Below are positions 1 through 48,294 of a stretch of 48,294 nucleotides of DNA, piece by piece; position 1 is the stretch's first letter, and the number at the start of each line of letters is the position of its first letter. The position numbers and the translations under genes were made by a program. This DNA comes from Parcubacteria group bacterium (GTDB taxonomy: Bacteria > Patescibacteriota > Minisyncoccia > Phycocordibacterales > CALRHW01), in assembly GCA_039740835.1 (NCBI GenBank), contig JBCLGW010000002.1, forward strand, positions 1 through 48,294, written 5' to 3'. The notes beneath the pieces were generated by a model. The model was given only the letters and a program-made list of their open reading frames with translations. It did not search any database and had not been told where the DNA came from.

Positions 1-2
1 CG

Positions 3-416
3 GCAGTTGATTACAAAGTTGGCACTAATCCATTTTCAGTTACTGCCGGAGATTTTGATAATGACAATAATTTAGATTTAGCCGTAGCAAATGAGGGTAG
101 TAATAATGTCTCTATTCTTTTAGGCAATGGCAATGGCACTTTTAGGACGGCAGTTGATTATGGAGTTGGCAGTAGTCCACGATTAGTTACTGCTGGAGAT
201 TTTAATAATGATAATAAATTAGATTTAGCCACAGCAAATTTTAGTAATGATAATGTCTCTATCTTAATTGATATTCCCCTAAAGGAAATCATATCGGAAC
301 CATTACTTACTCAGCGGTCAGTGGTGACTCGGATTATAACGGTATTTCAATTAATAATGTCGTGGCTAACATCACAGACAATAGAGATTGTTGAATCTAT
401 AAAAAATACAATGTAG
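3..416 (+). CDS. FG-GAP/VCBS-repeat surface protein, 3' fragment entering from the window edge; the tail looks disrupted
   Basis: Frame 3 is open from the window start to TAG 414-416. It contains two copies of AVDYxVGxxPxxVTAGDFxNDNxLDLAxAN...NVSIL, an FG-GAP type repeat. The repeat pattern stops near nt 270, and a more domain-like tail (SGDSDYNGISINNVVANITDN) lies in frame 2 at 272-394. Confidence 0.6.
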   Translation, partial: AVDYKVGTNPFSVTAGDFDNDNNLDLAVANEGSNNVSILLGNGNGTFRTAVDYGVGSSPRLVTAGDFNNDNKLDLATANFSNDNVSILIDIPLKEIISEPLLTQRSVVTRIITVFQLIMSWLTSQTIEIVESIKNTM

Positions 417-480
417 GTAGACCGACAGTAAACAGACTTTCCACTTTTATTTTTGGCAAAAATAGAGTATTCTCAAGAGC

Positions 481-1974
481 GTGTTAAAAAACAACGAAAC
501 AATATTGCGTTTTGAAAAACTCAGCTTTGATTATGGTCACAACAAGCCTATTTTAGATAATGTAGATTGCTCGGTACGGCGTGGGTCAAAGATAACAATA
601 ATGGGTCAAAATGGTGCCGGCAAAAGCACCATTTTTCAGCTGATTGTTGGTGGCGTAAAGCCGGAGTCTGGAAAGGTGATTAGACCGCCAGACCTCAGTA
701 TTGCTATTGGTCGCCAAGTTATACCTCGCGATGAGCTTGCTTTGACTGTACGAGAATTTTTCCAAAAAGCATTTACTGATGCAGAAAAAGCTGGCCTACG
801 AAAAAGCGAGGGGCCTATTTATGATATTGATGTGCGTATTGATGATGTGCTTGAAGTTGTAAATCTCCACGCGCCTCACGAAAAAATTATAAAAACATTT
901 TCTGGCGGTCAGCAAGCGCGCCTTCTCCTCGCATCTGCCCTTATTCAAAATCCCGATCTACTTTTACTCGATGAACCAACAAACAATCTGGACAAGGCAG
1001 GTATTGAACATCTCACTGATTTTTTGAAATCATATACAAAGACTGTGATTGTTATTTCCCATGCAGCCGATTTTCTAAACGCGTTTACCGATGGCGTGCT
1101 ATACCTAGATATTTTTACAAAAAAACTTGAGCAATATGTCGGCAACTATTTTGATGTGATGGAGCAAATCACTGCGCGTGTAGAAAAAGAAAATCGTAAA
1201 AATGCACAACTCGCAAAAGAAATTCAGGAAAATAAAGACAAAGCCAACTTTTTTGCAAACAAAGGAGGACAAATGCGTATGGTGGCAAAACGAATGCGTG
1301 AAAAAGCCGAAGAGCTTGAGGATGAAAAAGTAGATACCAGACGCGAAGACAAAACAATTCGTCCTTTTACAATCCCTTGTCAAACAGAGCTTGTGGGTCC
1401 GATTGTGACTATTACTTCTTTTACTACGATGAACCCAAAGACGCATAAAGAGGTAAAACGCAAAGCCAACATTTCTTTGCGAAAAAAACAGCACTTACTT
1501 TTGCGTGGGCCAAATGGTATTGGCAAGACGACACTTCTTGAATCTATTGCGCACGCTACGGCGGAAGGTGTGACAATAATGCCCAATGTGAAAGTCGGAT
1601 ATTATCGGCAAGATTTTTCTACATTAAATTTTGAAGACACTGTGTACGACTCGCTCTTGCGCGTGATGGACAAGCAGATAGAACAAAATATGCGCACAGT
1701 TGCTGCAGGTTTTCTCATTACTGGGGATATGATAAACACAAAAATTGGCGATCTTTCTGAAGGTCAAAAAGGACTTGTCGCTTTTGCTCGTCTTGTTTTA
1801 GAAAAACCGGGGCTACTTATTTTGGACGAACCGACAAACCATATAAACTTTCGACACATTCCAATCATTGCCGACGCGCTCGATAAATATGAAGGCGCAA
1901 TGATTTTGGTGAGCCACGTGCCAGATTTTGTAGAAAAAATTCGCATTGATGAGGTGCTAGATTTAGGGAAATAG
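481..1974 (+). CDS. ABC-F family ATPase (two ABC cassettes, no membrane domain)
   Basis: Walker A GQNGAGKST and GPNGIGKTT. Signatures FSGGQQARL and LSEGQKGLV. Walker B LLLDEPTNNLD and LILDEPTNHI. A charged linker lies between the cassettes. GTG start. Confidence 0.9.
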   Translation: MLKNNETILRFEKLSFDYGHNKPILDNVDCSVRRGSKITIMGQNGAGKSTIFQLIVGGVKPESGKVIRPPDLSIAIGRQVIPRDELALTVREFFQKAFTDAEKAGLRKSEGPIYDIDVRIDDVLEVVNLHAPHEKIIKTFSGGQQARLLLASALIQNPDLLLLDEPTNNLDKAGIEHLTDFLKSYTKTVIVISHAADFLNAFTDGVLYLDIFTKKLEQYVGNYFDVMEQITARVEKENRKNAQLAKEIQENKDKANFFANKGGQMRMVAKRMREKAEELEDEKVDTRREDKTIRPFTIPCQTELVGPIVTITSFTTMNPKTHKEVKRKANISLRKKQHLLLRGPNGIGKTTLLESIAHATAEGVTIMPNVKVGYYRQDFSTLNFEDTVYDSLLRVMDKQIEQNMRTVAAGFLITGDMINTKIGDLSEGQKGLVAFARLVLEKPGLLILDEPTNHINFRHIPIIADALDKYEGAMILVSHVPDFVEKIRIDEVLDLGK

Positions 1975-1992
1975 ATAATTTGAGATAATCTG

Positions 1993-2616
1993 GTGTATAA
2001 TAAACCAATGATTAAATGGAACGAATATACGTGGTACTCAAAGATTTCTGCAATTTTTGTATTTTTGGCGATTTTTCCAATTTGGACTTTTTATATCGGA
2101 ATGAAATATCAGGAAACGAAAACCGCCCTCTCCGAAGATAGGACTGTGAGAAGCGCTAGTTTTATTCATACAGAAAAAAAAGCTAACGGAGATTTTAAGA
2201 ATGCAACATACACGATAAACGGCGTACCTATTACTTTGGAAAATGGAAAATCAGAAATGCCCATCACTCCAAACTCTGCTTCAAACATTGTCACACAATA
2301 TTTTGGCAATGAAGTGATGGGGGATTTGAATGAAGATGGTCTAGACGACGTAGCTTTTATTTTAACTCAACAAACGGGTGGTAGTAGCACTTTTTATTAT
2401 GTTGCTGTTGCATTTAATAATCAAAAATATTTTGTCGGCATAAATACTGTACTGCTCGGTGACCGCATCATTTTGCAAAATACAGAAATTCGTGACGGGC
2501 AGATTATTGTAAATTATTCAGATAGGGCTTTTGGTCAGCCAATGACCGTAAATCCAAGTATTGGAGTTTCAAAATATCTCACAGTGCTAGAGGGTAAGCT
2601 TGTAGAAAAAAGATAG
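1993..2616 (+). CDS. hypothetical membrane-anchored protein
   Basis: 207-aa ORF with one N-terminal hydrophobic helix (ISAIFVFLAIFPIWTFYIG). An ATG at 2008 is an alternative start. No recognised motif. Confidence 0.55.
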   Translation: MYNKPMIKWNEYTWYSKISAIFVFLAIFPIWTFYIGMKYQETKTALSEDRTVRSASFIHTEKKANGDFKNATYTINGVPITLENGKSEMPITPNSASNIVTQYFGNEVMGDLNEDGLDDVAFILTQQTGGSSTFYYVAVAFNNQKYFVGINTVLLGDRIILQNTEIRDGQIIVNYSDRAFGQPMTVNPSIGVSKYLTVLEGKLVEKR

Positions 2617-2626
2617 ACGGCGCGTT

Positions 2627-4765
2627 TTAATCTGACTTTGGCCAAGACTCTATCATGAGCAGGGTCTCTTTTTCTTTTGGGATATATGCCCAGATTTCTT
2701 CAGTCACAAAAGGCATAAATGGATGAAGTATTTTTATACTTTGAGTGAATATTGAAAGTATGGTGTGTTGGCGTGAAGTTTTTGCCTTCAGATCCTCGCC
2801 AGAAAAAATATTTTTACTTTCTTCTAGAATAACATCAGCAAAACGATGCCAAACATAATGATATATTTTTTCAGAGGCTAAATGAAAACGAAACTCATCA
2901 AAGTCTGAAGTGATATCTTTTGTGAGTTCGGCAAATTCAGCCATGAGCGCTTTGTCTGCATCAGTAGAAATTTTTGAATCATCAGCCGTAACACCTTCTG
3001 TATTTGAAAATATAAAACGCGCAACGTTCCAGACTTTGTTTGCAAAATTTTTGTAGCCCTTTATTTTATTTTCTGCGAGAGCAGTGTCGGAGCCGGGCGG
3101 ATTGGAAACGACGAGTGCCATTCGCAAAGCGTCGGTGCCGTATTTTTCGGTCATATCTAGCGGATTGATAACATTTCCCTTGCTCTTGCTCATTTTTTTA
3201 CCCTTGGCGTCGTTTACAAGTCCGTGCATATAAATATTTTTGAATGGCACATCACCTGCGAGATATAGGCCAAAAATAACCATCCGAGGAATCCATTTAA
3301 AAATCAGGTCGTAGCCAGTTTCCATTACATCAGTAGGATAGCGTTCTAAAAAATCTTTGCCGTCTGGAAAACCAAGTGCAATAAGTGGCCATTGCCCAGA
3401 AGAAAACCAAGTATCAAATGTATCTGTGTCGGCCACTATTTCGCCGTCACATTTTTGACACTTTACTGCAGTGTTTTCTAAATCAGGAAAACCATGTCCA
3501 CATTTTGTGCAGATTTTTGCAGGGATTTTTATACCCCACACTATTTGTCGAGAAATATTCCAGTCGATAGGGTTGGACATCCAGTATGAAAATATTTTTC
3601 CATAATTTTCTGAGTAAAATGTCAGCTTGCCAGCATTGTACGCATCGAGAGCTTTGTCTGCGAGAGGTTTCATTTTCACATACCATTGTGGAAGTATTCG
3701 TGGCTCGATAGAAGTATTGCATTTGTAACAAGTCGGCACTGGATGCAAATAATCTTCTATTTTTTCAATAAGACCCATTGTCTGCAAATCTTCTACGACA
3801 AGTTTGCGCGCCTCGGCGATTTTCATACCAGCGTATTTGCCGGCTTTTTCATTGAGTTTACCAAACTGGTCAATGACTTCTACAGACGGCAGGTGGTGTC
3901 GTGTTGCCAGCTCAAAATCATTTTTGTCATGAGCGGGAGTGATTTTTAATGCACCAGTACCAAACTCGCGCTCAACTATTTCATCACCAACAACTTTCAG
4001 GGAGAGTTCGCCATTTGGATTTTGTACGGTGATGGTTGTGCCGACCAGACTTTTGTATCGCGGATCTTCTGGATGCACAGCCACAGCTACGTCACCAAAA
4101 ATAGTTTCAGGGCGGACAGTCGCAACAGTGACAGGTCCGTATTTTATATAGTAGAGTTTGTCGTTTATTTCTTTCGTTTCCGTTTCAACATCTGAAAGAG
4201 AAGTTTGGTGTTTTGTGCACCAATTTACCATTCCATTACCGCGATATATGAGTCCATCGTCATACATTTTTTTGAAAGTTTCTCCGACGCGCAACACGAC
4301 ATCATTGTCCAAAGTAAATTTTTCTCGAGACCAATCGCAAGACGCGCCCATTTTACGCACCTGATTTTCCATCGTCGCTTTATTTTTTATCGTGAAATCA
4401 TAGATTTCTTTGTAGAGCTCATCTCTGTCCATTTTAAAACGAGAGCGACCTTCTTTTTCTAGCTTTTTTTCGTACACTGTTTGCGTCTCAAAACCAGCAT
4501 GGTCTGCGCCCGGTATCCAGAGCGCTTTGAAACCCTGCATACGCTTGTAGCGAGTCATAATGTCCTCTACGGTAATAAAAAGAGCGTGACCCACATGTAG
4601 GTCACCGTTGGCGTTTGGTGGAGGCATTATCATAGTAAACGGCTCTTTGTGGCGTGCAGGTAAATTGTCAGGATTAAAAAAACCAGACTGTTCCCAGACA
4701 GTGTAGATGCGGTCTTCGGTAGATTTTGGATCGTACGGCTTTGTAAATTTATCGTCCATATTCAC
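2627..4765 (-). CDS. valS: valyl-tRNA synthetase (short form, about 712 aa)
   Basis: Class I HIGH-type motif PPPNANGDLHVGHAL and KMSKS motif KMSKSKGN. The ValRS-like editing-domain stretch TVRPETIFGDVAVAVHPEDPRY is present. An ATG at 4759 is an alternative start. Confidence 0.88.
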   Translation of the reverse strand: MNMDDKFTKPYDPKSTEDRIYTVWEQSGFFNPDNLPARHKEPFTMIMPPPNANGDLHVGHALFITVEDIMTRYKRMQGFKALWIPGADHAGFETQTVYEKKLEKEGRSRFKMDRDELYKEIYDFTIKNKATMENQVRKMGASCDWSREKFTLDNDVVLRVGETFKKMYDDGLIYRGNGMVNWCTKHQTSLSDVETETKEINDKLYYIKYGPVTVATVRPETIFGDVAVAVHPEDPRYKSLVGTTITVQNPNGELSLKVVGDEIVEREFGTGALKITPAHDKNDFELATRHHLPSVEVIDQFGKLNEKAGKYAGMKIAEARKLVVEDLQTMGLIEKIEDYLHPVPTCYKCNTSIEPRILPQWYVKMKPLADKALDAYNAGKLTFYSENYGKIFSYWMSNPIDWNISRQIVWGIKIPAKICTKCGHGFPDLENTAVKCQKCDGEIVADTDTFDTWFSSGQWPLIALGFPDGKDFLERYPTDVMETGYDLIFKWIPRMVIFGLYLAGDVPFKNIYMHGLVNDAKGKKMSKSKGNVINPLDMTEKYGTDALRMALVVSNPPGSDTALAENKIKGYKNFANKVWNVARFIFSNTEGVTADDSKISTDADKALMAEFAELTKDITSDFDEFRFHLASEKIYHYVWHRFADVILEESKNIFSGEDLKAKTSRQHTILSIFTQSIKILHPFMPFVTEEIWAYIPKEKETLLMIESWPKSD

Positions 4766-4792
4766 AGCAGATTATAACACTTTTAGCGATAT

Positions 4793-5386
4793 TTGAAACC
4801 TTTTTTGATATACTTTAAACACATGAAAAAACATTTGGATGGCGTACTTTTTTTAGTTAAAGATATTGCGATTATTGCAATCAGTGTTGTTGTCGCGGTG
4901 GAGCTTGTGCGTTTTGGAGTTATAAACAAAATTTTGGAGTCAATAGCGGGTTTTGAATTTATCGGAAGCTTTGTTGCGGGTATGTTTTTTACTTCGGTTT
5001 TTACAACAATACCATCTATAGCAACTCTCGGAGAGCTAGCTATTATGCGCCCAATTTTTCAGGTAGCATTTTTTGGTGCGCTCGGAGCTGTTGTCGGCGA
5101 CCTTGTAATTTTCCGTTTTATCAGAGACCGTTTTTCTCTACATCTTTTGGAATTACTCAAACACGAAAGTTTGGTAAAAAGATTTAAGATTTTGATTCGG
5201 TTGAAATATTTTCGTTGGATGACATTTCTGGTGGGAGGACTCATCATTGCTTCACCTTTTCCAGACGAGCTCGCTATCAGTCTGCTTGGTTTTGCAAAAA
5301 TGAAGACGCGTACTTTTTTGCTGGTGTCTTTTATTTTTAATTTTTTGGGAATACTTGTTATCAGCATTATCGCCAGAGCTCTTTAG
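4793..5386 (+). CDS. polytopic membrane protein, unknown function
   Basis: 197-aa ORF with several hydrophobic segments. The TTG at 4793 is doubtful and the ATG at 4823 (MKKHLDG) is the more likely start. Confidence 0.6.
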   Translation: MKPFLIYFKHMKKHLDGVLFLVKDIAIIAISVVVAVELVRFGVINKILESIAGFEFIGSFVAGMFFTSVFTTIPSIATLGELAIMRPIFQVAFFGALGAVVGDLVIFRFIRDRFSLHLLELLKHESLVKRFKILIRLKYFRWMTFLVGGLIIASPFPDELAISLLGFAKMKTRTFLLVSFIFNFLGILVISIIARAL

Positions 5387-5409
5387 TGTAGTCTTTACTA
5401 CTCGTTTAC

Positions 5410-5438
5410 AAAAAACCCTCCATCGTGGAGGGTTTTTT
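5410..5438. terminator. bidirectional intrinsic terminator between convergent genes
   Basis: AAAAAACCCTCCA-TCG-TGGAGGGTTTTTT: a GC-core stem with an A-run on one side and a T-run on the other. Confidence 0.75.
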
Positions 5439-5461
5439 GTAAGATTTTTGTTTAACGTTTT

Positions 5462-6211
5462 TTAAAATCCAAGTTGTTTTAGAAATTCAGCTAGCTCTTC
5501 GCCCTTTATTTCCCGCGAGCTTCCATTGGGGAGTTTACCGAGCTCTATGTTCATGATGCGCACGCGTTCTAGGTCTGTTACTTCGTTAAAGAGAGCAACA
5601 CACATTCGGCGGACTTGATGTTTTATACCTTCAGTGAGTATTACCCGAAAAAGATGCTCGTTTAAGACGCGTACTTTACATGGCCGTGTAGTGTCGTTGT
5701 CTATTTTTACACCAGCTTCCATTTTTTCTTTAAAATTGTTGCGGATTTTTTCACGAGTTTTTACAACATACTCTTTATCGTGCACATACTCGGGGTTTAA
5801 AAGTCTGTCGGTGATGCGTCCGTCGTTTGTTAAAATAATTAGTCCATGTGACTCTTTGTCTAGTCGTCCAACAGGGAAAACACCTTTGAGTTTCGATGCT
5901 TGTAATACGTCTTGTTCACCTTTTTGCGGAGAATGAGTAATGACGCCGATAGGTTTGTTGTATGCGTAATAAATATATTTTTTTGCCAAGCTTCCGCTCA
6001 CACGCACATCTATAGTGTCGTTTTCAGTTATTTTGTCACCAAGCACCGCAAGTCGGCCATTTATAAAAACTCTTTTTTTCTTTATGAGTTCGTCACCACC
6101 TTTTCGGGTGGAGTATTTTTTCCAAGCGAGATATTTATTTATTCTCATTGGAAACAGTGGTTTTTCTATTTTTTGTATTTTAGGTTTCATTTTTTGAAAT
6201 ATAGCACACAT
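5462..6211 (-). CDS. RsuA/RluB-family rRNA pseudouridine synthase with an S4 domain
   Basis: N-terminal S4-like MRINKYLA...RVFINGR and the catalytic motif GRLDKESHGLIILTNDG. Confidence 0.85.
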   Translation of the reverse strand: MCAIFQKMKPKIQKIEKPLFPMRINKYLAWKKYSTRKGGDELIKKKRVFINGRLAVLGDKITENDTIDVRVSGSLAKKYIYYAYNKPIGVITHSPQKGEQDVLQASKLKGVFPVGRLDKESHGLIILTNDGRITDRLLNPEYVHDKEYVVKTREKIRNNFKEKMEAGVKIDNDTTRPCKVRVLNEHLFRVILTEGIKHQVRRMCVALFNEVTDLERVRIMNIELGKLPNGSSREIKGEELAEFLKQLGF

Positions 6212-6229
6212 TGACCGTATAAAACATAA

Positions 6230-6254
6230 GGGACCCCAAAAATCTCGGGGTCCC
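6230..6254 (-). terminator. intrinsic terminator for the Cys-rich gene
   Basis: On the minus strand GGGACCCCGAGATTTTTGGGGTCCC lies 24 nt after the stop codon and is followed by the T-rich TTATGTTTTAT. Confidence 0.55.
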
Positions 6255-6277
6255 TGTGGGTGGACAAACTAATCGTG

Positions 6278-6652
6278 TCAGTTGGAGGAGCCACCCCCAC
6301 CCCTTCTAATATGAGGTGATGACGTCTCACGACGCACCATTAGCGCGAGCTTGAGGCAAATTTCCTGCAGATTAAAAATCTGCACGAATTTGTACCGCGA
6401 GTACATCATGTGGTCTACAATCTTGATAAGACTGAGGTATTCCACAAGTAAGATTTTCCTGTCGCATAAAGCTCGCCTGAGAATCTCTCGAGCATCTTCT
6501 TGGTCGTACACCTCCCGACTTTCGCTCCCGTCGGAGAAACGAAAATAGCCGTGACACCCCTGACATTTCTGACACTCTGGACATCCCAGACAGCACACAA
6601 ATTGTGCCGGAACCGGAACATCAATCTTTTCCTCAGCATCATTCCTTCCCAT
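6278..6652 (-). CDS. orphan cysteine-rich small protein (124 aa)
   Basis: AAGGAGG sits 6 nt upstream of the ATG. The gene has its own TTGACA/TATAGT promoter and a downstream hairpin. The N-terminal cluster is CCLGCPECQKCQGCHG and the C-terminus is RRGGGGSSN. Composition is much more GC-rich than the neighbours. Confidence 0.65.
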   Translation of the reverse strand: MGRNDAEEKIDVPVPAQFVCCLGCPECQKCQGCHGYFRFSDGSESREVYDQEDAREILRRALCDRKILLVEYLSLIKIVDHMMYSRYKFVQIFNLQEICLKLALMVRRETSSPHIRRGGGGSSN

Positions 6653-6722
6653 TTTTGACCTCCTTGTGGTTTGGGATTTTCGCTACCTTGACCTTGTAAA
6701 GAACAAATTACATTCGTTAGGT

Positions 6723-6750
6723 ACTATACAGTAATTTACGTTATTGTCAA
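6723..6750 (-). promoter_or_regulatory. sigma70-like promoter for the Cys-rich gene
   Basis: On the minus strand: TTGACA (6745-6750), a 16-nt spacer, then TATAGT (6723-6728). This is about 70 nt upstream of the ATG. Confidence 0.5.
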
Positions 6751-6778
6751 CGTTTTTATGACTTTGTCTACGAAGCAC

Positions 6779-6807
6779 TTGACTTTTTTTAAAGAATAGA
6801 TTATAGT
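6779..6807 (+). promoter_or_regulatory. sigma70-like promoter for the RRM protein gene
   Basis: TTGACT (6779-6784), a 17-nt spacer, then TATAGT (6802-6807). This implies a 5' UTR of about 95 nt. Confidence 0.55.
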
Positions 6808-6905
6808 ACCCGATGTAAGAGTTATCTACTAGAAGAACGTAAGAGATTATCTTTGTTCGCATAGGGGATTGCAATCTTACGTTTTATTCATAAGCCCAAA
6901 AAAAA

Positions 6906-7181
6906 ATGGCTAAGAAGTTATATGTTGGTGGTATTTCATACAATACTACTGATCAAGGATTATCAGATGCATTCGCTAAAGCAGGAACAGTTGTTTCTGC
7001 GTCTATCATTACAGACAAGATGACAGGCCGATCAAAAGGCTTTGGATTCGTTGAAATGAATTCAGACGATGAAGCAAACGCTGCTATCGAAATGTACAAC
7101 GGAAAGGATCTTGACGGACGAAACCTCACAGTAAACGAGGCTCGACCAAAAGAAGACCGACCACGAGGAAACTTCCGATAA
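6906..7181 (+). CDS. RRM-type RNA-binding protein (91 aa)
   Basis: RNP-2 LYVGGI and RNP-1 KGFGFVEM, with a short RG-containing tail. Confidence 0.9.
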   Translation: MAKKLYVGGISYNTTDQGLSDAFAKAGTVVSASIITDKMTGRSKGFGFVEMNSDDEANAAIEMYNGKDLDGRNLTVNEARPKEDRPRGNFR

Positions 7182-7203
7182 TTCATTATCGAAGTTCAAT
7201 CAC

Positions 7204-7231
7204 AAAAAAACCACCTTCGGGTGGTTTTTTT
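7204..7231 (+). terminator. intrinsic terminator
   Basis: AAAAAAACCACC-TTCG-GGTGGTTTTTTT located 23 nt after the stop codon. Confidence 0.8.
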
Positions 7232-7240
7232 GTTTGGTAA

Positions 7241-7391
7241 GTTGTGTGTGAATATGTGAAGTAAAATATGAGAATCAATAAAAAACAGGCTTCGCAGGCG
7301 GGTAGCCGAGACGGAGCAAAAACACATCAGCGTTTTATGCGTACTGTTTTTTATTGATTCTCATATTTTACTTCATATATTCACAACACAC
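7241..7391. repeat. long inverted repeat with 48-nt arms and a 55-nt GC-richer spacer
   Basis: Arm 7241-7288 (GTTGTGTGTGAATATGTGAAGTAAAATATGAGAATCAATAAAAAACAG) is the reverse complement of 7344-7391. I see two mismatches, of which at least one would be a G-U pair in RNA. Confidence 0.85.
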
Positions 7392-7392
7392 A

Positions 7393-7421
7393 TTGACAAA
7401 ATACCCATTTTCTTATATTAT
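7393..7421 (+). promoter_or_regulatory. sigma70-like promoter for the helicase gene
   Basis: TTGACA (7393-7398), a 17-nt spacer, then TATTAT (7416-7421). The ATG at 7433 is only 11 nt downstream. Confidence 0.5.
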
Positions 7422-8704
7422 TGACAAACATTATGCATACAAGTAAACAAAATAGCTCTGGGCCTAGAAAGTCATTTTCTCGGTCTGGACAATCATTTAG
7501 CAAAGGACGGAGCTCTGGCCCGTCTCGTTTTTCCCGTGGCGGAGCAAGTGGAGGTAGTAGACACCGAGCACCATCTCGAGGACGAGGAGGTCCACGCGGT
7601 GAACGCATCGACGTTTCTAAATTTATAAACAAAACAATAATCTCTGAAGAAATAGAGGTTTTTAAGCCAGAACACAAATTTATTGATTTTAAAATTAGCG
7701 ACATACTAAAAAAGGCGATTGTTGCAAAAGGATATATTGACCCAACGCCGATTCAGGATCGTGCTATTCCGCATGTACTAAATGGTTCTGATTTAGTGGG
7801 TATTGCAAATACTGGTACTGGAAAAACCGCCGCTTTTCTTATTCCACTTATAAACAAAACACTACACAATCCGCGTGAGTCTGTGATGATTATCGTACCA
7901 ACACGCGAGCTTGCTATTCAAATTGAACAAGAGTTGAAGGGTTTTACAAAAGGTATGAAAGTTTTTTCTGTTTGTTGTGTGGGAGGTGCGCCTATTGGCC
8001 CACAAATTCGTGAACTTAAATTTCACAATAATTTTATTATCGGTACACCAGGTCGTCTAAAAGACCTTATTGACCGAAAACTCATCCGCCTTGCAGATTT
8101 TAAATCAATCGTACTCGACGAAGCCGACAGAATGCTTGATATGGGATTTGTAAATGATATGCGTTTTGTGATGGCTGGTATGCCAAAAGACAGACAAACA
8201 CTTTTCTTTTCTGCGACAATTTCACATGACATTGAAAAACTTATCGGAGAATTTTTGCGTGAGCCAGTGCGTATTTCTGTAAAAACTCGGGACACAGCTA
8301 AAAATGTAGAACAGGATATTGTGCGTGTAGATCGTGGTGGAAACAAACTAGAAATGCTTTACAAACTTTTGACACAAGAGGGTTTTAATAAGGTTCTCAT
8401 TTTTGGACGCACAAAACACGGTGTAGAAAAACTTTCTGTAATGCTTGTAGAAAAAGGTTTCAAGGCCGAGTCTATTCACGGCGACAAAAATCATTCAAAA
8501 CGACAAAAAGCTCTGAATTCTTTTAAAGCAAATGAGGTCAAGATTTTGGTAGCGACAGATGTGGCGGCGCGAGGTTTGGATATTTCTGACATTAGTCACG
8601 TTATAAACTTTGATTTGCCAGCGACATATGACGACTATGTGCACCGTATCGGCCGTACTGGACGCGGAAGTAAAAAGGGTAAAGCGCTAACATTTATCGA
8701 ATAA
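7421..8704 (+). CDS. DEAD-box ATP-dependent RNA helicase with an RG-rich N-terminal extension
   Basis: Motifs ANTGTGKTAAF, VLDEADRMLDMGF, SAT and HRIGRTGRG. The N-terminal 60 aa or so are rich in R, G and S. The real start is probably the ATG at 7433. Confidence 0.9.
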   Translation: MTNIMHTSKQNSSGPRKSFSRSGQSFSKGRSSGPSRFSRGGASGGSRHRAPSRGRGGPRGERIDVSKFINKTIISEEIEVFKPEHKFIDFKISDILKKAIVAKGYIDPTPIQDRAIPHVLNGSDLVGIANTGTGKTAAFLIPLINKTLHNPRESVMIIVPTRELAIQIEQELKGFTKGMKVFSVCCVGGAPIGPQIRELKFHNNFIIGTPGRLKDLIDRKLIRLADFKSIVLDEADRMLDMGFVNDMRFVMAGMPKDRQTLFFSATISHDIEKLIGEFLREPVRISVKTRDTAKNVEQDIVRVDRGGNKLEMLYKLLTQEGFNKVLIFGRTKHGVEKLSVMLVEKGFKAESIHGDKNHSKRQKALNSFKANEVKILVATDVAARGLDISDISHVINFDLPATYDDYVHRIGRTGRGSKKGKALTFIE

Positions 8705-8705
8705 A

Positions 8706-8873
8706 ATGACAGTCAAACACAACATGAAAATTGCGTCTACAAAGACGTTTCAGAGTGCTGGAAAGTGGATAGAAAAGCCACGTATTTCAAACATATCTAT
8801 TTGTAGTTGTGGAAATAAATATATAAAGACAAGAAAAAATCAGGAAGTTTGTGTAAGATGTTTGTATAAATAA
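8706..8873 (+). CDS. possible small zinc-ribbon protein (55 aa, below the ORF-track cutoff)
   Basis: The ATG lies 2 nt after the helicase stop. The sequence MTVKHNMKIASTKTFQSAGKWIEKPRISNISICSCGNKYIKTRKNQEVCVRCLYK carries a CxC...CxxC pair. Confidence 0.35.
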   Translation: MTVKHNMKIASTKTFQSAGKWIEKPRISNISICSCGNKYIKTRKNQEVCVRCLYK

Positions 8874-8898
8874 ATTTAAAAGAATAAAGGGCTAGTGT

Positions 8899-9495
8899 AT
8901 GTCAGAGGAGAAAAAATCTAAAAAACTTGGCGAGTTTGAGTTTAAGTCAAAAACGCTTTCGTATGATGCCAACAAACCTCGCAATCGCGCGGACTATTTA
9001 AAATGGCTTACTGATGATGAGGTAAAAAAATATTTGGCACAGCGCAAACTAAACTACGGCATACTAATTGTAAATATGCTTTATGACAATAATGCTGGCA
9101 ATATCGTGCGCTCTGCCAACGCTTTTGGCGCAAATGAAATTATTTTATACGGACACAAATCTTTTGACCGTCGCGCTAGTGTCGGTGCAGAGTTTTACGA
9201 ACATTTTAGACATATAAAATTTGTAGAAGATTTGGAAGAAGTTTTTGCTCTATACGATATTGTTGTCGCAGTGGAAAACAACACAGACTCTGTAGCGCTC
9301 ACAGATTTTGCGTGGGATAAAAAGAAAAAAACTTTGATAATTTTTGGCCAAGAGAGTGGGGGAATTCCTAAAGAGATTTTGGAAAAGTGTAATCACGTCG
9401 TGCATATAAATCAGCTCGGTAGTGTGCGTTCATTAAACGTGGCTGTTGCCGCCGGTATTGTGATGAATGACTATTGCACAAAAACTCAAAATTAA
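8899..9495 (+). CDS. SpoU/TrmH-family RNA 2'-O-methyltransferase
   Basis: NAGNIVRSANAFGA, IIFGQESGGIPKEIL and GSVRSLNVAVAAGIVM, matching SPOUT motifs 1-3. Confidence 0.85.
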   Translation: MSEEKKSKKLGEFEFKSKTLSYDANKPRNRADYLKWLTDDEVKKYLAQRKLNYGILIVNMLYDNNAGNIVRSANAFGANEIILYGHKSFDRRASVGAEFYEHFRHIKFVEDLEEVFALYDIVVAVENNTDSVALTDFAWDKKKKTLIIFGQESGGIPKEILEKCNHVVHINQLGSVRSLNVAVAAGIVMNDYCTKTQN

Positions 9496-9747
9496 GTAAA
9501 ATATAAAAACTGTACTACTTCATGGTGTTTAAAACACATCATGATTGCACCTAAAACTTGTCTGGAGCTTGAAAACGGCAATTCTTTTTCTGCTGTTGAA
9601 ATCGTTCGCTCAGGTGATGATTTTCTTATAAAAACCAGTGCAACATATAAAAAAGCCAACACAAAAATAGAGGCAAAAGTAGATAGCACAACCCAAAAAG
9701 TTAATTCACAGCGACAGTTTTGAAAGATACTGGTACAATATTATTGT

Positions 9748-10989
9748 ATGGAAAAAAAGAAAATAGTAATACTGGGCGCCGGCTTTGCTGGCATCAACAC
9801 TTATGTTTCGCTTGTAAAGAAATTACAAAAAAATGAGGCGGATATTTTGTTTATAAATAAAACAAACTATTTTCTTTTTACCCCAATGCTTCATGAGCTT
9901 GCTACCGGAGGACTTGGTGATCATGAAGTAGTAGAGTCTGTGCGTCAAATAATCCACGGCACTTGTGCCGACATACTCGTCACACAAGTGGGTGAAATTG
10001 ATTTTGAAAAAAAGACAGTACAGGTGACGGGTGGACGAGTGTCATACGACTATCTCGTTATTGCACTCGGTGCAACAACCAACTTTTGTGATATTCCGGG
10101 CGTAGAACAAAATTCTTTTGTTTTGAAAGATTTGGCAGACGCCATCAGACTACGCAATAATTTTATATCCACTTTTGAAAAAGCTTCACATATAGCAGAT
10201 CAAGAGAAACGTAAAAAAATGCTTTCTTTTGTTGTGGTGGGTGCTGGTGCGACAGGTGTGGAGCTTGTCACTGAAATGGCTGATTTATTTTTCGAAACTT
10301 TTAGGAAATATTACAGAGGTCACATAAGCCCAGGTGATATTTCGATTATTCTTATAAACAAAGGACCAGATGTACTCACTGGTTTTGACAGATCAATGCA
10401 ACAGCGTGCTCTACGCGTGATAATAGAAAAAGGTATTACTGTAATGTTGAACAAAGACGTATCTAGTATTACAAAATCAGCTGTACTTTTTACAGACGGT
10501 TCATTTTTAGACGCTTCTTGTGTTATTTGGACAGCGGGAGTAAAACCACATTCAATATCATTTTTACAACCAGTTGAACTCGATAGATCTGGTAGAATAG
10601 TCGTCGATGAATATTTACGAGTGAGAAACGCTGAGCATGTTTTTGCTCTTGGAGATGCCGCTTCTTTTATGGGAGCAGATGGACGGCCTCTACCAATGTT
10701 GGCTCAGGTAGCAACACAGCAGGGTCCTATCGCGGGTCATAACATAGTAGCTCATATACGCAAAATGCCTTTCAAGAGATTTGAGTATCATTCTAAAGGC
10801 AGTCTCGTGTCTCTCGGTCAGTGGCAAGGCGTAGGGAAAATCGGAGGTATTTTGTGGACGGGACCAATAAGCTGGCTTATTTGGCGCATAGTTTATTTGT
10901 TCAATTTTGCGTCTGTACCAAAGCGGTTAAAGATTGCAATAAGTTGGATTATAAATATGTTTTATCCACGCGATATTACAAAACCGTAA
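9748..10989 (+). CDS. ndh: type II NADH dehydrogenase (NDH-2) / FAD-dependent pyridine nucleotide-disulfide oxidoreductase
   Basis: Two dinucleotide folds, IVILGAGFAGI and VVVGAGATGVE, plus FALGDAA and a C-terminal amphipathic or membrane segment. Confidence 0.8.
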   Translation: MEKKKIVILGAGFAGINTYVSLVKKLQKNEADILFINKTNYFLFTPMLHELATGGLGDHEVVESVRQIIHGTCADILVTQVGEIDFEKKTVQVTGGRVSYDYLVIALGATTNFCDIPGVEQNSFVLKDLADAIRLRNNFISTFEKASHIADQEKRKKMLSFVVVGAGATGVELVTEMADLFFETFRKYYRGHISPGDISIILINKGPDVLTGFDRSMQQRALRVIIEKGITVMLNKDVSSITKSAVLFTDGSFLDASCVIWTAGVKPHSISFLQPVELDRSGRIVVDEYLRVRNAEHVFALGDAASFMGADGRPLPMLAQVATQQGPIAGHNIVAHIRKMPFKRFEYHSKGSLVSLGQWQGVGKIGGILWTGPISWLIWRIVYLFNFASVPKRLKIAISWIINMFYPRDITKP

Positions 10990-10997
10990 CATTGTAT

Positions 10998-11122
10998 GAA
11001 AAACAAAAATATAGCAAAACAGCATTAAACTGTGCACGTAAATTTCTGCTGAAATTTCGTTATGCTCGCGCCGAGCGCTCCGCAACACAGTTTAATGCTG
11101 TTTTGCTATATTTTTGTTTTTC
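10998..11122. terminator. perfect 37-bp inverted repeat with a 51-nt spacer; probable bidirectional terminator
   Basis: 10998-11034 (GAAAAACAAAAATATAGCAAAACAGCATTAAACTGTG) is the exact reverse complement of 11086-11122. It lies between convergent stop codons at 10989 and 11123. On either strand the distal arm ends in TTTTTGTTTTTC. Confidence 0.6.
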
Positions 11123-11569
11123 TTAACCGTGTTTGTTTTTTAGTGGGTGCATATGTGCGGCGAGTCCAAAGGCCAAAGCTATTATCACTACATTTTTTAT
11201 TATGTACTGACCCTCAAGTGTCGGCACAAATGGTGCTACCCACGTAATCGTCGGTAAAAGAATAAGAGGCATTACAGTAGTGATCATGTGAGGAATAAGC
11301 AAAAATATTGCGGTGCGCTCGTGTGATGGAATGAGGAAAAGTATTCCAATTATCATTTCATATACTCCCAAAACAATAATAAAATTTTGAAATGAAATAA
11401 ACGGCATCGTGTTTGACAAAAGCTCGGCAACAAGTGGGTTTGCTGGGCTACTGTCAAAAATTTTTAATATTCCAAACCAGAAAAATATTGTGAACATTGA
11501 AAACCGCCCAACAACGTACTGATACTTTCTCAAAAAATGAATTAGTACTGTATCAAATGTATTTATCAT
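11123..11569 (-). CDS. small polytopic membrane protein (about 4 TM)
   Basis: 148-aa hydrophobic ORF. It has the general look of a DoxX/DUF417-type protein, but the family was not verified. Confidence 0.6.
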   Translation of the reverse strand: MINTFDTVLIHFLRKYQYVVGRFSMFTIFFWFGILKIFDSSPANPLVAELLSNTMPFISFQNFIIVLGVYEMIIGILFLIPSHERTAIFLLIPHMITTVMPLILLPTITWVAPFVPTLEGQYIIKNVVIIALAFGLAAHMHPLKNKHG

Positions 11570-11656
11570 GAAAACATTATACCACCTTTAAAAAATTTAG
11601 CTGTGCACAGGTCACAGTTTTTCGTATATAATATGGATTGTTCATAAATTTAAACT

Positions 11657-12409
11657 ATGACTGCGAAAAAAATATGGATAAGTATCCTCTTTCTACTCGT
11701 ACTGATTTTTGCGACTACTGGAGGATATAGATTTTGGAAACAAAACAAAATTTCTCAAGATACGGCTCAGCAGAAGGCGGTAGTAATAACCAACTTTTTT
11801 GTTGAAAAGCCGGATTTTGTAGTTACTGGTAGAAATCTTTCGGCTGTGGAAATATGGGCTATTCCTGTGAGCGAGGACACAAAAGAAGAAAATGATTTAT
11901 TTATAGGAAAAGCAACACTCCGCACTAGCGTCAGTGCTGATGAAAAGTGGGCACTCTCAATACCAAGTCAGCCAATTTCTGTTATTAAAATATATGCAAA
12001 AGGATTTGATGGGGGCGGTAAAGAAGTCGCTCGCGCAACACTTGCGTTTGTGGGGGAGTCGGATATTTATTTAAATGTTTGGGGTCCTGTGACTGAGAAT
12101 ATTGTCGGTCTTGCTATCGGAGAACAACTCGTCTTTGGAGATTTGGAAATGACTTTTACAAAAATAGTGCAAGATAGTCGGTGTCCAAAAGACGCAGTGT
12201 GTGTGACAGCGGGAGATGTGACTGTTGAAGTAAGTGTTGTGACTCCTCGCAAAACTCAAAAATTACAAATTCAAAACTCAAAAAACCCAGTTTTGTTTGA
12301 CGGATATTTTATAGAAGTAAATAATGTAGAGCCAATAAAAACTTCGGAAGAAATATCTAAAGATAAATACAGAGTGACTTTTATAGTATCTCGTGACGCA
12401 AAGTTGTAG
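11657..12409 (+). CDS. hypothetical membrane-anchored or secreted protein
   Basis: 250-aa ORF with the N-terminal helix IWISILFLLVLIFATTGGY. No recognised motif. Confidence 0.6.
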   Translation: MTAKKIWISILFLLVLIFATTGGYRFWKQNKISQDTAQQKAVVITNFFVEKPDFVVTGRNLSAVEIWAIPVSEDTKEENDLFIGKATLRTSVSADEKWALSIPSQPISVIKIYAKGFDGGGKEVARATLAFVGESDIYLNVWGPVTENIVGLAIGEQLVFGDLEMTFTKIVQDSRCPKDAVCVTAGDVTVEVSVVTPRKTQKLQIQNSKNPVLFDGYFIEVNNVEPIKTSEEISKDKYRVTFIVSRDAKL

Positions 12410-12416
12410 TTTGTGT

Positions 12417-12758
12417 TTATATTCTTTCTATTGCGTCTATTTTAGAAGCGAGGATAAAATCATTTTCAGAAAGTCCACCGATGGAGTGTGTGGAAAGTTT
12501 AAATGTTACCTTATTCCAGCTGTGTATAGAAATGTCCGGATGATGCCCCTCATTTTCGGCAATTTCTGCTACTTTATTTACAAAATCCACCGCCCGTTTA
12601 AAATCTTTAAATTGTAAAGTTTTTTCCAAAAAAATATCCTCGACCATACTCCACTGGTCTAGCTCTTCTTTTAAATGTTTTGCTTCGATGCTAGAGAGTG
12701 CACCGTCTTTTTCTTCGCACGGTTTACATTTTTTGTCAGACAATTTTTCTTCATTCAT
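12417..12758 (-). CDS. pterin-4-alpha-carbinolamine dehydratase (PCD/DCoH family)
   Basis: The family-typical core is EGHHPDISIHSWNKVTFKLSTHSIGGLSENDF. The size of 113 aa fits. Confidence 0.8.
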   Translation of the reverse strand: MNEEKLSDKKCKPCEEKDGALSSIEAKHLKEELDQWSMVEDIFLEKTLQFKDFKRAVDFVNKVAEIAENEGHHPDISIHSWNKVTFKLSTHSIGGLSENDFILASKIDAIERI

Positions 12759-12759
12759 A

Positions 12760-13455
12760 TTATTCGTTGTTTCTTATCGGCGCATTTTTAATAATCTCTA
12801 TTATTTCATTGTCATCGTCCGTGATTGTGTATAGATTTAAATCTGATTTATCTATAGTATCAATATCTAAAAGATATTTGTATATAAAATCTTCTAGCCC
12901 CTTCCAGTATTCTGAACCAACTAAAATCAGGGGCACCTTTTCAATTTTTTTAGTTTGAACGAGCGTAAGAATTTCAAAAAATTCATCCAGAGTACCAAAA
13001 CCTCCGGGGAAAAATATGTATGCTTCGGCAGAAAAAGAAAGACAAACTTTTCTAATGAAAAAGTAGTATAAGTCTAAATGTTTTGTGAGATATGGATTTG
13101 TTTTTTGCGCGTGGGGGATTTTTATTGTTATTCCCAGAGATGTACCGCCCTGCTCAAATGCACCACGGTTTGCCGCTTCCATTATTCCCGGACCTCCGCC
13201 TGTAAGCACACCATAACCAAGCTCTTTTGATATCTTACCAGCCAAGTCGCGAGCCCTTTCATAATAAGGATGTCCTTCTTTAAATCTAGCAGAACCAAAA
13301 ACAGTTACAGATTTTTCATAAGAAGCCAAAAATTCAAAGCCGTCAGTGAATTCTTTTTCTATGCGCGACACTCTTTCGACAGACGCCTTGCGTAGGTCTT
13401 TTAAAGTAATCGGACGGGAAGGTATTTTTGCAGAACTATCAATGTTTTCTTTCAT
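12760..13455 (-). CDS. LOG-family (TIGR00730-type) nucleotide phosphoribohydrolase
   Basis: GGGPGIMEA and PGGFGTLDE motifs. Confidence 0.85.
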   Translation of the reverse strand: MKENIDSSAKIPSRPITLKDLRKASVERVSRIEKEFTDGFEFLASYEKSVTVFGSARFKEGHPYYERARDLAGKISKELGYGVLTGGGPGIMEAANRGAFEQGGTSLGITIKIPHAQKTNPYLTKHLDLYYFFIRKVCLSFSAEAYIFFPGGFGTLDEFFEILTLVQTKKIEKVPLILVGSEYWKGLEDFIYKYLLDIDTIDKSDLNLYTITDDDNEIIEIIKNAPIRNNE

Positions 13456-13512
13456 GTTTACATGTACTAAGCTACATACTATAATAATTGTATTAGTAAT
13501 TATTATATCACA

Positions 13513-14055
13513 ATGAACAAACTTTCTAAAAATCAGTGGATAGCTACAGGTCTCGCACTCATCATCGTCGTTTGGTTTTTTTCGTCGAGCGACTTGATGA
13601 CAGCGATGTTTAATAAAACAGATAACAGTGCACCGGCGCTAAATAATATAAAAATGACGCAAGATGAAACAGTGAATTCAGGTCCAACTTCAGGAATTAA
13701 TATTGTAGACACGGTGGTAGGTACTGGTGCAGAAGCAGTTGCAGGAAAAACAGTTACAACTCATTACAAAGGAATGTTTCAGGATGGTAGGGTTTTTGAT
13801 ACATCAATAGGACGAGCGCCATTTTCTTTCCCTCTCGGTGCTGGTATTGTGATTCAGGGTTGGGACAAGGGTATTGCTGGAATGAAAGTTGGTGGAAAGC
13901 GAACACTTACAATTTCTTCTGATTTTGCTTATGGTCCAGCTGATATAAAAGATAACGCAGGAAATGTTGTTATCCCTGGTGGGTCAACACTTATATTTGA
14001 AGTTGAGCTTTTTGATGTAAAGGATGTAGTTTTGGATGTAAAGGATGTAGAGTAG
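13513..14055 (+). CDS. FKBP-type peptidyl-prolyl cis-trans isomerase, membrane-anchored
   Basis: HYKGMFQDGRVFDTS...FPLGAGIVIQGWDKGIAGMKVGGKR...LIFEVELFDV, with one N-terminal TM helix. Confidence 0.88.
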   Translation: MNKLSKNQWIATGLALIIVVWFFSSSDLMTAMFNKTDNSAPALNNIKMTQDETVNSGPTSGINIVDTVVGTGAEAVAGKTVTTHYKGMFQDGRVFDTSIGRAPFSFPLGAGIVIQGWDKGIAGMKVGGKRTLTISSDFAYGPADIKDNAGNVVIPGGSTLIFEVELFDVKDVVLDVKDVE

Positions 14056-14103
14056 GTTTTTTGTTTTCCCGCACATACGGAAAAGGTTGTCATTGTCTTT
14101 TAA

Positions 14104-15330
14104 ATGTGGCATTATGTCGGGATGTCTGGACCTATAAAATTTACTATAGAAAACAAGTTGGAAGGCAAGCTTGGGCGAGCCGGCTTGCTAGAAACTCCTC
14201 ACGGTACAATAGAGACGCCGTCTTTTGTCGCGGTAGGTACAAAGGCGACTGTAAAAGCTATCACGCCGGAAATGCTTTCTTCTCTCGGCGCGCAAGTAAT
14301 GATTGCAAATACATACCATCTTTTTTTACAGCCCGGAGATGAGATTGTGAAAAAGGCCGGAGGACTCCATGATTTTATGAATTGGCACGGGCCGATGATG
14401 ACAGACTCGGGTGGTTTTCAAGTTTTCTCTCTTGGCTCTGCTTATGGAAAAGGAATTAGTAAGGTCACAAAAGAAATAGACCCACAGCTCTTACTCAATG
14501 AAGCGCCAGAAGATCCAGACAAGCCAAAGATAGTAAGTATTGACCCAGATGGCGTAACATTCAAATCGCATCTCGACGGCACTTCATATTATTTAACACC
14601 AGAAAAATCTATAGAAATTCAACACAATCTCGGCGCAGATATTATTTTTGCTTTTGATGAATGTACATCTCCACTTGAGCCAGACCATTATCAGCGTGAG
14701 GCGCTAGACCGTACACATCGTTGGGCAAAAAGAAGTCTAGACTACCATCGCTCAAAAGAAAACAGCAAACATCAGGCACTTTTTGGTATTGTGCACGGCG
14801 GTCGCAGTGAAAAACTTCGCAAAGAAAGTGCGGAGGCAATAAAAGCTCTAGATTTTGACGGCTTTGGCATCGGTGGGTCTTTTTCAAAAGTAGATATGAC
14901 TACTGCTGTGCAATGGGTAAATGAAATATTGCCAGAGGATAAGCCAAGACATCTACTAGGTATCGGTGAGCCAGAAGATTTATTTATGGGAGTTGAAAAT
15001 GGAGTGGATCTTTTTGATTGTGTTGCGCCGACCAGAATGGCTCGCAACGGCACTATTTACACAAAGACCGGAAAAATAAATATGATGAACGCGCAGTACG
15101 TAGATGATTTTACGCCAATAGAAAAAGATTGCCCTTGTTATACTTGTAAAAATTATAAGAGAGCGTATCTATCACATTTGTTTCGCGCAAAAGAAATGTT
15201 GGCGGGCACTCTTGCGACAATTCACAACTTATATTTTATAATCAATCTTGTGCATAGTATGCGCATTGCTATTATTGACGGCACTTTTGATGATTTCAAA
15301 AAAGCATTTCTCGCGCGCTATACAGCTTAA
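14104..15330 (+). CDS. tgt: tRNA-guanine transglycosylase (queuine tRNA-ribosyltransferase)
   Basis: TPSFVAVGTKATVK, DSGGFQ and the zinc site CPCYTCKNY...H. An ATG at 14122 is an alternative start. Confidence 0.9.
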   Translation: MWHYVGMSGPIKFTIENKLEGKLGRAGLLETPHGTIETPSFVAVGTKATVKAITPEMLSSLGAQVMIANTYHLFLQPGDEIVKKAGGLHDFMNWHGPMMTDSGGFQVFSLGSAYGKGISKVTKEIDPQLLLNEAPEDPDKPKIVSIDPDGVTFKSHLDGTSYYLTPEKSIEIQHNLGADIIFAFDECTSPLEPDHYQREALDRTHRWAKRSLDYHRSKENSKHQALFGIVHGGRSEKLRKESAEAIKALDFDGFGIGGSFSKVDMTTAVQWVNEILPEDKPRHLLGIGEPEDLFMGVENGVDLFDCVAPTRMARNGTIYTKTGKINMMNAQYVDDFTPIEKDCPCYTCKNYKRAYLSHLFRAKEMLAGTLATIHNLYFIINLVHSMRIAIIDGTFDDFKKAFLARYTA

Positions 15331-15336
15331 TTTTAA

Positions 15337-17403
15337 ATGACAAAACAACTTTTCAAACTAAGTAGCGAGTTTAAGCCCGCGGGTGACCAGCCGAAAGCTA
15401 TTAGCGCCCTTGTAAAGGGTCTAAAAAAAGGTATGCAACATCAGACTCTTTTTGGTGTGACTGGTTCTGGAAAAACTTTTACAATGGCAAATGTTATAGA
15501 GCAGATAAACAAACCCACGCTCGTCATCGCTCACAACAAAACTCTCGCCGCTCAGCTCGCTCAGGAATACAGAGAATTTTTTCCAGAAAATGCAGTGCAC
15601 TATTTTGTTTCGTATTACGATTACTATCAGCCAGAAGCTTATATGCCAGCGTCTGATACTTATATTGAAAAAGAGGCACAGATAAATGAAGAAATAGACA
15701 GACTTCGTCATGCTTCGACACAAGCATTGCTTACGCGTAAAGATGTGATTATAGTGGCGTCGGTGTCTTGTATTTACAATCTCGGTAGTCCCGTGGAATA
15801 CGAAAAAGTAAATATGAAGGTTTCAAAGGGCGCTCCAATATCGCGCGCAGATTTTATCCGAAAACTTATTGCAATACATTTTGAGCGTACTATCGCAGAC
15901 CTTTCTCCAGGGCAGTTTCGAGCACTCGGCAACTCGGTAGAAATAATGCCAGTATCAGAAAAAGTTATTTATAAAATTGAAATTGACGGTGGTGTCATAG
16001 CATCTATTCAGAAAATCGACGCTATGACGCGACGCATCATAGCAGATATAGAAAACTTTTTCCTTTTTCCAGCAAAACATTTTATTACCGAAGGTCCACA
16101 AATCTCACGCGCATTTAAAGCGATAAAAAAAGAGCTCGATGCTCGGCTCAAAGAACTCACTCTGGGAGGTCATTTGCTCGAAGCAGAAAGATTAAAACGA
16201 CGCACATCATATGACCTCGCTCTTATTCGTGAGATTGGATACTGCAATGGTATAGAAAATTATTCCCGACATTTTGCCGGAAAATCAGAGGGTGACCCGC
16301 CAGAAACATTACTTTCATATTTCCCGCACAATGCAGATGGCACACCAGATTTTTTGACGATTGTGGACGAGTCGCATGTGACCATTCCGCAAATAGGTGG
16401 AATGTATGCTGGCGACAAATCTAGAAAAGAAACTCTTGTGGAGCACGGTTTTCGTTTGCCATCAGCAAAAGACAATCGACCCCTTATGTTCAAAGAATTT
16501 GAAGAGCGCACTGGACAGGTTGTTTATACATCCGCAACTCCAAGCGTTTACGAAAAAGAACACAGTCAGCAGGTGGTAGAGCAAGTTATTCGTCCGACGG
16601 GTCTTATTGACCCAGTACTTTTAGTGCGACCAGTTGTAGAAAAAAAGGGTTACAAGGGGCAAATTTTTGATTTTATTATAGAAGCTGAAAAGGTGATAAA
16701 AAAAGGTCAGCGCGCTATTGCTACAACTTTGACCAAAAAAATGGCGGAGGATTTGAGCGAATATTTAAAAGAAAAGGGAATCAAGGCGACTTATTTGCAT
16801 AGCGATATAAAAACCCTTGAAAGAATTGAAATTTTAACTAATTTTAGAAAAGGAGTTTTTGATGTTTTGGTTGGCGTAAACTTGCTTCGCGAAGGACTAG
16901 ATTTACCTGAGGTTTCTTTTATTGGAATTTTAGACGCAGACAAAGAGGGTTTTTTACGTTCTCAAACATCACTCATTCAGATTATCGGTCGCGCTGCACG
17001 CAATGTGGATGGCGTGGTGATTCTTTATGCAGACAGACCCACAAAAGCCATAGATTTTGCTATTAGCGAGACCACTCGTCGTCGCACAATACAGTCTGCA
17101 TACAACAAAAAACACGGCATCACTCCAAAAACAATTATTAAAAAAATTCAGGACATTACAGATCAGCTTCGTAGCGAACATGAAAAGACTGTAGCGACAC
17201 TTCTGGCGCTAGATAAAAAATCTTTTGATAAAGATCCCCAAAAATTGATAAGACAAAAAGAGCGACAGATGGAGGGCGCAGTAAAAATCCTTGATTTTGA
17301 AACAGCCGCGATTTTGCGTGATGAAATCCGCGAACTCGAGACGCGTCTGGAAAAACAAAATATAGAAAAGTCTACGCCAGACCCCTTATCCACAAAAAAA
17401 TAA
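15337..17403 (+). CDS. uvrB: excinuclease ABC subunit B
   Basis: GVTGSGKTF, DESHVT and YYDYYQPEAY. The helicase C-terminal motifs and the C-terminal UVR motif (FETAAILRDEIRELE) are present. Confidence 0.95.
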   Translation: MTKQLFKLSSEFKPAGDQPKAISALVKGLKKGMQHQTLFGVTGSGKTFTMANVIEQINKPTLVIAHNKTLAAQLAQEYREFFPENAVHYFVSYYDYYQPEAYMPASDTYIEKEAQINEEIDRLRHASTQALLTRKDVIIVASVSCIYNLGSPVEYEKVNMKVSKGAPISRADFIRKLIAIHFERTIADLSPGQFRALGNSVEIMPVSEKVIYKIEIDGGVIASIQKIDAMTRRIIADIENFFLFPAKHFITEGPQISRAFKAIKKELDARLKELTLGGHLLEAERLKRRTSYDLALIREIGYCNGIENYSRHFAGKSEGDPPETLLSYFPHNADGTPDFLTIVDESHVTIPQIGGMYAGDKSRKETLVEHGFRLPSAKDNRPLMFKEFEERTGQVVYTSATPSVYEKEHSQQVVEQVIRPTGLIDPVLLVRPVVEKKGYKGQIFDFIIEAEKVIKKGQRAIATTLTKKMAEDLSEYLKEKGIKATYLHSDIKTLERIEILTNFRKGVFDVLVGVNLLREGLDLPEVSFIGILDADKEGFLRSQTSLIQIIGRAARNVDGVVILYADRPTKAIDFAISETTRRRTIQSAYNKKHGITPKTIIKKIQDITDQLRSEHEKTVATLLALDKKSFDKDPQKLIRQKERQMEGAVKILDFETAAILRDEIRELETRLEKQNIEKSTPDPLSTKK

Positions 17404-17449
17404 TTTTCTGTAATTTTAAATTGTGTTACACTTGATGGCATAGTATTTT

Positions 17450-18880
17450 ATGCCAATTCGTCTAACCTACAACAATAAGTTTGAAGCAAACAAGTGGCTT
17501 GTGGCTGCACGCTGGTTTTATGCACCGGCTATTTTTTTCATAGGACTTCTTTCAAAACTCGATCCACTCGGCAACAATTTCTTTCCAGTTACAACAATGA
17601 TGTTTTTGTTTTTCTCTTTTATTCTTGTAAATTTAGGGTTTTGGAAAATGTTGCGAAATATTGAGCTTCGCAACGACACAAAGTCGGTAGACAAACTCGC
17701 GCTATGGCAAATATTTTATGAGCTCGTATTCTTTTTAATAATTTTGCATTTTTCTGGTGGAGATCAAAGCATTGCGCGGATTTTCTTTTTTATTCCGATA
17801 GTTTCCTCAATAGTTCTTTTTGATGTTATTGGTTCTTTGGTAATAGCTTTTATTTCCACTATTTTTGTAAACGGTATTCTGGCTTTGGATTATTGGGGAT
17901 ATTTAAAAAATATTTACGGTTACACTGGTAGCGGAAGTTTTAGCTACGAAGAATTTTTATTCCGCCTAAGTTCCGCAGTGACATACTCCGCCGTATTTTT
18001 TATCGTCGGCGCACTCTCTGGATATCTTTCTTCTGTTATAAAAAGACGAGAAGCACAGCTCATTGAGGGCAAACGTAAAGCCCAGCTACAGTCCGAGCGA
18101 CTGCGTCTTTTAAATAATGAATACAACAGCTATGCGCGTATGCTCGTGCGAAAAGATTTGGAGCTTCGCAAAGAAAACGAAAAAATCACACAGTTTGATA
18201 AAGAAAAGCTGGAGTTTGTTTCTACTGTGGCTCATCAGCTCCGCACACCAATTTCTGCAATAAAGTGGACGCTTGATATTTTGCTAAAAGAAGATGCGGG
18301 GACTTTATCTAGTGAACAGAAAGCTCTTGTGATGAAAGCATATGAAAGCAACGAACGCATTATAAACCTCATAAAGGATATGCTCGGTGTAGACCGTATT
18401 GAGTCTGGCAGTGTTGATTTCTCTTTTATGGAAATAAATTTTTCTGATTTGATAAAAAACATCACCGCAGAATTTCAATCTCAGATAGATCTAAAGGGAA
18501 TAAAGCTCACTGTAAACATAGATCCAGAATTACCAAAGGTGCCTGTTGATCCGCAAAAAATGCGCGCTGTCTTCCAGAATCTTATTGAAAACGCTATAAA
18601 ATATACCAACGACGAGATTACTATTGATCTAAAAAAAGACGGGGAAATGGCTAGAATAATTGTGCGAGACAATGGTATCGGTATTCCACAAACACAACAC
18701 AATGATATTTTTAAACGCTTTTTCAGAGCCAACAATGTAACAAAGCGCGATCCAGATGGTTCAGGGCTCGGTCTTTTTATAGTGCGTTCTATTTTGCGCA
18801 GACACGGTGGAGATATTTCTTTTGAAAGTGAGGAGGGTAAAGGCACGACATTTAACTTAACAGTGCCATTGCGACGCTAG
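17450..18880 (+). CDS. sensor histidine kinase with a multi-TM N-terminal region
   Basis: H-box STVAHQLRTPISAI, N-box QNLIENAIKYT, and G-boxes DNGIGIP / GSGLGL. The N-terminus has about 5-6 hydrophobic helices. Confidence 0.9.
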   Translation: MPIRLTYNNKFEANKWLVAARWFYAPAIFFIGLLSKLDPLGNNFFPVTTMMFLFFSFILVNLGFWKMLRNIELRNDTKSVDKLALWQIFYELVFFLIILHFSGGDQSIARIFFFIPIVSSIVLFDVIGSLVIAFISTIFVNGILALDYWGYLKNIYGYTGSGSFSYEEFLFRLSSAVTYSAVFFIVGALSGYLSSVIKRREAQLIEGKRKAQLQSERLRLLNNEYNSYARMLVRKDLELRKENEKITQFDKEKLEFVSTVAHQLRTPISAIKWTLDILLKEDAGTLSSEQKALVMKAYESNERIINLIKDMLGVDRIESGSVDFSFMEINFSDLIKNITAEFQSQIDLKGIKLTVNIDPELPKVPVDPQKMRAVFQNLIENAIKYTNDEITIDLKKDGEMARIIVRDNGIGIPQTQHNDIFKRFFRANNVTKRDPDGSGLGLFIVRSILRRHGGDISFESEEGKGTTFNLTVPLRR

Positions 18881-18910
18881 CCTTATTATTATACAATTAA
18901 GAGTAATACT

Positions 18911-19690
18911 ATGACCAAGATTCTTATCATCGAGCAGGACGTCTTTTTCGGGGACATGCTCAGTCAAAGAATAAAAAAAGATGGCTTTGATACATTGGTT
19001 ATTAGCAACGGCGTTGTGGCGCTCGAGCAAATGCACTTGTACAAACCAGATTTGATTTTGCTGGATATGGAGATTACAAATACCGACCCTAGAAAAATTT
19101 TGGAGGGAAAACAGTCGGACAAAGATTTAAAAGACATTCCAACAATAATAATCTCTCCCTCCGGTGATTTGAATGAAATACGACAGATTGTGGATTTGGG
19201 GGTCAAAGATTATCTTGTAAAGTCCCAACTCAATTTAGATGATCTCATTACAAAAATTCGAGGATATTTGATAAACACAAAACAGTCTGATGGTGAAGAT
19301 GGTGCGCTCGTCGGTAAAAAAGTAATGTGGGTGGAGGACGATCAGTTTTTAAGCGACCTCATTTCCCGCAAACTCTCCAAACAAGGATGCAAACTTTTAT
19401 ACGCTCGTACCGGTGAAGATGCTCTCAAAATTTTGGAAACAGAAGTTCCCGACATTATTTTAATAGATATTTTACTTCCCGGAATAAGTGGTTTTGATGT
19501 CTTTGAACACATGAAGTCGGTGCCTCAGCTCAAAGATGTTCCAGTGATTATTCTTTCAAACCTCTCTCAACAAAGTCAGATAGACAGAGCAAAACAGCTC
19601 GGTGCGTCAAGATTTTTAATAAAAGCTACTATTGTGCTCGACGATTTAGTAAAAGAGATTATCACAGTTCTTGACGGTGTAAAAATATAA
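18911..19690 (+). CDS. response regulator with two tandem receiver domains and no output domain
   Basis: REC1 is ILIIEQD...LILLDMEI...KDYLVKS. REC2 is VMWVEDD...IILIDILLPGISGF...ILSN...FLIKAT. No DNA-binding or enzymatic domain follows. Confidence 0.85.
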   Translation: MTKILIIEQDVFFGDMLSQRIKKDGFDTLVISNGVVALEQMHLYKPDLILLDMEITNTDPRKILEGKQSDKDLKDIPTIIISPSGDLNEIRQIVDLGVKDYLVKSQLNLDDLITKIRGYLINTKQSDGEDGALVGKKVMWVEDDQFLSDLISRKLSKQGCKLLYARTGEDALKILETEVPDIILIDILLPGISGFDVFEHMKSVPQLKDVPVIILSNLSQQSQIDRAKQLGASRFLIKATIVLDDLVKEIITVLDGVKI

Positions 19691-19732
19691 TTGTGCATTT
19701 GGGCGATTGTTGATATAGTGCTTTTGTATAAA

Positions 19733-19755
19733 CCCCCTAGTCTTTGACTGGGGGG
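19733..19755 (+). promoter_or_regulatory. GC hairpin abutting the uvrA start region
   Basis: CCCCCTAGTC-TTT-GACTGGGGGG ends 2 nt before the ATG at 19758 and 11 nt before the ATG at 19767. The G-run could also serve as the ribosome-binding site. Confidence 0.35.
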
Positions 19756-19757
19756 CT

Positions 19758-22373
19758 ATGCCACATATGTCACCAGAAGAAAAAAACAAAAAGGATTTGA
19801 TAATAGTACGGGGGGCTCGGACTCACAACCTCAAAAATATCACTGTTGAAATACCGCGCAACACAATGACGGTTTTTACTGGCTTGTCTGGGTCGGGCAA
19901 ATCATCTCTCGCTTTTGATACGATTTTTGCCGAAGGTCAGCGTAGGTACGTGGAGTCGCTTTCTTCGTATGCGCGACAGTTTTTACGACAAATGCAAAAG
20001 CCAGATGTAGACGAAATCGTTGGACTTTCTCCAGCTATTTCTATAGACCAAAAATCTCGCTCTTCAAACCCGCGTTCAACTGTCGCAACAATCACAGAAA
20101 TCTATGATTATTTGCGTATTTTATACTCTCGTATTGGCCGACCATATTGTCTTGTTTGTGGACATGAGATAGAGCGACTTTCAAACGAAGAAATAAAAAA
20201 TTTTATTCTAGAAAAAATAGAAGCGAAACAAAAAGAGATAAGTATCAAAAAACTTGGTCTACCTATATATGTAGAAATGTTTTCTCCATTGGTGCGTGGT
20301 AGAAAAGGCGAATATTACCAGCTTTTATATGATTTGCTAGGAAAGGGATATGGAGAGGTGCTTGTTGATGGTGTACGCAAAAAACTTCGCGACCAAATAA
20401 TTTTGTCAAAAAATAAAAAGCACAATATTGACGTGATGGTTGACCAGATAAATATTGTTGATTTCAAAGAAAATAAAAAAGATGCGCTGGAGCGTCTCAG
20501 TGAAGGCCTAGAAAAGGCACTCGAAGAGTCGGACGGTTTGGTAAGAATAGTTTTTAGAGATATGTCTGTGGCTGAAGACCCAAAAAATCGCGAAGAGTTT
20601 TTGATGTCTTCAAAATTTTCTTGTCCTCGCGATGGATATTCATATCCAGAAATAGAGCCGAGACTTTTTTCTTTCAATTCTCCTTATGGGGCTTGTCCAG
20701 AGTGCAACGGTCTAGGAACAATGCATTTTTTCGGCAAAGAATCCTGCGCAAAATGTAAGGGCGCGCGCCTACGAGAAGAAGCTCTGCACGTATTTATCGG
20801 TGGAAAAAATATTGTGGAATATGTTGATATGTCTATCAGTGACGCCGATAGTTTTATAAAAAAACTAAAACTCACATCTCGCGAAAAAAGCATTTCAAAA
20901 TTAGTGATAAAAGAAATAGAATCTCGCCTGCAGTTTATGATAAATGTGGGTATTGAGTATTTGTCACTTAGTCGTCGCGCGAACACTCTCTCTGGCGGTG
21001 AAGCTCAGCGTATTAGACTTGCTTCTCAGCTCGGCTCGGGTCTTGTGGGCGCTCTTTATGTGCTAGATGAGCCAACCATCGGTCTGCATTCTCGCGACAA
21101 CAATCGCCTCATTGCGACACTTCTTTTACTGCGCGATCTCGGCAACACTATTATAGTGGTCGAGCATGACGAAGACACTATTTATTCTGCTGACTATATT
21201 GTAGATATTGGTCCGGGCGCTGGTGTGCATGGCGGACATATCGTTGTTTCTGGATACTTGGATAAATTACTTACAGCAAAGAAAAATGACAGTGGCTCTG
21301 TAACACTAGATTATTTACGCGGAGATAAAGTAATAAAGACACCAGAAAAAAGACGCGACGCACCAAAAGGTGAGCTGATGATTCGCGGTGGAAAAATATT
21401 TAATATAAAAAATCTAAATATAGATATTCCTCTCGGACGGCTTGTGGCTATTACTGGAGTTTCTGGTTCTGGAAAGTCTACTTTTATGTATGAGATTATT
21501 CATAAAAATCTGCAGGCGAGGTTTGATAGACGATATCGCTCTGCAGATGTTTACAATTGTGGGTCTTTCAAAGGCACAGAATATCTCGGTCGCTCAATAC
21601 TTATAGACCAGTCACCGATAGGTCGTACTCCGCGTTCAAATCCCGCGACATACACAGGTGCTTTTACATTTGTTAGAGAGCTTTTTGCCGAAAGTGCCGA
21701 AGCGCGCGTGCGTGGCTGGAAAGCAAATCGTTTTTCTTTCAATGTAAAGGGCGGACGATGCGAAACATGTCAGGGCAACGGAATGATTGAAGTTGAAATG
21801 CATTTTTTGCCGACTGTATATGTGCCTTGTGATGTTTGTAACGGAAAAAGATTTACAAAAGAAACTCTAGAAGTAAAGTACAAGAAAAAAAGTATTTATG
21901 ATGTGCTCTGTATGAATGTAGAAGAGGCGCTCGTATTTTTTGAAGATATTCCAGCGATTTATGACCGTTTAAAAACAATGGACGATGTGGGTCTAGGATA
22001 TCTTGGGCTCGGACAATCTGCGACGACTCTTTCTGGGGGTGAAGCTCAGCGCGTAAAGATTTCTTCTGAGCTTTATCGTCCACATGTGCAAAAAACAATT
22101 TATCTTTTGGATGAGCCGACCATCGGTCTGCATTATGAAGATGTAAAAAAACTCATTGAAATTTTGCAAAAGCTTGTAAATAAAGGAAATACAGTGATGG
22201 TCATAGAGCATAACGTAGATATTATAAAAAATGCTGATTTTGTTATTGATATTGGTCCAGAAGGCGGACAGGGTGGCGGGCAAATAGTCGCAAAAGGTAC
22301 TCCAGAAGAAGTCGCAAATAATCCAAAATCTTACACCGGTGTTTATTTAAAAAAGGCGTTGAAAAAGGGTTAG
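19758..22373 (+). CDS. uvrA: excinuclease ABC subunit A
   Basis: Two ABC modules ([18 protein letters not shown]; LSGGEAQR twice) and zinc modules CxxC...CxxC. The N-terminus has [12 protein letters not shown]. Confidence 0.95.
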
Positions 22374-22444
22374 GTTAAAGGGTTAGACTAAAAAAAGCAA
22401 AGAAAAGCGTAAAGCGTAAAGAGCAAAGATCAAAGAGCAAATCA

Positions 22445-23719
22445 ATGAATAAAGCTGATATTACAAAAAAACTTCCAACAGCTCCGGGCGTTTACTTTTT
22501 TAAAGACGCGCGGGAAAAAGTTTTGTATGTTGGAAAGGCTACTTCACTTCGCGATCGCGTGCAAAGTTATTTTAGTGCCGATATAACAAAAACTCGTGGC
22601 CCACTCATCCAAAAAATGCTCTCTCTATTTTCGCATGTTGATTTTATAAAAACAGACTCAGTCCTTGAGGCCATTATTTTAGAAGCGAATCTTATAAAAA
22701 AGTTTGACCCGCAGTACAACTCAAAAGAAAAAGACAACAAAAGTTTCAATTACGTTATTTTTACAAAAGATGATTTTCCGCAAGTGCGAGTAATGCGCGG
22801 ACGCACTCTAGCTACAGCTTTTCCAAAAGAAAATATAAAATATGTTTTTGGGCCGTTTCCGCATGGCACTGTGCTAAAAGAAGCGATAAATATCGTCCGT
22901 AAAATTTTCCCATTTACAGATAAAAAGTGCGTGCCGGCGAGTGTGCAAATAAAAAAAGGCCCGCCAAAACCCTGTTTCAACAGACAAATAGGCCTTTGTC
23001 CGGGAGTTTGTACTGGAGAAGTAACAAAGAAAGATTACGCAAAGATGGTCAATCATCTGAAGTTGTTTTTTGAGGCAAAAAAGCCAGCCCTTTTACAAAC
23101 TCTTCAAAAAGAGATGAAAAGTCTGGCAAAAACGCGCGAGTTTGAAAAAGCTGGTGAAATAAAAAAGACAATTTTCGCTTTAGGTCATATTCAAGATATT
23201 GCATTACTCAAAAACACAAAGGACAGAGACTTTCTCCGTAGCACAATCAATGGCACAATTTTACCAGACCAAAAATCTTTTCGCATAGAAGCATATGATG
23301 TTTCGCATTTACATGGTTCAAACATGGTCGGTGTAATGGTCGCGATAGTAGACGGCCAAGCAGAAAAATCCGAGTATAGAAAATTTAAAATAAAATTTAA
23401 TACAGGTATTAATGATATTTCAGCGCTAAAAGAAATATTGCGTCGCCGACTTGGGCATGCAGAGTGGACACTGCCAAACCTTGTTGTGGTAGATGGAGCG
23501 CAAGCCCAGAGTAATGCCGCAAAAGAAATACTCAAAGAACTCGGTTTTGCAATAGACGTTGTATCAGTCGTAAAAGATGCTCAGCACAAAGCCCGCGCTA
23601 TTATTGGCGAAAAAAGTCTAGTTTTAAAACACCGTCGCGACATACTTCTCGCCAACGCCGAGTCTCACCGTTTTGCTATCAAATATCATAGAGCTGTTAG
23701 ACAAAACAATATTTTCTAA
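22445..23719 (+). CDS. uvrC: excinuclease ABC subunit C, short form (424 aa)
   Basis: GIY-YIG (GVYFFKDAREKVLYVGKA), a UVR-like helix pair (EFEKAGEIKKTIFAL), and the start of the RNase-H-like endonuclease domain (IEAYDVSHLHG). The ORF ends with no visible helix-hairpin-helix tail. Confidence 0.85.
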   Translation: MNKADITKKLPTAPGVYFFKDAREKVLYVGKATSLRDRVQSYFSADITKTRGPLIQKMLSLFSHVDFIKTDSVLEAIILEANLIKKFDPQYNSKEKDNKSFNYVIFTKDDFPQVRVMRGRTLATAFPKENIKYVFGPFPHGTVLKEAINIVRKIFPFTDKKCVPASVQIKKGPPKPCFNRQIGLCPGVCTGEVTKKDYAKMVNHLKLFFEAKKPALLQTLQKEMKSLAKTREFEKAGEIKKTIFALGHIQDIALLKNTKDRDFLRSTINGTILPDQKSFRIEAYDVSHLHGSNMVGVMVAIVDGQAEKSEYRKFKIKFNTGINDISALKEILRRRLGHAEWTLPNLVVVDGAQAQSNAAKEILKELGFAIDVVSVVKDAQHKARAIIGEKSLVLKHRRDILLANAESHRFAIKYHRAVRQNNIF

Positions 23720-23746
23720 AAAATACTAGAGTGATATACTAAAACC

Positions 23747-24685
23747 ATGAACAGCCCTAAAACAAAAATAAGAGTTGGGGTGTTGCGTGGCGGACCGTCC
23801 GACGAATACGAAGTTTCTCTCAAAACTGGTAGCAACATTCTCAAAGCTATGCCCGAGCACTATCACGCTCGCGATATTTTTATAGACAAAAAAGGTGATT
23901 GGCATTTAGACGGAATTGTAAAAAAACCAAACGCTATCATCCGCCACTTTGATGTTATTTTCAACGCACTTCACGGAAACTATGGCGAAGATGGAAAAGT
24001 TCAAAAACTTTTAGATGACCATGGTGTGCCATACACTGGCTCTGGTGCACTTGCGTCTGCTATTGGAATGAACAAATATTTATCAAAAAATGTTTATCGA
24101 GAAAACGGTTTGAAAACTCCGCATTATGAGCTCATTCGTCGCACCGACAATTCTCAGTCAATGATGTTTGGCGTGTATGCAAACTTACGCAAACCTCTAG
24201 TAGTAAAGCCAGCGACTTCAGGGTCATCGCTAGGAGTAACAGTAAACATCACCGATTTTGAACCTTTTTTGAAAGCGACAGAAGAAGCTTTCAAGTTTTC
24301 TGATTCTGTGTTGGTTGAAGAATTTATTCTAGGTAGGGAAGCGACCTGTGCTGTGATAGACAGCGCAAAAACAAAAGGTCACGCCTATGCGCTTGCTCCG
24401 ATAGAAATAATCAAGCCCCAAGAAATCTGCCCCGGTAATTTTACTGAAAAAGAAACAAAAGAAATACAAGAAATGGCGATAAAAGCACACAAAGTACTCG
24501 GCCTGCGTCACTATTCTCGCTCTGATTTTATGGTCACCGACAAAGAAATTTATATTTTAGAAACAAATACTTTACCGGGTCTCACAGCAGAATCACTTTT
24601 GCCAAAGGCGCTTAAAGTCGCGAATTGTTCCACCTCTGATTTTATAGACCACGTCATTATTTTGGCGATGGGTAATAAGCTTTAG
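23747..24685 (+). CDS. ddl: D-alanine--D-alanine ligase
   Basis: ATP-grasp layout: VGVLRGGPSDEYEVSL, HGNYGEDGKVQ, the SGSSLGV loop, and SRSDFMV...ILETNTLPGLT. Confidence 0.9.
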   Translation: MNSPKTKIRVGVLRGGPSDEYEVSLKTGSNILKAMPEHYHARDIFIDKKGDWHLDGIVKKPNAIIRHFDVIFNALHGNYGEDGKVQKLLDDHGVPYTGSGALASAIGMNKYLSKNVYRENGLKTPHYELIRRTDNSQSMMFGVYANLRKPLVVKPATSGSSLGVTVNITDFEPFLKATEEAFKFSDSVLVEEFILGREATCAVIDSAKTKGHAYALAPIEIIKPQEICPGNFTEKETKEIQEMAIKAHKVLGLRHYSRSDFMVTDKEIYILETNTLPGLTAESLLPKALKVANCSTSDFIDHVIILAMGNKL

Positions 24686-24731
24686 GTTTCTATGCAGTTT
24701 CTTGATTTTATACAGCTTTTTGCCTATAATT
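24611..24731 (+). repeat. direct repeat copy 1 (authentic ddl 3' end plus downstream promoter)
   Basis: This 121 nt is nearly identical to 25778-25898. I count about 6 substitutions by eye. Confidence 0.9.
24702..24730 (+). promoter_or_regulatory. sigma70-like promoter (copy 1) upstream of the PG-binding gene
   Basis: TTGATT, a 17-nt spacer, then TATAAT. Confidence 0.6.
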
Positions 24732-24778
24732 AATCCATCTATAATAATTGAAAATTATTAATAAAACTGGAAAAGAAA

Positions 24779-25750
24779 ATGTTCAATATTAAAAAAATTA
24801 TGTTTAAAAATTCAAAATCTGCAAAAGTTTTTGCAGGAGTTGTGGGATTCGCAATGGTAGTAGCTGCTTTTGGTGCAGTTGTTGCTCCTGTAAAGGCGCA
24901 AGTAACTAGCCCAACTGACCTAGCTTCTCTTATTGCTCTTATCGCTTCTCTGGAAGCTCAAATCGCAGCATTACAAGGTGTATCTCCATCTGTAAGAATG
25001 ACAGGTTCAGTTCCAACAGCTCCTCTTACAATGGGTAGCTCAGGTGCTGAAGTTACAAAGCTACAAGATTTACTTATTTGGGAAGGGTTCGGACCAGCAG
25101 CTGGCGCGACTGGCTACTTTGGTCCACAGACAAAGGCAGCTCTTATGGCTTACCAAGCAGCAAACGGAATTTCTCCAGCTGTTGGTTACTACGGTTCAGT
25201 AACAGCGGCTAAGATTGCTTCTATGCTTGCGGGACTCGCTTTAGCAAACCCGGCTTGGAAAATGTATCAAAATGAGAAGTATATGTTTGAAGTAAACTAT
25301 CCGATCAATTTGCAATTCAGCACCGCTTTAAATGTTGGCATGTGGGGAGGCGGTATTCCAGCAACCGACGAATCACGGTGGACAATTTTTGATCCACTAC
25401 AGTTTGGGGTGTCTGAAATTGTGGGATTAAAGGAACCAATACGTTTTTCAGCCCAGCCAGAAAAGAATTTCATTGGTTATGAGAATTTGATAAATTTTAA
25501 GCGTCAGGGTTCGCGCGATAAAATTACTCCCTTCACGCTCGGAGATGCAAAAGGATTTATTAATCATAGCGACCTTTTTTCTACTAGAGAGGCGATGATG
25601 ATATGGAAGAGTGGCTATGTGTTCCTGTTCCCGCTTGAATTTGGATATGTACTTGTTCCTGATTTATGCGGGCAGGATTGCCAGACGGCATACAATAATC
25701 TAAGTTTAACAGCTCAGCATATTATCTCAACTTTTAAATTTATTCGATAA
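24779..25750 (+). CDS. secreted protein with a peptidoglycan-binding (PG_binding_1-type) domain
   Basis: Signal or anchor segment AKVFAGVVGFAMVVAAFGAVVAPVKA. PGB-like SSGAEVTKLQDLL...GYFGPQTKAALMAYQAANGI. The C-terminal 170 aa or so are unassigned. Confidence 0.8.
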   Translation: MFNIKKIMFKNSKSAKVFAGVVGFAMVVAAFGAVVAPVKAQVTSPTDLASLIALIASLEAQIAALQGVSPSVRMTGSVPTAPLTMGSSGAEVTKLQDLLIWEGFGPAAGATGYFGPQTKAALMAYQAANGISPAVGYYGSVTAAKIASMLAGLALANPAWKMYQNEKYMFEVNYPINLQFSTALNVGMWGGGIPATDESRWTIFDPLQFGVSEIVGLKEPIRFSAQPEKNFIGYENLINFKRQGSRDKITPFTLGDAKGFINHSDLFSTREAMMIWKSGYVFLFPLEFGYVLVPDLCGQDCQTAYNNLSLTAQHIISTFKFIR

Positions 25751-25777
25751 GGGTCAAAGGAATTTTCTTTAGGTATA

Positions 25778-25898
25778 CTTAAAGTCGCGAATTGTTCCAC
25801 CTCTGATTTTATAGACCACGTCATTATTTTGGCTATGAGCAACAAGCTTTAGGTTTCTGTACAGTTTCTTGATTTTATACAGCTTTTTGCCTATAATT
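25778..25898 (+). repeat. direct repeat copy 2 (orphan ddl 3'-end fragment plus promoter)
   Basis: Encodes a remnant of the last ~24 Ddl codons (LKVANCSTSDFIDHVIILAMSNKL-stop) with no upstream gene body, followed by the same promoter. Confidence 0.9.
25869..25897 (+). promoter_or_regulatory. sigma70-like promoter (copy 2) upstream of tRNA-Ala
   Basis: TTGATT, a 17-nt spacer, then TATAAT, about 40 nt upstream of the tRNA 5' end. Confidence 0.6.
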
Positions 25899-25938
25899 GA
25901 AAATCGTTGGTAAGAGTTGATAAGAGTAAGAGAGTAGC

Positions 25939-26014
25939 GGGCCCTTAGCTTAGTTGGTAGAGCGCCTCATTTGCAATGAGGAGGTCATCGGTTCGAATCC
26001 GATAGGGTCCACCA
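25939..26014 (+). tRNA. tRNA-Ala (anticodon UGC), CCA encoded
   Basis: Hand-folded cloverleaf. The acceptor is GGGCCCT/AGGGTCC with the G3:U70 alanine identity pair. The anticodon arm is CCTCA-TTTGCAA-TGAGG and the T arm is ATCGG-TTCGAAT-CCGAT. Ends in ACCA. Confidence 0.95.
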
Positions 26015-26097
26015 AACGAAACGTTTGCGAAATTAGAAATGCGGAAGAGGCAAAGTAAAAACTATTTTTGCGGGAGGAAAGGATTTTGCTTTGCCTC

Positions 26098-26195
26098 GGC
26101 TCTTTTTGTTGGTGGGATTTTGTATCCGTCGCGCAGGAGGGTGCGGGAGGAATGCGCGACGAATTCGTTTCTGGTTTTTCGCTGGATTTTTCGGC
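26098..26195 (-). repeat. inverted-repeat copy A of a ~100-nt element, possibly extending to about 26041
   Basis: The reverse complement (GCCGAAAAATCCAGCGAAAAACCAG...) aligns with 29323-29426 at about three quarters of positions by eye. It contains the hairpin GTCGCGCA(26128-26135)/TGCGCGAC(26153-26160). Confidence 0.75.
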
Positions 26196-26244
26196 CAAAT
26201 TATGGGAATATATCAATATAAGTTAAAAATAATAAAAAAGAAAA

Positions 26245-26420
26245 ACGCCTAAACCTCGGCACTTTTTGCCGTAGGCACGGCAACCAAATTCCAAACCACG
26301 ACAGTAAGCTCCTCATGGAGCGCTCATGGTTGGATCTGTAGCCGAAAGGTTATGGGATAGTCCGAAAGGGCTATCACTCGTGGGGAGCTTTCTGTTTCCC
26401 GTCGCGAGCGCCAAAACCCA
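26245..26420 (+). promoter_or_regulatory. candidate structured leader RNA (riboswitch-like) upstream of the Kelch/carboxypeptidase pair
   Basis: GC-rich 175 nt with stacked hairpins: CGGCA-CTTTT-TGCCG; GCTCC-TCAT-GGAGC; TAGCC-GAAA-GGTTA; ATAGTCC-GAAA-GGGCTAT; GGGA-GCTTTCTGT-TCCC. The two GAAA tetraloops point to the plus strand. No Shine-Dalgarno precedes the ATG at 26426. Confidence 0.4.
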
Positions 26421-26425
26421 ACCAC

Positions 26426-27508
26426 ATGACCAAATTTAGATTTTTTTGTTTTGTACTAACGATCGTCATACTCGGCTTGATAGTTTTTGCATATTTATAT
26501 TCCTCGCGTCAGGCGGTTTATTCTTCCGCAAAAACGCACCAAGTTGAGGTGGGTCAGGTAGCGGAATTTCAGCCGCGTCTTTTGTCGTGGTCGCAAGCGA
26601 CATCGTCCGCAGAATGGCAACTGAGAGACTCGGCTGTTGGTTTTGTGTTCCAAAACAAAATGTGGACGATGGGCGGATTAAATGGAAACAAGGAGATTGA
26701 TAGCAACCACACTGTCCACTATTGGGAAGCTCCGCATTTCAACGATATATGGACGAGTGAAAACGGCGCGCATTGGCAATTGGTAAAGGCACATGCGCAG
26801 TGGCCACCCAGACGATCCATGTCCGTTGTTTCGTTTCAAGACAAGTTATGGATGTTTGGTGGGTGGAGTTCGATTACCGGATACACGAGCGATATTTGGC
26901 AATCAGATGACGGTATCACTTGGACAAAAATTGTTTCGAAAGCTCTGTGGCCAGCCAGAGAAGGACAAACAACAGAAATATTTGATGGAAAGATTTGGAT
27001 GATGGGAGGAGTGAATTATGACAGACGAGAAGTGAAAAACGATGTGTGGTATTCGGACGACGGACTTCTTTGGCATCAGGCCACGACAACAATCCCGTGG
27101 AGTCCCAGATGGGATCACGCCACCGCCGTTTTCAACGGAAAGATATTTCTCGTTGGCGGTATGAATTTATCAGACCAAACATTCAAGGATATTTGGTCGT
27201 CGTCTGATGGATTCCATTGGGAATTATTGACTGCTTCGCCACCGTGGCAGGATCGGCAAGGTCATTCTCTTGTCATATTCCATAACAAGCTGTGGATTAT
27301 CGGAAGACTAAACGATAACGAAAGAGGAGGAGTAAACGATATTTGGTATTCCAATGATGGTACAACATGGCAAAAAACGGACGCCAATCCACCATGGGCA
27401 GGACGGGAGGATCATTCCGTTCTCATTTTTGACAATCGAATGTATGTGTTTGGCGGCATGGATGCAAATTGGCAATGGCGGAATGATGTCTGGTTTTCAT
27501 CAAACTAA
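26426..27508 (+). CDS. Kelch-type beta-propeller repeat protein, membrane-anchored
   Basis: Six repeats of about 47 aa of the form (K/N)DxWxSxDGxxW...PW..R..H..vvF..k.W..GG. The N-terminal TM is FFCFVLTIVILGLIVFAYLY. GC-rich. Confidence 0.85.
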   Translation: MTKFRFFCFVLTIVILGLIVFAYLYSSRQAVYSSAKTHQVEVGQVAEFQPRLLSWSQATSSAEWQLRDSAVGFVFQNKMWTMGGLNGNKEIDSNHTVHYWEAPHFNDIWTSENGAHWQLVKAHAQWPPRRSMSVVSFQDKLWMFGGWSSITGYTSDIWQSDDGITWTKIVSKALWPAREGQTTEIFDGKIWMMGGVNYDRREVKNDVWYSDDGLLWHQATTTIPWSPRWDHATAVFNGKIFLVGGMNLSDQTFKDIWSSSDGFHWELLTASPPWQDRQGHSLVIFHNKLWIIGRLNDNERGGVNDIWYSNDGTTWQKTDANPPWAGREDHSVLIFDNRMYVFGGMDANWQWRNDVWFSSN

Positions 27509-27511
27509 AAT

Positions 27512-29320
27512 ATGGATAAATTACCAAATAAAAAATTGCTTGCTCTCAGCGCTTTGTGTATCGGCGGCGTTCTACTTGTATTATTTATTTTATTGCTATC
27601 GAGCAAACTGCCGATTTTGAGTTTCGATAATCACAGTCAGCTTGCCCAAATTATCGCTATTGAAACCGACTTGCTGAAAAAATGGCAAGAAAATGGCTCA
27701 CTTAAAAACAATCTCACATATAATTCGGAGGGCGGCGATGTTCGGCTACTTCAGCGAATGCTCTCGCAGGATGACGCGGCGTATCCAGAGAAAAAAATTA
27801 CCGGATACTACGGAGATTTAACTAAACAAGCAGTGCGGAATTTTCAGAGAGAATACCGTCTTCCAGAGACAGGCACAGTTGATATGGCGACAAGAAAAAA
27901 ACTGAATGAGATATTTTTGTCGCATCTCTGTCCCGAACCCGTCGCCATATATCCGGAATTTATGATGAAAAAAGTTGGAGTAAATTATCGTGTACCGTCG
28001 GATTACGTGCCACCTCTCTTGGTGGATATTTCGGCAAAAGTAAATACGGTTGGTATCGCGTGCCTTCGTAGAGATGTCGTGCCGCGTGTAGTGCAGATGT
28101 TTACTGACGCAAGAAATGACGGTGTAAAATTTATGATTACCTCCAGCTATCGCAAACTGGAAATACAAAAATATCTATACGACTTTTGGATACAAGTCGA
28201 AGGAGATAAGGCGATCAATGAAATCGCGGAACCCGGCCTGTCTGAACATCAGCTGGGAACTACAATTGACATCACTGATTCGTCAATAAATTTTGCGGGT
28301 GTTGATGATAGATTTGCAAACAGCAAAGGCGGAAAGTGGTTACAAGCAAACGCATATAAATATGGCTTCACGATGAGTTTTCCCAAGGGCAAACAAAACA
28401 TAACAGGTTTTACCTATGAGCCATGGCACTGGCGTTTTTTGGGCGTTGAGACGGCCACGCGGTTGTATCAGCAGGATTTGACATACAACGAAACAAACCT
28501 TGCCTCCAATGACTTTCCTATCTTAAAAAACAACGTGGACGGATTGACACTTTCCGCAAATTCATTTATCTCGATTTCTGTTGCGAGCAACGGCAAGGAA
28601 AAAATCCTTATTGAAAAAAATAAAGAGCGACAGCTCCCGATAGCGAGTATTACCAAACTCATGGTCGCTCTAATTGCCTCGGAACAGCACAAGGCAGACG
28701 ATATTATTACCATTTCGGAAGATGCGCTCACAGGCAAAGGAGTATCCGGTGTCTATACAGCAGGCGAGAGTTTTCTATTTTCGGACGCACTGTACCCGTT
28801 ATTACTCGCTTCTCATAACGAGATTGCAAGCACGTTGGCGAAACAAAACGGCACAGCTAATTTTGTTAGTGCGATGAACAAAAAAGCAGTCACGCTCGGT
28901 ATCACAGATACAGTCTATGTAAATCCGACAGGGCTCGATCCAATGGTTGGTAGCGAGACGATAAATCGCTCAACTGCCTTTGATATTTATAAACTAGCAA
29001 GGTACATTTCAGAAAATCGTCCTGATATTTTCTCAATAACTTCCCAAACGCAATACTATCTCATGGATTCCGAAGGAAACTTTATAGCGACCATCGAAAA
29101 TACCAATAAACTTGTTGGACAGCGAGACAATCCGTTCCGCATAACTGGCAGCAAGACGGGAGAAACGCCGCGAGCAAAACAAAACCTTGTCATTGTAGCC
29201 GAGTCGCCATGCGGCGGCAAAATATTTAGCATTGTGCTTGGCTCGCAAAATAGTTTTAAAGATATGCAAAATCTGCTTTGGTATGTACATAATTCATTCG
29301 AGTGGAGCTGTTCTTCTTAG
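27512..29320 (+). CDS. fusion protein: TM anchor, PG-binding domain, VanY/M15B-type zinc D,D-carboxypeptidase, and S11-type serine D-Ala-D-Ala carboxypeptidase
   Basis: PGB: GGDVRLLQRML...GYYGDLTKQAVRNFQREYRL. M15B: SSYR, SEHQLGTTIDI, EPWHWRF. S11: SITK (SxxK), SHN (SxN), KTG. Confidence 0.85.
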   Translation: MDKLPNKKLLALSALCIGGVLLVLFILLLSSKLPILSFDNHSQLAQIIAIETDLLKKWQENGSLKNNLTYNSEGGDVRLLQRMLSQDDAAYPEKKITGYYGDLTKQAVRNFQREYRLPETGTVDMATRKKLNEIFLSHLCPEPVAIYPEFMMKKVGVNYRVPSDYVPPLLVDISAKVNTVGIACLRRDVVPRVVQMFTDARNDGVKFMITSSYRKLEIQKYLYDFWIQVEGDKAINEIAEPGLSEHQLGTTIDITDSSINFAGVDDRFANSKGGKWLQANAYKYGFTMSFPKGKQNITGFTYEPWHWRFLGVETATRLYQQDLTYNETNLASNDFPILKNNVDGLTLSANSFISISVASNGKEKILIEKNKERQLPIASITKLMVALIASEQHKADDIITISEDALTGKGVSGVYTAGESFLFSDALYPLLLASHNEIASTLAKQNGTANFVSAMNKKAVTLGITDTVYVNPTGLDPMVGSETINRSTAFDIYKLARYISENRPDIFSITSQTQYYLMDSEGNFIATIENTNKLVGQRDNPFRITGSKTGETPRAKQNLVIVAESPCGGKIFSIVLGSQNSFKDMQNLLWYVHNSFEWSCSS

Positions 29321-29322
29321 TC

Positions 29323-29426
29323 GCCGAAAAATCCAGTGCAAAATCAAAAAAGTATCCGCCGTGGATTCCTCCCTAAACCCCTCCTCCGCGCGGGAACCCA
29401 ATCCGAATTTCCGCCAAAAAAATTAG
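29323..29426 (+). repeat. inverted-repeat copy B of the ~100-nt element, interrupted at 29426 by the cassette
   Basis: Aligns with the reverse complement of 26098-26195. The equivalent hairpin CCGCCGTGGA(29356-29365)/TCCGCGCGG(29385-29393) keeps pairing through different bases. Homology to copy A resumes at about 33760. Confidence 0.75.
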
Positions 29427-29432
29427 TCTCGG

Positions 29433-29471
29433 TTTTGTGTTTTGTCCACGTGAAGAAGTTGTGGTAGTGTA
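29433..29471 (+). repeat. left terminal inverted repeat
   Basis: TTTTGTGTTTTGTCCACGTGAAGAAGTTGTGGTAGTGTA. Confidence 0.9.
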
Positions 29472-29533
29472 AAGTAGTTAAAAATCTATTATACTCAAAG
29501 TAGGGTTGAGTTATAAATAATTATAAATACTAT

Positions 29534-29956
29534 ATGACTTTAATTCAAAAACTAGCATGGGTTTACGCAGTCCTTTTTGTGCTTGTAACAGTTACAGGAT
29601 ATGTGCCGGCCTTTAATGACGAGAATGGTAATTTATTCGGCTTATTTTCACTTCAATTTTATGACGACCTATTGCATCTTGCGTCCGGTATTTTGGCCGG
29701 AATAGCTGCATGGCTTTCATATCGCGCTTCTGTTTCCTACTTCAAAATTTTTGGTGTTCTGTATGGAATGGATGGTGTTGTAGGGTTACTAACAGGAAGT
29801 GGATACTTGGATCTTGGAATTTTTCTAAACGGCTCATTGGATATAGACTTGTGGACGAGAATTGCAGCTAACACACCTCATATATTGATTGGAGGATTTG
29901 CCACTTATATTGGTTTTGTTTTGAGTAAAAAATTTAATAATCAAACGGGGTTTTAA
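29534..29956 (+). CDS. small 4-TM membrane protein (DUF4383-like, tentative)
   Basis: 140-aa hydrophobic ORF. The family assignment is from memory of that family's look (N-terminal helix, conserved LH..G) and was not verified. Confidence 0.65.
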   Translation: MTLIQKLAWVYAVLFVLVTVTGYVPAFNDENGNLFGLFSLQFYDDLLHLASGILAGIAAWLSYRASVSYFKIFGVLYGMDGVVGLLTGSGYLDLGIFLNGSLDIDLWTRIAANTPHILIGGFATYIGFVLSKKFNNQTGF

Positions 29957-29968
29957 ATTCAAAAAAAT

Positions 29969-31132
29969 TTGAAAAAAATTCTCAACAAAATTCGGCATTC
30001 ACGTATTGCCAAGGTCATCGTCTTGGTAATATTAGTTAGTGTTTTAATTAAATCTTACGAAACCCTGACAAGTCCAAAAGTTGCCTATCCGAAACTTGAT
30101 GTATCTCAAATAAGTAAGTTTGAAGTGGAAAAAGTCAAAATTTCTGAACTACCGAAAGATGCAAAGGATAAAATACATTCTGAATTCCCAATTTATAGTT
30201 CAAGAAAAATAGAACAAACTTATTTAACACTACCAGAATGGTATCAGGTCTATAGTTATAACGAGTTCGGAGATTTCCTGCATGGTGGAGGAAGGCAGTC
30301 TGATTTTCCGTTTTTGAGATCCATAAAGAATTTTTGGAGTTATTATCGTGTTGCCATAGGAGAAAGTAAAGATGAAAAATTTAATTGGCAATACAATTTT
30401 GTTACTTGGGTTATTGGGGCAAACTTAACAATAGAATACTTTATTAAGTCGGTCTACGAAAATACGATAGGAACAATCACACAATTTATTGCAGGAAGCA
30501 GTACTGAGGCAGATAGATTTATCGCTAACTCTTGGAACAACTACGCAAAAAAGATGTATCAGACTACATGGTATCACTATCCTTATTTCGGTGACTTAAA
30601 AGGCATTTGGAAAGATACTTCTATTTTCAATAAACAATTTGTTAGAAATTTTGAAAGAAAAATTGCTTTTTCCATTTCATATTTAATAAAAGGCACTTAC
30701 GCAAAAATTTGGCTCCTAGTAGCAGTTCAAAAAGAGGATCAGACTCTCAGTATCGTGTATGCCGAAAACAGACTCGTGCTAGAAGATAATGGAGTTAAAA
30801 TTTTGAAAGAGTTATCAGATAATAAATATCTTATAGAAACCGAGAGATACGCAGGATTTAAAGAAGCCCTCATACGATTAATAGCTAAAGATGTAAGGTT
30901 TATAGAAATCCAAGGACACAATGTAATTGCACTTTCATATCTCTCAAATAAAAAATCGGAGCCGTTTCTAGACTCTAAAGATGTTGACATTTTAGATAAG
31001 AGAAAATTATTCTTTGAACCGAATAACTATACGCACAGAGTAACTTTGCGAGTTAAAACCCAAACGTTAAAAGAAGTAATTGACACCATAAATTTAAACG
31101 GAAATAAATTCGAAATGATTTATGATTTCTAA
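29969..31132 (+). CDS. hypothetical membrane-anchored protein (387 aa)
   Basis: TTG start. The N-terminal TM is IAKVIVLVILVSVLI. The protein is rich in aromatic residues (W/Y/F). No recognised motif. Confidence 0.6.
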   Translation: MKKILNKIRHSRIAKVIVLVILVSVLIKSYETLTSPKVAYPKLDVSQISKFEVEKVKISELPKDAKDKIHSEFPIYSSRKIEQTYLTLPEWYQVYSYNEFGDFLHGGGRQSDFPFLRSIKNFWSYYRVAIGESKDEKFNWQYNFVTWVIGANLTIEYFIKSVYENTIGTITQFIAGSSTEADRFIANSWNNYAKKMYQTTWYHYPYFGDLKGIWKDTSIFNKQFVRNFERKIAFSISYLIKGTYAKIWLLVAVQKEDQTLSIVYAENRLVLEDNGVKILKELSDNKYLIETERYAGFKEALIRLIAKDVRFIEIQGHNVIALSYLSNKKSEPFLDSKDVDILDKRKLFFEPNNYTHRVTLRVKTQTLKEVIDTINLNGNKFEMIYDF

Positions 31133-32099
31133 ACTTCATGGAAAGCGAAATAAGTTTTTTTATTTTATCCTCGGTTTCGTTGTTTTACTTTTTTCTTGGT
31201 TATGGTTTGTGGATCTATTTCTTGAGAATGATGACGTATATGTGGTAGCTCCACAAAATACTCAATGGGTAGAGCTTGGTAAAAATAAAATCGCCTACCA
31301 GCATTTTCAATCCAATACAAACAAAAATGTAGTTTTAATTGGTGGCACAACCGCATGGAGTGGCGTTTGGAAAAATACAGTAGAAGATTTAAGGAACGAA
31401 TATAATATATACACAATTGACCTGCCACCATTTGGATTTTCTGTTGTTGACAAGGAATATAAATATAATCTATCAAATCAAGCGGATCTAATTAATGAGT
31501 TCTTGGAGAAATTAGACATTAAAGACGTTGTTTTCGTGGCTCATTCATATGGAGCTGGCCCTTCAATGGAAGCAGTTTTAAGAAATCCTGACAATTATAG
31601 AAAGTTTGTTATTATTGATGGAGCAATTCATGTTGACAGAGAAGATAAGAAGACTATCGGGTTCATAAAAAAATTATTTAGCATCCCTACGTTTCGATAT
31701 TTAATTTCAAGTGTTGCGTTACATCTGCCCGGATTTATGGAGGCATCCTTAAAATATCTAGTTTATGACAACAGCAAGGTAGATGATTTTTGGGTAGATA
31801 TTTATAATCAGCCGTTAAGTGTAGAAAATCAAAGCCAGAAAATAGCCAAATGGTTTTATGATTTTGTTTTTGAAAATGGAGTAGGTCTTTCCAGTGAGGG
31901 AGTGAACTATAAAGATCTAAATGTTCCTGTTGCAATAATCTGGGGCAAGGAAGATACATTTACCCCACTCGAGCAGGGTTTATACTTGCAAAAAATTATT
32001 CCCAAAAACGAATTATTTATATTGGATAAAGTGGGGCACATTCCCATGATTGATGACCACGAGCATTATATTAAGGTGTTGAAAATTTTTTTGGAGTAA
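31122..32099 (+). CDS. membrane-anchored alpha/beta-fold hydrolase
   Basis: Overlaps the previous gene by 11 nt. The nucleophile elbow is VAHSYGAG. WGKEDTFTP and the C-terminal GHIPMIDDHE fit the Asp/His positions. Confidence 0.8.
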   Translation: MISKLHGKRNKFFYFILGFVVLLFSWLWFVDLFLENDDVYVVAPQNTQWVELGKNKIAYQHFQSNTNKNVVLIGGTTAWSGVWKNTVEDLRNEYNIYTIDLPPFGFSVVDKEYKYNLSNQADLINEFLEKLDIKDVVFVAHSYGAGPSMEAVLRNPDNYRKFVIIDGAIHVDREDKKTIGFIKKLFSIPTFRYLISSVALHLPGFMEASLKYLVYDNSKVDDFWVDIYNQPLSVENQSQKIAKWFYDFVFENGVGLSSEGVNYKDLNVPVAIIWGKEDTFTPLEQGLYLQKIIPKNELFILDKVGHIPMIDDHEHYIKVLKIFLE

Positions 32100-32105
32100 A
32101 TATAA

Positions 32106-33707
32106 ATGGAAACTTTAAAAAAAATAATTAAAAAGCCATTAGTAATTTCTATAATCGCGGTTGTGATTACGATTTTTGTGCTTGGAAAGAAAATCCAATA
32201 CTACGCCGCCGATCCTGTTGGAGAAAAAGATTGTCTGCCAATTTTCCCAAGTTTTGCTGGCGACCCAATAAAACAAAATAGAATTGAAATGACGAGGTAT
32301 GAGCTTTCTTGGACACAGAAGGGAGGATATATCAACGATGCAAGCTGCCTAAACAAAACTGCCGTGCACGGCATTGTTTCAGTAAAGAACGCAGACGAAA
32401 TTAAAAGCGCTTTGATATTTGCAAAAGATGAAGATTTGAAAGTTTCCATTGCAGGAGTCAAGCATAGTATGGGCGGACACGCATTTTATAAGAACGCTTT
32501 GATTCTGGATATGACAAAGTTTAATCAAATGACTCTTAGTGAAGAAAGTAAAATATTAAACGTTCAGAGCGGTGCAACATGGCACGATATCCAAAACTTC
32601 CTTCATCCAAAATTTGCTGTCAAGGCTATGCAATCAACAGACATTTTTACTGTTGGTGGCTCTATTTCAGTCAATGCTCACGGGATGGATCACCATGCAG
32701 GGGCAGTTGCAAAAACCATTCGCTCCATGCGGGTGATGCTTTTTGATGGTTCGGTTAAAAATGTCAGTCGCACGGAGAATACGGAGCTATTTAACCTTGT
32801 AATCGGCGGCTACGGCCTTTTTGGGATAGTGTTAGATGTTGATTTAGAGATAATGGATAATGTTGTGTATCAATCTGAGCGAAAGATAATTGACTACAAA
32901 GAATTTCCGGATGTATTTAGTGGGGAAATTGCAAATGATGATAGTATCGGACTATTCTACAGTCATCTTTCCACGGCGCCGCAGTCGTTTTTGAAAGAAA
33001 TGATTTTGTACACATATAAAAAAGTTGATGCGCCTGATGCAGAAATTCCTCCGCTTGGCGAGGTGAGTAGTATTAAGTTGCGAAGATTGATTTTTAATCT
33101 TGCCAAGAAAGGATCAATTCCCATGCGATTAAAGTGGTTTGCAGAAAAGTACATTGAACCTATGATTGAAAATTGCCCCGTTTCAAGAAATCAGGCCCTC
33201 ACCGAGGGCGAGGCTTGTTTGGTATCACGAAACGAACCTATGCATGATTCTGTGCCGTATCTTCGCAATAATTTGAAAAATGACACCGACATTTTACATG
33301 AATACTTTATCCCTCGCGATCAGTTTGTTTCGTATGTTGATGGAATGAGAAAAATCATACTCGAAAATGATGTAAATCTTCTCAATGCTTCCGTGCGCAT
33401 AGTGCACAAGGAAAATAACTTTTTGAATTATTCACCCAAAGATGCATTCTCTATTGTTTTATATTTAAATCAGACTACCGACGAGGAGGGTAATAATAAA
33501 ATGCAGAAAGTTACGCAAGAGCTTATTGATTTGACTATTGCGCACGACGGACGATTCTTTTTGCCATATCAACTACACTATACAATAGAACAACTGGAAA
33601 AATCATATCCTGAATTTAGGTCATTCTTGGCAAAGAAAAAGCAGTATGATCCGCAGGAACGATTAACAAGCACATTTTACAAAAAATATTCTGCCGAAAT
33701 TCAATAA
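32106..33707 (+). CDS. membrane-anchored FAD-linked oxidase (PCMH / FAD_binding_4 type)
   Basis: N-terminal TM. An FAD-binding PCMH-like core (VSIAGVKHSMGGH...VQSGATWHDIQ...VGGSISVNAHG) and a C-terminal substrate domain ending HDGRFFLPYQLHYT. Confidence 0.75.
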   Translation: METLKKIIKKPLVISIIAVVITIFVLGKKIQYYAADPVGEKDCLPIFPSFAGDPIKQNRIEMTRYELSWTQKGGYINDASCLNKTAVHGIVSVKNADEIKSALIFAKDEDLKVSIAGVKHSMGGHAFYKNALILDMTKFNQMTLSEESKILNVQSGATWHDIQNFLHPKFAVKAMQSTDIFTVGGSISVNAHGMDHHAGAVAKTIRSMRVMLFDGSVKNVSRTENTELFNLVIGGYGLFGIVLDVDLEIMDNVVYQSERKIIDYKEFPDVFSGEIANDDSIGLFYSHLSTAPQSFLKEMILYTYKKVDAPDAEIPPLGEVSSIKLRRLIFNLAKKGSIPMRLKWFAEKYIEPMIENCPVSRNQALTEGEACLVSRNEPMHDSVPYLRNNLKNDTDILHEYFIPRDQFVSYVDGMRKIILENDVNLLNASVRIVHKENNFLNYSPKDAFSIVLYLNQTTDEEGNNKMQKVTQELIDLTIAHDGRFFLPYQLHYTIEQLEKSYPEFRSFLAKKKQYDPQERLTSTFYKKYSAEIQ

Positions 33708-33709
33708 TC

Positions 33710-33748
33710 TACACTACCACAACTTCTTCACGTGGACAAAACACAAAA
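33710..33748 (-). repeat. right terminal inverted repeat
   Basis: Exact reverse complement of 29433-29471. Confidence 0.9.
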
Positions 33749-33906
33749 ACAAAAATTAGCCGAGATTTCGCAAAACCGAGTCCATATTTGTATTGTGTTC
33801 CCCCCCACTTTCCATTTTGGAAAGCTCTTTACTTCGCATAGAGGCGCGTAGCGTGTGGGGAAACGCTAGCTCTTCATTTTTTCTTGGAAATAAGTTCGAG
33901 CAAATG

Positions 33907-34131
33907 CTACAATGACACCACCACAATGTGTGAATAACCACTCAAATTTTGGGTGGTTATTTCATTATTAATCTGAAAAATACAGCCTAATTTTGTGGTT
34001 CGAAAACCATTTTTCAGATCATAAACAATTCCTTCTGGGAAAACACGCTTTTGGAACCGAACACGAAGTTGCGGAGAACAATCAAACCATTGTCTCGCAA
34101 TATTCTTTATAAAGTGTTCAGCATAAGTCAA
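33907..34131 (-). pseudogene. remnant of a recombinase-like gene (C-terminal fragment only)
   Basis: There is an in-frame TAG just upstream and no ATG. The fragment ...RVRFQKRVFPEGIVYDLKNGFRTTKLGCIFQ resembles, from memory, the C-terminal region of serine-recombinase-family proteins. The catalytic N-terminal part is absent. Confidence 0.4.
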
Positions 34132-34177
34132 AGGGGTCAGGTATTTTTTCCCCTATAAAATATGTTACGATTTTATC

Positions 34178-34966
34178 ATGGCTAAATACTATAAATTAAA
34201 TAAAAACGGCTATGTACTTAATAATGGCTCGCCTAAAAAAATCCAGAAAAAATGGATTGGTGCGATTGATGTGGTTAAAGATGCATGCTTGACACGCTAC
34301 GGTAAAAAAGTTTCGGCTATTTATGTTGTAGGTTCTGTCGCGTCTGGCACAGCAGTAGATTATAAATCTGACTTAGATATGGACATTGTTTTAAATATTC
34401 CTAAAGATAAGTTATATAAAAGATATCGCGAAAATAGTAAGTGGCTTAATAAACTCAATCACAAAATTAAGAAACAGTTTCCATTTATTACATACGCTGA
34501 TTCGACTCTTCTTAGTTTAGATGATATTTTTAAAAATAAACCATTCGTCGGCAACACAATCAAAGTTGAAAGTGTTTGTATATATGGAAAAGATATATCT
34601 TCTAAAATAGCAAACTTAAAGCCGGGACCAGGTATGCAAGTTAGCTTGCATATTCTTCCACGTTATCTAAAAACTACCAGAATGAGATTTTTACATTTAA
34701 AGGATAAGGAAATGATCAAAAAGCACTGTCATTGGATGACTAGGGTGCTTTTGCGTGCTGGTTTTGATTTGGTAATGCCAAAATTAAAAAAGTTCACAAA
34801 AGATCCTCTTATGTCTTATAGAGCATTTGCCAAATACTACCCAGATAAAGCAAAAGAAATGAAAGAGGTTTTAAATTTATCTTTAAAACCAAAAGCTAAT
34901 GCAAAACTAATGATTAAAGTCATAGACGGAATTGGGAAATGGTTGATTTTAAAATCACAACTATAA
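34178..34966 (+). CDS. Pol-beta-fold nucleotidyltransferase, ANT(3'')/(9) (AadA)-like in size and motif
   Basis: IYVVGSVASGTAVDYKSDLDMDIVL matches GS-x-x-x-G...SD-x-D. The 262-aa length and helical C-terminal half are as in aminoglycoside adenylyltransferases. Confidence 0.6.
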   Translation: MAKYYKLNKNGYVLNNGSPKKIQKKWIGAIDVVKDACLTRYGKKVSAIYVVGSVASGTAVDYKSDLDMDIVLNIPKDKLYKRYRENSKWLNKLNHKIKKQFPFITYADSTLLSLDDIFKNKPFVGNTIKVESVCIYGKDISSKIANLKPGPGMQVSLHILPRYLKTTRMRFLHLKDKEMIKKHCHWMTRVLLRAGFDLVMPKLKKFTKDPLMSYRAFAKYYPDKAKEMKEVLNLSLKPKANAKLMIKVIDGIGKWLILKSQL

Positions 34967-35033
34967 TTCTTTGAAAACCAGAGTTTCTTATAAATCTAAC
35001 TACACGTTGAAAATTATGTTACAATAAAACCAT

Positions 35034-36767
35034 ATGGAAATTATTATATTTTTGGGCGGTATAGTTATTTTAGCTCTTGTGTTTAATCTTCGTTCGCGAA
35101 TACAAACACTTGAACGATTTATTAAAAGTGGTGTGACAGAGCGTGCACCTGAACCAAGTTTTCAAACCAAGTCCACAATCACATCAGAGTCAGTGGTTGT
35201 ACCTTATCAAATTATACCAGCTTCAGTTGGCCCAACTCCTTTTGATAAATTTATTAATTGGCTAAAAGATGATTGGCTTCTTAAGGTCGGTGCAATTTTG
35301 TTACTTATTGGATTTGGTTGGCTTACAACTTACGCATTTCTTAACAACTGGATTGGACCAAATGGCCGTATTGCTCTCGGTATTATAGCTGGAGCTCTAT
35401 TTTTAATGCTTGGCTGGTGGAGAATAAAAAAGTATATTCATCAAGGTGGCGTCTTTCTTGTTCTCGGCTCAACAACAATTTTACTTACAATATTTGCGGC
35501 TCGTGAGATTTATGGTTTCTTTAGCCCATTTTCTGCCCTAGCTGTGATGTTTTTGAGCACCGCATTTGTTGCGTTTGTAAGTGTTAAATACAACAGTCGC
35601 GCACTTGCTTTAGCAAGCTTGATTCTTGCTGGTATTGCGCCCTTACTTACCAATTCTCCTACTGCTGATTATGTCGGTTTGTTCTCATATTTATTTGTCG
35701 TAACACTTGGTGTGGTTTGGGTTGTTGCACTTACAGGAAGGAGGGAGCTGACTACTGCGGCACTTATACTCATCACTTTTTACAGTTTACCTCACTTCAC
35801 CCCTTTTACATCGGCAGATACAGGTGTGTTACTTTTGTTTGCTTATGCATTTTCGGCGCTGTTTTTTATTACTAATACCGCAGGTATTTTAAAACTGAAA
35901 GATAAGGAAATTGTTCCCGATCTCATAACAGCGGCTGGCAACGGACTATTTCTTTTATCTTGGATTATGTTTGTTGCACAAGATGAGTGGAAAAGCTTGA
36001 TAATTTCTGCGTGGATGATTGTCTTTACAGTCGGAGCGTTTATGATATTTCGTATTACACAAAGACGAGAGCCACTTTATGTCTACGCTTGTGTCGGCAT
36101 TGCTATGCTCGCTGCAGCAACTTCAGCTGAATTACGTGGTGCGACACTCACCATCGCATATACTATTGAAAGTGGACTAATTTCTTTTATCGCATATTTA
36201 ATTCTTAAAGATATACGCATTGTCGCGCGTACTAGTCTGCTTTTAATAGGACCAATTCTTCTTTCTTTTGGAAGCATTATCGCTTCTACGTGGGACACTG
36301 GTGTTTTACACAAAGACTTTTTTGTTCTTTTTGTCCTAGGGCTGACACTACTTGTGCTTGGCCTATTTTTCTTTAATCGTGCTCGGGAAACTGTGAAAGA
36401 AGAGACGAAACAACTCAGCGCAATATTTTTGGTTGCCGGTTCACTATATGCTTGCGTACTATTATGGCTTTCTTTGCATGCATACTTTCAAAATGACAAT
36501 AATGCGGTGATGATTTCTCTGGCGATTTATACAATAATTGGACTCATATTATATTTTTATGGACTTACAAAATACGAAAAAGGTTTGCGTATTTATGGTG
36601 GTGTAATTGTTGGCTTTGTGGTCGGTAGATTGCTTGTCTTTGATATTTGGGAAATGGATATGGCTGGTAAAATTGTTATCTTTTTCCTAATAGGTTCACT
36701 TTTGGTAAGCACGGCCTTTTTAGGAAAGAAAAAACAAAAGGTAGATTTACCCAATAATACCCAATAA
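35034..36767 (+). CDS. large polytopic membrane protein (DUF2339-like, tentative)
   Basis: 577 aa. An N-terminal helix is followed by a charged [13 protein letters not shown] segment and then at least 12 hydrophobic helices. Confidence 0.7.
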
Positions 36768-36771
36768 AAAT

Positions 36772-37935
36772 ATGAAACAAAAAATAATACTTTTATTTCT
36801 TAGCTTTGTTTTTGTTGGTACATTAACAGCAAATGCACAGGAGTTACCACAAAACACTACATCTTCAGTCATCAACGCTTATCGTTTTTATAAAGACATT
36901 GATTCTATTTCAATAAAAGTACCGACAGTAGTTGAAATTCCTTTTGCTGATGAGTTTATTGAACGATTCAGCTTTGCTGTCCTCAATAAAGACACAAGCT
37001 CTTGGGAGCCACATTTTTTTAAACAAGAAACACTGGTCAACAAAACACCTGTGACGGTAAGCACAAGGCCAAACGTTGCCAGTGCAAGTCTTATGAATGA
37101 TAACGATACTCAAACATATGCTGACTTTCCGTTACTAGAAAGCACACGGGGTATTGCTCAAATTATTTTATTGAGCGCAAATCAAATTACCGCCTCTTCA
37201 CTTACCGTTTTACTTGATAGCAACGTTGTTTTGCCTAATTTTATAGAAATCAGTGCAGAGGTAGACGGTCAAGAAAGAATAGTTGTAGCTAGTCGGAGAA
37301 TGGACCAACAAACCGTTAGTTTTCCACAAACAACTTCAAGTAGGTGGACAATCACATTTATATTTAGTCAGCCACTTCGCATAAGTGAACTACAGTTGCA
37401 CCAAGATAACGCCTCAAAAAACAGCACACGTGCTATTCGATTTTTAGCACACCCTTCTCATTCTTACCGTATTTATTTTGACCCAGACAGAACAGTGTCT
37501 GCACCTGTTGGAGAAGCTGGTAATTTGATTTATGCAAAAGATTTTATTGTTATTTCCTCTGGTTCGTCTCAAAACAACCCAGATTACATTATCGCAGACG
37601 TAGACGGTGACGGCGTTTTGGACACCAGTGACAACTGTGTCTCTATTGCTAATTTAGACCAAAAAGATTTAAATAATAATGGTATAGGGGATGCGTGTGA
37701 TGACTTTGACCAAGACGGTATTATTAATAATTTAGACAATTGTCTCAATAATCCCAACGTAAACCAAAAAGATATGGATAGCGACGGAATAGGCGATGTT
37801 TGTGATAAAATAGAGAGTAGAATAACAGAACGGTACACTTGGATTCCGTGGGTAGGTATCGGTTTTGCTGCACTTGTTTTAGTTAGCCTTCTTTTCTTAA
37901 CAGCAAGATTAAAACCCACAAAAACCTCCGATTAA
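36772..37935 (+). CDS. secreted, C-terminally anchored protein with thrombospondin type-3 (calcium-binding) repeats
   Basis: Signal peptide. [14 protein letters not shown]...[29 protein letters not shown]...[17 protein letters not shown]-terminal TM is present. Confidence 0.8.
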
Positions 37936-37966
37936 TTTGGTAATTAGTTAGTGGTAAAATATACCT

Positions 37967-38146
37967 ATGAAAATTTTAGGGTTTAGATTAAAAATTTACG
38001 AAGTCTCTTTTTTACTCTCGGGTTTGGCGATACTCATTTCTCTTCCTTGGATTGGTGGCTCGGGCTACAATCTGTGGATTTTTGCCAAGATTGCTTATTT
38101 TATAGGTGTTGTATTTTTTATTAGCGACGTAATGCGAGTGAAATGA
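37967..38146 (+). CDS. possible small two-TM membrane protein (59 aa, below the ORF-track cutoff)
   Basis: ATG ORF MKILGFRLKIYEVSFLLSGLAILISLPWIGGSGYNLWIFAKIAYFIGVVFFISDVMRVK. Confidence 0.35.
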   Translation: MKILGFRLKIYEVSFLLSGLAILISLPWIGGSGYNLWIFAKIAYFIGVVFFISDVMRVK

Positions 38147-38227
38147 GAAAGACTACTTTCTTATTTCCGAGCCGAGGAGCTAATATTGTACCCAGTTATA
38201 TCGTTGATGTAATTTTCAAAAATAAAT

Positions 38228-39241
38228 ATGGAGTTTAATTTACCAGATTTTATCAGACTTTTAATACAGCTTTGCTTGGCGGTCGCCGGTGCTAGCGCTT
38301 TTTGGGGATATGTTTTAACCCAAAAGGCAAAAAGGAATCCAGACCATCAAGGTGAGTATAAAAGCATTGTTGAAATTGTGGCAAAGATTTTCGCCTTTTC
38401 ATCCGCGCTCTTTTTGTTGTTTTGGGGTTTTGCCTCTTTTTTTATTTTTCAAGCCATAAGTTTTGCCCACGAAGGCATAAAACTCGACCCCACCAATGAA
38501 TACATTCGTGCTGGTTTTTCAGTCAACCTCTTTTTTGTCGCTATTCTTTCTATTATTTTTTTGTTTTTCATAAATTATTTTATTTTCCACAAAACCAAAT
38601 TTCATAAATTAGCTCCTAAATTTTTCTTTGTTCAGTTTTTACTTATTGCCATCATTATTTCAATTCAGGTCTGGAAAGGGTTTTTTGATAAAGAGCAGTT
38701 TTTCTTTATTCTTCACAACTTTCATTCAATTTTTACCCTAGCAAGCGTTGTCTTGATTGATATTCTTTACATGGTCACCTTCAAACGAAATGCCCTTAAA
38801 CCGATTATTTATAATTTTTTCCCTTGGATAAGTGTTGGGATTTGGATCGGTCTGGGGCTTGATTTCGCGAGTGTCTTTTTGATTCTGCCGGAAGCTTTTA
38901 TCTTAAGCCCCCAGTTCTTCTTTTCGCAAACAATCGTGGCTATTATAATTCTCAACGGAACACTGCTTTCAAATAGGGTGAATAATTATTTGCTGGACAG
39001 CTTAAAGCCAGTCGAAGTTAGACAATTCAAAGTCTCATTCAAAAAAATATTTCATTGGTCTGGTTCAATTTCCATTGTTTCTTGGCTGACCATATACTTT
39101 GTTGATTTTTTTGAGTTTAATGTGAGTTTTTTGGTTTTATTTTCAGCCTATCTCACATTTATATTTTTGGCCAGAGTTGTCCATGAGATTATTAATCGAA
39201 AATTTTTGGAAAATTCTTTTACTAAAGAAATCTTAAATTAA
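38228..39241 (+). CDS. polytopic membrane protein, unknown function
   Basis: 337 aa, Phe-rich, with at least 8 hydrophobic helices. Confidence 0.7.
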   Translation: MEFNLPDFIRLLIQLCLAVAGASAFWGYVLTQKAKRNPDHQGEYKSIVEIVAKIFAFSSALFLLFWGFASFFIFQAISFAHEGIKLDPTNEYIRAGFSVNLFFVAILSIIFLFFINYFIFHKTKFHKLAPKFFFVQFLLIAIIISIQVWKGFFDKEQFFFILHNFHSIFTLASVVLIDILYMVTFKRNALKPIIYNFFPWISVGIWIGLGLDFASVFLILPEAFILSPQFFFSQTIVAIIILNGTLLSNRVNNYLLDSLKPVEVRQFKVSFKKIFHWSGSISIVSWLTIYFVDFFEFNVSFLVLFSAYLTFIFLARVVHEIINRKFLENSFTKEILN

Positions 39242-39245
39242 AATT

Positions 39246-39869
39246 ATGAATTCACAAAAGTTCTATTCAAAAATTGCCGGATTTTATAACTTTGGACTTT
39301 GGATTATCGGATATAAAGGAGCAGTAAACTATGTTATGGAACAACTCCCACTTGCTATAAACGATTCATTCAAGGTATTGGACGTAGGTTGTGGAACGGG
39401 CCTGTATTCAATCGCTGTTTTAAAAAAATTTCCAAATTCTCAAATTGTCGCTTTTGATTTGAATAGCGAAATGGTCGAAGATATGAGACGAAACTTAAAG
39501 CAACAAAATTTAGAGGGCCGAGCGAGGGTTTTTGTTGGCGATGCTCTTGATAGTATTGCGGAGAAAAATGATTTTAAACTCATCATAACTGGTGGATTGC
39601 TAGAATATGTTGATATACAAAAAGCTGTTGTTAACCTCTCTCACTATTTGTGTGGCGGTGGATATTTTCTTAATTCGCCGGTTAAGAATAACATACTGGG
39701 CAACTTTATTGGAAAATTATCTGGATTTAAACCATATTCAAAACAAGTAAATATTTCTGTTTTCACGCAAAATGGATTTGAGTTACAGAAAATTATTAAA
39801 CTACCCTTTAGATATTTCCCAATTTGTTTGGTAAAAGAAGCGCATCTCTTTATCTTTAAGAGAAAATAG
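39246..39869 (+). CDS. class I SAM-dependent methyltransferase
   Basis: Motif I is VLDVGCGTGLYS, with post-I AFDLN and downstream ITGGLLEYV. Confidence 0.8.
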   Translation: MNSQKFYSKIAGFYNFGLWIIGYKGAVNYVMEQLPLAINDSFKVLDVGCGTGLYSIAVLKKFPNSQIVAFDLNSEMVEDMRRNLKQQNLEGRARVFVGDALDSIAEKNDFKLIITGGLLEYVDIQKAVVNLSHYLCGGGYFLNSPVKNNILGNFIGKLSGFKPYSKQVNISVFTQNGFELQKIIKLPFRYFPICLVKEAHLFIFKRK

Positions 39870-39889
39870 TTAAAAATGAAGCAAAAAAT

Positions 39890-40768
39890 ATGCATCCAAA
39901 AATCAAAAAAATTATTCTTTACTTTTCCATCTTTGCCGTAAGTCTCATCGGGATAAGCTTTTTGGGCGCATGGCAGGTGACGCATCCGGCGCGTATTCTA
40001 AGCGGACTCACCCCAAAAGATTTTAATATGCCTTTTGAGGAAATTATGCTTACAACGAAAGATGGTATATCAATTGCCGGATGGTATGTTCCATCCTCCC
40101 CCAATGCTAAGGTGAGCAAGCCCGCACCTGCAATTATTATTCTGCATGGCTACCCTGCAGAAAAAGGTGATATGCTTTCCATTGCCAGCGCCCTCCACCC
40201 GGATTTTAATATTCTTTTGATTGACTTTCGCTATTTTGGAAAGTCGGGGGGTTCATTCACAACCCTCGGGACTAAAGAGCGTCTCGACCTAGAGACCGCC
40301 ACGGATTTTCTCCAATCGCGCGGATTTAAAAAAGTCGGAGTCCTTGGATTTTCGCTGGGTGGCGCTACGGCAATTTTACAAGCCACACAAGACCCGAGAA
40401 TTGTCGCCGTGGTTTCCTACGCATCATTTGCTGACTTAACACTTCTGGGTAAAGATATGTATAAATATCTTCCCGTGATTCGCACAGCCCTTGTTCCTCT
40501 CATGAAATTTTGGGTGAAATTATTATGGGGCGTTTATGCGACTCTCTCACCACAAAAAGTAGCACAAAATATGCAAACACCAATCCTCATAATTCACACC
40601 AAACAAGACGAACAAATACCATTTCACCACGCCGAACTTTTGAGAGAGGCCTTAAAAAACAATCAGCGTGCCGAATTCTACTTTTCGGAAACTGGTCGCC
40701 ACGGAGAGCTATCGGCAGATTTTAACGAACGAGTAAAAAATTTCTTTTTGAAATATGCACCACTCTAG
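39890..40768 (+). CDS. membrane-anchored alpha/beta hydrolase (S9/dienelactone-hydrolase-like)
   Basis: N-terminal TM. The nucleophile elbow is GFSLGGA. IIHTKQDEQIP and GRHGE fit the Asp/His positions. Confidence 0.8.
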   Translation: MHPKIKKIILYFSIFAVSLIGISFLGAWQVTHPARILSGLTPKDFNMPFEEIMLTTKDGISIAGWYVPSSPNAKVSKPAPAIIILHGYPAEKGDMLSIASALHPDFNILLIDFRYFGKSGGSFTTLGTKERLDLETATDFLQSRGFKKVGVLGFSLGGATAILQATQDPRIVAVVSYASFADLTLLGKDMYKYLPVIRTALVPLMKFWVKLLWGVYATLSPQKVAQNMQTPILIIHTKQDEQIPFHHAELLREALKNNQRAEFYFSETGRHGELSADFNERVKNFFLKYAPL

Positions 40769-40816
40769 AGATAAAGATTTTAAACAAACTTAGGAAATAA
40801 AAACAGACAAATAACC

Positions 40817-41482
40817 ATGCCCCAAACAACCATAAAAAAGAAATTAGTTTTACTAGCTGTCGTTATCACCGCAGTTTTGATTTTTTGGAGTTCTACAATG
40901 CTTCAGGATGAGTACAGGCAATTGATCGGGTTTTTTGAAAAAAATATCGCGGAGAGACCTATTTTTAGCATGGTTGTTTTTGTTATCTTAAATGTTTTAT
41001 CGGTAATGTTTTTCTTTTTCTCCAGTGTCTGGTTGGTGCCGGTGGCCGTTTCGGTTTGGGGCAGTTTAATGACAACCCTGCTCTTGCTCGCCGGCTGGTT
41101 TTTGGGCGCAATCTTTTCCTACATTCTGGGTCGCTATACTGGCTATCCAATTTTAAAATACTTTATTCCGCTTCGAAAACTCGATTACTATCGCGATTTT
41201 TTCGCAAAAAATTCCTCCCTTCTTTTACTCTTTCTGGTGCGTTTTACCGTGCCTTCAGAAATACCAGGTTATGCCTTGGGGATTTTTCGTCTTAATTTTT
41301 TAAAGTATTTACTGATCACCGTTTTGGCGGAAATCCCTTATGCTTTTGTGACGGTATACGCTATTGGGGCGATTTTAAACAAAGATCCAATTGTTTTAAG
41401 CTCAATTATTTTTGCTTGGTTATTGGCCGTCATATTTCTGGCTAAAATATTTTACAAAAAATTTTCCATAAGTAATATATAG
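40817..41482 (+). CDS. DedA/TVP38-TMEM64 (VTT-domain) membrane protein
   Basis: Polytopic, with the family-like LVRFTVPSEIPGYALGIF segment. Confidence 0.7.
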   Translation: MPQTTIKKKLVLLAVVITAVLIFWSSTMLQDEYRQLIGFFEKNIAERPIFSMVVFVILNVLSVMFFFFSSVWLVPVAVSVWGSLMTTLLLLAGWFLGAIFSYILGRYTGYPILKYFIPLRKLDYYRDFFAKNSSLLLLFLVRFTVPSEIPGYALGIFRLNFLKYLLITVLAEIPYAFVTVYAIGAILNKDPIVLSSIIFAWLLAVIFLAKIFYKKFSISNI

Positions 41483-41484
41483 TT

Positions 41485-42018
41485 ATGAATTATTTTAAAT
41501 TTTTAAAGCTTGCCCTTTCGGATTATCGTATAGTTGGGGAGTTAATGCCGTCATCGCAGTATGTTATTCGCAAAATTTTAAGTCAGTTTAAACCAGAACA
41601 TAGAATGGTTGTAGAGTACGGTGCTGGTGATGGTGTAATAACCAGGGAAATCCTGAAAAACTTGCCGACAAGTGGAAAAATAATTGCAATTGAACTTAAT
41701 CATGATTTGTTGACCGAGCTAAAGAAAATTCGCGACCCACGTCTTGAGGTTTGGCAGGGGAATGTTTTAGAATTAAGCAAATCACTGCCAAAGTCAGATA
41801 TTATTATCTCTGGAATCCCTTTTTCTTTGATTGATCGTGAAAAAAGACTGGAAATCATCCGTCAAACAGCTGATGCTCTTAATGAAGGAGGACTTTTTAT
41901 TGCTTACCAGAATAGTCCAATTCTTTTAAAAACACTAAAGAAGTTTTTTTCTGAAACAAAAGTGCTCTTTGAGCCAAGAAATTTTCTGCCCTACTTCATT
42001 TTAATCGGTAAAAAATAA
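41485..42018 (+). CDS. SAM-dependent methyltransferase, phospholipid N-methyltransferase-like (COG3963-type, tentative)
   Basis: IVGELMPSSQYVIRKIL...VVEYGAGDGVITREIL...IIAIELN matches that family's N-terminal VGAxxPSS box plus motif I, as I recall it. Confidence 0.65.
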   Translation: MNYFKFLKLALSDYRIVGELMPSSQYVIRKILSQFKPEHRMVVEYGAGDGVITREILKNLPTSGKIIAIELNHDLLTELKKIRDPRLEVWQGNVLELSKSLPKSDIIISGIPFSLIDREKRLEIIRQTADALNEGGLFIAYQNSPILLKTLKKFFSETKVLFEPRNFLPYFILIGKK

Positions 42019-42161
42019 AAACATTATAATTTTATGAAAAGAAATGATTTTGAACAATTAGTCCGCAGATGCTTGGGAGAGCTTGTACTCACCGCTTTCA
42101 AAAGCTACAATATCTAATACAAGGTTTGTGTTCTACAAAACGGGTGTAGTACAAATATAAT

Positions 42162-42539
42162 ATGAACAAAACTTCATTTCACATTTTAAGAATAGGGTTG
42201 GCCATAACTTTTCTTTGGATTGGCGTTTTAATCTTTAAACAACCAGAGGCTTGGGGAGGATACCTTCAGCCGTGGGCCACGGACTTATTGCCCATACCAA
42301 TAGCGCAAGCGATGATTGGGACGGCAATTTTAGATATCATGATTGGCGCTATGCTCTTGTTTAATGCATTCGTTTGGCCGGTGGCTCTAGTCGGCGCGAT
42401 TCATTTAGTTAGTGTCCTTGTGGTAAGTGGTATTACAGAGATAACAGTCCGTGATATCGGAATTTTAGCGGCGACCGTGGCTTTAATGGCCGATTCTTTG
42501 CCGAAAACTTTTACTAATAAATTATGTCTTTATGAATAA
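42162..42539 (+). CDS. small 4-TM membrane protein (DoxX-like)
   Basis: 125-aa hydrophobic ORF that overlaps the next gene by 8 nt. Confidence 0.65.
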   Translation: MNKTSFHILRIGLAITFLWIGVLIFKQPEAWGGYLQPWATDLLPIPIAQAMIGTAILDIMIGAMLLFNAFVWPVALVGAIHLVSVLVVSGITEITVRDIGILAATVALMADSLPKTFTNKLCLYE

Positions 42540-42996
42540 AACAATTATTGTCATTATCGTTGTAGCCATTATTACTTTAGGCGGTTACTCCTTGCTAAGG
42601 AGTAACGAAACCTCGGCCCCGAGCTCAAATGTAGCACCACAACAACCGTCTCAAGAAACATCTCAAACACCACCAACACCAACTACTGAAGCCCCAGTTA
42701 CGCAGGAAACGCCATTGGTCAATCAAAATGTAGTTACCTACAGCCAGTCTGGATTCTCGCCCAGTATTCTTCGCGTAAAGGTTGGGACGACAGTTGTTTT
42801 CAAAAATGGTCAGTCTGAGCCAATGTGGGTTGCTTCAAGTCCTCATCCGATTCACAACGATTATTCCGATTTTAACGCCAAGCGCGGATACGCAAAAAAC
42901 GAAAGCTATTCTTTTACCTTTACCAAGCTGGGCACATGGAAGTATCACAATCACCTTAATCCTAGCAAAGTCAGCACAATCGTTGTTGAAAAATAA
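42532..42996 (+). CDS. membrane-anchored cupredoxin-fold protein
   Basis: TM, a Pro/Thr/Gln linker, then FSPSILRVKVGTTVVFKN...SSPHPIHNDY...TWKYHNHLNP. Confidence 0.65.
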   Translation: MNKTIIVIIVVAIITLGGYSLLRSNETSAPSSNVAPQQPSQETSQTPPTPTTEAPVTQETPLVNQNVVTYSQSGFSPSILRVKVGTTVVFKNGQSEPMWVASSPHPIHNDYSDFNAKRGYAKNESYSFTFTKLGTWKYHNHLNPSKVSTIVVEK

Positions 42997-43033
42997 TTGT
43001 TTCGCAGTGTTGATTTTGGTATACTAAAAACAT

Positions 43034-43240
43034 ATGGAAAATACATCTACAAATAACCAAACTCCTACGCACTACATCTGTCTCGGTGGATGCAGAGGTG
43101 TGTCAAAAGTACCCGGTGTGTGTGGTGCGCCTGATTGCGCGAGTCACATGCACGAGCTTGTGCCTTGCGACTGCACCGATGCTCAACACCACGATTTTAA
43201 AATTGGTATTATTCCTTCTTCAAATTTTCTACCCATGTGA
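43034..43240 (+). CDS. small Cys/His-rich putative metal-binding protein (68 aa)
   Basis: YICLGGCRGVSKVPGVCGAPDCASHMHELVPCDCTDAQHH. An extended -10 (TGGTATACT) ends 8 nt upstream of the ATG. Confidence 0.6.
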   Translation: MENTSTNNQTPTHYICLGGCRGVSKVPGVCGAPDCASHMHELVPCDCTDAQHHDFKIGIIPSSNFLPM

Positions 43241-43295
43241 TCGGTGGACTCTCTCAAAATCAGATAATTTTTCATCGTATCCGTCCATGAGGTCG

Positions 43296-43324
43296 TTGAA
43301 CTTTTACTTTCTGTGGGATATAGT
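43296..43324 (+). promoter_or_regulatory. sigma70-like promoter giving a leaderless or near-leaderless mRNA
   Basis: TTGAAC, a 17-nt spacer, then TATAGT. The -10 ends 6 nt before the ATG at 43331. Confidence 0.55.
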
Positions 43325-43807
43325 AGTTTTATGAAAAGACGCAGGCCAAGCAATCGGCCAAAAGTGGTAATGGTCAGCGGAGGATTTGATCCGGTTCATA
43401 TTGGGCACATCAGGCTTTTTAAAGATGCAAAGAAACTCGGTGACAAGCTAATCGTAGTTTTAAACAACGATCACTGGCTCAGAAAGAAAAAAGGCAAAGA
43501 ATTTATGCTGGGCGTGGAACGTAAAGAGATTATCGAGGCGCTCGCTTGCGTGGATAAAGTAATATTGTCTATGCACCCCAAAGATCCAAAGTACATGAGT
43601 GTACACAAAGAGCTAAAGAAGCTCAAACCGCATATTTTTGCCAACGGGGGAGACAGAGACTTGAAAAATGCCCATGACCCGAAGTCTTCACTTTATAAAG
43701 AAATGCAAGTTTGCAAAAAATTAGGTACCAAGATGGTATATAATGTGGGTCGTGGGGGCAAAGTCCGGTCTTCATCGGAGTTGTTGAAAAATTATCATAA
43801 AAAATAA
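43313..43807 (+). CDS. cytidylyltransferase-like nucleotidyltransferase (RfaE-II / TagD-type)
   Basis: VMVSGGFDPVHIGHIRLF carries the (H/T)xGH motif. The ORF-track GTG at 43313 lies inside the promoter, so the ATG at 43331 is the likelier start. Confidence 0.8.
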   Translation: MGYSSFMKRRRPSNRPKVVMVSGGFDPVHIGHIRLFKDAKKLGDKLIVVLNNDHWLRKKKGKEFMLGVERKEIIEALACVDKVILSMHPKDPKYMSVHKELKKLKPHIFANGGDRDLKNAHDPKSSLYKEMQVCKKLGTKMVYNVGRGGKVRSSSELLKNYHKK

Positions 43808-43813
43808 ACTAAA

Positions 43814-44566
43814 ATGAAACCACTTGATCAAATGTCAAAAAATGACATAAGAAGAATAAAAATGATTGTTTTTGATGTGGATGGAGTGATTGTCCCGCGT
43901 GGCACAAAAATAAAACAAGTAGGTCACACCACCACTTTTCACACCAAAGTAATAGCCCCAAAACAAATTGAACAAATCAAAAAACTTTACAAAAATGGAT
44001 TCTTAATAAATATTTCCTCTGGTCGAGGTCTGTATATGCTCCAAGAAATGTTTCGCGAAATTCTTCCTTATATCAGTTTAACTTATGAATCTGGTAGTGC
44101 CACTTGGTATAAAGGAAAAATTTATCAGCATGTAAATAGTTTTTTTCAAACAAAAAATATTTTTCCAAAACTTCAAAAAATTGCTAGCAAAAACAAGGGA
44201 ATAAAAGGCTTTGAGCCCAAAGAATTTATTATAACTTTGCACTGCAAAAAAAAGATAAAAAGCGTTGAGGATGTGGTGAAAAAAGAGAAAGGCCTTTGTA
44301 CTAAATGGAATGGCGAAGCTTATGATGTTTTAATCAACAAGTATCAAACAAAAGCTATTGGCTTAAAGCATGTAATGAATATTTTTAAAATAAAAAAGGA
44401 AAATGTTATGGCTATTGGCGATAATTACAATGACCACGAATTACTCCAAGCAAGCGGAATGCCAATCTCAGCTGATAAAACAAGAGTAAATGGCCAGTTC
44501 TATGTTCCATTAAGAGGTAAGTTTCTTCCTGCAGATAAACTGATGCAGAAAATCCTGTCTTTTTAA
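43814..44566 (+). CDS. HAD-superfamily (Cof-type) sugar-phosphate phosphatase
   Basis: Motif I FDVDGVIV, motif II ISSGRG, and motif IV GDNYNDHELL. Confidence 0.8.
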   Translation: MKPLDQMSKNDIRRIKMIVFDVDGVIVPRGTKIKQVGHTTTFHTKVIAPKQIEQIKKLYKNGFLINISSGRGLYMLQEMFREILPYISLTYESGSATWYKGKIYQHVNSFFQTKNIFPKLQKIASKNKGIKGFEPKEFIITLHCKKKIKSVEDVVKKEKGLCTKWNGEAYDVLINKYQTKAIGLKHVMNIFKIKKENVMAIGDNYNDHELLQASGMPISADKTRVNGQFYVPLRGKFLPADKLMQKILSF

Positions 44567-44623
44567 TGTATAATATAGTACTCATTATGAAGACGAATAC
44601 GGCATAGTAATAGCAAAATAATT

Positions 44624-45757
44624 ATGGCAAAAGTAACAAAACAAAAGAAAATAAAAGCCCCCAAGAAAATTCTAAAAAAGAAGATAACTCTTAAAAAGAA
44701 AATAGTTGTTTTAAAAGTTGTTGCCAAAAAGAAAGCGAAAAAAACTACCAAAATTCTTGAGCGCTTTGTGGGCAATCCTGTAATTTTTCCTGTTACTAGT
44801 ACATATTGGGAATCAAAAGCGACATTCAATCCGACTGCCTTTATCAATAATGGCATAGTGCATTTGATTTACCGTGCCATAGGTTTGGGCGATATGTCTA
44901 CCTTGGGATATGCCAGAAGTGATGACGGCTATAATATTTCCGAGCGATCCTTCAAGCCCATCTTTGCCCACAAGCATTCTCACTTTTCTCGCCCACCCCA
45001 CGACTCTTTTTTTTATAGTTCTGGTGGCGGGGGCAATGGTGGAGCAGAAGATCCGCGTATTACAAAAATCGGCGATATGCTCTATATGACCTACACTGCT
45101 TTCAATGGCTGGGGTTCTGTACGTATTGGGCTCACCTCCATAACCTTGGAAGATTTTTTACATAAAAGATGGAATAAATGGAAACTCCCAGTGCTTATTT
45201 CGCCGCCGGGAGAAATTCATAAAAACTGGGTAATTTTCCCAGAGAAAATAAATGGCAAGTACGCTGTTTGGCACAGTTTTTCTCCTAAAATTCTTATTGA
45301 TTATTTTGATTCTTTAAACGAACTTGACGGCACTAAATTTATCCAGAGCAATAATATTAGGCCAATAGACCCCAGTCGTACTTGGGATAGCTGGTTTAGG
45401 GGCATTGGTTCTGCTCCGATAAAAACAAAATACGGCTGGCTTGTTATTTATCATGCCATGGATCACCGAAATCCTGATCGATATAGAATGGGGGCACTAA
45501 TTTTAGATTTAAAAGATCCCACTAAAATACTTTATCGTTCTAACAAACCAATTTTAGAGCCAAAATCTTTTTATGAAAATGAAGGGCTAAAGTGGGGCGT
45601 CGTGTATTCCTGTGGAGCCGTAGTAAAAGATGGAGATTTATTTGTGTATTATGGCGGAGCGGATATGGTTTGTGCTGTGGCTACTGCAAACTTGGATTTA
45701 TTTTTAAAAGAGTTGATGTCGTCTGGTATTACTACCCTAAAGAAAGATAAAAATTAA
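44624..45757 (+). CDS. GH130-family glycoside phosphorylase/hydrolase (DUF377-type) with a Lys-rich N-terminal extension
   Basis: GNPVIFP...WESKATFNPTAF...LIYRA, GAEDPRITKIGDMLYMTYTAFNG, and VYYGGADMVCA. The first ~45 aa are about half Lys. Confidence 0.8.
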   Translation: MAKVTKQKKIKAPKKILKKKITLKKKIVVLKVVAKKKAKKTTKILERFVGNPVIFPVTSTYWESKATFNPTAFINNGIVHLIYRAIGLGDMSTLGYARSDDGYNISERSFKPIFAHKHSHFSRPPHDSFFYSSGGGGNGGAEDPRITKIGDMLYMTYTAFNGWGSVRIGLTSITLEDFLHKRWNKWKLPVLISPPGEIHKNWVIFPEKINGKYAVWHSFSPKILIDYFDSLNELDGTKFIQSNNIRPIDPSRTWDSWFRGIGSAPIKTKYGWLVIYHAMDHRNPDRYRMGALILDLKDPTKILYRSNKPILEPKSFYENEGLKWGVVYSCGAVVKDGDLFVYYGGADMVCAVATANLDLFLKELMSSGITTLKKDKN

Positions 45758-45758
45758 A

Positions 45759-47696
45759 ATGTTTGTCGTAAAAAGATTTGAGCACAATCCGATTTTAGTT
45801 CCAAATAGAGACCATTATTGGGAAAATTTTGCCGTGTTTAATCTGTGTCCTATAGTACACAACAAAACCACTTACGGGCTTTATCGGGCGATCTCGGCAG
45901 TAGATGCGCTTCGGAGCCAGCATCAAATCTCGGTTATTGGTATTGCCGAATCTAAAGACGGAGTACATTTCAGAAATAATTCTCAATTTATCACTCCAAC
46001 AGAAGAATGGGACAAATTTGGTTGCGAAGATCCACGAGTCACATATTTTGAAGGTACTTTCTACACTTTTTACACAGCTATTTCCAAATATCCTTTTGAA
46101 CCTAGCGGTATTAAAGTGGCCGTGGCACTTTCGCGTGATTTAAAGAAAGTGGATAAACAGCATTTGGTTACCCCTTTTAATGCTAAAGCTATGACCCTTT
46201 TTCCGGAACGGATAGGCGGAAAAATTGCGGTAATTTTTTCGGCTCATACTGATTCACTACCAGCTAAAATGGCAATTGCCACAGTAGACAAAATAGAAGA
46301 TCTTTGGGATGTGAAATTTTGGGAAAACTGGGAAAAAAATATTGATGATTATGCAATTGATCCGCGACGTAATAAATATGACCATGTGGAAGTGGGAGCC
46401 CCTCCGATAAAAACAAAATACGGCTGGCTCTTAATCTATTCTCATATCCAAAATTATTTTGAAACACCAGAGCATCTGGATAGAATTTTCGGCGTGGAGG
46501 CACTTTTGCTTGATTTAGAGGATCCTAGGAAAATTATTGGTCGAACCCGCGGGCCATTACTTGTCCCAGAAGAGCCGTATGAACTTTCTGGTTTTGTGCC
46601 AAATGTCATTTTCCCAACTGGAGCAATTATAAAGAAAGACATACTCACTATCTATTATGGAGCAGCCGATATGACTGTTTGCTCGGCCAATGTTTCTTTT
46701 AATGATTTGATTGGAAGTATGTGTAAAGAACAGAGAGACCGTTTTTATTTCAAGCGTTTTGCCGGCAATCCAGTCATTACTCCAAAATCTGAAAATGTAA
46801 GTTCATGGGAAGCCAAAGCGACGTTTAATCCTGGAACGATAGATCTTGATGGTAAAACGCACATAGTTTATCGGGCACTTTCCAACGACAACACTTCTAC
46901 TTTCGGTTATGCGGCCACCCAAAACGGTACAGACTTGGTAGAGCGTCTAGCTGAACCGATATATGTGCCACGTGAGGAATTTGAAAATAAAAAAATAAAT
47001 AATGGGAATTCAGGTTGCGAGGATCCACGACTAACCAAAATCGGCAAAAATATTTACATCTGCTATACGGCTTTTGATGGCATTGGCCCACCCCGCGTGG
47101 CTATCTCATCTATCACCGAAAAAGATTTTCTCGCTCATAAATGGAAATGGGAAAAGCCGATGCTCATTACTCCGCAGGGTTTTGATGACAAGGATGCCTG
47201 TCTTTTTCCAAATAAGTTTCCTGCCGGCTACTTGGTTTTGCATCGCGTTGGTAATGAAATTTGCGGAGATTATTTAAAATCTTTAGACTTTAAAAATGAA
47301 ACAGTAAAAAAATGCATTCGGATTATGGGTCCGCGGGTAAATAAGTGGGACAGCGCAAAAGTCGGCATCGCTGCGCCACCGCTAAAGACTAAATATGGCT
47401 GGCTTTTGATTTACCACGGAGTGTCAAAGAGCCACAGCACTTATCGATTGGGTGCAGTACTTTTAGACCTGAAAGATCCAGCGATAGTCCTTGCTCGCAG
47501 TACCGAGCCCATTTTTGAACCAGAAGAAGAATACGAAAAAGTTGGTATAGTAAACAATGTAGTTTTTCCTTGTGGTATGGCTGTACGAAAAGATTTACTT
47601 TATATATATTACGGCGGAGCAGATAAAGTCGTAGGAGTGGCTTCTATGGAGCTTGATATTATTTTAGATTCTCTCGTGCGTAGCATGAAATACTAA
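45759..47696 (+). CDS. tandem double GH130-family protein (645 aa)
   Basis: Two complete modules. Module 1 has HNPILVP, CEDPRVTYFEGTFYTFYTA and IYYGAADMTV. Module 2 has GNPVITP...WEAKATFNPG, CEDPRLTKIGKNIYICYTAFDG and IYYGGADKVV. Confidence 0.85.
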   Translation: MFVVKRFEHNPILVPNRDHYWENFAVFNLCPIVHNKTTYGLYRAISAVDALRSQHQISVIGIAESKDGVHFRNNSQFITPTEEWDKFGCEDPRVTYFEGTFYTFYTAISKYPFEPSGIKVAVALSRDLKKVDKQHLVTPFNAKAMTLFPERIGGKIAVIFSAHTDSLPAKMAIATVDKIEDLWDVKFWENWEKNIDDYAIDPRRNKYDHVEVGAPPIKTKYGWLLIYSHIQNYFETPEHLDRIFGVEALLLDLEDPRKIIGRTRGPLLVPEEPYELSGFVPNVIFPTGAIIKKDILTIYYGAADMTVCSANVSFNDLIGSMCKEQRDRFYFKRFAGNPVITPKSENVSSWEAKATFNPGTIDLDGKTHIVYRALSNDNTSTFGYAATQNGTDLVERLAEPIYVPREEFENKKINNGNSGCEDPRLTKIGKNIYICYTAFDGIGPPRVAISSITEKDFLAHKWKWEKPMLITPQGFDDKDACLFPNKFPAGYLVLHRVGNEICGDYLKSLDFKNETVKKCIRIMGPRVNKWDSAKVGIAAPPLKTKYGWLLIYHGVSKSHSTYRLGAVLLDLKDPAIVLARSTEPIFEPEEEYEKVGIVNNVVFPCGMAVRKDLLYIYYGGADKVVGVASMELDIILDSLVRSMKY

Positions 47697-47793
47697 AGGT
47701 GTATGGAATTTGATTATACAGTCAATCTACCGACGTTTCCATTATTTCCGGTATGTGTCCGATTGTTTATTGATTTTTTAATATAATAGACAT

Positions 47794-48294
47794 ATGCAAT
47801 CTTTCAAACAGGTAATAAAAAAAACAATAAAAGAAGTGCCGATACTGCCACTTGAGAGCACGATTTTTGACGCTAAAAAATTTCTAGCTGAAAAAATTTC
47901 CGCGCTGGAAACGATTAATTATTTTTATGTCGTTGATGGCGAAGGGAAATTAGTCGGAGTTTTTTCGATGAAAGAAATTTATAATCACCCTGATTCTTTT
48001 AAGGTCAAAAACCTGATGCAAACTAAAATTTTTAAAGTCCTGCCGGAGGCTCACCAAGAAGAGGCGGTGATATTGGCCTTGAAGCACAATTTTAAAGCCA
48101 TTCCGGTGGTTGATAAAGATGAACATTTTTTGGGCGTTGTTCCATCAGATGTAATTTTAAATATTTTACATTCCGAGCATGTTGAGGATTTTCTAAAATC
48201 CGTTGGTCTGGTCGGGCAATTCACCAATCTTGAAACCAGTTCTTCTTGGGCCTTGGTCAAAGCGCGAATTCCTTGGCTCATTTTTGGACTGCTG
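47794..48294 (+). CDS. mgtE: magnesium transporter MgtE-like, 5' part (runs off the window end)
   Basis: A CBS pair (FYVVDGEGKLVGVFSMKEI; IPVVDKDEHFLGVVPSDVI) is followed by VKARIPWLIFGLL, the entry to the TM domain. TATAAT ends 6 nt upstream of the ATG. Confidence 0.7.
   Translation, partial: MQSFKQVIKKTIKEVPILPLESTIFDAKKFLAEKISALETINYFYVVDGEGKLVGVFSMKEIYNHPDSFKVKNLMQTKIFKVLPEAHQEEAVILALKHNFKAIPVVDKDEHFLGVVPSDVILNILHSEHVEDFLKSVGLVGQFTNLETSSSWALVKARIPWLIFGLL

What the first reader, a model, noticed from the sequence alone, without database searches (positions are those of the whole stretch)
26041..29426. GC-rich two-gene cell-wall island between ~100-bp inverted repeats, directly downstream of tRNA-Ala
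Seen: 29323-29426 aligns with the reverse complement of 26098-26195. Both begin GCCGAAAAATCCAG at the inner edges, and 40 of the first 51 positions are identical by my count. A hairpin inside the repeat is kept by different base pairs in the two copies: GTCGCGCA/TGCGCGAC versus CCGC(C)GTGGA/TCCGCGCGG. Both enclose a conserved pyrimidine loop, TTCCTCCC...CCCTCC, which reads GGAGGG...GGGAGGAA on the other strand. The enclosed genes are the Kelch propeller and the PGB-VanY-S11 fusion. The 60-nt lines I counted there are about 48-58% GC, against about 27-40% elsewhere. Established knowledge: tRNA genes are common integration sites for genomic islands, and compositional shifts mark foreign DNA. Inference: this is a horizontally acquired island whose ends are long terminal inverted repeats, or a pair of structured RNA modules. 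The covariation suggests selection on an RNA or DNA hairpin rather than simple decay.
Basis: partly seen in the sequence, partly recalled or inferred. Interest (0 to 1): 0.62.

Follow-up and report, generated by a model that had tools for sequence, protein, structure and literature searches.

The report
Decayed serine-recombinase gene cassette at tRNA-Ala
The two ~100-base inverted repeats are real: they are the worn-down end-arms of a mobile gene cassette of a very common, apparently undescribed family in ultra-small (CPR/Patescibacteria) bacteria that a large serine recombinase parks behind tRNA genes, and this copy has lost its recombinase.

Summary
The inverted repeat, its two hairpins and tRNA-Ala are as described. 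The GC rise is real but modest: 44% against 39.6% for the genome, 99th percentile.

The repeat is not private to this site.
- A second contig holds 330-nt, 99%-identical inverted arms of the same family. They bracket an ABC-transporter operon between tRNA-Tyr and alr.
- One congener has different cargo in 373-nt arms at that same site. Two congeners have the empty site.
- A covariance model of the arm finds it in 62 of 301 genomes of the order, always as convergent pairs around 1-7 kb of variable cargo.
- A large serine recombinase (LSR), inside its own inverted arms and abutting a tRNA 3' end, usually lies next to the cargo cassette.

The window holds an LSR-less, decayed copy.
- Its left arm is truncated.
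- Its right arm is split by a nested 4.3-kb insertion and really ends at 33917, followed by CCACCA, the tRNA-Ala 3' end.
- The cargo is a LOOT RNA, a Kelch gene and a PGB-VanY-S11 gene. The same cassette, arms included, occurs behind another tRNA in an unrelated metagenome at 82% DNA identity.

Its borders and GC figures need correcting. What the hairpin modules do is unresolved.

The parts
25939..26014 (+). tRNA-Ala(TGC). Its 3' end CCACCA (26009-26014) is the att core.
   Evidence: ARAGORN and Rfam.
26015..26040 (.). A 26-nt junction stretch, AACGAAACGTTTGCGAAATTAGAAAT. It is either the native flank or the remnant of the recombinase-side arm (attL).
   Evidence: By my own count on the output, 21 of the first 25 positions match the sequence after tRNA-Ala in congener G003, which has no island. 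It also resembles the starts of LSR-side arms such as AAAAACGAAATCGGATTTTAGA.
26041..26195 (+). Left arm, truncated. It keeps hairpin A (26047-26097), hairpin B (26127-26161), a T-rich tail and the inner terminus GCTGGATTTTTCGGC. The outer ~170 nt present in full arms are missing.
   Evidence: The R1 model scores it 91 bits, but it is a training sequence. The length comparison is with the 330-nt arms of contig C10.
26246..26375 (+). LOOT RNA (Rfam RF03000). It lies between the left arm and the Kelch gene.
   Evidence: 51.5 bits against a gathering score of 46.4. In congener G001 a LOOT copy also follows an arm directly, at 70.6 bits.
26426..27508 (+). Cargo gene 1: a 360-aa Kelch beta-propeller protein with an N-terminal hydrophobic segment.
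   Evidence: Pfam Kelch families. It stays paired with gene 2 in L191, L192 and L193.
27512..29320 (+). Cargo gene 2: a 602-aa fusion of PG_binding_1, VanY (D-Ala-D-Ala carboxypeptidase) and Peptidase_S11.
   Evidence: Pfam. None of 300 other genomes of the order has a full-length homologue. Metagenomes hold homologues at 70-84% identity.
29323..29432 (-). Right arm, inner part. It holds hairpin B (29356-29394) and the first strand of hairpin A (about 29424-29434).
   Evidence: The R1 model scores it 88 bits, but it is a training sequence.
29433..33748 (.). A nested 4.3-kb insertion that splits hairpin A of the right arm. It has its own 49-nt inverted ends (39 nt perfect) and carries DUF4383, a 387-aa unknown, an alpha/beta hydrolase and an FAD oxidase. 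Its GC is 35.3%.
33749..33917 (-). Right arm, outer part. It holds the second strand of hairpin A (33766-33783), a multi-hairpin domain (about 33788-33868), the conserved terminus and an outward extended -10 promoter (TTGGAA, 18 nt, TG, TACAAT at 33884-33913).
   Evidence: BLAST to the C10 arm (92.6% over 27 nt), alignment of outer termini and the promoter scan.
33918..33923 (+). CCACCA, a direct repeat of the tRNA-Ala 3' end. This is the distal att core (attR-like).
   Evidence: Read directly from the sequence. The same core-after-arm rule holds, by my reading, in 19 of the 20 LSR loci that show a distal junction.

Best explanation
**What it is.** The repeat pair is what remains of the two arms of a cargo cassette. 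The cassette belongs to a family of tRNA-targeting integrative elements of Patescibacteria that appear to be moved by a large serine recombinase (LSR).

**Layout of intact relatives (shown).** The order is: tRNA 3' end (core); arm A; LSR gene; inverted arm A'; inverted core; arm B; cargo; inverted arm B'; core; flank.
- The three junctions are the combinations expected for attL, an internal inverted attP and attR.
- Arm B is 100-430 nt long. It is built of several hairpins whose stems covary and whose purine-rich loops are nearly invariant.
- The outer tip of arm B carries a half-site and an outward promoter.

**State of the window copy (shown).**
- The cassette carries a LOOT RNA, a Kelch gene and a PGB-VanY-S11 gene. 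It sits behind tRNA-Ala and ends at 33917 followed by CCACCA.
- The LSR module and the outer half of the left arm are gone.
- The right arm was later split by a second 4.3-kb insertion.
- The arms have drifted to 77% identity, against about 99% in fresh copies.

**History (inferred).** The cassette arrived by LSR-catalysed recombination between a tRNA 3' end and the joined arm ends. It was then immobilised when the recombinase module was deleted.

**Hairpin modules (inferred, weakest step).** They act as folded single strands that are needed on both DNA strands. The most likely roles are inward-facing boundary or terminator elements, or protein-recognition signals. They are not the crossover site itself, which lies 100-400 nt away at the arm tip.
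For: **The repeat belongs to a family that brackets cargo**
- The genome holds four copies as two convergent pairs.
- On C10, arms that are 98.8% identical over 329 nt bracket an ABC-transporter operon between tRNA-Tyr and alr.
- Congener G003 has 373-nt arms around different cargo (Mrr, a DnaJ-like protein, TPR proteins) at the same site.
- Congeners G006 and G007 have the empty site: the tRNA-Tyr 3' end ACGCACC is followed at once by the alr ATG in G007 and by AG then the ATG in G006.
- The R1 model hits 62 of 301 genomes and 52 of 190 genera. I counted about 25 same-contig pairs, all convergent and none divergent.
- All 14 loci that I fetched have inverted repeats of 90-436 nt at 96-100% identity around variable cargo.

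**Link to a large serine recombinase**
- An LSR (Resolvase + Recombinase + Zn_ribbon_recom) lies next to the cargo cassette in at least 8 of those 14 loci.
- Starting instead from the LSR, I examined 80 loci:
  - 64 have the LSR inside its own inverted repeats.
  - 41 have a tRNA 3' end abutting the arm.
  - 21 of the 36 with enough upstream sequence have a second inverted-repeat pair abutting.
- The junction rule holds locus by locus.

**The window fits the family**
- The outer terminus of the right arm reads TGGTGG + TGTCATTGTAGCA...CGAAC on the G-rich strand, as in the family. CCACCA recurs at 33918.
- The same cassette, with arms on both sides, occurs at 82% DNA identity behind a different tRNA in an unrelated run.
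- Congener G003 carries a complete LSR cassette at tRNA-Gln.

**Covariation**
- Hairpin B: 98.8% of cells paired and 8 of 9 pairs with changes on both sides, in 45 distinct copies.
- Hairpin A: 8 of its 12 predicted stem pairs are compensatory.
Against: - No LSR gene is found in this assembly. The assembly is only 82% complete, so the role of an LSR here rests on relatives.
- There is no clean empty site for the tRNA-Ala locus.
  - Relatives carry other genes after tRNA-Ala.
  - The gene after the island is unique to this genome within the genus.
  - The 25 nt after the tRNA are shared with G003. The left border could therefore be 26041 and not the tRNA end, and the distal CCACCA could have travelled with the arm instead of being a target duplication made here.
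- No excised circle, inversion isomer or recombination reaction has been observed. The only public run holds thin contigs.
- No function of the hairpin loops has been tested.
Confidence: 0.8

Rival explanations
1. The two repeats are independent structured RNA genes or cis-regulatory RNA modules. Examples would be small RNAs with SD-like or anti-SD-like loops, or protein-sponge hairpins. On this reading they only happen to flank the operon.
For: - The stems covary strongly and the 17-19-nt loop is nearly invariant.
- Hairpin B is followed by a T-rich tract on the G-rich strand, like an intrinsic terminator.
- The C10 arm folds well below its shuffles, z = -6 on one strand and -9 on the other.
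Against: - The copies always come as convergent pairs bracketing variable cargo (about 25 to 0 by my count).
- The two copies of a pair are about 99% identical, while pairs in different genomes differ widely.
- They sit beside tRNA-end cores and LSR genes.
- There is no Rfam match.
- G-T and C-A cells are equally rare, 6 against 3 of 403, so no strand is favoured.
- An RNA role in addition to the DNA role is not excluded.
Confidence: 0.07
2. The arms are the inverted repeats of an invertible segment. This would be a flip-flop switch that turns the cargo operon on or off, with inversion by homologous or site-specific recombination. It would not be the border of a mobile insertion.
For: - Cargo orientation relative to the tRNA differs between G000 C10 and G003 at the same site.
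- A few LSR loci have the recombinase gene flipped relative to the tRNA.
- Near-perfect inverted repeats of 100-400 nt are good substrates for inversion.
Against: - The whole unit is present or absent between congeners, with exact empty sites.
- The cargo differs completely at one site.
- The same cassette sits behind different tRNAs in different organisms.
- In the window the arms are only 77% identical and one is interrupted, so inversion here is unlikely.
- Inversion may still occur in fresh copies as a side reaction.
Confidence: 0.08
3. It is a non-autonomous DDE-type transposon (MITE-like composite) with long terminal inverted repeats and a target-site duplication.
For: - Terminal inverted repeats enclose cargo with no recombinase inside.
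- Short direct repeats lie outside the arms: ACGCACC on C10 and CCACCA in the window.
Against: - The direct repeat is always the 3' end of the adjacent tRNA, not a random target.
- No DDE transposase is associated with any of the loci read. The recurrent neighbour is a serine recombinase.
Confidence: 0.03

Closest known systems
Integrative elements and prophages moved by large serine recombinases (phiC31, Bxb1, A118; SCCmec CcrAB; Tn4451 TnpX). These names are from my own knowledge.
   Same: - In relatives the enzyme has the Resolvase + Recombinase + Zn_ribbon_recom architecture.
- Insertion is site-specific.
- The junctions behave as attL and attR built from one host and one element half-site.
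   Different: - The arms are 100-430 nt long, hairpin-rich and exact inverted repeats, not sites of about 50 bp.
- Every intact element keeps a second, inverted copy of its joined ends between a recombinase module and a cargo module.
- Many different tRNAs are used as targets.
- The window copy has no recombinase.
Tycheposons of Prochlorococcus (bioRxiv 10.1101/2020.12.28.424599)
   Same: - Cargo-carrying elements sit at tRNA genes of a streamlined genome.
- Tandem integrations and degenerate remnants build islands.
- A minority use a large serine recombinase.
   Different: - Tycheposons are flanked by partial-tRNA direct repeats, not by long structured inverted arms.
- 910 of 937 use tyrosine recombinases.
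- Many carry replication genes.
Integron gene cassettes and attC sites (from my own knowledge)
   Same: - Exchangeable cargo units are bounded by folded sites whose structure is kept while the stem sequence varies.
- Arrays of cassettes occur (L147 has three).
   Different: - Integrons use the tyrosine recombinase IntI.
- Each cassette has one attC, in direct orientation.
- There is no tRNA target.
- Here the conserved hairpins are not at the crossover point.
pdif modules of Acinetobacter plasmids (from my own knowledge)
   Same: Cargo-only modules are bounded by recombination sites in inverted orientation and are moved by an enzyme encoded elsewhere.
   Different: Those sites are 28-bp XerC/XerD sites on plasmids. 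They are not tRNA-end cores with long arms.
LOOT RNA motif, Rfam RF03000
   Same: The stretch 26246-26375 matches the full model above the gathering score.
   Different: It is a passenger inside the cassette, not part of the repeat. As I recall, it was described only from lake and ocean metagenomes without a host.

Membership tests
Patescibacterial LSR/tRNA cassette element (defined here from relatives and not found in the literature searched) | Cargo is bracketed by convergent inverted arms of the structured B type (hairpins A and B with conserved loops). | tested here: met
   Both arms align with the family copies in alignments A2 and A3 and match the R1 model at 88-91 bits, although both were training sequences. 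Independent copies score up to 94 bits.
Patescibacterial LSR/tRNA cassette element (defined here from relatives and not found in the literature searched) | The element abuts a tRNA 3' end, and the last 4-8 nt of that tRNA recur after the distal arm. | tested here: met
   CCACCA is at 26009-26014 and again at 33918-33923, after the conserved arm terminus. Caveat: 25 nt shared with G003 lie between the tRNA and the left arm.
Patescibacterial LSR/tRNA cassette element (defined here from relatives and not found in the literature searched) | A large serine recombinase gene lies inside its own inverted arms, between the tRNA and the cargo cassette. | tested here: not met
   There is no LSR homologue in the window or anywhere in the assembly. 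This copy is therefore an LSR-less derivative and not an intact member.
Patescibacterial LSR/tRNA cassette element (defined here from relatives and not found in the literature searched) | An internal inverted copy of the joined ends (A'-core'-B) is present. | tested here: not met
   The outer part of the left arm and any core' (TGGTGG) are missing at 26015-26046.
Classical tRNA-linked genomic island | tRNA adjacency, flanking direct repeats, atypical composition, patchy distribution and an integrase gene. | tested here: inconclusive
   tRNA adjacency, a 6-bp direct repeat, 99th-percentile GC and absence of the cargo from the four congeners sampled are met. The integrase is absent.
MITE or composite DDE transposon | A DDE transposase, in cis or trans, is associated with the terminal inverted repeats, and the target duplication has a fixed length at varied targets. 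| tested here: not met
   No transposase lies among the cargo or neighbours in any locus read. The 'duplication' is always the tRNA end.
Integron cassette | An IntI tyrosine recombinase with attI, and one attC per cassette in direct orientation. | tested here: not met
   The arms are inverted pairs, and the neighbouring recombinase in relatives is a serine enzyme.
LOOT RNA (RF03000) | A score at or above Rfam's gathering threshold over the full model. | tested here: met
   51.5 bits against 46.4, covering model positions 1-121.
Intrinsic terminator (hairpin B) | A GC-rich stem, a short loop and a following U-tract. | tested here: inconclusive
   The stem and the T-rich tail are present on the G-rich strand. 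The loop is 17-19 nt, so the consensus scan does not call it.

The most novel reading that the evidence does not exclude
Patescibacteria may run a serine-recombinase counterpart of the integron.
- A phylum-wide pool of self-contained cassettes would be docked in chains behind tRNA genes. Each cassette would be closed by long inverted arms that end in a tRNA-end mimic.
- The conserved hairpin modules have an invariant, G-run-rich loop (AGGAGGGGTYTGGGGAGGAAT) on covarying stems. They would be folded single-strand signals, present once on each strand because the arms are inverted.
- These signals would let DNA taken up as a single strand be recognised, primed or recombined.
- The LSR-less cassettes of this genome would then be mobilisable in trans, not dead.
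Probability: 0.3. Interest if true: 0.85.

Novelty: new variant of a known kind. Interest (0 to 1): 0.62.

Why it matters
CPR/Patescibacteria have tiny genomes, and how they gain genes is poorly known.

This locus, read together with its relatives, points to a very common vehicle for gene gain that I could not find in the literature searched.
- It places variable operons exactly behind tRNA genes. The cargo includes cell-wall enzymes, transporters and restriction systems.
- The recombinase family gave at least 575 confirmed loci in one-genome-per-species data.
- The arm family occurs in about a fifth of the genomes sampled from one order.

The window adds four points:
- Cassettes persist and decay after losing the recombinase.
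- Cassettes move as a unit with their arms between different tRNAs.
- The arms hold deeply conserved hairpin modules of unknown function.
- The orphan LOOT RNA belongs to these bacteria and can ride in such cassettes.

The recombinases and their long sites could also be of interest as genome-engineering parts.

Tried and rejected
1. **Rfam for the arms.** There was no family match at E up to 5 in the window region or up to 1 in L010.
2. **A 7-bp target-site duplication on C10.** I first read GGTGCGT/ACGCACC as the duplication of a DDE-type transposon. I dropped this when the same motif proved to be the tRNA-Tyr 3' end, and when every related locus repeated its own tRNA end.
3. **Read-level test for inversion or excision.**
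   - Only one glacier-metagenome sample holds the sequence, as Logan contigs at depth 2-6.
   - No informative joints fell at the arms.
4. **A clean empty site at tRNA-Ala.**
   - Congeners carry unrelated genes after tRNA-Ala.
   - The right flank is unique to this genome within the genus.
   - The empty-site evidence therefore comes from the tRNA-Tyr/alr locus.
5. **An intact parent element with this cargo.**
   - None of 300 other genomes of the order has the full fusion gene.
   - Metagenome relatives carry the Kelch and VanY-S11 pair. One also carries both arms, but no LSR lies on its 9-kb contig.
6. **Phyletic link between arm model and LSR.** It is only modest: 49 of 62 arm-positive genomes have an LSR against 142 of 239 arm-negative ones. 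This is my hand count, with chi-square about 8 and p about 0.004. The R1 model covers one arm subtype and the LSR family is broad. Adjacency is the stronger evidence.
7. **Literature.** Six full-text searches found no description of this element.


Full report
**1. The observation**

tRNA-Ala(TGC) lies at 25939-26014. The repeat finder reports arms 26145-26195 and 29323-29373, 51 nt and 80% complementary. A gapped alignment extends the match to about 100 nt, with 77% mean column identity. A sensitive BLAST of the left arm against the whole 0.5-Mb assembly finds the right arm at E = 7.7e-9.

- On the left, stem 26127-26135 pairs with 26153-26161.
- On the right, stem 29356-29365 pairs with 29385-29394.
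- The stem sequences differ, but the loop is shared. It reads GGAGGG..GGGAGGAA on one strand.

The enclosed ORFs are a Kelch propeller and a PG_binding_1 + VanY + Peptidase_S11 fusion.

The composition claim is overstated:
- The region is 44.2% GC, against 39.6 +/- 2.0% for same-size genome windows (z = 2.3, 99th percentile).
- Its tetranucleotide distance from the genome is at the 97th percentile.
- GC3 is 0.43-0.46, against 0.27-0.37 in neighbouring genes (profile).

**2. The repeat is a family, and it brackets cargo**

The genome holds two more copies on contig C10. There the arms are about 330 nt long and 98.8% identical over 329 nt. They flank an NMT1-type binding protein, a permease and an ATPase, between tRNA-Tyr and alanine racemase.

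The same site in other members of the genus:

| Genome | State of the tRNA-Tyr / alr site |
|---|---|
| G003 | 373-nt arms at 97.9% identity, around unrelated cargo (Mrr endonuclease, a DnaJ-like protein, two TPR proteins) |
| G007 | Empty: the alr ATG overlaps the tRNA's CCA (..ACGCACCATG) |
| G006 | Empty: ..ACGCACCAGATG |
| G004 | A different insert, without arms |

The unit is therefore an insertion with exchangeable content.

**3. Structure of the arms**

Eight copies from three genomes show hairpin B with 8 of 9 pairs changed on both sides. From these I built a covariance model, R1. R1 then collected 59 copies, 45 of them distinct, from many genera. In that set:
- 98.8% of cells are paired, and 8 of 9 pairs are compensatory.
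- There are at least six stem classes.
- The loop is almost invariant: AGGAGGGGTYTGGGGAGGAAT.
- G-T cells (6) and C-A cells (3) are equally rare, so neither strand is favoured.

Hairpin A behaves the same way: 8 of its 12 predicted stem pairs are compensatory. Full arms also hold a long hairpin and a three-hairpin junction. Rfam has no family for the arms.

**4. Distribution and the recombinase**

R1 hits 62 of 301 sampled genomes of the order, in 52 of 190 genera. By my count about 25 same-contig pairs are all convergent and none is divergent. Many hits lie at contig ends.

I fetched fourteen such loci. All have inverted repeats of 90-436 nt at 96-100% identity around 1-6 cargo genes, often beside a tRNA. 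The cargo includes a glycosyltransferase, Ddl, HNH and DHH proteins, GDSL and NUDIX enzymes, an FtsX/ABC pair, a DpnII restriction-modification system and a P-type ATPase.

In at least 8 of the 14 loci, a large serine recombinase lies directly beside the cargo cassette.

I then started from the recombinase. The species-representative genome collection gave at least 575 confirmed loci. Most of the best 80 records are labelled as Patescibacteria or CPR lineages; some carry other or generic labels. Of those 80:
- 64 have the LSR gene inside its own inverted repeats (median identity 99%).
- 41 have a tRNA 3' end abutting the arm downstream of the LSR. The tRNAs are Ser, Gln, Asn, Gly and Trp.
- 21 of the 36 with enough upstream sequence have a second inverted-repeat pair abutting. 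Its arms are 70-433 nt and span 1.0-7.4 kb.

Junction sequences follow one rule: tRNA..core | A..LSR..A' | core' | B..cargo..B' | core | flank. The core is the last 4-8 nt of that tRNA.

The three junctions are exactly the combinations tRNA/A, B'/A (inverted) and B'/flank. These correspond to attL, an internal inverted attP and attR, for an attB made of tRNA end plus flank. That reading is inference. No reaction was observed.

**5. What the window holds**

*Right arm.*
- BLAST shows that the outer part of a full arm lies at 33749-33917, beyond a 4.3-kb block.
- The block is bounded by its own 49-nt inverted ends, 29433-29481 and 33700-33748.
- The block interrupts hairpin A of the right arm.
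- Aligned with other arm tips, the window's tip reads TGGTGG + TGTCATTGTAGCATTTGCTCGAAC on the G-rich strand. On the + strand the arm therefore ends ..CTACAATGACA followed by CCACCA (33918-33923), the 3' end of tRNA-Ala.
- The tip carries an outward extended -10 promoter.

*Left arm.*
- It keeps only hairpins A and B (26041-195). The outer ~170 nt and any recombinase module are absent.
- No LSR is found in the 82%-complete assembly.
- The 25 nt between the tRNA and the arm are shared with G003, which has no island there. The left border is therefore either 26015 or 26041.

*Cargo.*
- Rfam places a LOOT RNA at 26246-26375, between the left arm and the Kelch gene.
- A Logan contig (L192) from an unrelated run carries the same cassette at 82% DNA identity. 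It has arm, a truncated LOOT, Kelch, VanY-S11 and arm, behind a different tRNA end (CCCGCACCA).
- None of 300 other genomes of the order has the full fusion gene.

*Genus.* G003 contig C28 has a complete LSR cassette at tRNA-Gln. Its enzyme is 94% identical to one from another family of the order.

**6. Reading**

The finding is a decayed, recombinase-less cargo cassette of this family. Fresh cassettes have arms about 99% identical. Here the arms are 77% identical, one is truncated and the other is split.

The role of the hairpin modules is open.
- They lie at the cargo-proximal end of the arms, 100-400 nt from the core, so they are not the minimal crossover site.
- On the G-rich strand, hairpin B is followed by a T-rich tract and points inward from both sides. 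This fits a boundary or terminator role.
- The invariant loop and the lack of strand bias fit recognition of a folded strand that must exist on both strands.

**7. Known or new**

Six full-text searches found no description. The nearest published analogue is the tycheposon, which is flanked by partial-tRNA direct repeats and mostly uses tyrosine recombinases.

I looked up this scan's own earlier notes on other genomes only after I had reached this reading. They describe the same element and arm. They agree with my reading but are not independent evidence.

Noticed in passing
window 26246-26375: The LOOT RNA (RF03000) lies inside the cassette. It is over the gathering score in 102 of 301 genomes of this order (83 of 190 genera match at E up to 0.001), with 1-4 matches per genome, and in none of the 14 control genomes. 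As I recall, it was known only from lake and ocean metagenomes without a host. In G001 (L022 676-795) it again follows an arm directly. In L192 it is cut down to its first hairpin. In two of twelve other loci read (L179, L188) a serine-recombinase-like gene start lies close by.
   Followed up: partly
window 29433-33748: The nested 4.3-kb block has 49-nt inverted ends and 35.3% GC (2nd percentile). It sits inside hairpin A of the right arm. Its termini (TGTGTTTTGTCCAC..) resemble cargo-arm tips (TGTGTATTGGACAA..), so it may be a short-armed cassette of the same system.
   Followed up: partly
window 24611-25898: The peptidoglycan-binding gene between ddl and tRNA-Ala is absent in G004, G006 and G007, where tRNA-Ala follows ddl within about 100 nt. 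A Logan contig joins 25777 back to 24611, as expected for the 121-bp direct repeats noted by another reader.
   Followed up: partly
L034 (G007) and L035 (G006), tRNA-Tyr/alr junction; L010 4088-4130: In the empty sites the alr start codon overlaps or nearly abuts the tRNA-Tyr CCA end, so alr has no room for its own promoter. After insertion, the arm tip in front of alr carries -10-like sequences by my own reading: TGTATAAT in G003 and TAATAT in G000. These may replace read-through from the tRNA.
   Followed up: partly
L024 (G001:C6) 4822-5010: In G001, tRNA-Ala is followed by a scar of about 175 nt. The scar ends with a cargo-arm tip plus CACC, and then CGATTGAATTT, a motif that also starts the LSR-side arm in G099. 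This looks like the remains of an earlier element at the same tRNA.
   Followed up: partly
L192 1-216: Three copies of one tRNA 3' end in alternating orientation lie within 216 nt, ahead of the Kelch and VanY cassette. They look like collapsed mini-cassettes, similar to the 43-nt palindrome between tRNA-Tyr and the arm in G003.
   Followed up: partly
L194 (G003:C28) 214-1497 against L098 (G241): The LSR proteins of two different families of the order are 94% identical. This suggests recent transfer of the recombinase module.
   Followed up: no
hairpin B loop, e.g. window 26136-26152 and L010 4349-4367: The invariant loop GGAGGGGTCTGGGGAGG holds enough G-runs for a two-tier G-quadruplex closed by the stem. 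I did not test this.
   Followed up: no
L036 (G004) 8925-10780: G004 carries a different 1.85-kb insert, without inverted arms, at the same tRNA-Tyr/alr junction. I identified it as an ABC-exporter-type gene only from Walker-type motifs that I recognised in the raw sequence; no family search was run. The site is a general insertion hot spot.
   Followed up: no

What the first reader, a model, noticed from the sequence alone, without database searches (positions are those of the whole stretch)
29418..33759. Cargo-only, transposon-like 4.3-kb cassette with perfect 39-bp inverted ends, a 9-bp flanking direct repeat and an in-window empty site
Seen: TTTTGTGTTTTGTCCACGTGAAGAAGTTGTGGTAGTGTA at 29433-29471 has its exact reverse complement at 33710-33748. 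The 9-mer AAAAATTAG lies immediately outside both ends in direct orientation (29418-29426 and 33751-33759), as a target-site duplication would. If the cassette and one 9-mer are removed, the joined flanks read ...TTTCCGCCAAAAAAATTAG|CCGAGATTTCGCAAAACCG.... That sequence aligns across the junction with the uninterrupted paralogous repeat at about 26081-26118 (reverse complement ...ATCCCACCAACAAAAAGAGCCGAGGCAAAGCAAAATCC...). I count 25 of 38 matches by eye, and the match is continuous through the junction. The interior holds four co-oriented, tightly spaced or overlapping genes, all predicted to be membrane-anchored. They are a small 4-TM protein, a 387-aa protein with no recognisable motif, an alpha/beta hydrolase and an FAD/PCMH oxidase. 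None is a transposase, integrase or recombinase. Only a decayed recombinase-like fragment lies outside, at 33907-34131. Inference: this is either a non-autonomous element mobilised in trans that carries a membrane-associated hydrolase/oxidase module, or a large recombinase-invertible segment. I know of no described element family with this architecture in this kind of genome.
Basis: partly seen in the sequence, partly recalled or inferred. Interest (0 to 1): 0.78.

Follow-up and report, generated by a model that had tools for sequence, protein, structure and literature searches.

The report
Inverted-repeat-bounded four-gene cargo cassette
A four-gene cell-envelope operon with no mobility gene, bounded by perfect 39-bp inverted repeats, was inserted into an intergenic repeat of a Patescibacteria-like genome; it most resembles the transposase-less "mobile insertion cassettes" of other bacteria, but how it moves is unproven.

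Summary
There is an exact 39-bp inverted repeat (29433-29471 / 33710-33748) and an exact 9-mer direct repeat. Four co-oriented genes lie between the arms, and none is a transposase. The 9-mers do not abut the repeat: there are 6 nt between them on the left and 2 nt on the right.

New evidence:
- A related contig (L035) carries the same upstream genes followed by the same intergenic repeat, uninterrupted. This is an orthologous empty site.
- Three related lineages carry the same operon in other genomic contexts. In each it is bracketed by inverted repeats with the same inner boundaries but different sequence and length (36 to at least 127 nt).
- The arms are about 50% identical between lineages and 88-100% matched within a lineage, so the two arms change together.
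- The neighbouring LOOT-Kelch-carboxypeptidase block is also bracketed by inverted repeats, in three genomes.
- The "recombinase fragment" is the C-terminus of a large serine recombinase. In other genomes this family abuts tRNA-Ala, so it belongs to the tRNA hotspot rather than to the cassette.

Best reading (0.42): a non-autonomous, MIC-like cassette. Rival readings are inverted-repeat upkeep by gene conversion with relocation by other recombination, an invertible segment, and RNA 5'-3' pairing. No cognate transposase and no second copy of the ends was found. Verdict: new variant of a known kind, moderate interest.

The parts
29418..29426 (+). Left copy of the 9-bp direct repeat AAAAATTAG; contiguous with the proximal part of the intergenic repeat R
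   Evidence: It shares the derived TTAG with the right copy, where other R copies have GAG.
29427..29432 (+). TCTCGG between the direct repeat and the inverted repeat; reverse complement of CCGAGA at 33760-33765 (unexplained)
   Evidence: Read directly from the sequence.
29433..29471 (+). Left arm of the perfect 39-bp inverted repeat. It is 41 nt with one mismatch from 29431, and 49 nt at 92% to 29481. It overlaps the presumed -35 region.
29488..29493 (+). Candidate -10 hexamer TATACT. Relatives have TGnTATAAT at the same place. It lies inside the cassette, downstream of the left arm (inferred).
   Evidence: By-eye comparison of the aligned upstream regions. The consensus scan did not pick it up.
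29534..29956 (+). Gene 1: small membrane protein, DUF4383
29969..31132 (+). Gene 2: conserved 387-aa protein of unknown function. It has an N-terminal helix, a helical domain and an alpha/beta domain. No transposase or recombinase fold was recognised.
31122..32099 (+). Gene 3: alpha/beta hydrolase
32106..33707 (+). Gene 4: FAD-linked oxidase (FAD_binding_4 + ALO). The best NCBIfam resemblance is to DprE1, far below that family's cut-off.
33710..33748 (-). Right arm of the 39-bp inverted repeat. It starts 2 nt after the stop codon of gene 4.
   Evidence: The identical sequence is present in an NCBI MAG contig (L001).
33751..33759 (+). Right copy of the 9-bp direct repeat, followed by CCGAG as in uninterrupted R copies
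33760..33785 (+). Possible degenerate distal remainder of repeat R (CCGAG, then ATTTCGCAAAAC); weak
   Evidence: not significant on its own; P about 0.03-0.05
33808..33890 (+). Two terminator-like hairpins followed by a T-run; the likely 3' end of the operon transcript
29323..29417 (+). Proximal part of the interrupted repeat R. It contains an imperfect hairpin with a C-rich loop at about 29358-29398, and it is the right arm of the inverted repeat that brackets the LOOT-Kelch-carboxypeptidase block.
   Evidence: (I3). The hairpin was read by eye.
26015..26205 (+). Uninterrupted paralogous copy of R in inverted orientation, directly after tRNA-Ala. It contains hairpin 26127-26161 (the same loop, here G-rich on the + strand).
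25939..26014 (+). tRNA-Ala(UGC), the anchor of the plasticity zone
26246..29320 (+). Neighbouring block bracketed by inverted repeats: LOOT RNA (26246-26375), Kelch protein (26426-27508), and a VanY/S11 DD-carboxypeptidase (27512-29320)
33907..34131 (-). C-terminal stump of a large serine recombinase gene

Best explanation
The 4.3-kb segment (about 29427-33750) is a discrete, horizontally mobile cargo cassette. It is a self-promoted four-gene operon, probably acting on the cell envelope: a DUF4383 membrane protein, a conserved unknown protein, an alpha/beta hydrolase and a DprE1/ALO-like FAD oxidase.

The operon is bounded by terminal inverted repeats and encodes no mobility protein. In this genome it was inserted into the A-rich linker of a hairpin-rich intergenic repeat (R) downstream of the DD-carboxypeptidase gene, and a 9-bp stretch of the target was duplicated.

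The most likely mechanism is that of a non-autonomous, MIC-like transposable cassette. A transposase encoded elsewhere binds the two inverted ends, makes a staggered 9-bp cut in the target, and joins the cassette in.

Shown: the inverted repeat, the direct repeat, the empty site, the lack of a mobility gene, and the same operon bounded by inverted repeats in other contexts in relatives.

Inferred: that a transposase acting in trans did it; the exact element tips; and that the arms are kept matched because both must fit the same enzyme, or because they are homogenised by gene conversion.
For: - The inverted repeat is exact over 39 bp and far beyond chance.
- The 9-bp direct repeat has an empirical P of 0.00075 (about 0.01 for A-rich flanks). 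Each copy is contiguous with the matching half of R. Both share the derived TTAG where other R copies read GAG.
- There is an orthologous empty site. L035 (flanking carboxypeptidase 84% identical) has LOOT-Kelch-carboxypeptidase followed by an intact R, and window homology stops at 29428. A paralogous intact R lies at 26015-26205.
- No mobility gene lies inside the cassette. The model of the 387-aa protein matches no solved fold at E <= 0.001.
- The same four co-oriented genes are bracketed by inverted repeats in L002, L029 and L012+L028. The inner boundaries are the same: the left arm ends at ...GTGTA about 60 nt before the first ATG, and the right arm starts within 3 nt after the last stop codon. 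The flanking genes differ.
- Window versus relatives: both arms are 49-51% identical, while the adjacent promoter/5'UTR is 76-78% and gene 1 is 83-85%. Within each lineage the arms match 88-100%.
- The architecture fits the published definition of MICs (PMC3913671, PMC4337579).
Against: - No transposase was found. Pfam scans of the ORFs between 481 and 22373 and of most ORFs up to 39241, plus the precomputed Pfam hits for the called genes from 30.9 to 43.7 kb, show none. ORFs beyond about 43.7 kb were not scanned. No cognate IS is known.
- No second copy of the 39-bp ends was found in the window, in ~347 kb of related loci, or in IMG/VR.
- The direct repeat does not abut the inverted repeat (4-6 nt on the left, 0-2 nt on the right). 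A clean DDE insertion would not leave this.
- TCTCGG/CCGAGA is unexplained.
- R to the right of the insertion is mostly missing or degenerate.
- The outer limits of the inverted repeat differ between lineages (39 nt here; 36, 72 and at least 127 nt in relatives) and the tips are not conserved. Known MIC families keep their tip.
- No target duplication could be identified in L002 or L029.
- L030, a more distant relative, has the left-arm-like sequence but no right arm (the left-arm similarity is by eye). So the right arm looks like a derived inverted duplication of the promoter-upstream region rather than an IS end.
Confidence: 0.42

Rival explanations
1. The inverted repeat is not a transposase substrate. 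It arose as an inverted duplication of the promoter-upstream region to the 3' end of the operon, and gene conversion between the arms has kept it matched. That process lets the outer limits grow and shrink, as at chloroplast inverted-repeat borders. The operon changes place as part of the general turnover of tRNA-linked islands, through homologous, site-specific or illegitimate recombination. The 9-bp repeat comes from repair of a staggered break.
For: - The outer limits vary while the inner limits are fixed.
- The arms diverge between lineages faster than the neighbouring non-coding DNA, yet stay matched within a lineage.
- L030 has the upstream sequence but no right arm (by eye).
- DNA exchange between such repeats does occur. 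A 46-nt spacer between 65-nt inverted repeats is an exact reverse complement between L028 and L029.
- The neighbouring LOOT-Kelch-carboxypeptidase block is likewise bracketed by inverted R copies in three genomes, each with different flanks.
- The zone also holds a gene flanked by 121-bp direct repeats and a recombinase stump.
- tRNA genes lie next to the operon in L002, L029 and L031.
Against: - 39 bp is short for efficient RecA-dependent conversion across 4.2 kb.
- The 9-bp duplication with a clean left junction is what a transposase-type staggered cut produces.
- This reading does not explain why the same inner boundaries travel with the operon into different contexts unless the arms define the mobile unit.
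Confidence: 0.27
2. The segment is invertible. Recombination between the two arms flips the 4.3-kb operon, either by a site-specific recombinase such as the neighbouring serine recombinase before it decayed, or by homologous recombination. This would be comparable to the G segment of phage Mu or the C segment of P1.
For: - The geometry fits: inverted repeats of 34-39-bp class around a 3-4-kb segment, with a serine-recombinase gene fragment 158 nt outside the right arm.
- Inversion of a short spacer between related inverted repeats is seen between two contigs.
Against: - Only about 64-74 C-terminal residues of a ~520-aa large serine recombinase remain, with no catalytic domain.
- Homologues of that stump continue straight into antisense tRNA-Ala, so it belongs to a tRNA-integrating element.
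- The presumed promoter and all four complete ORFs lie inside the arms, so flipping would switch nothing obvious.
- No relative has a recombinase next to the operon.
- Inversion does not produce a direct target duplication or an empty site.
Confidence: 0.1
3. The arms act in RNA. A transcript that starts upstream of the left arm would carry both arms. They would pair over 4.2 kb into a 39-bp duplex, a processing or stabilising stem like those flanking rRNA operons (an RNase III substrate).
For: - Complementarity is conserved while sequence is not.
- The right arm lies in the 3' UTR before the terminator-like hairpins.
- All neighbouring genes are co-oriented, so read-through from upstream is possible.
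- A second operon next door has the same layout.
Against: - The best candidate -10 element (TATACT here, TGnTATAAT in relatives) lies downstream of the left arm, so the operon's own transcript would lack that arm.
- The mismatches between arms in relatives are transitions with no bias to G-U. In L029 and L012/L028, 2 of 3 give A-C on the sense strand.
- No Rfam family matches.
- The target duplication, the empty site and the spacer inversion are DNA-level events.
Confidence: 0.1
4. The inverted repeat is an assembly artefact.
For: 39 is a k-mer size used by some assemblers (my own knowledge of assembler defaults).
Against: - An NCBI MAG contig (L001) has the identical right arm and flank.
- Four independent related assemblies show inverted repeats at the same boundaries.
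- The sequence inside and outside the arms is unique, coherent coding sequence.
Confidence: 0.02

Closest known systems
Mobile insertion cassettes (MICs): MIC231 of Bacillus cereus, Tn3-family MICs of Xanthomonas, mic-qnrD of Proteeae
   Same: Passenger genes with their own promoter lie between terminal inverted repeats. There is no transposase inside or nearby. A target-site duplication and an empty site are present. Arm length can vary (33-97 bp in Xanthomonas MICs). (PMC3913671, PMC4337579)
   Different: No cognate IS or transposase is known, and the ends match nothing else found. The direct repeat is offset from the inverted repeat by a few nt. The tips are not conserved between related cassettes. 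The arms change in parallel between lineages. The host is a Patescibacteria-like genome.
Composite structures made of two MITE-like or palindromic repeat copies flanking cargo
   Same: In relatives the arms are made of a GC-rich hairpin repeat. That repeat also occurs beside the operon as a stand-alone palindrome: 65-nt arms around a 46-nt spacer in L028 and L029.
   Different: The hairpin repeat is not high-copy in the DNA available. No transposase or target duplications were found for it. In the window the arms are a different, AT-richer sequence.
Serine-recombinase invertible segments (Mu G/Gin, P1 C/Cin)
   Same: A segment of a few kb lies between short inverted repeats, with a serine recombinase gene just outside (my own knowledge of these systems; geometry).
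   Different: The recombinase here is a dead stump of a large serine integrase tied to tRNA-Ala. No alternative gene fusions exist at the borders. An insertion signature is present.
Integron gene cassettes and attC sites
   Same: Both are cargo-only units. Their boundary sites conserve structure more than sequence.
   Different: attC is a local imperfect hairpin at one end of a usually promoterless cassette, recombined by IntI. Here two arms lie 4.2 kb apart, the operon has its own promoter, and no integrase or array is present.

Membership tests
Mobile insertion cassette (MIC) | Bracketed by two terminal inverted repeats | tested here: met
   39/39 exact, or 41 nt with one mismatch.
Mobile insertion cassette (MIC) | No transposase gene inside or nearby | tested here: met
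   - Pfam and NCBIfam on the four genes show no mobility domain.
- The structure model of the 387-aa unknown matches no solved fold at E <= 0.001.
- No transposase appears among the scanned window ORFs or in the precomputed hits for the called genes up to about 43.7 kb.
- ORFs beyond about 43.7 kb were not scanned.
Mobile insertion cassette (MIC) | Target-site duplication directly flanking the ends | tested here: inconclusive
   An exact 9-bp direct repeat is present (P about 0.001-0.01). It is separated from the inverted repeat by 4-6 nt on the left and 0-2 nt on the right.
Mobile insertion cassette (MIC) | Ends related to those of a cognate IS whose transposase can act in trans | not testable with these tools
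   No IS-end library was available. No other copy of the ends was found in the window, ~347 kb of related loci, or IMG/VR.
Mobile insertion cassette (MIC) | Occurs in different genomic contexts, and empty sites exist | tested here: met
   - Orthologous empty site in L035.
- The same operon, bounded by inverted repeats, has different neighbours in L002 and L029.
Site-specific invertible segment (Gin/Hin/Cin type) | Functional recombinase encoded in or next to the segment | tested here: not met
   Only the last ~64-74 residues of a large serine recombinase remain, and no catalytic domain is found anywhere in the window.
Site-specific invertible segment (Gin/Hin/Cin type) | Both orientations occur | not testable with these tools
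   No reads are available. Relatives share no flank with which orientation could be compared.
Site-specific invertible segment (Gin/Hin/Cin type) | Inversion changes a promoter-gene or gene-gene junction | tested here: not met
   The candidate promoter and all four complete ORFs lie inside the arms.
Large-serine-recombinase integrative element | Intact recombinase at one end; att sites with short dyad symmetry and a 2-bp core; no long target duplication | tested here: not met
   The recombinase is truncated. The cassette has a 9-bp duplication. No copy of the tRNA-Ala 3' end lies near the stump.

The most novel reading that the evidence does not exclude
These Patescibacteria-like genomes have a cassette-exchange system in which whole self-promoted operons are bounded by long-range inverted repeats. 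Two lie side by side here: the four-gene cassette and the LOOT-Kelch-carboxypeptidase block. The pairing of the repeats, rather than their sequence, is what is conserved. A so-far-unidentified enzyme acting in trans would recognise the paired or hairpin ends and move the operons between hairpin-rich repeats in tRNA-linked hotspots. The logic would resemble integron attC recombination, but the geometry would be different.
Probability: 0.12. Interest if true: 0.8.

Novelty: new variant of a known kind. Interest (0 to 1): 0.47.

Why it matters
Mobile elements of Patescibacteria (CPR bacteria) are poorly charted, and these small genomes depend heavily on their envelope for an epibiotic lifestyle.

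A transposase-less cassette that carries an envelope-acting operon would be a concrete vehicle for horizontal exchange of surface functions in this group. It is found in several lineages in different places. Its unknown gene is about 60% identical to genes in Bradyrhizobium.

Three features go beyond a routine MIC:
- The two arms change in parallel between lineages.
- A second operon bracketed by inverted repeats lies next door.
- Several envelope-related insertions are clustered between ddl, tRNA-Ala and a recombinase stump.

These point to a structured plasticity zone that can be followed up with reads and long-read assemblies.

Tried and rejected
- Composition as evidence of foreign origin: rejected. 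Cassette GC3 (0.29-0.37) is like the rest of the window, and the neighbouring Kelch/carboxypeptidase pair is the outlier.
- A cryptic transposase in the 387-aa protein: rejected. There is no Pfam or NCBIfam hit, and a confident AlphaFold model has no PDB match at E <= 0.001.
- Inverted repeats between the two promoter regions in distant relatives where the oxidase is convergent (L003, L009, L013): none above the shuffled background.
- Inverted repeats in the co-oriented but more distant L030 and L031: none.
- Other copies of the 39-mer in the window (up to 3 mismatches), in all fetched loci, or in IMG/VR: none.
- The operon on viral contigs: none. On plasmids there are only distant homologues of gene 2, at most 27.5% identical.
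- Known RNA families in R or in the arms: none.
- A duplicate of the tRNA-Ala 3' end near the recombinase stump, as an att-like repeat: none.
- A G-U bias in the mismatches between arms, as a sign of RNA pairing: none.
- The hairpin repeat as a high-copy REP-like element: not supported in the DNA at hand.
- A circular or tandem form of the cassette, from overlap of the L012 and L028 ends: rejected. By eye, the copies are only about 85% alike.
- I tried at length to derive TCTCGG/CCGAGA and the outer 15 nt of the arms from the second hairpin of R. I found no convincing derivation.

Full report
**1. The observation**

- The 39-mer at 29433-29471 has its exact reverse complement at 33710-33748. 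A search allowing 3 mismatches finds only these two copies, and none of 100 shuffles gave a match.
- It is the longest long-range inverted repeat (IR) in the window. It extends to 49 nt at 92% inward. Outward it reaches 41 nt with one mismatch.
- AAAAATTAG occurs at 29418 and 33751 (and at 43716).
- The 9-mers do not abut the IR. TCTCGG separates them on the left and AC on the right.
- TCTCGG is the reverse complement of the CCGAGA that follows the right 9-mer. I could not explain this.
- A shared 9-mer in the 20-nt outer flanks occurs in 0.075% of random position pairs 4.3 kb apart, and in about 1% of A-rich pairs.
- The four genes are as described: DUF4383, a 387-aa unknown, an alpha/beta hydrolase, and a FAD_binding_4/ALO oxidase. 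The oxidase's best NCBIfam resemblance is to DprE1, far below that family's cut-off.

**2. The setting**

- The window looks like a Patescibacteria (CPR) genome. The closest named homologues of its proteins come from Sungbacteria, Paceibacterota, Parcubacteria and Patescibacteria MAGs.
- An NCBI MAG contig (GCA_039740795.1; L001) is identical over the right arm and its flank.
- Upstream of the cassette lie tRNA-Ala (25939-26014), a GC-rich repeat R (26015-26205), a LOOT RNA (Rfam RF03000, 26246-26375), a Kelch protein, and a VanY/S11 DD-carboxypeptidase.
- An inverted copy of R follows at 29323-29426 and is cut short by the cassette (I3).

**3. The insertion and the empty site**

- L035 is a contig whose carboxypeptidase is 84% identical. 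It carries LOOT-Kelch-carboxypeptidase followed by an intact R.
- The window aligns to that R up to 29428 and then stops. The paralogous R aligns likewise.
- To the right of the cassette only CCGAG and a weak ATTTCGCAAA match remain: score 23 against a null maximum of 27, and P about 0.03-0.05. The distal part of R, including its second hairpin, is missing or degenerate.
- Each 9-mer copy is contiguous with the matching half of R. Both share TTAG where other R copies read GAG.
- I conclude that the cassette was inserted into R with a 9-bp duplication. The left boundary is sharp. The right boundary is known only to within a few nucleotides.
- Two further relatives, L034 and L037, keep only the first ~10-45 nt of R after the carboxypeptidase gene and then differ.

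**4. The same cassette elsewhere**

- Homologues of the 387-aa protein led to the same four co-oriented genes in L002 (Sungbacteria-type MAG), in L029, and in L012+L028. L012 and L028 are two short contigs from one metagenome, treated here as one lineage; whether they come from one genome is not shown. Protein identity to the window is 78-88%.
- All are bracketed by IRs with the same inner limits as in the window. The left arm ends at ...GTGTA about 60 nt before the first ATG. The right arm starts within 3 nt after the last stop codon.
- A fifth lineage, L036, shows the right arm only, because the contig ends there.
- Arm lengths differ: 36 nt strong (about 200 nt with gaps) in L002, 72 nt in L029, and at least 127 nt in L012/L028.
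- In these relatives the arms contain a GC-rich hairpin: GGGCGCGGCGGAA[TTCCCCCCACACCCCCC]TTCCGCCGCGCCC.
- In the window, similar hairpins with different stems and a similar C-rich loop sit in the two R copies, outside the 39-bp arms. One is perfect at 26127-26161. The other is imperfect at about 29358-29398 (by eye).
- Neighbouring genes differ between the window, L002 and L029. tRNA genes lie within 70-290 nt of the operon in L002, L029 and L031.
- More distant versions of the operon have no IR. These are L030 and L031 (co-oriented), and L003, L009 and L013 (oxidase convergent).
- L030 still has a sequence resembling the left arm upstream (by eye). This suggests that the right arm is a derived inverted copy of the promoter-upstream region.

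**5. How the arms evolve**

| Comparison | Window vs relatives |
|---|---|
| Gene 1 (nucleotide) | 83-85% identical |
| Promoter/5'UTR | 76-78% identical |
| Left and right arms | 49-51% identical |

- Within each lineage the two arms match 88-100%.
- By hand count, the inner ~25 nt are still recognisably homologous (about 58%). The outer 15 nt are unrelated to the relatives' sequence on both sides.
- So the two arms changed in parallel. This fits ends that must both suit one enzyme, homogenisation by gene conversion, or selection for pairing.
- The mismatches between arms are nearly all transitions with no G-U bias. The best candidate -10 element lies downstream of the left arm. I therefore rate an RNA role as unlikely.

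**6. A second bracketed operon and a plasticity zone**

- The LOOT-Kelch-carboxypeptidase block is bracketed by inverted R copies in three genomes. In the window the arms are 51 nt at 80%. In L035 they are 42 nt at 88% ungapped, and about 100 nt with gaps. In L034 they are about 22 nt (by eye).
- Here too the right arm starts 2 nt after the stop codon, and the left arm overlaps the presumed -35 region.
- The three genomes share only this block; its flanks differ.
- Its GC3 (0.43-0.46) is the compositional outlier of the window.
- Just upstream, the PG-binding protein gene (24779-25750) is flanked by a 121-nt direct repeat. The repeat consists of the last ~75 nt of ddl plus a TTGATT-N18-TATAAT promoter. 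This is the signature of a Campbell-type insertion.

**7. The recombinase fragment**

- The 74-aa ORF at 33907-34131(-) matches the C-terminal ~60 residues of 500-540-aa large serine recombinases. No other part of such a gene is present in the window.
- Several homologues end in ...LVDPSGFEPLTSS..RRST. For P0185 and P0188 this tail maps to the antisense strand of the window's own tRNA-Ala (81-84% identity).
- So in other genomes this recombinase gene abuts tRNA-Ala. Here about 7.9 kb lies between them: R, LOOT, Kelch, carboxypeptidase, and R with the cassette.
- The stump is therefore a relic of a tRNA-integrating element, not a partner of the cassette. No copy of the tRNA 3' end lies near it.

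**8. Mechanism**

- The insertion signature (inverted ends, 9-bp duplication, empty site, no mobility gene, the same unit elsewhere) fits best a non-autonomous cassette of the MIC type (PMC3913671, PMC4337579).
- Arguments against: there is no cognate transposase and no second copy of the ends; the direct repeat is offset from the ends; the tips are not conserved; and the outer limits vary.
- The main rival is that the arms are self-maintaining IRs, homogenised by gene conversion, and that the operon moves with general island turnover. Supporting this, a 46-nt spacer between 65-nt IRs is an exact reverse complement between L028 and L029, so DNA exchange between such repeats does happen.
- The inversion-switch and RNA-pairing readings are less likely, for the reasons above.

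**9. Verdict**

- This is a real insertion bounded by inverted repeats and carrying only cargo. It is a new variant of a known kind (MIC-like) in a lineage where such elements are not described.
- Unusual features are the parallel change of the two arms and a neighbouring operon with the same layout.
- Interest is moderate. The mechanism remains open and is testable with reads and wider sequence searches.

Noticed in passing
window 26015-29426; L035 337-3650; L034 8640-11870: The LOOT RNA-Kelch-VanY/S11 carboxypeptidase block is itself bracketed by inverted copies of repeat R in three related genomes. The right arm starts 2 nt after the stop codon. This block is the only stretch these genomes share with the window around it, and it has unusually high GC3 (0.43-0.46).
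   Followed up: partly
window 26127-26161 and about 29358-29398; L002 7340-7382; L029 1117-1158 and 5453-5495; L012 68-110; L028 2870-2912; L031 10725-10762: There is a family of hairpins with 9-13-bp GC-rich stems that differ between copies, and a conserved ~17-nt C-rich loop (TTCCYCCC..CCCYCC, which contains CCUCC-like motifs). They were found only beside these two operon blocks, and no Rfam family matches them.
   Followed up: partly
window 33907-34131(-) and 25939-26014; proteins P0185-P0191: ORFs of a large-serine-recombinase family run at their 3' ends into the antisense strand of tRNA genes (tails such as LVDPSGFEPLTSS). This implies that the attachment site lies within the end of the recombinase gene and inside a tRNA. 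In the window the stump and tRNA-Ala are 7.9 kb apart.
   Followed up: partly
L028 2979-3024 vs L029 5562-5607: A 46-nt spacer between 65-nt inverted repeats (98% matched), just right of the operon, is an exact reverse complement between two related contigs. A small DNA segment has therefore been inverted.
   Followed up: yes
window 24611-24731 and 25778-25898: A 121-nt direct repeat (95%) consists of the last ~75 nt of ddl plus a TTGATT-N18-TATAAT promoter. It flanks the PG-binding protein gene (24779-25750) just before tRNA-Ala, which looks like a Campbell-type insertion.
   Followed up: partly
window 7247-7288/7344-7385 and 10995-11034/11086-11125: There are two more near-perfect 40-42-nt inverted repeats around GC-rich 51-55-nt spacers, in intergenic DNA. 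The second sits exactly between the stop codons of two convergent genes. Their sequences are unrelated to each other and to the cassette arms.
   Followed up: partly
window 29969-31132; L005, L008, L010 (Bradyrhizobium): The unknown 387-aa protein is about 58-61% identical to stand-alone genes in Bradyrhizobium, and about 27% identical to genes on Ralstonia and Ruegeria megaplasmids. That identity is very high for such distant phyla and suggests horizontal transfer.
   Followed up: partly
L003, L009, L013 vs window, L030, L031: The oxidase gene is convergent to the other three genes in the more distant Paceibacterota-type loci, and co-oriented in the window clade. The gene has therefore been flipped during the evolution of the module.
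   Followed up: no
L037 7248-7473; L035 10-96: Fragments of tRNA 3' ends are repeated in inverted orientation next to tRNA genes in the relatives. These are consistent with scars of repeated integration.
   Followed up: no
L001 start (= window about 30859): The NCBI MAG contig that carries the same sequence begins inside gene 2 of the cassette, not at a cassette boundary. The cause of this contig break is unknown.
   Followed up: no
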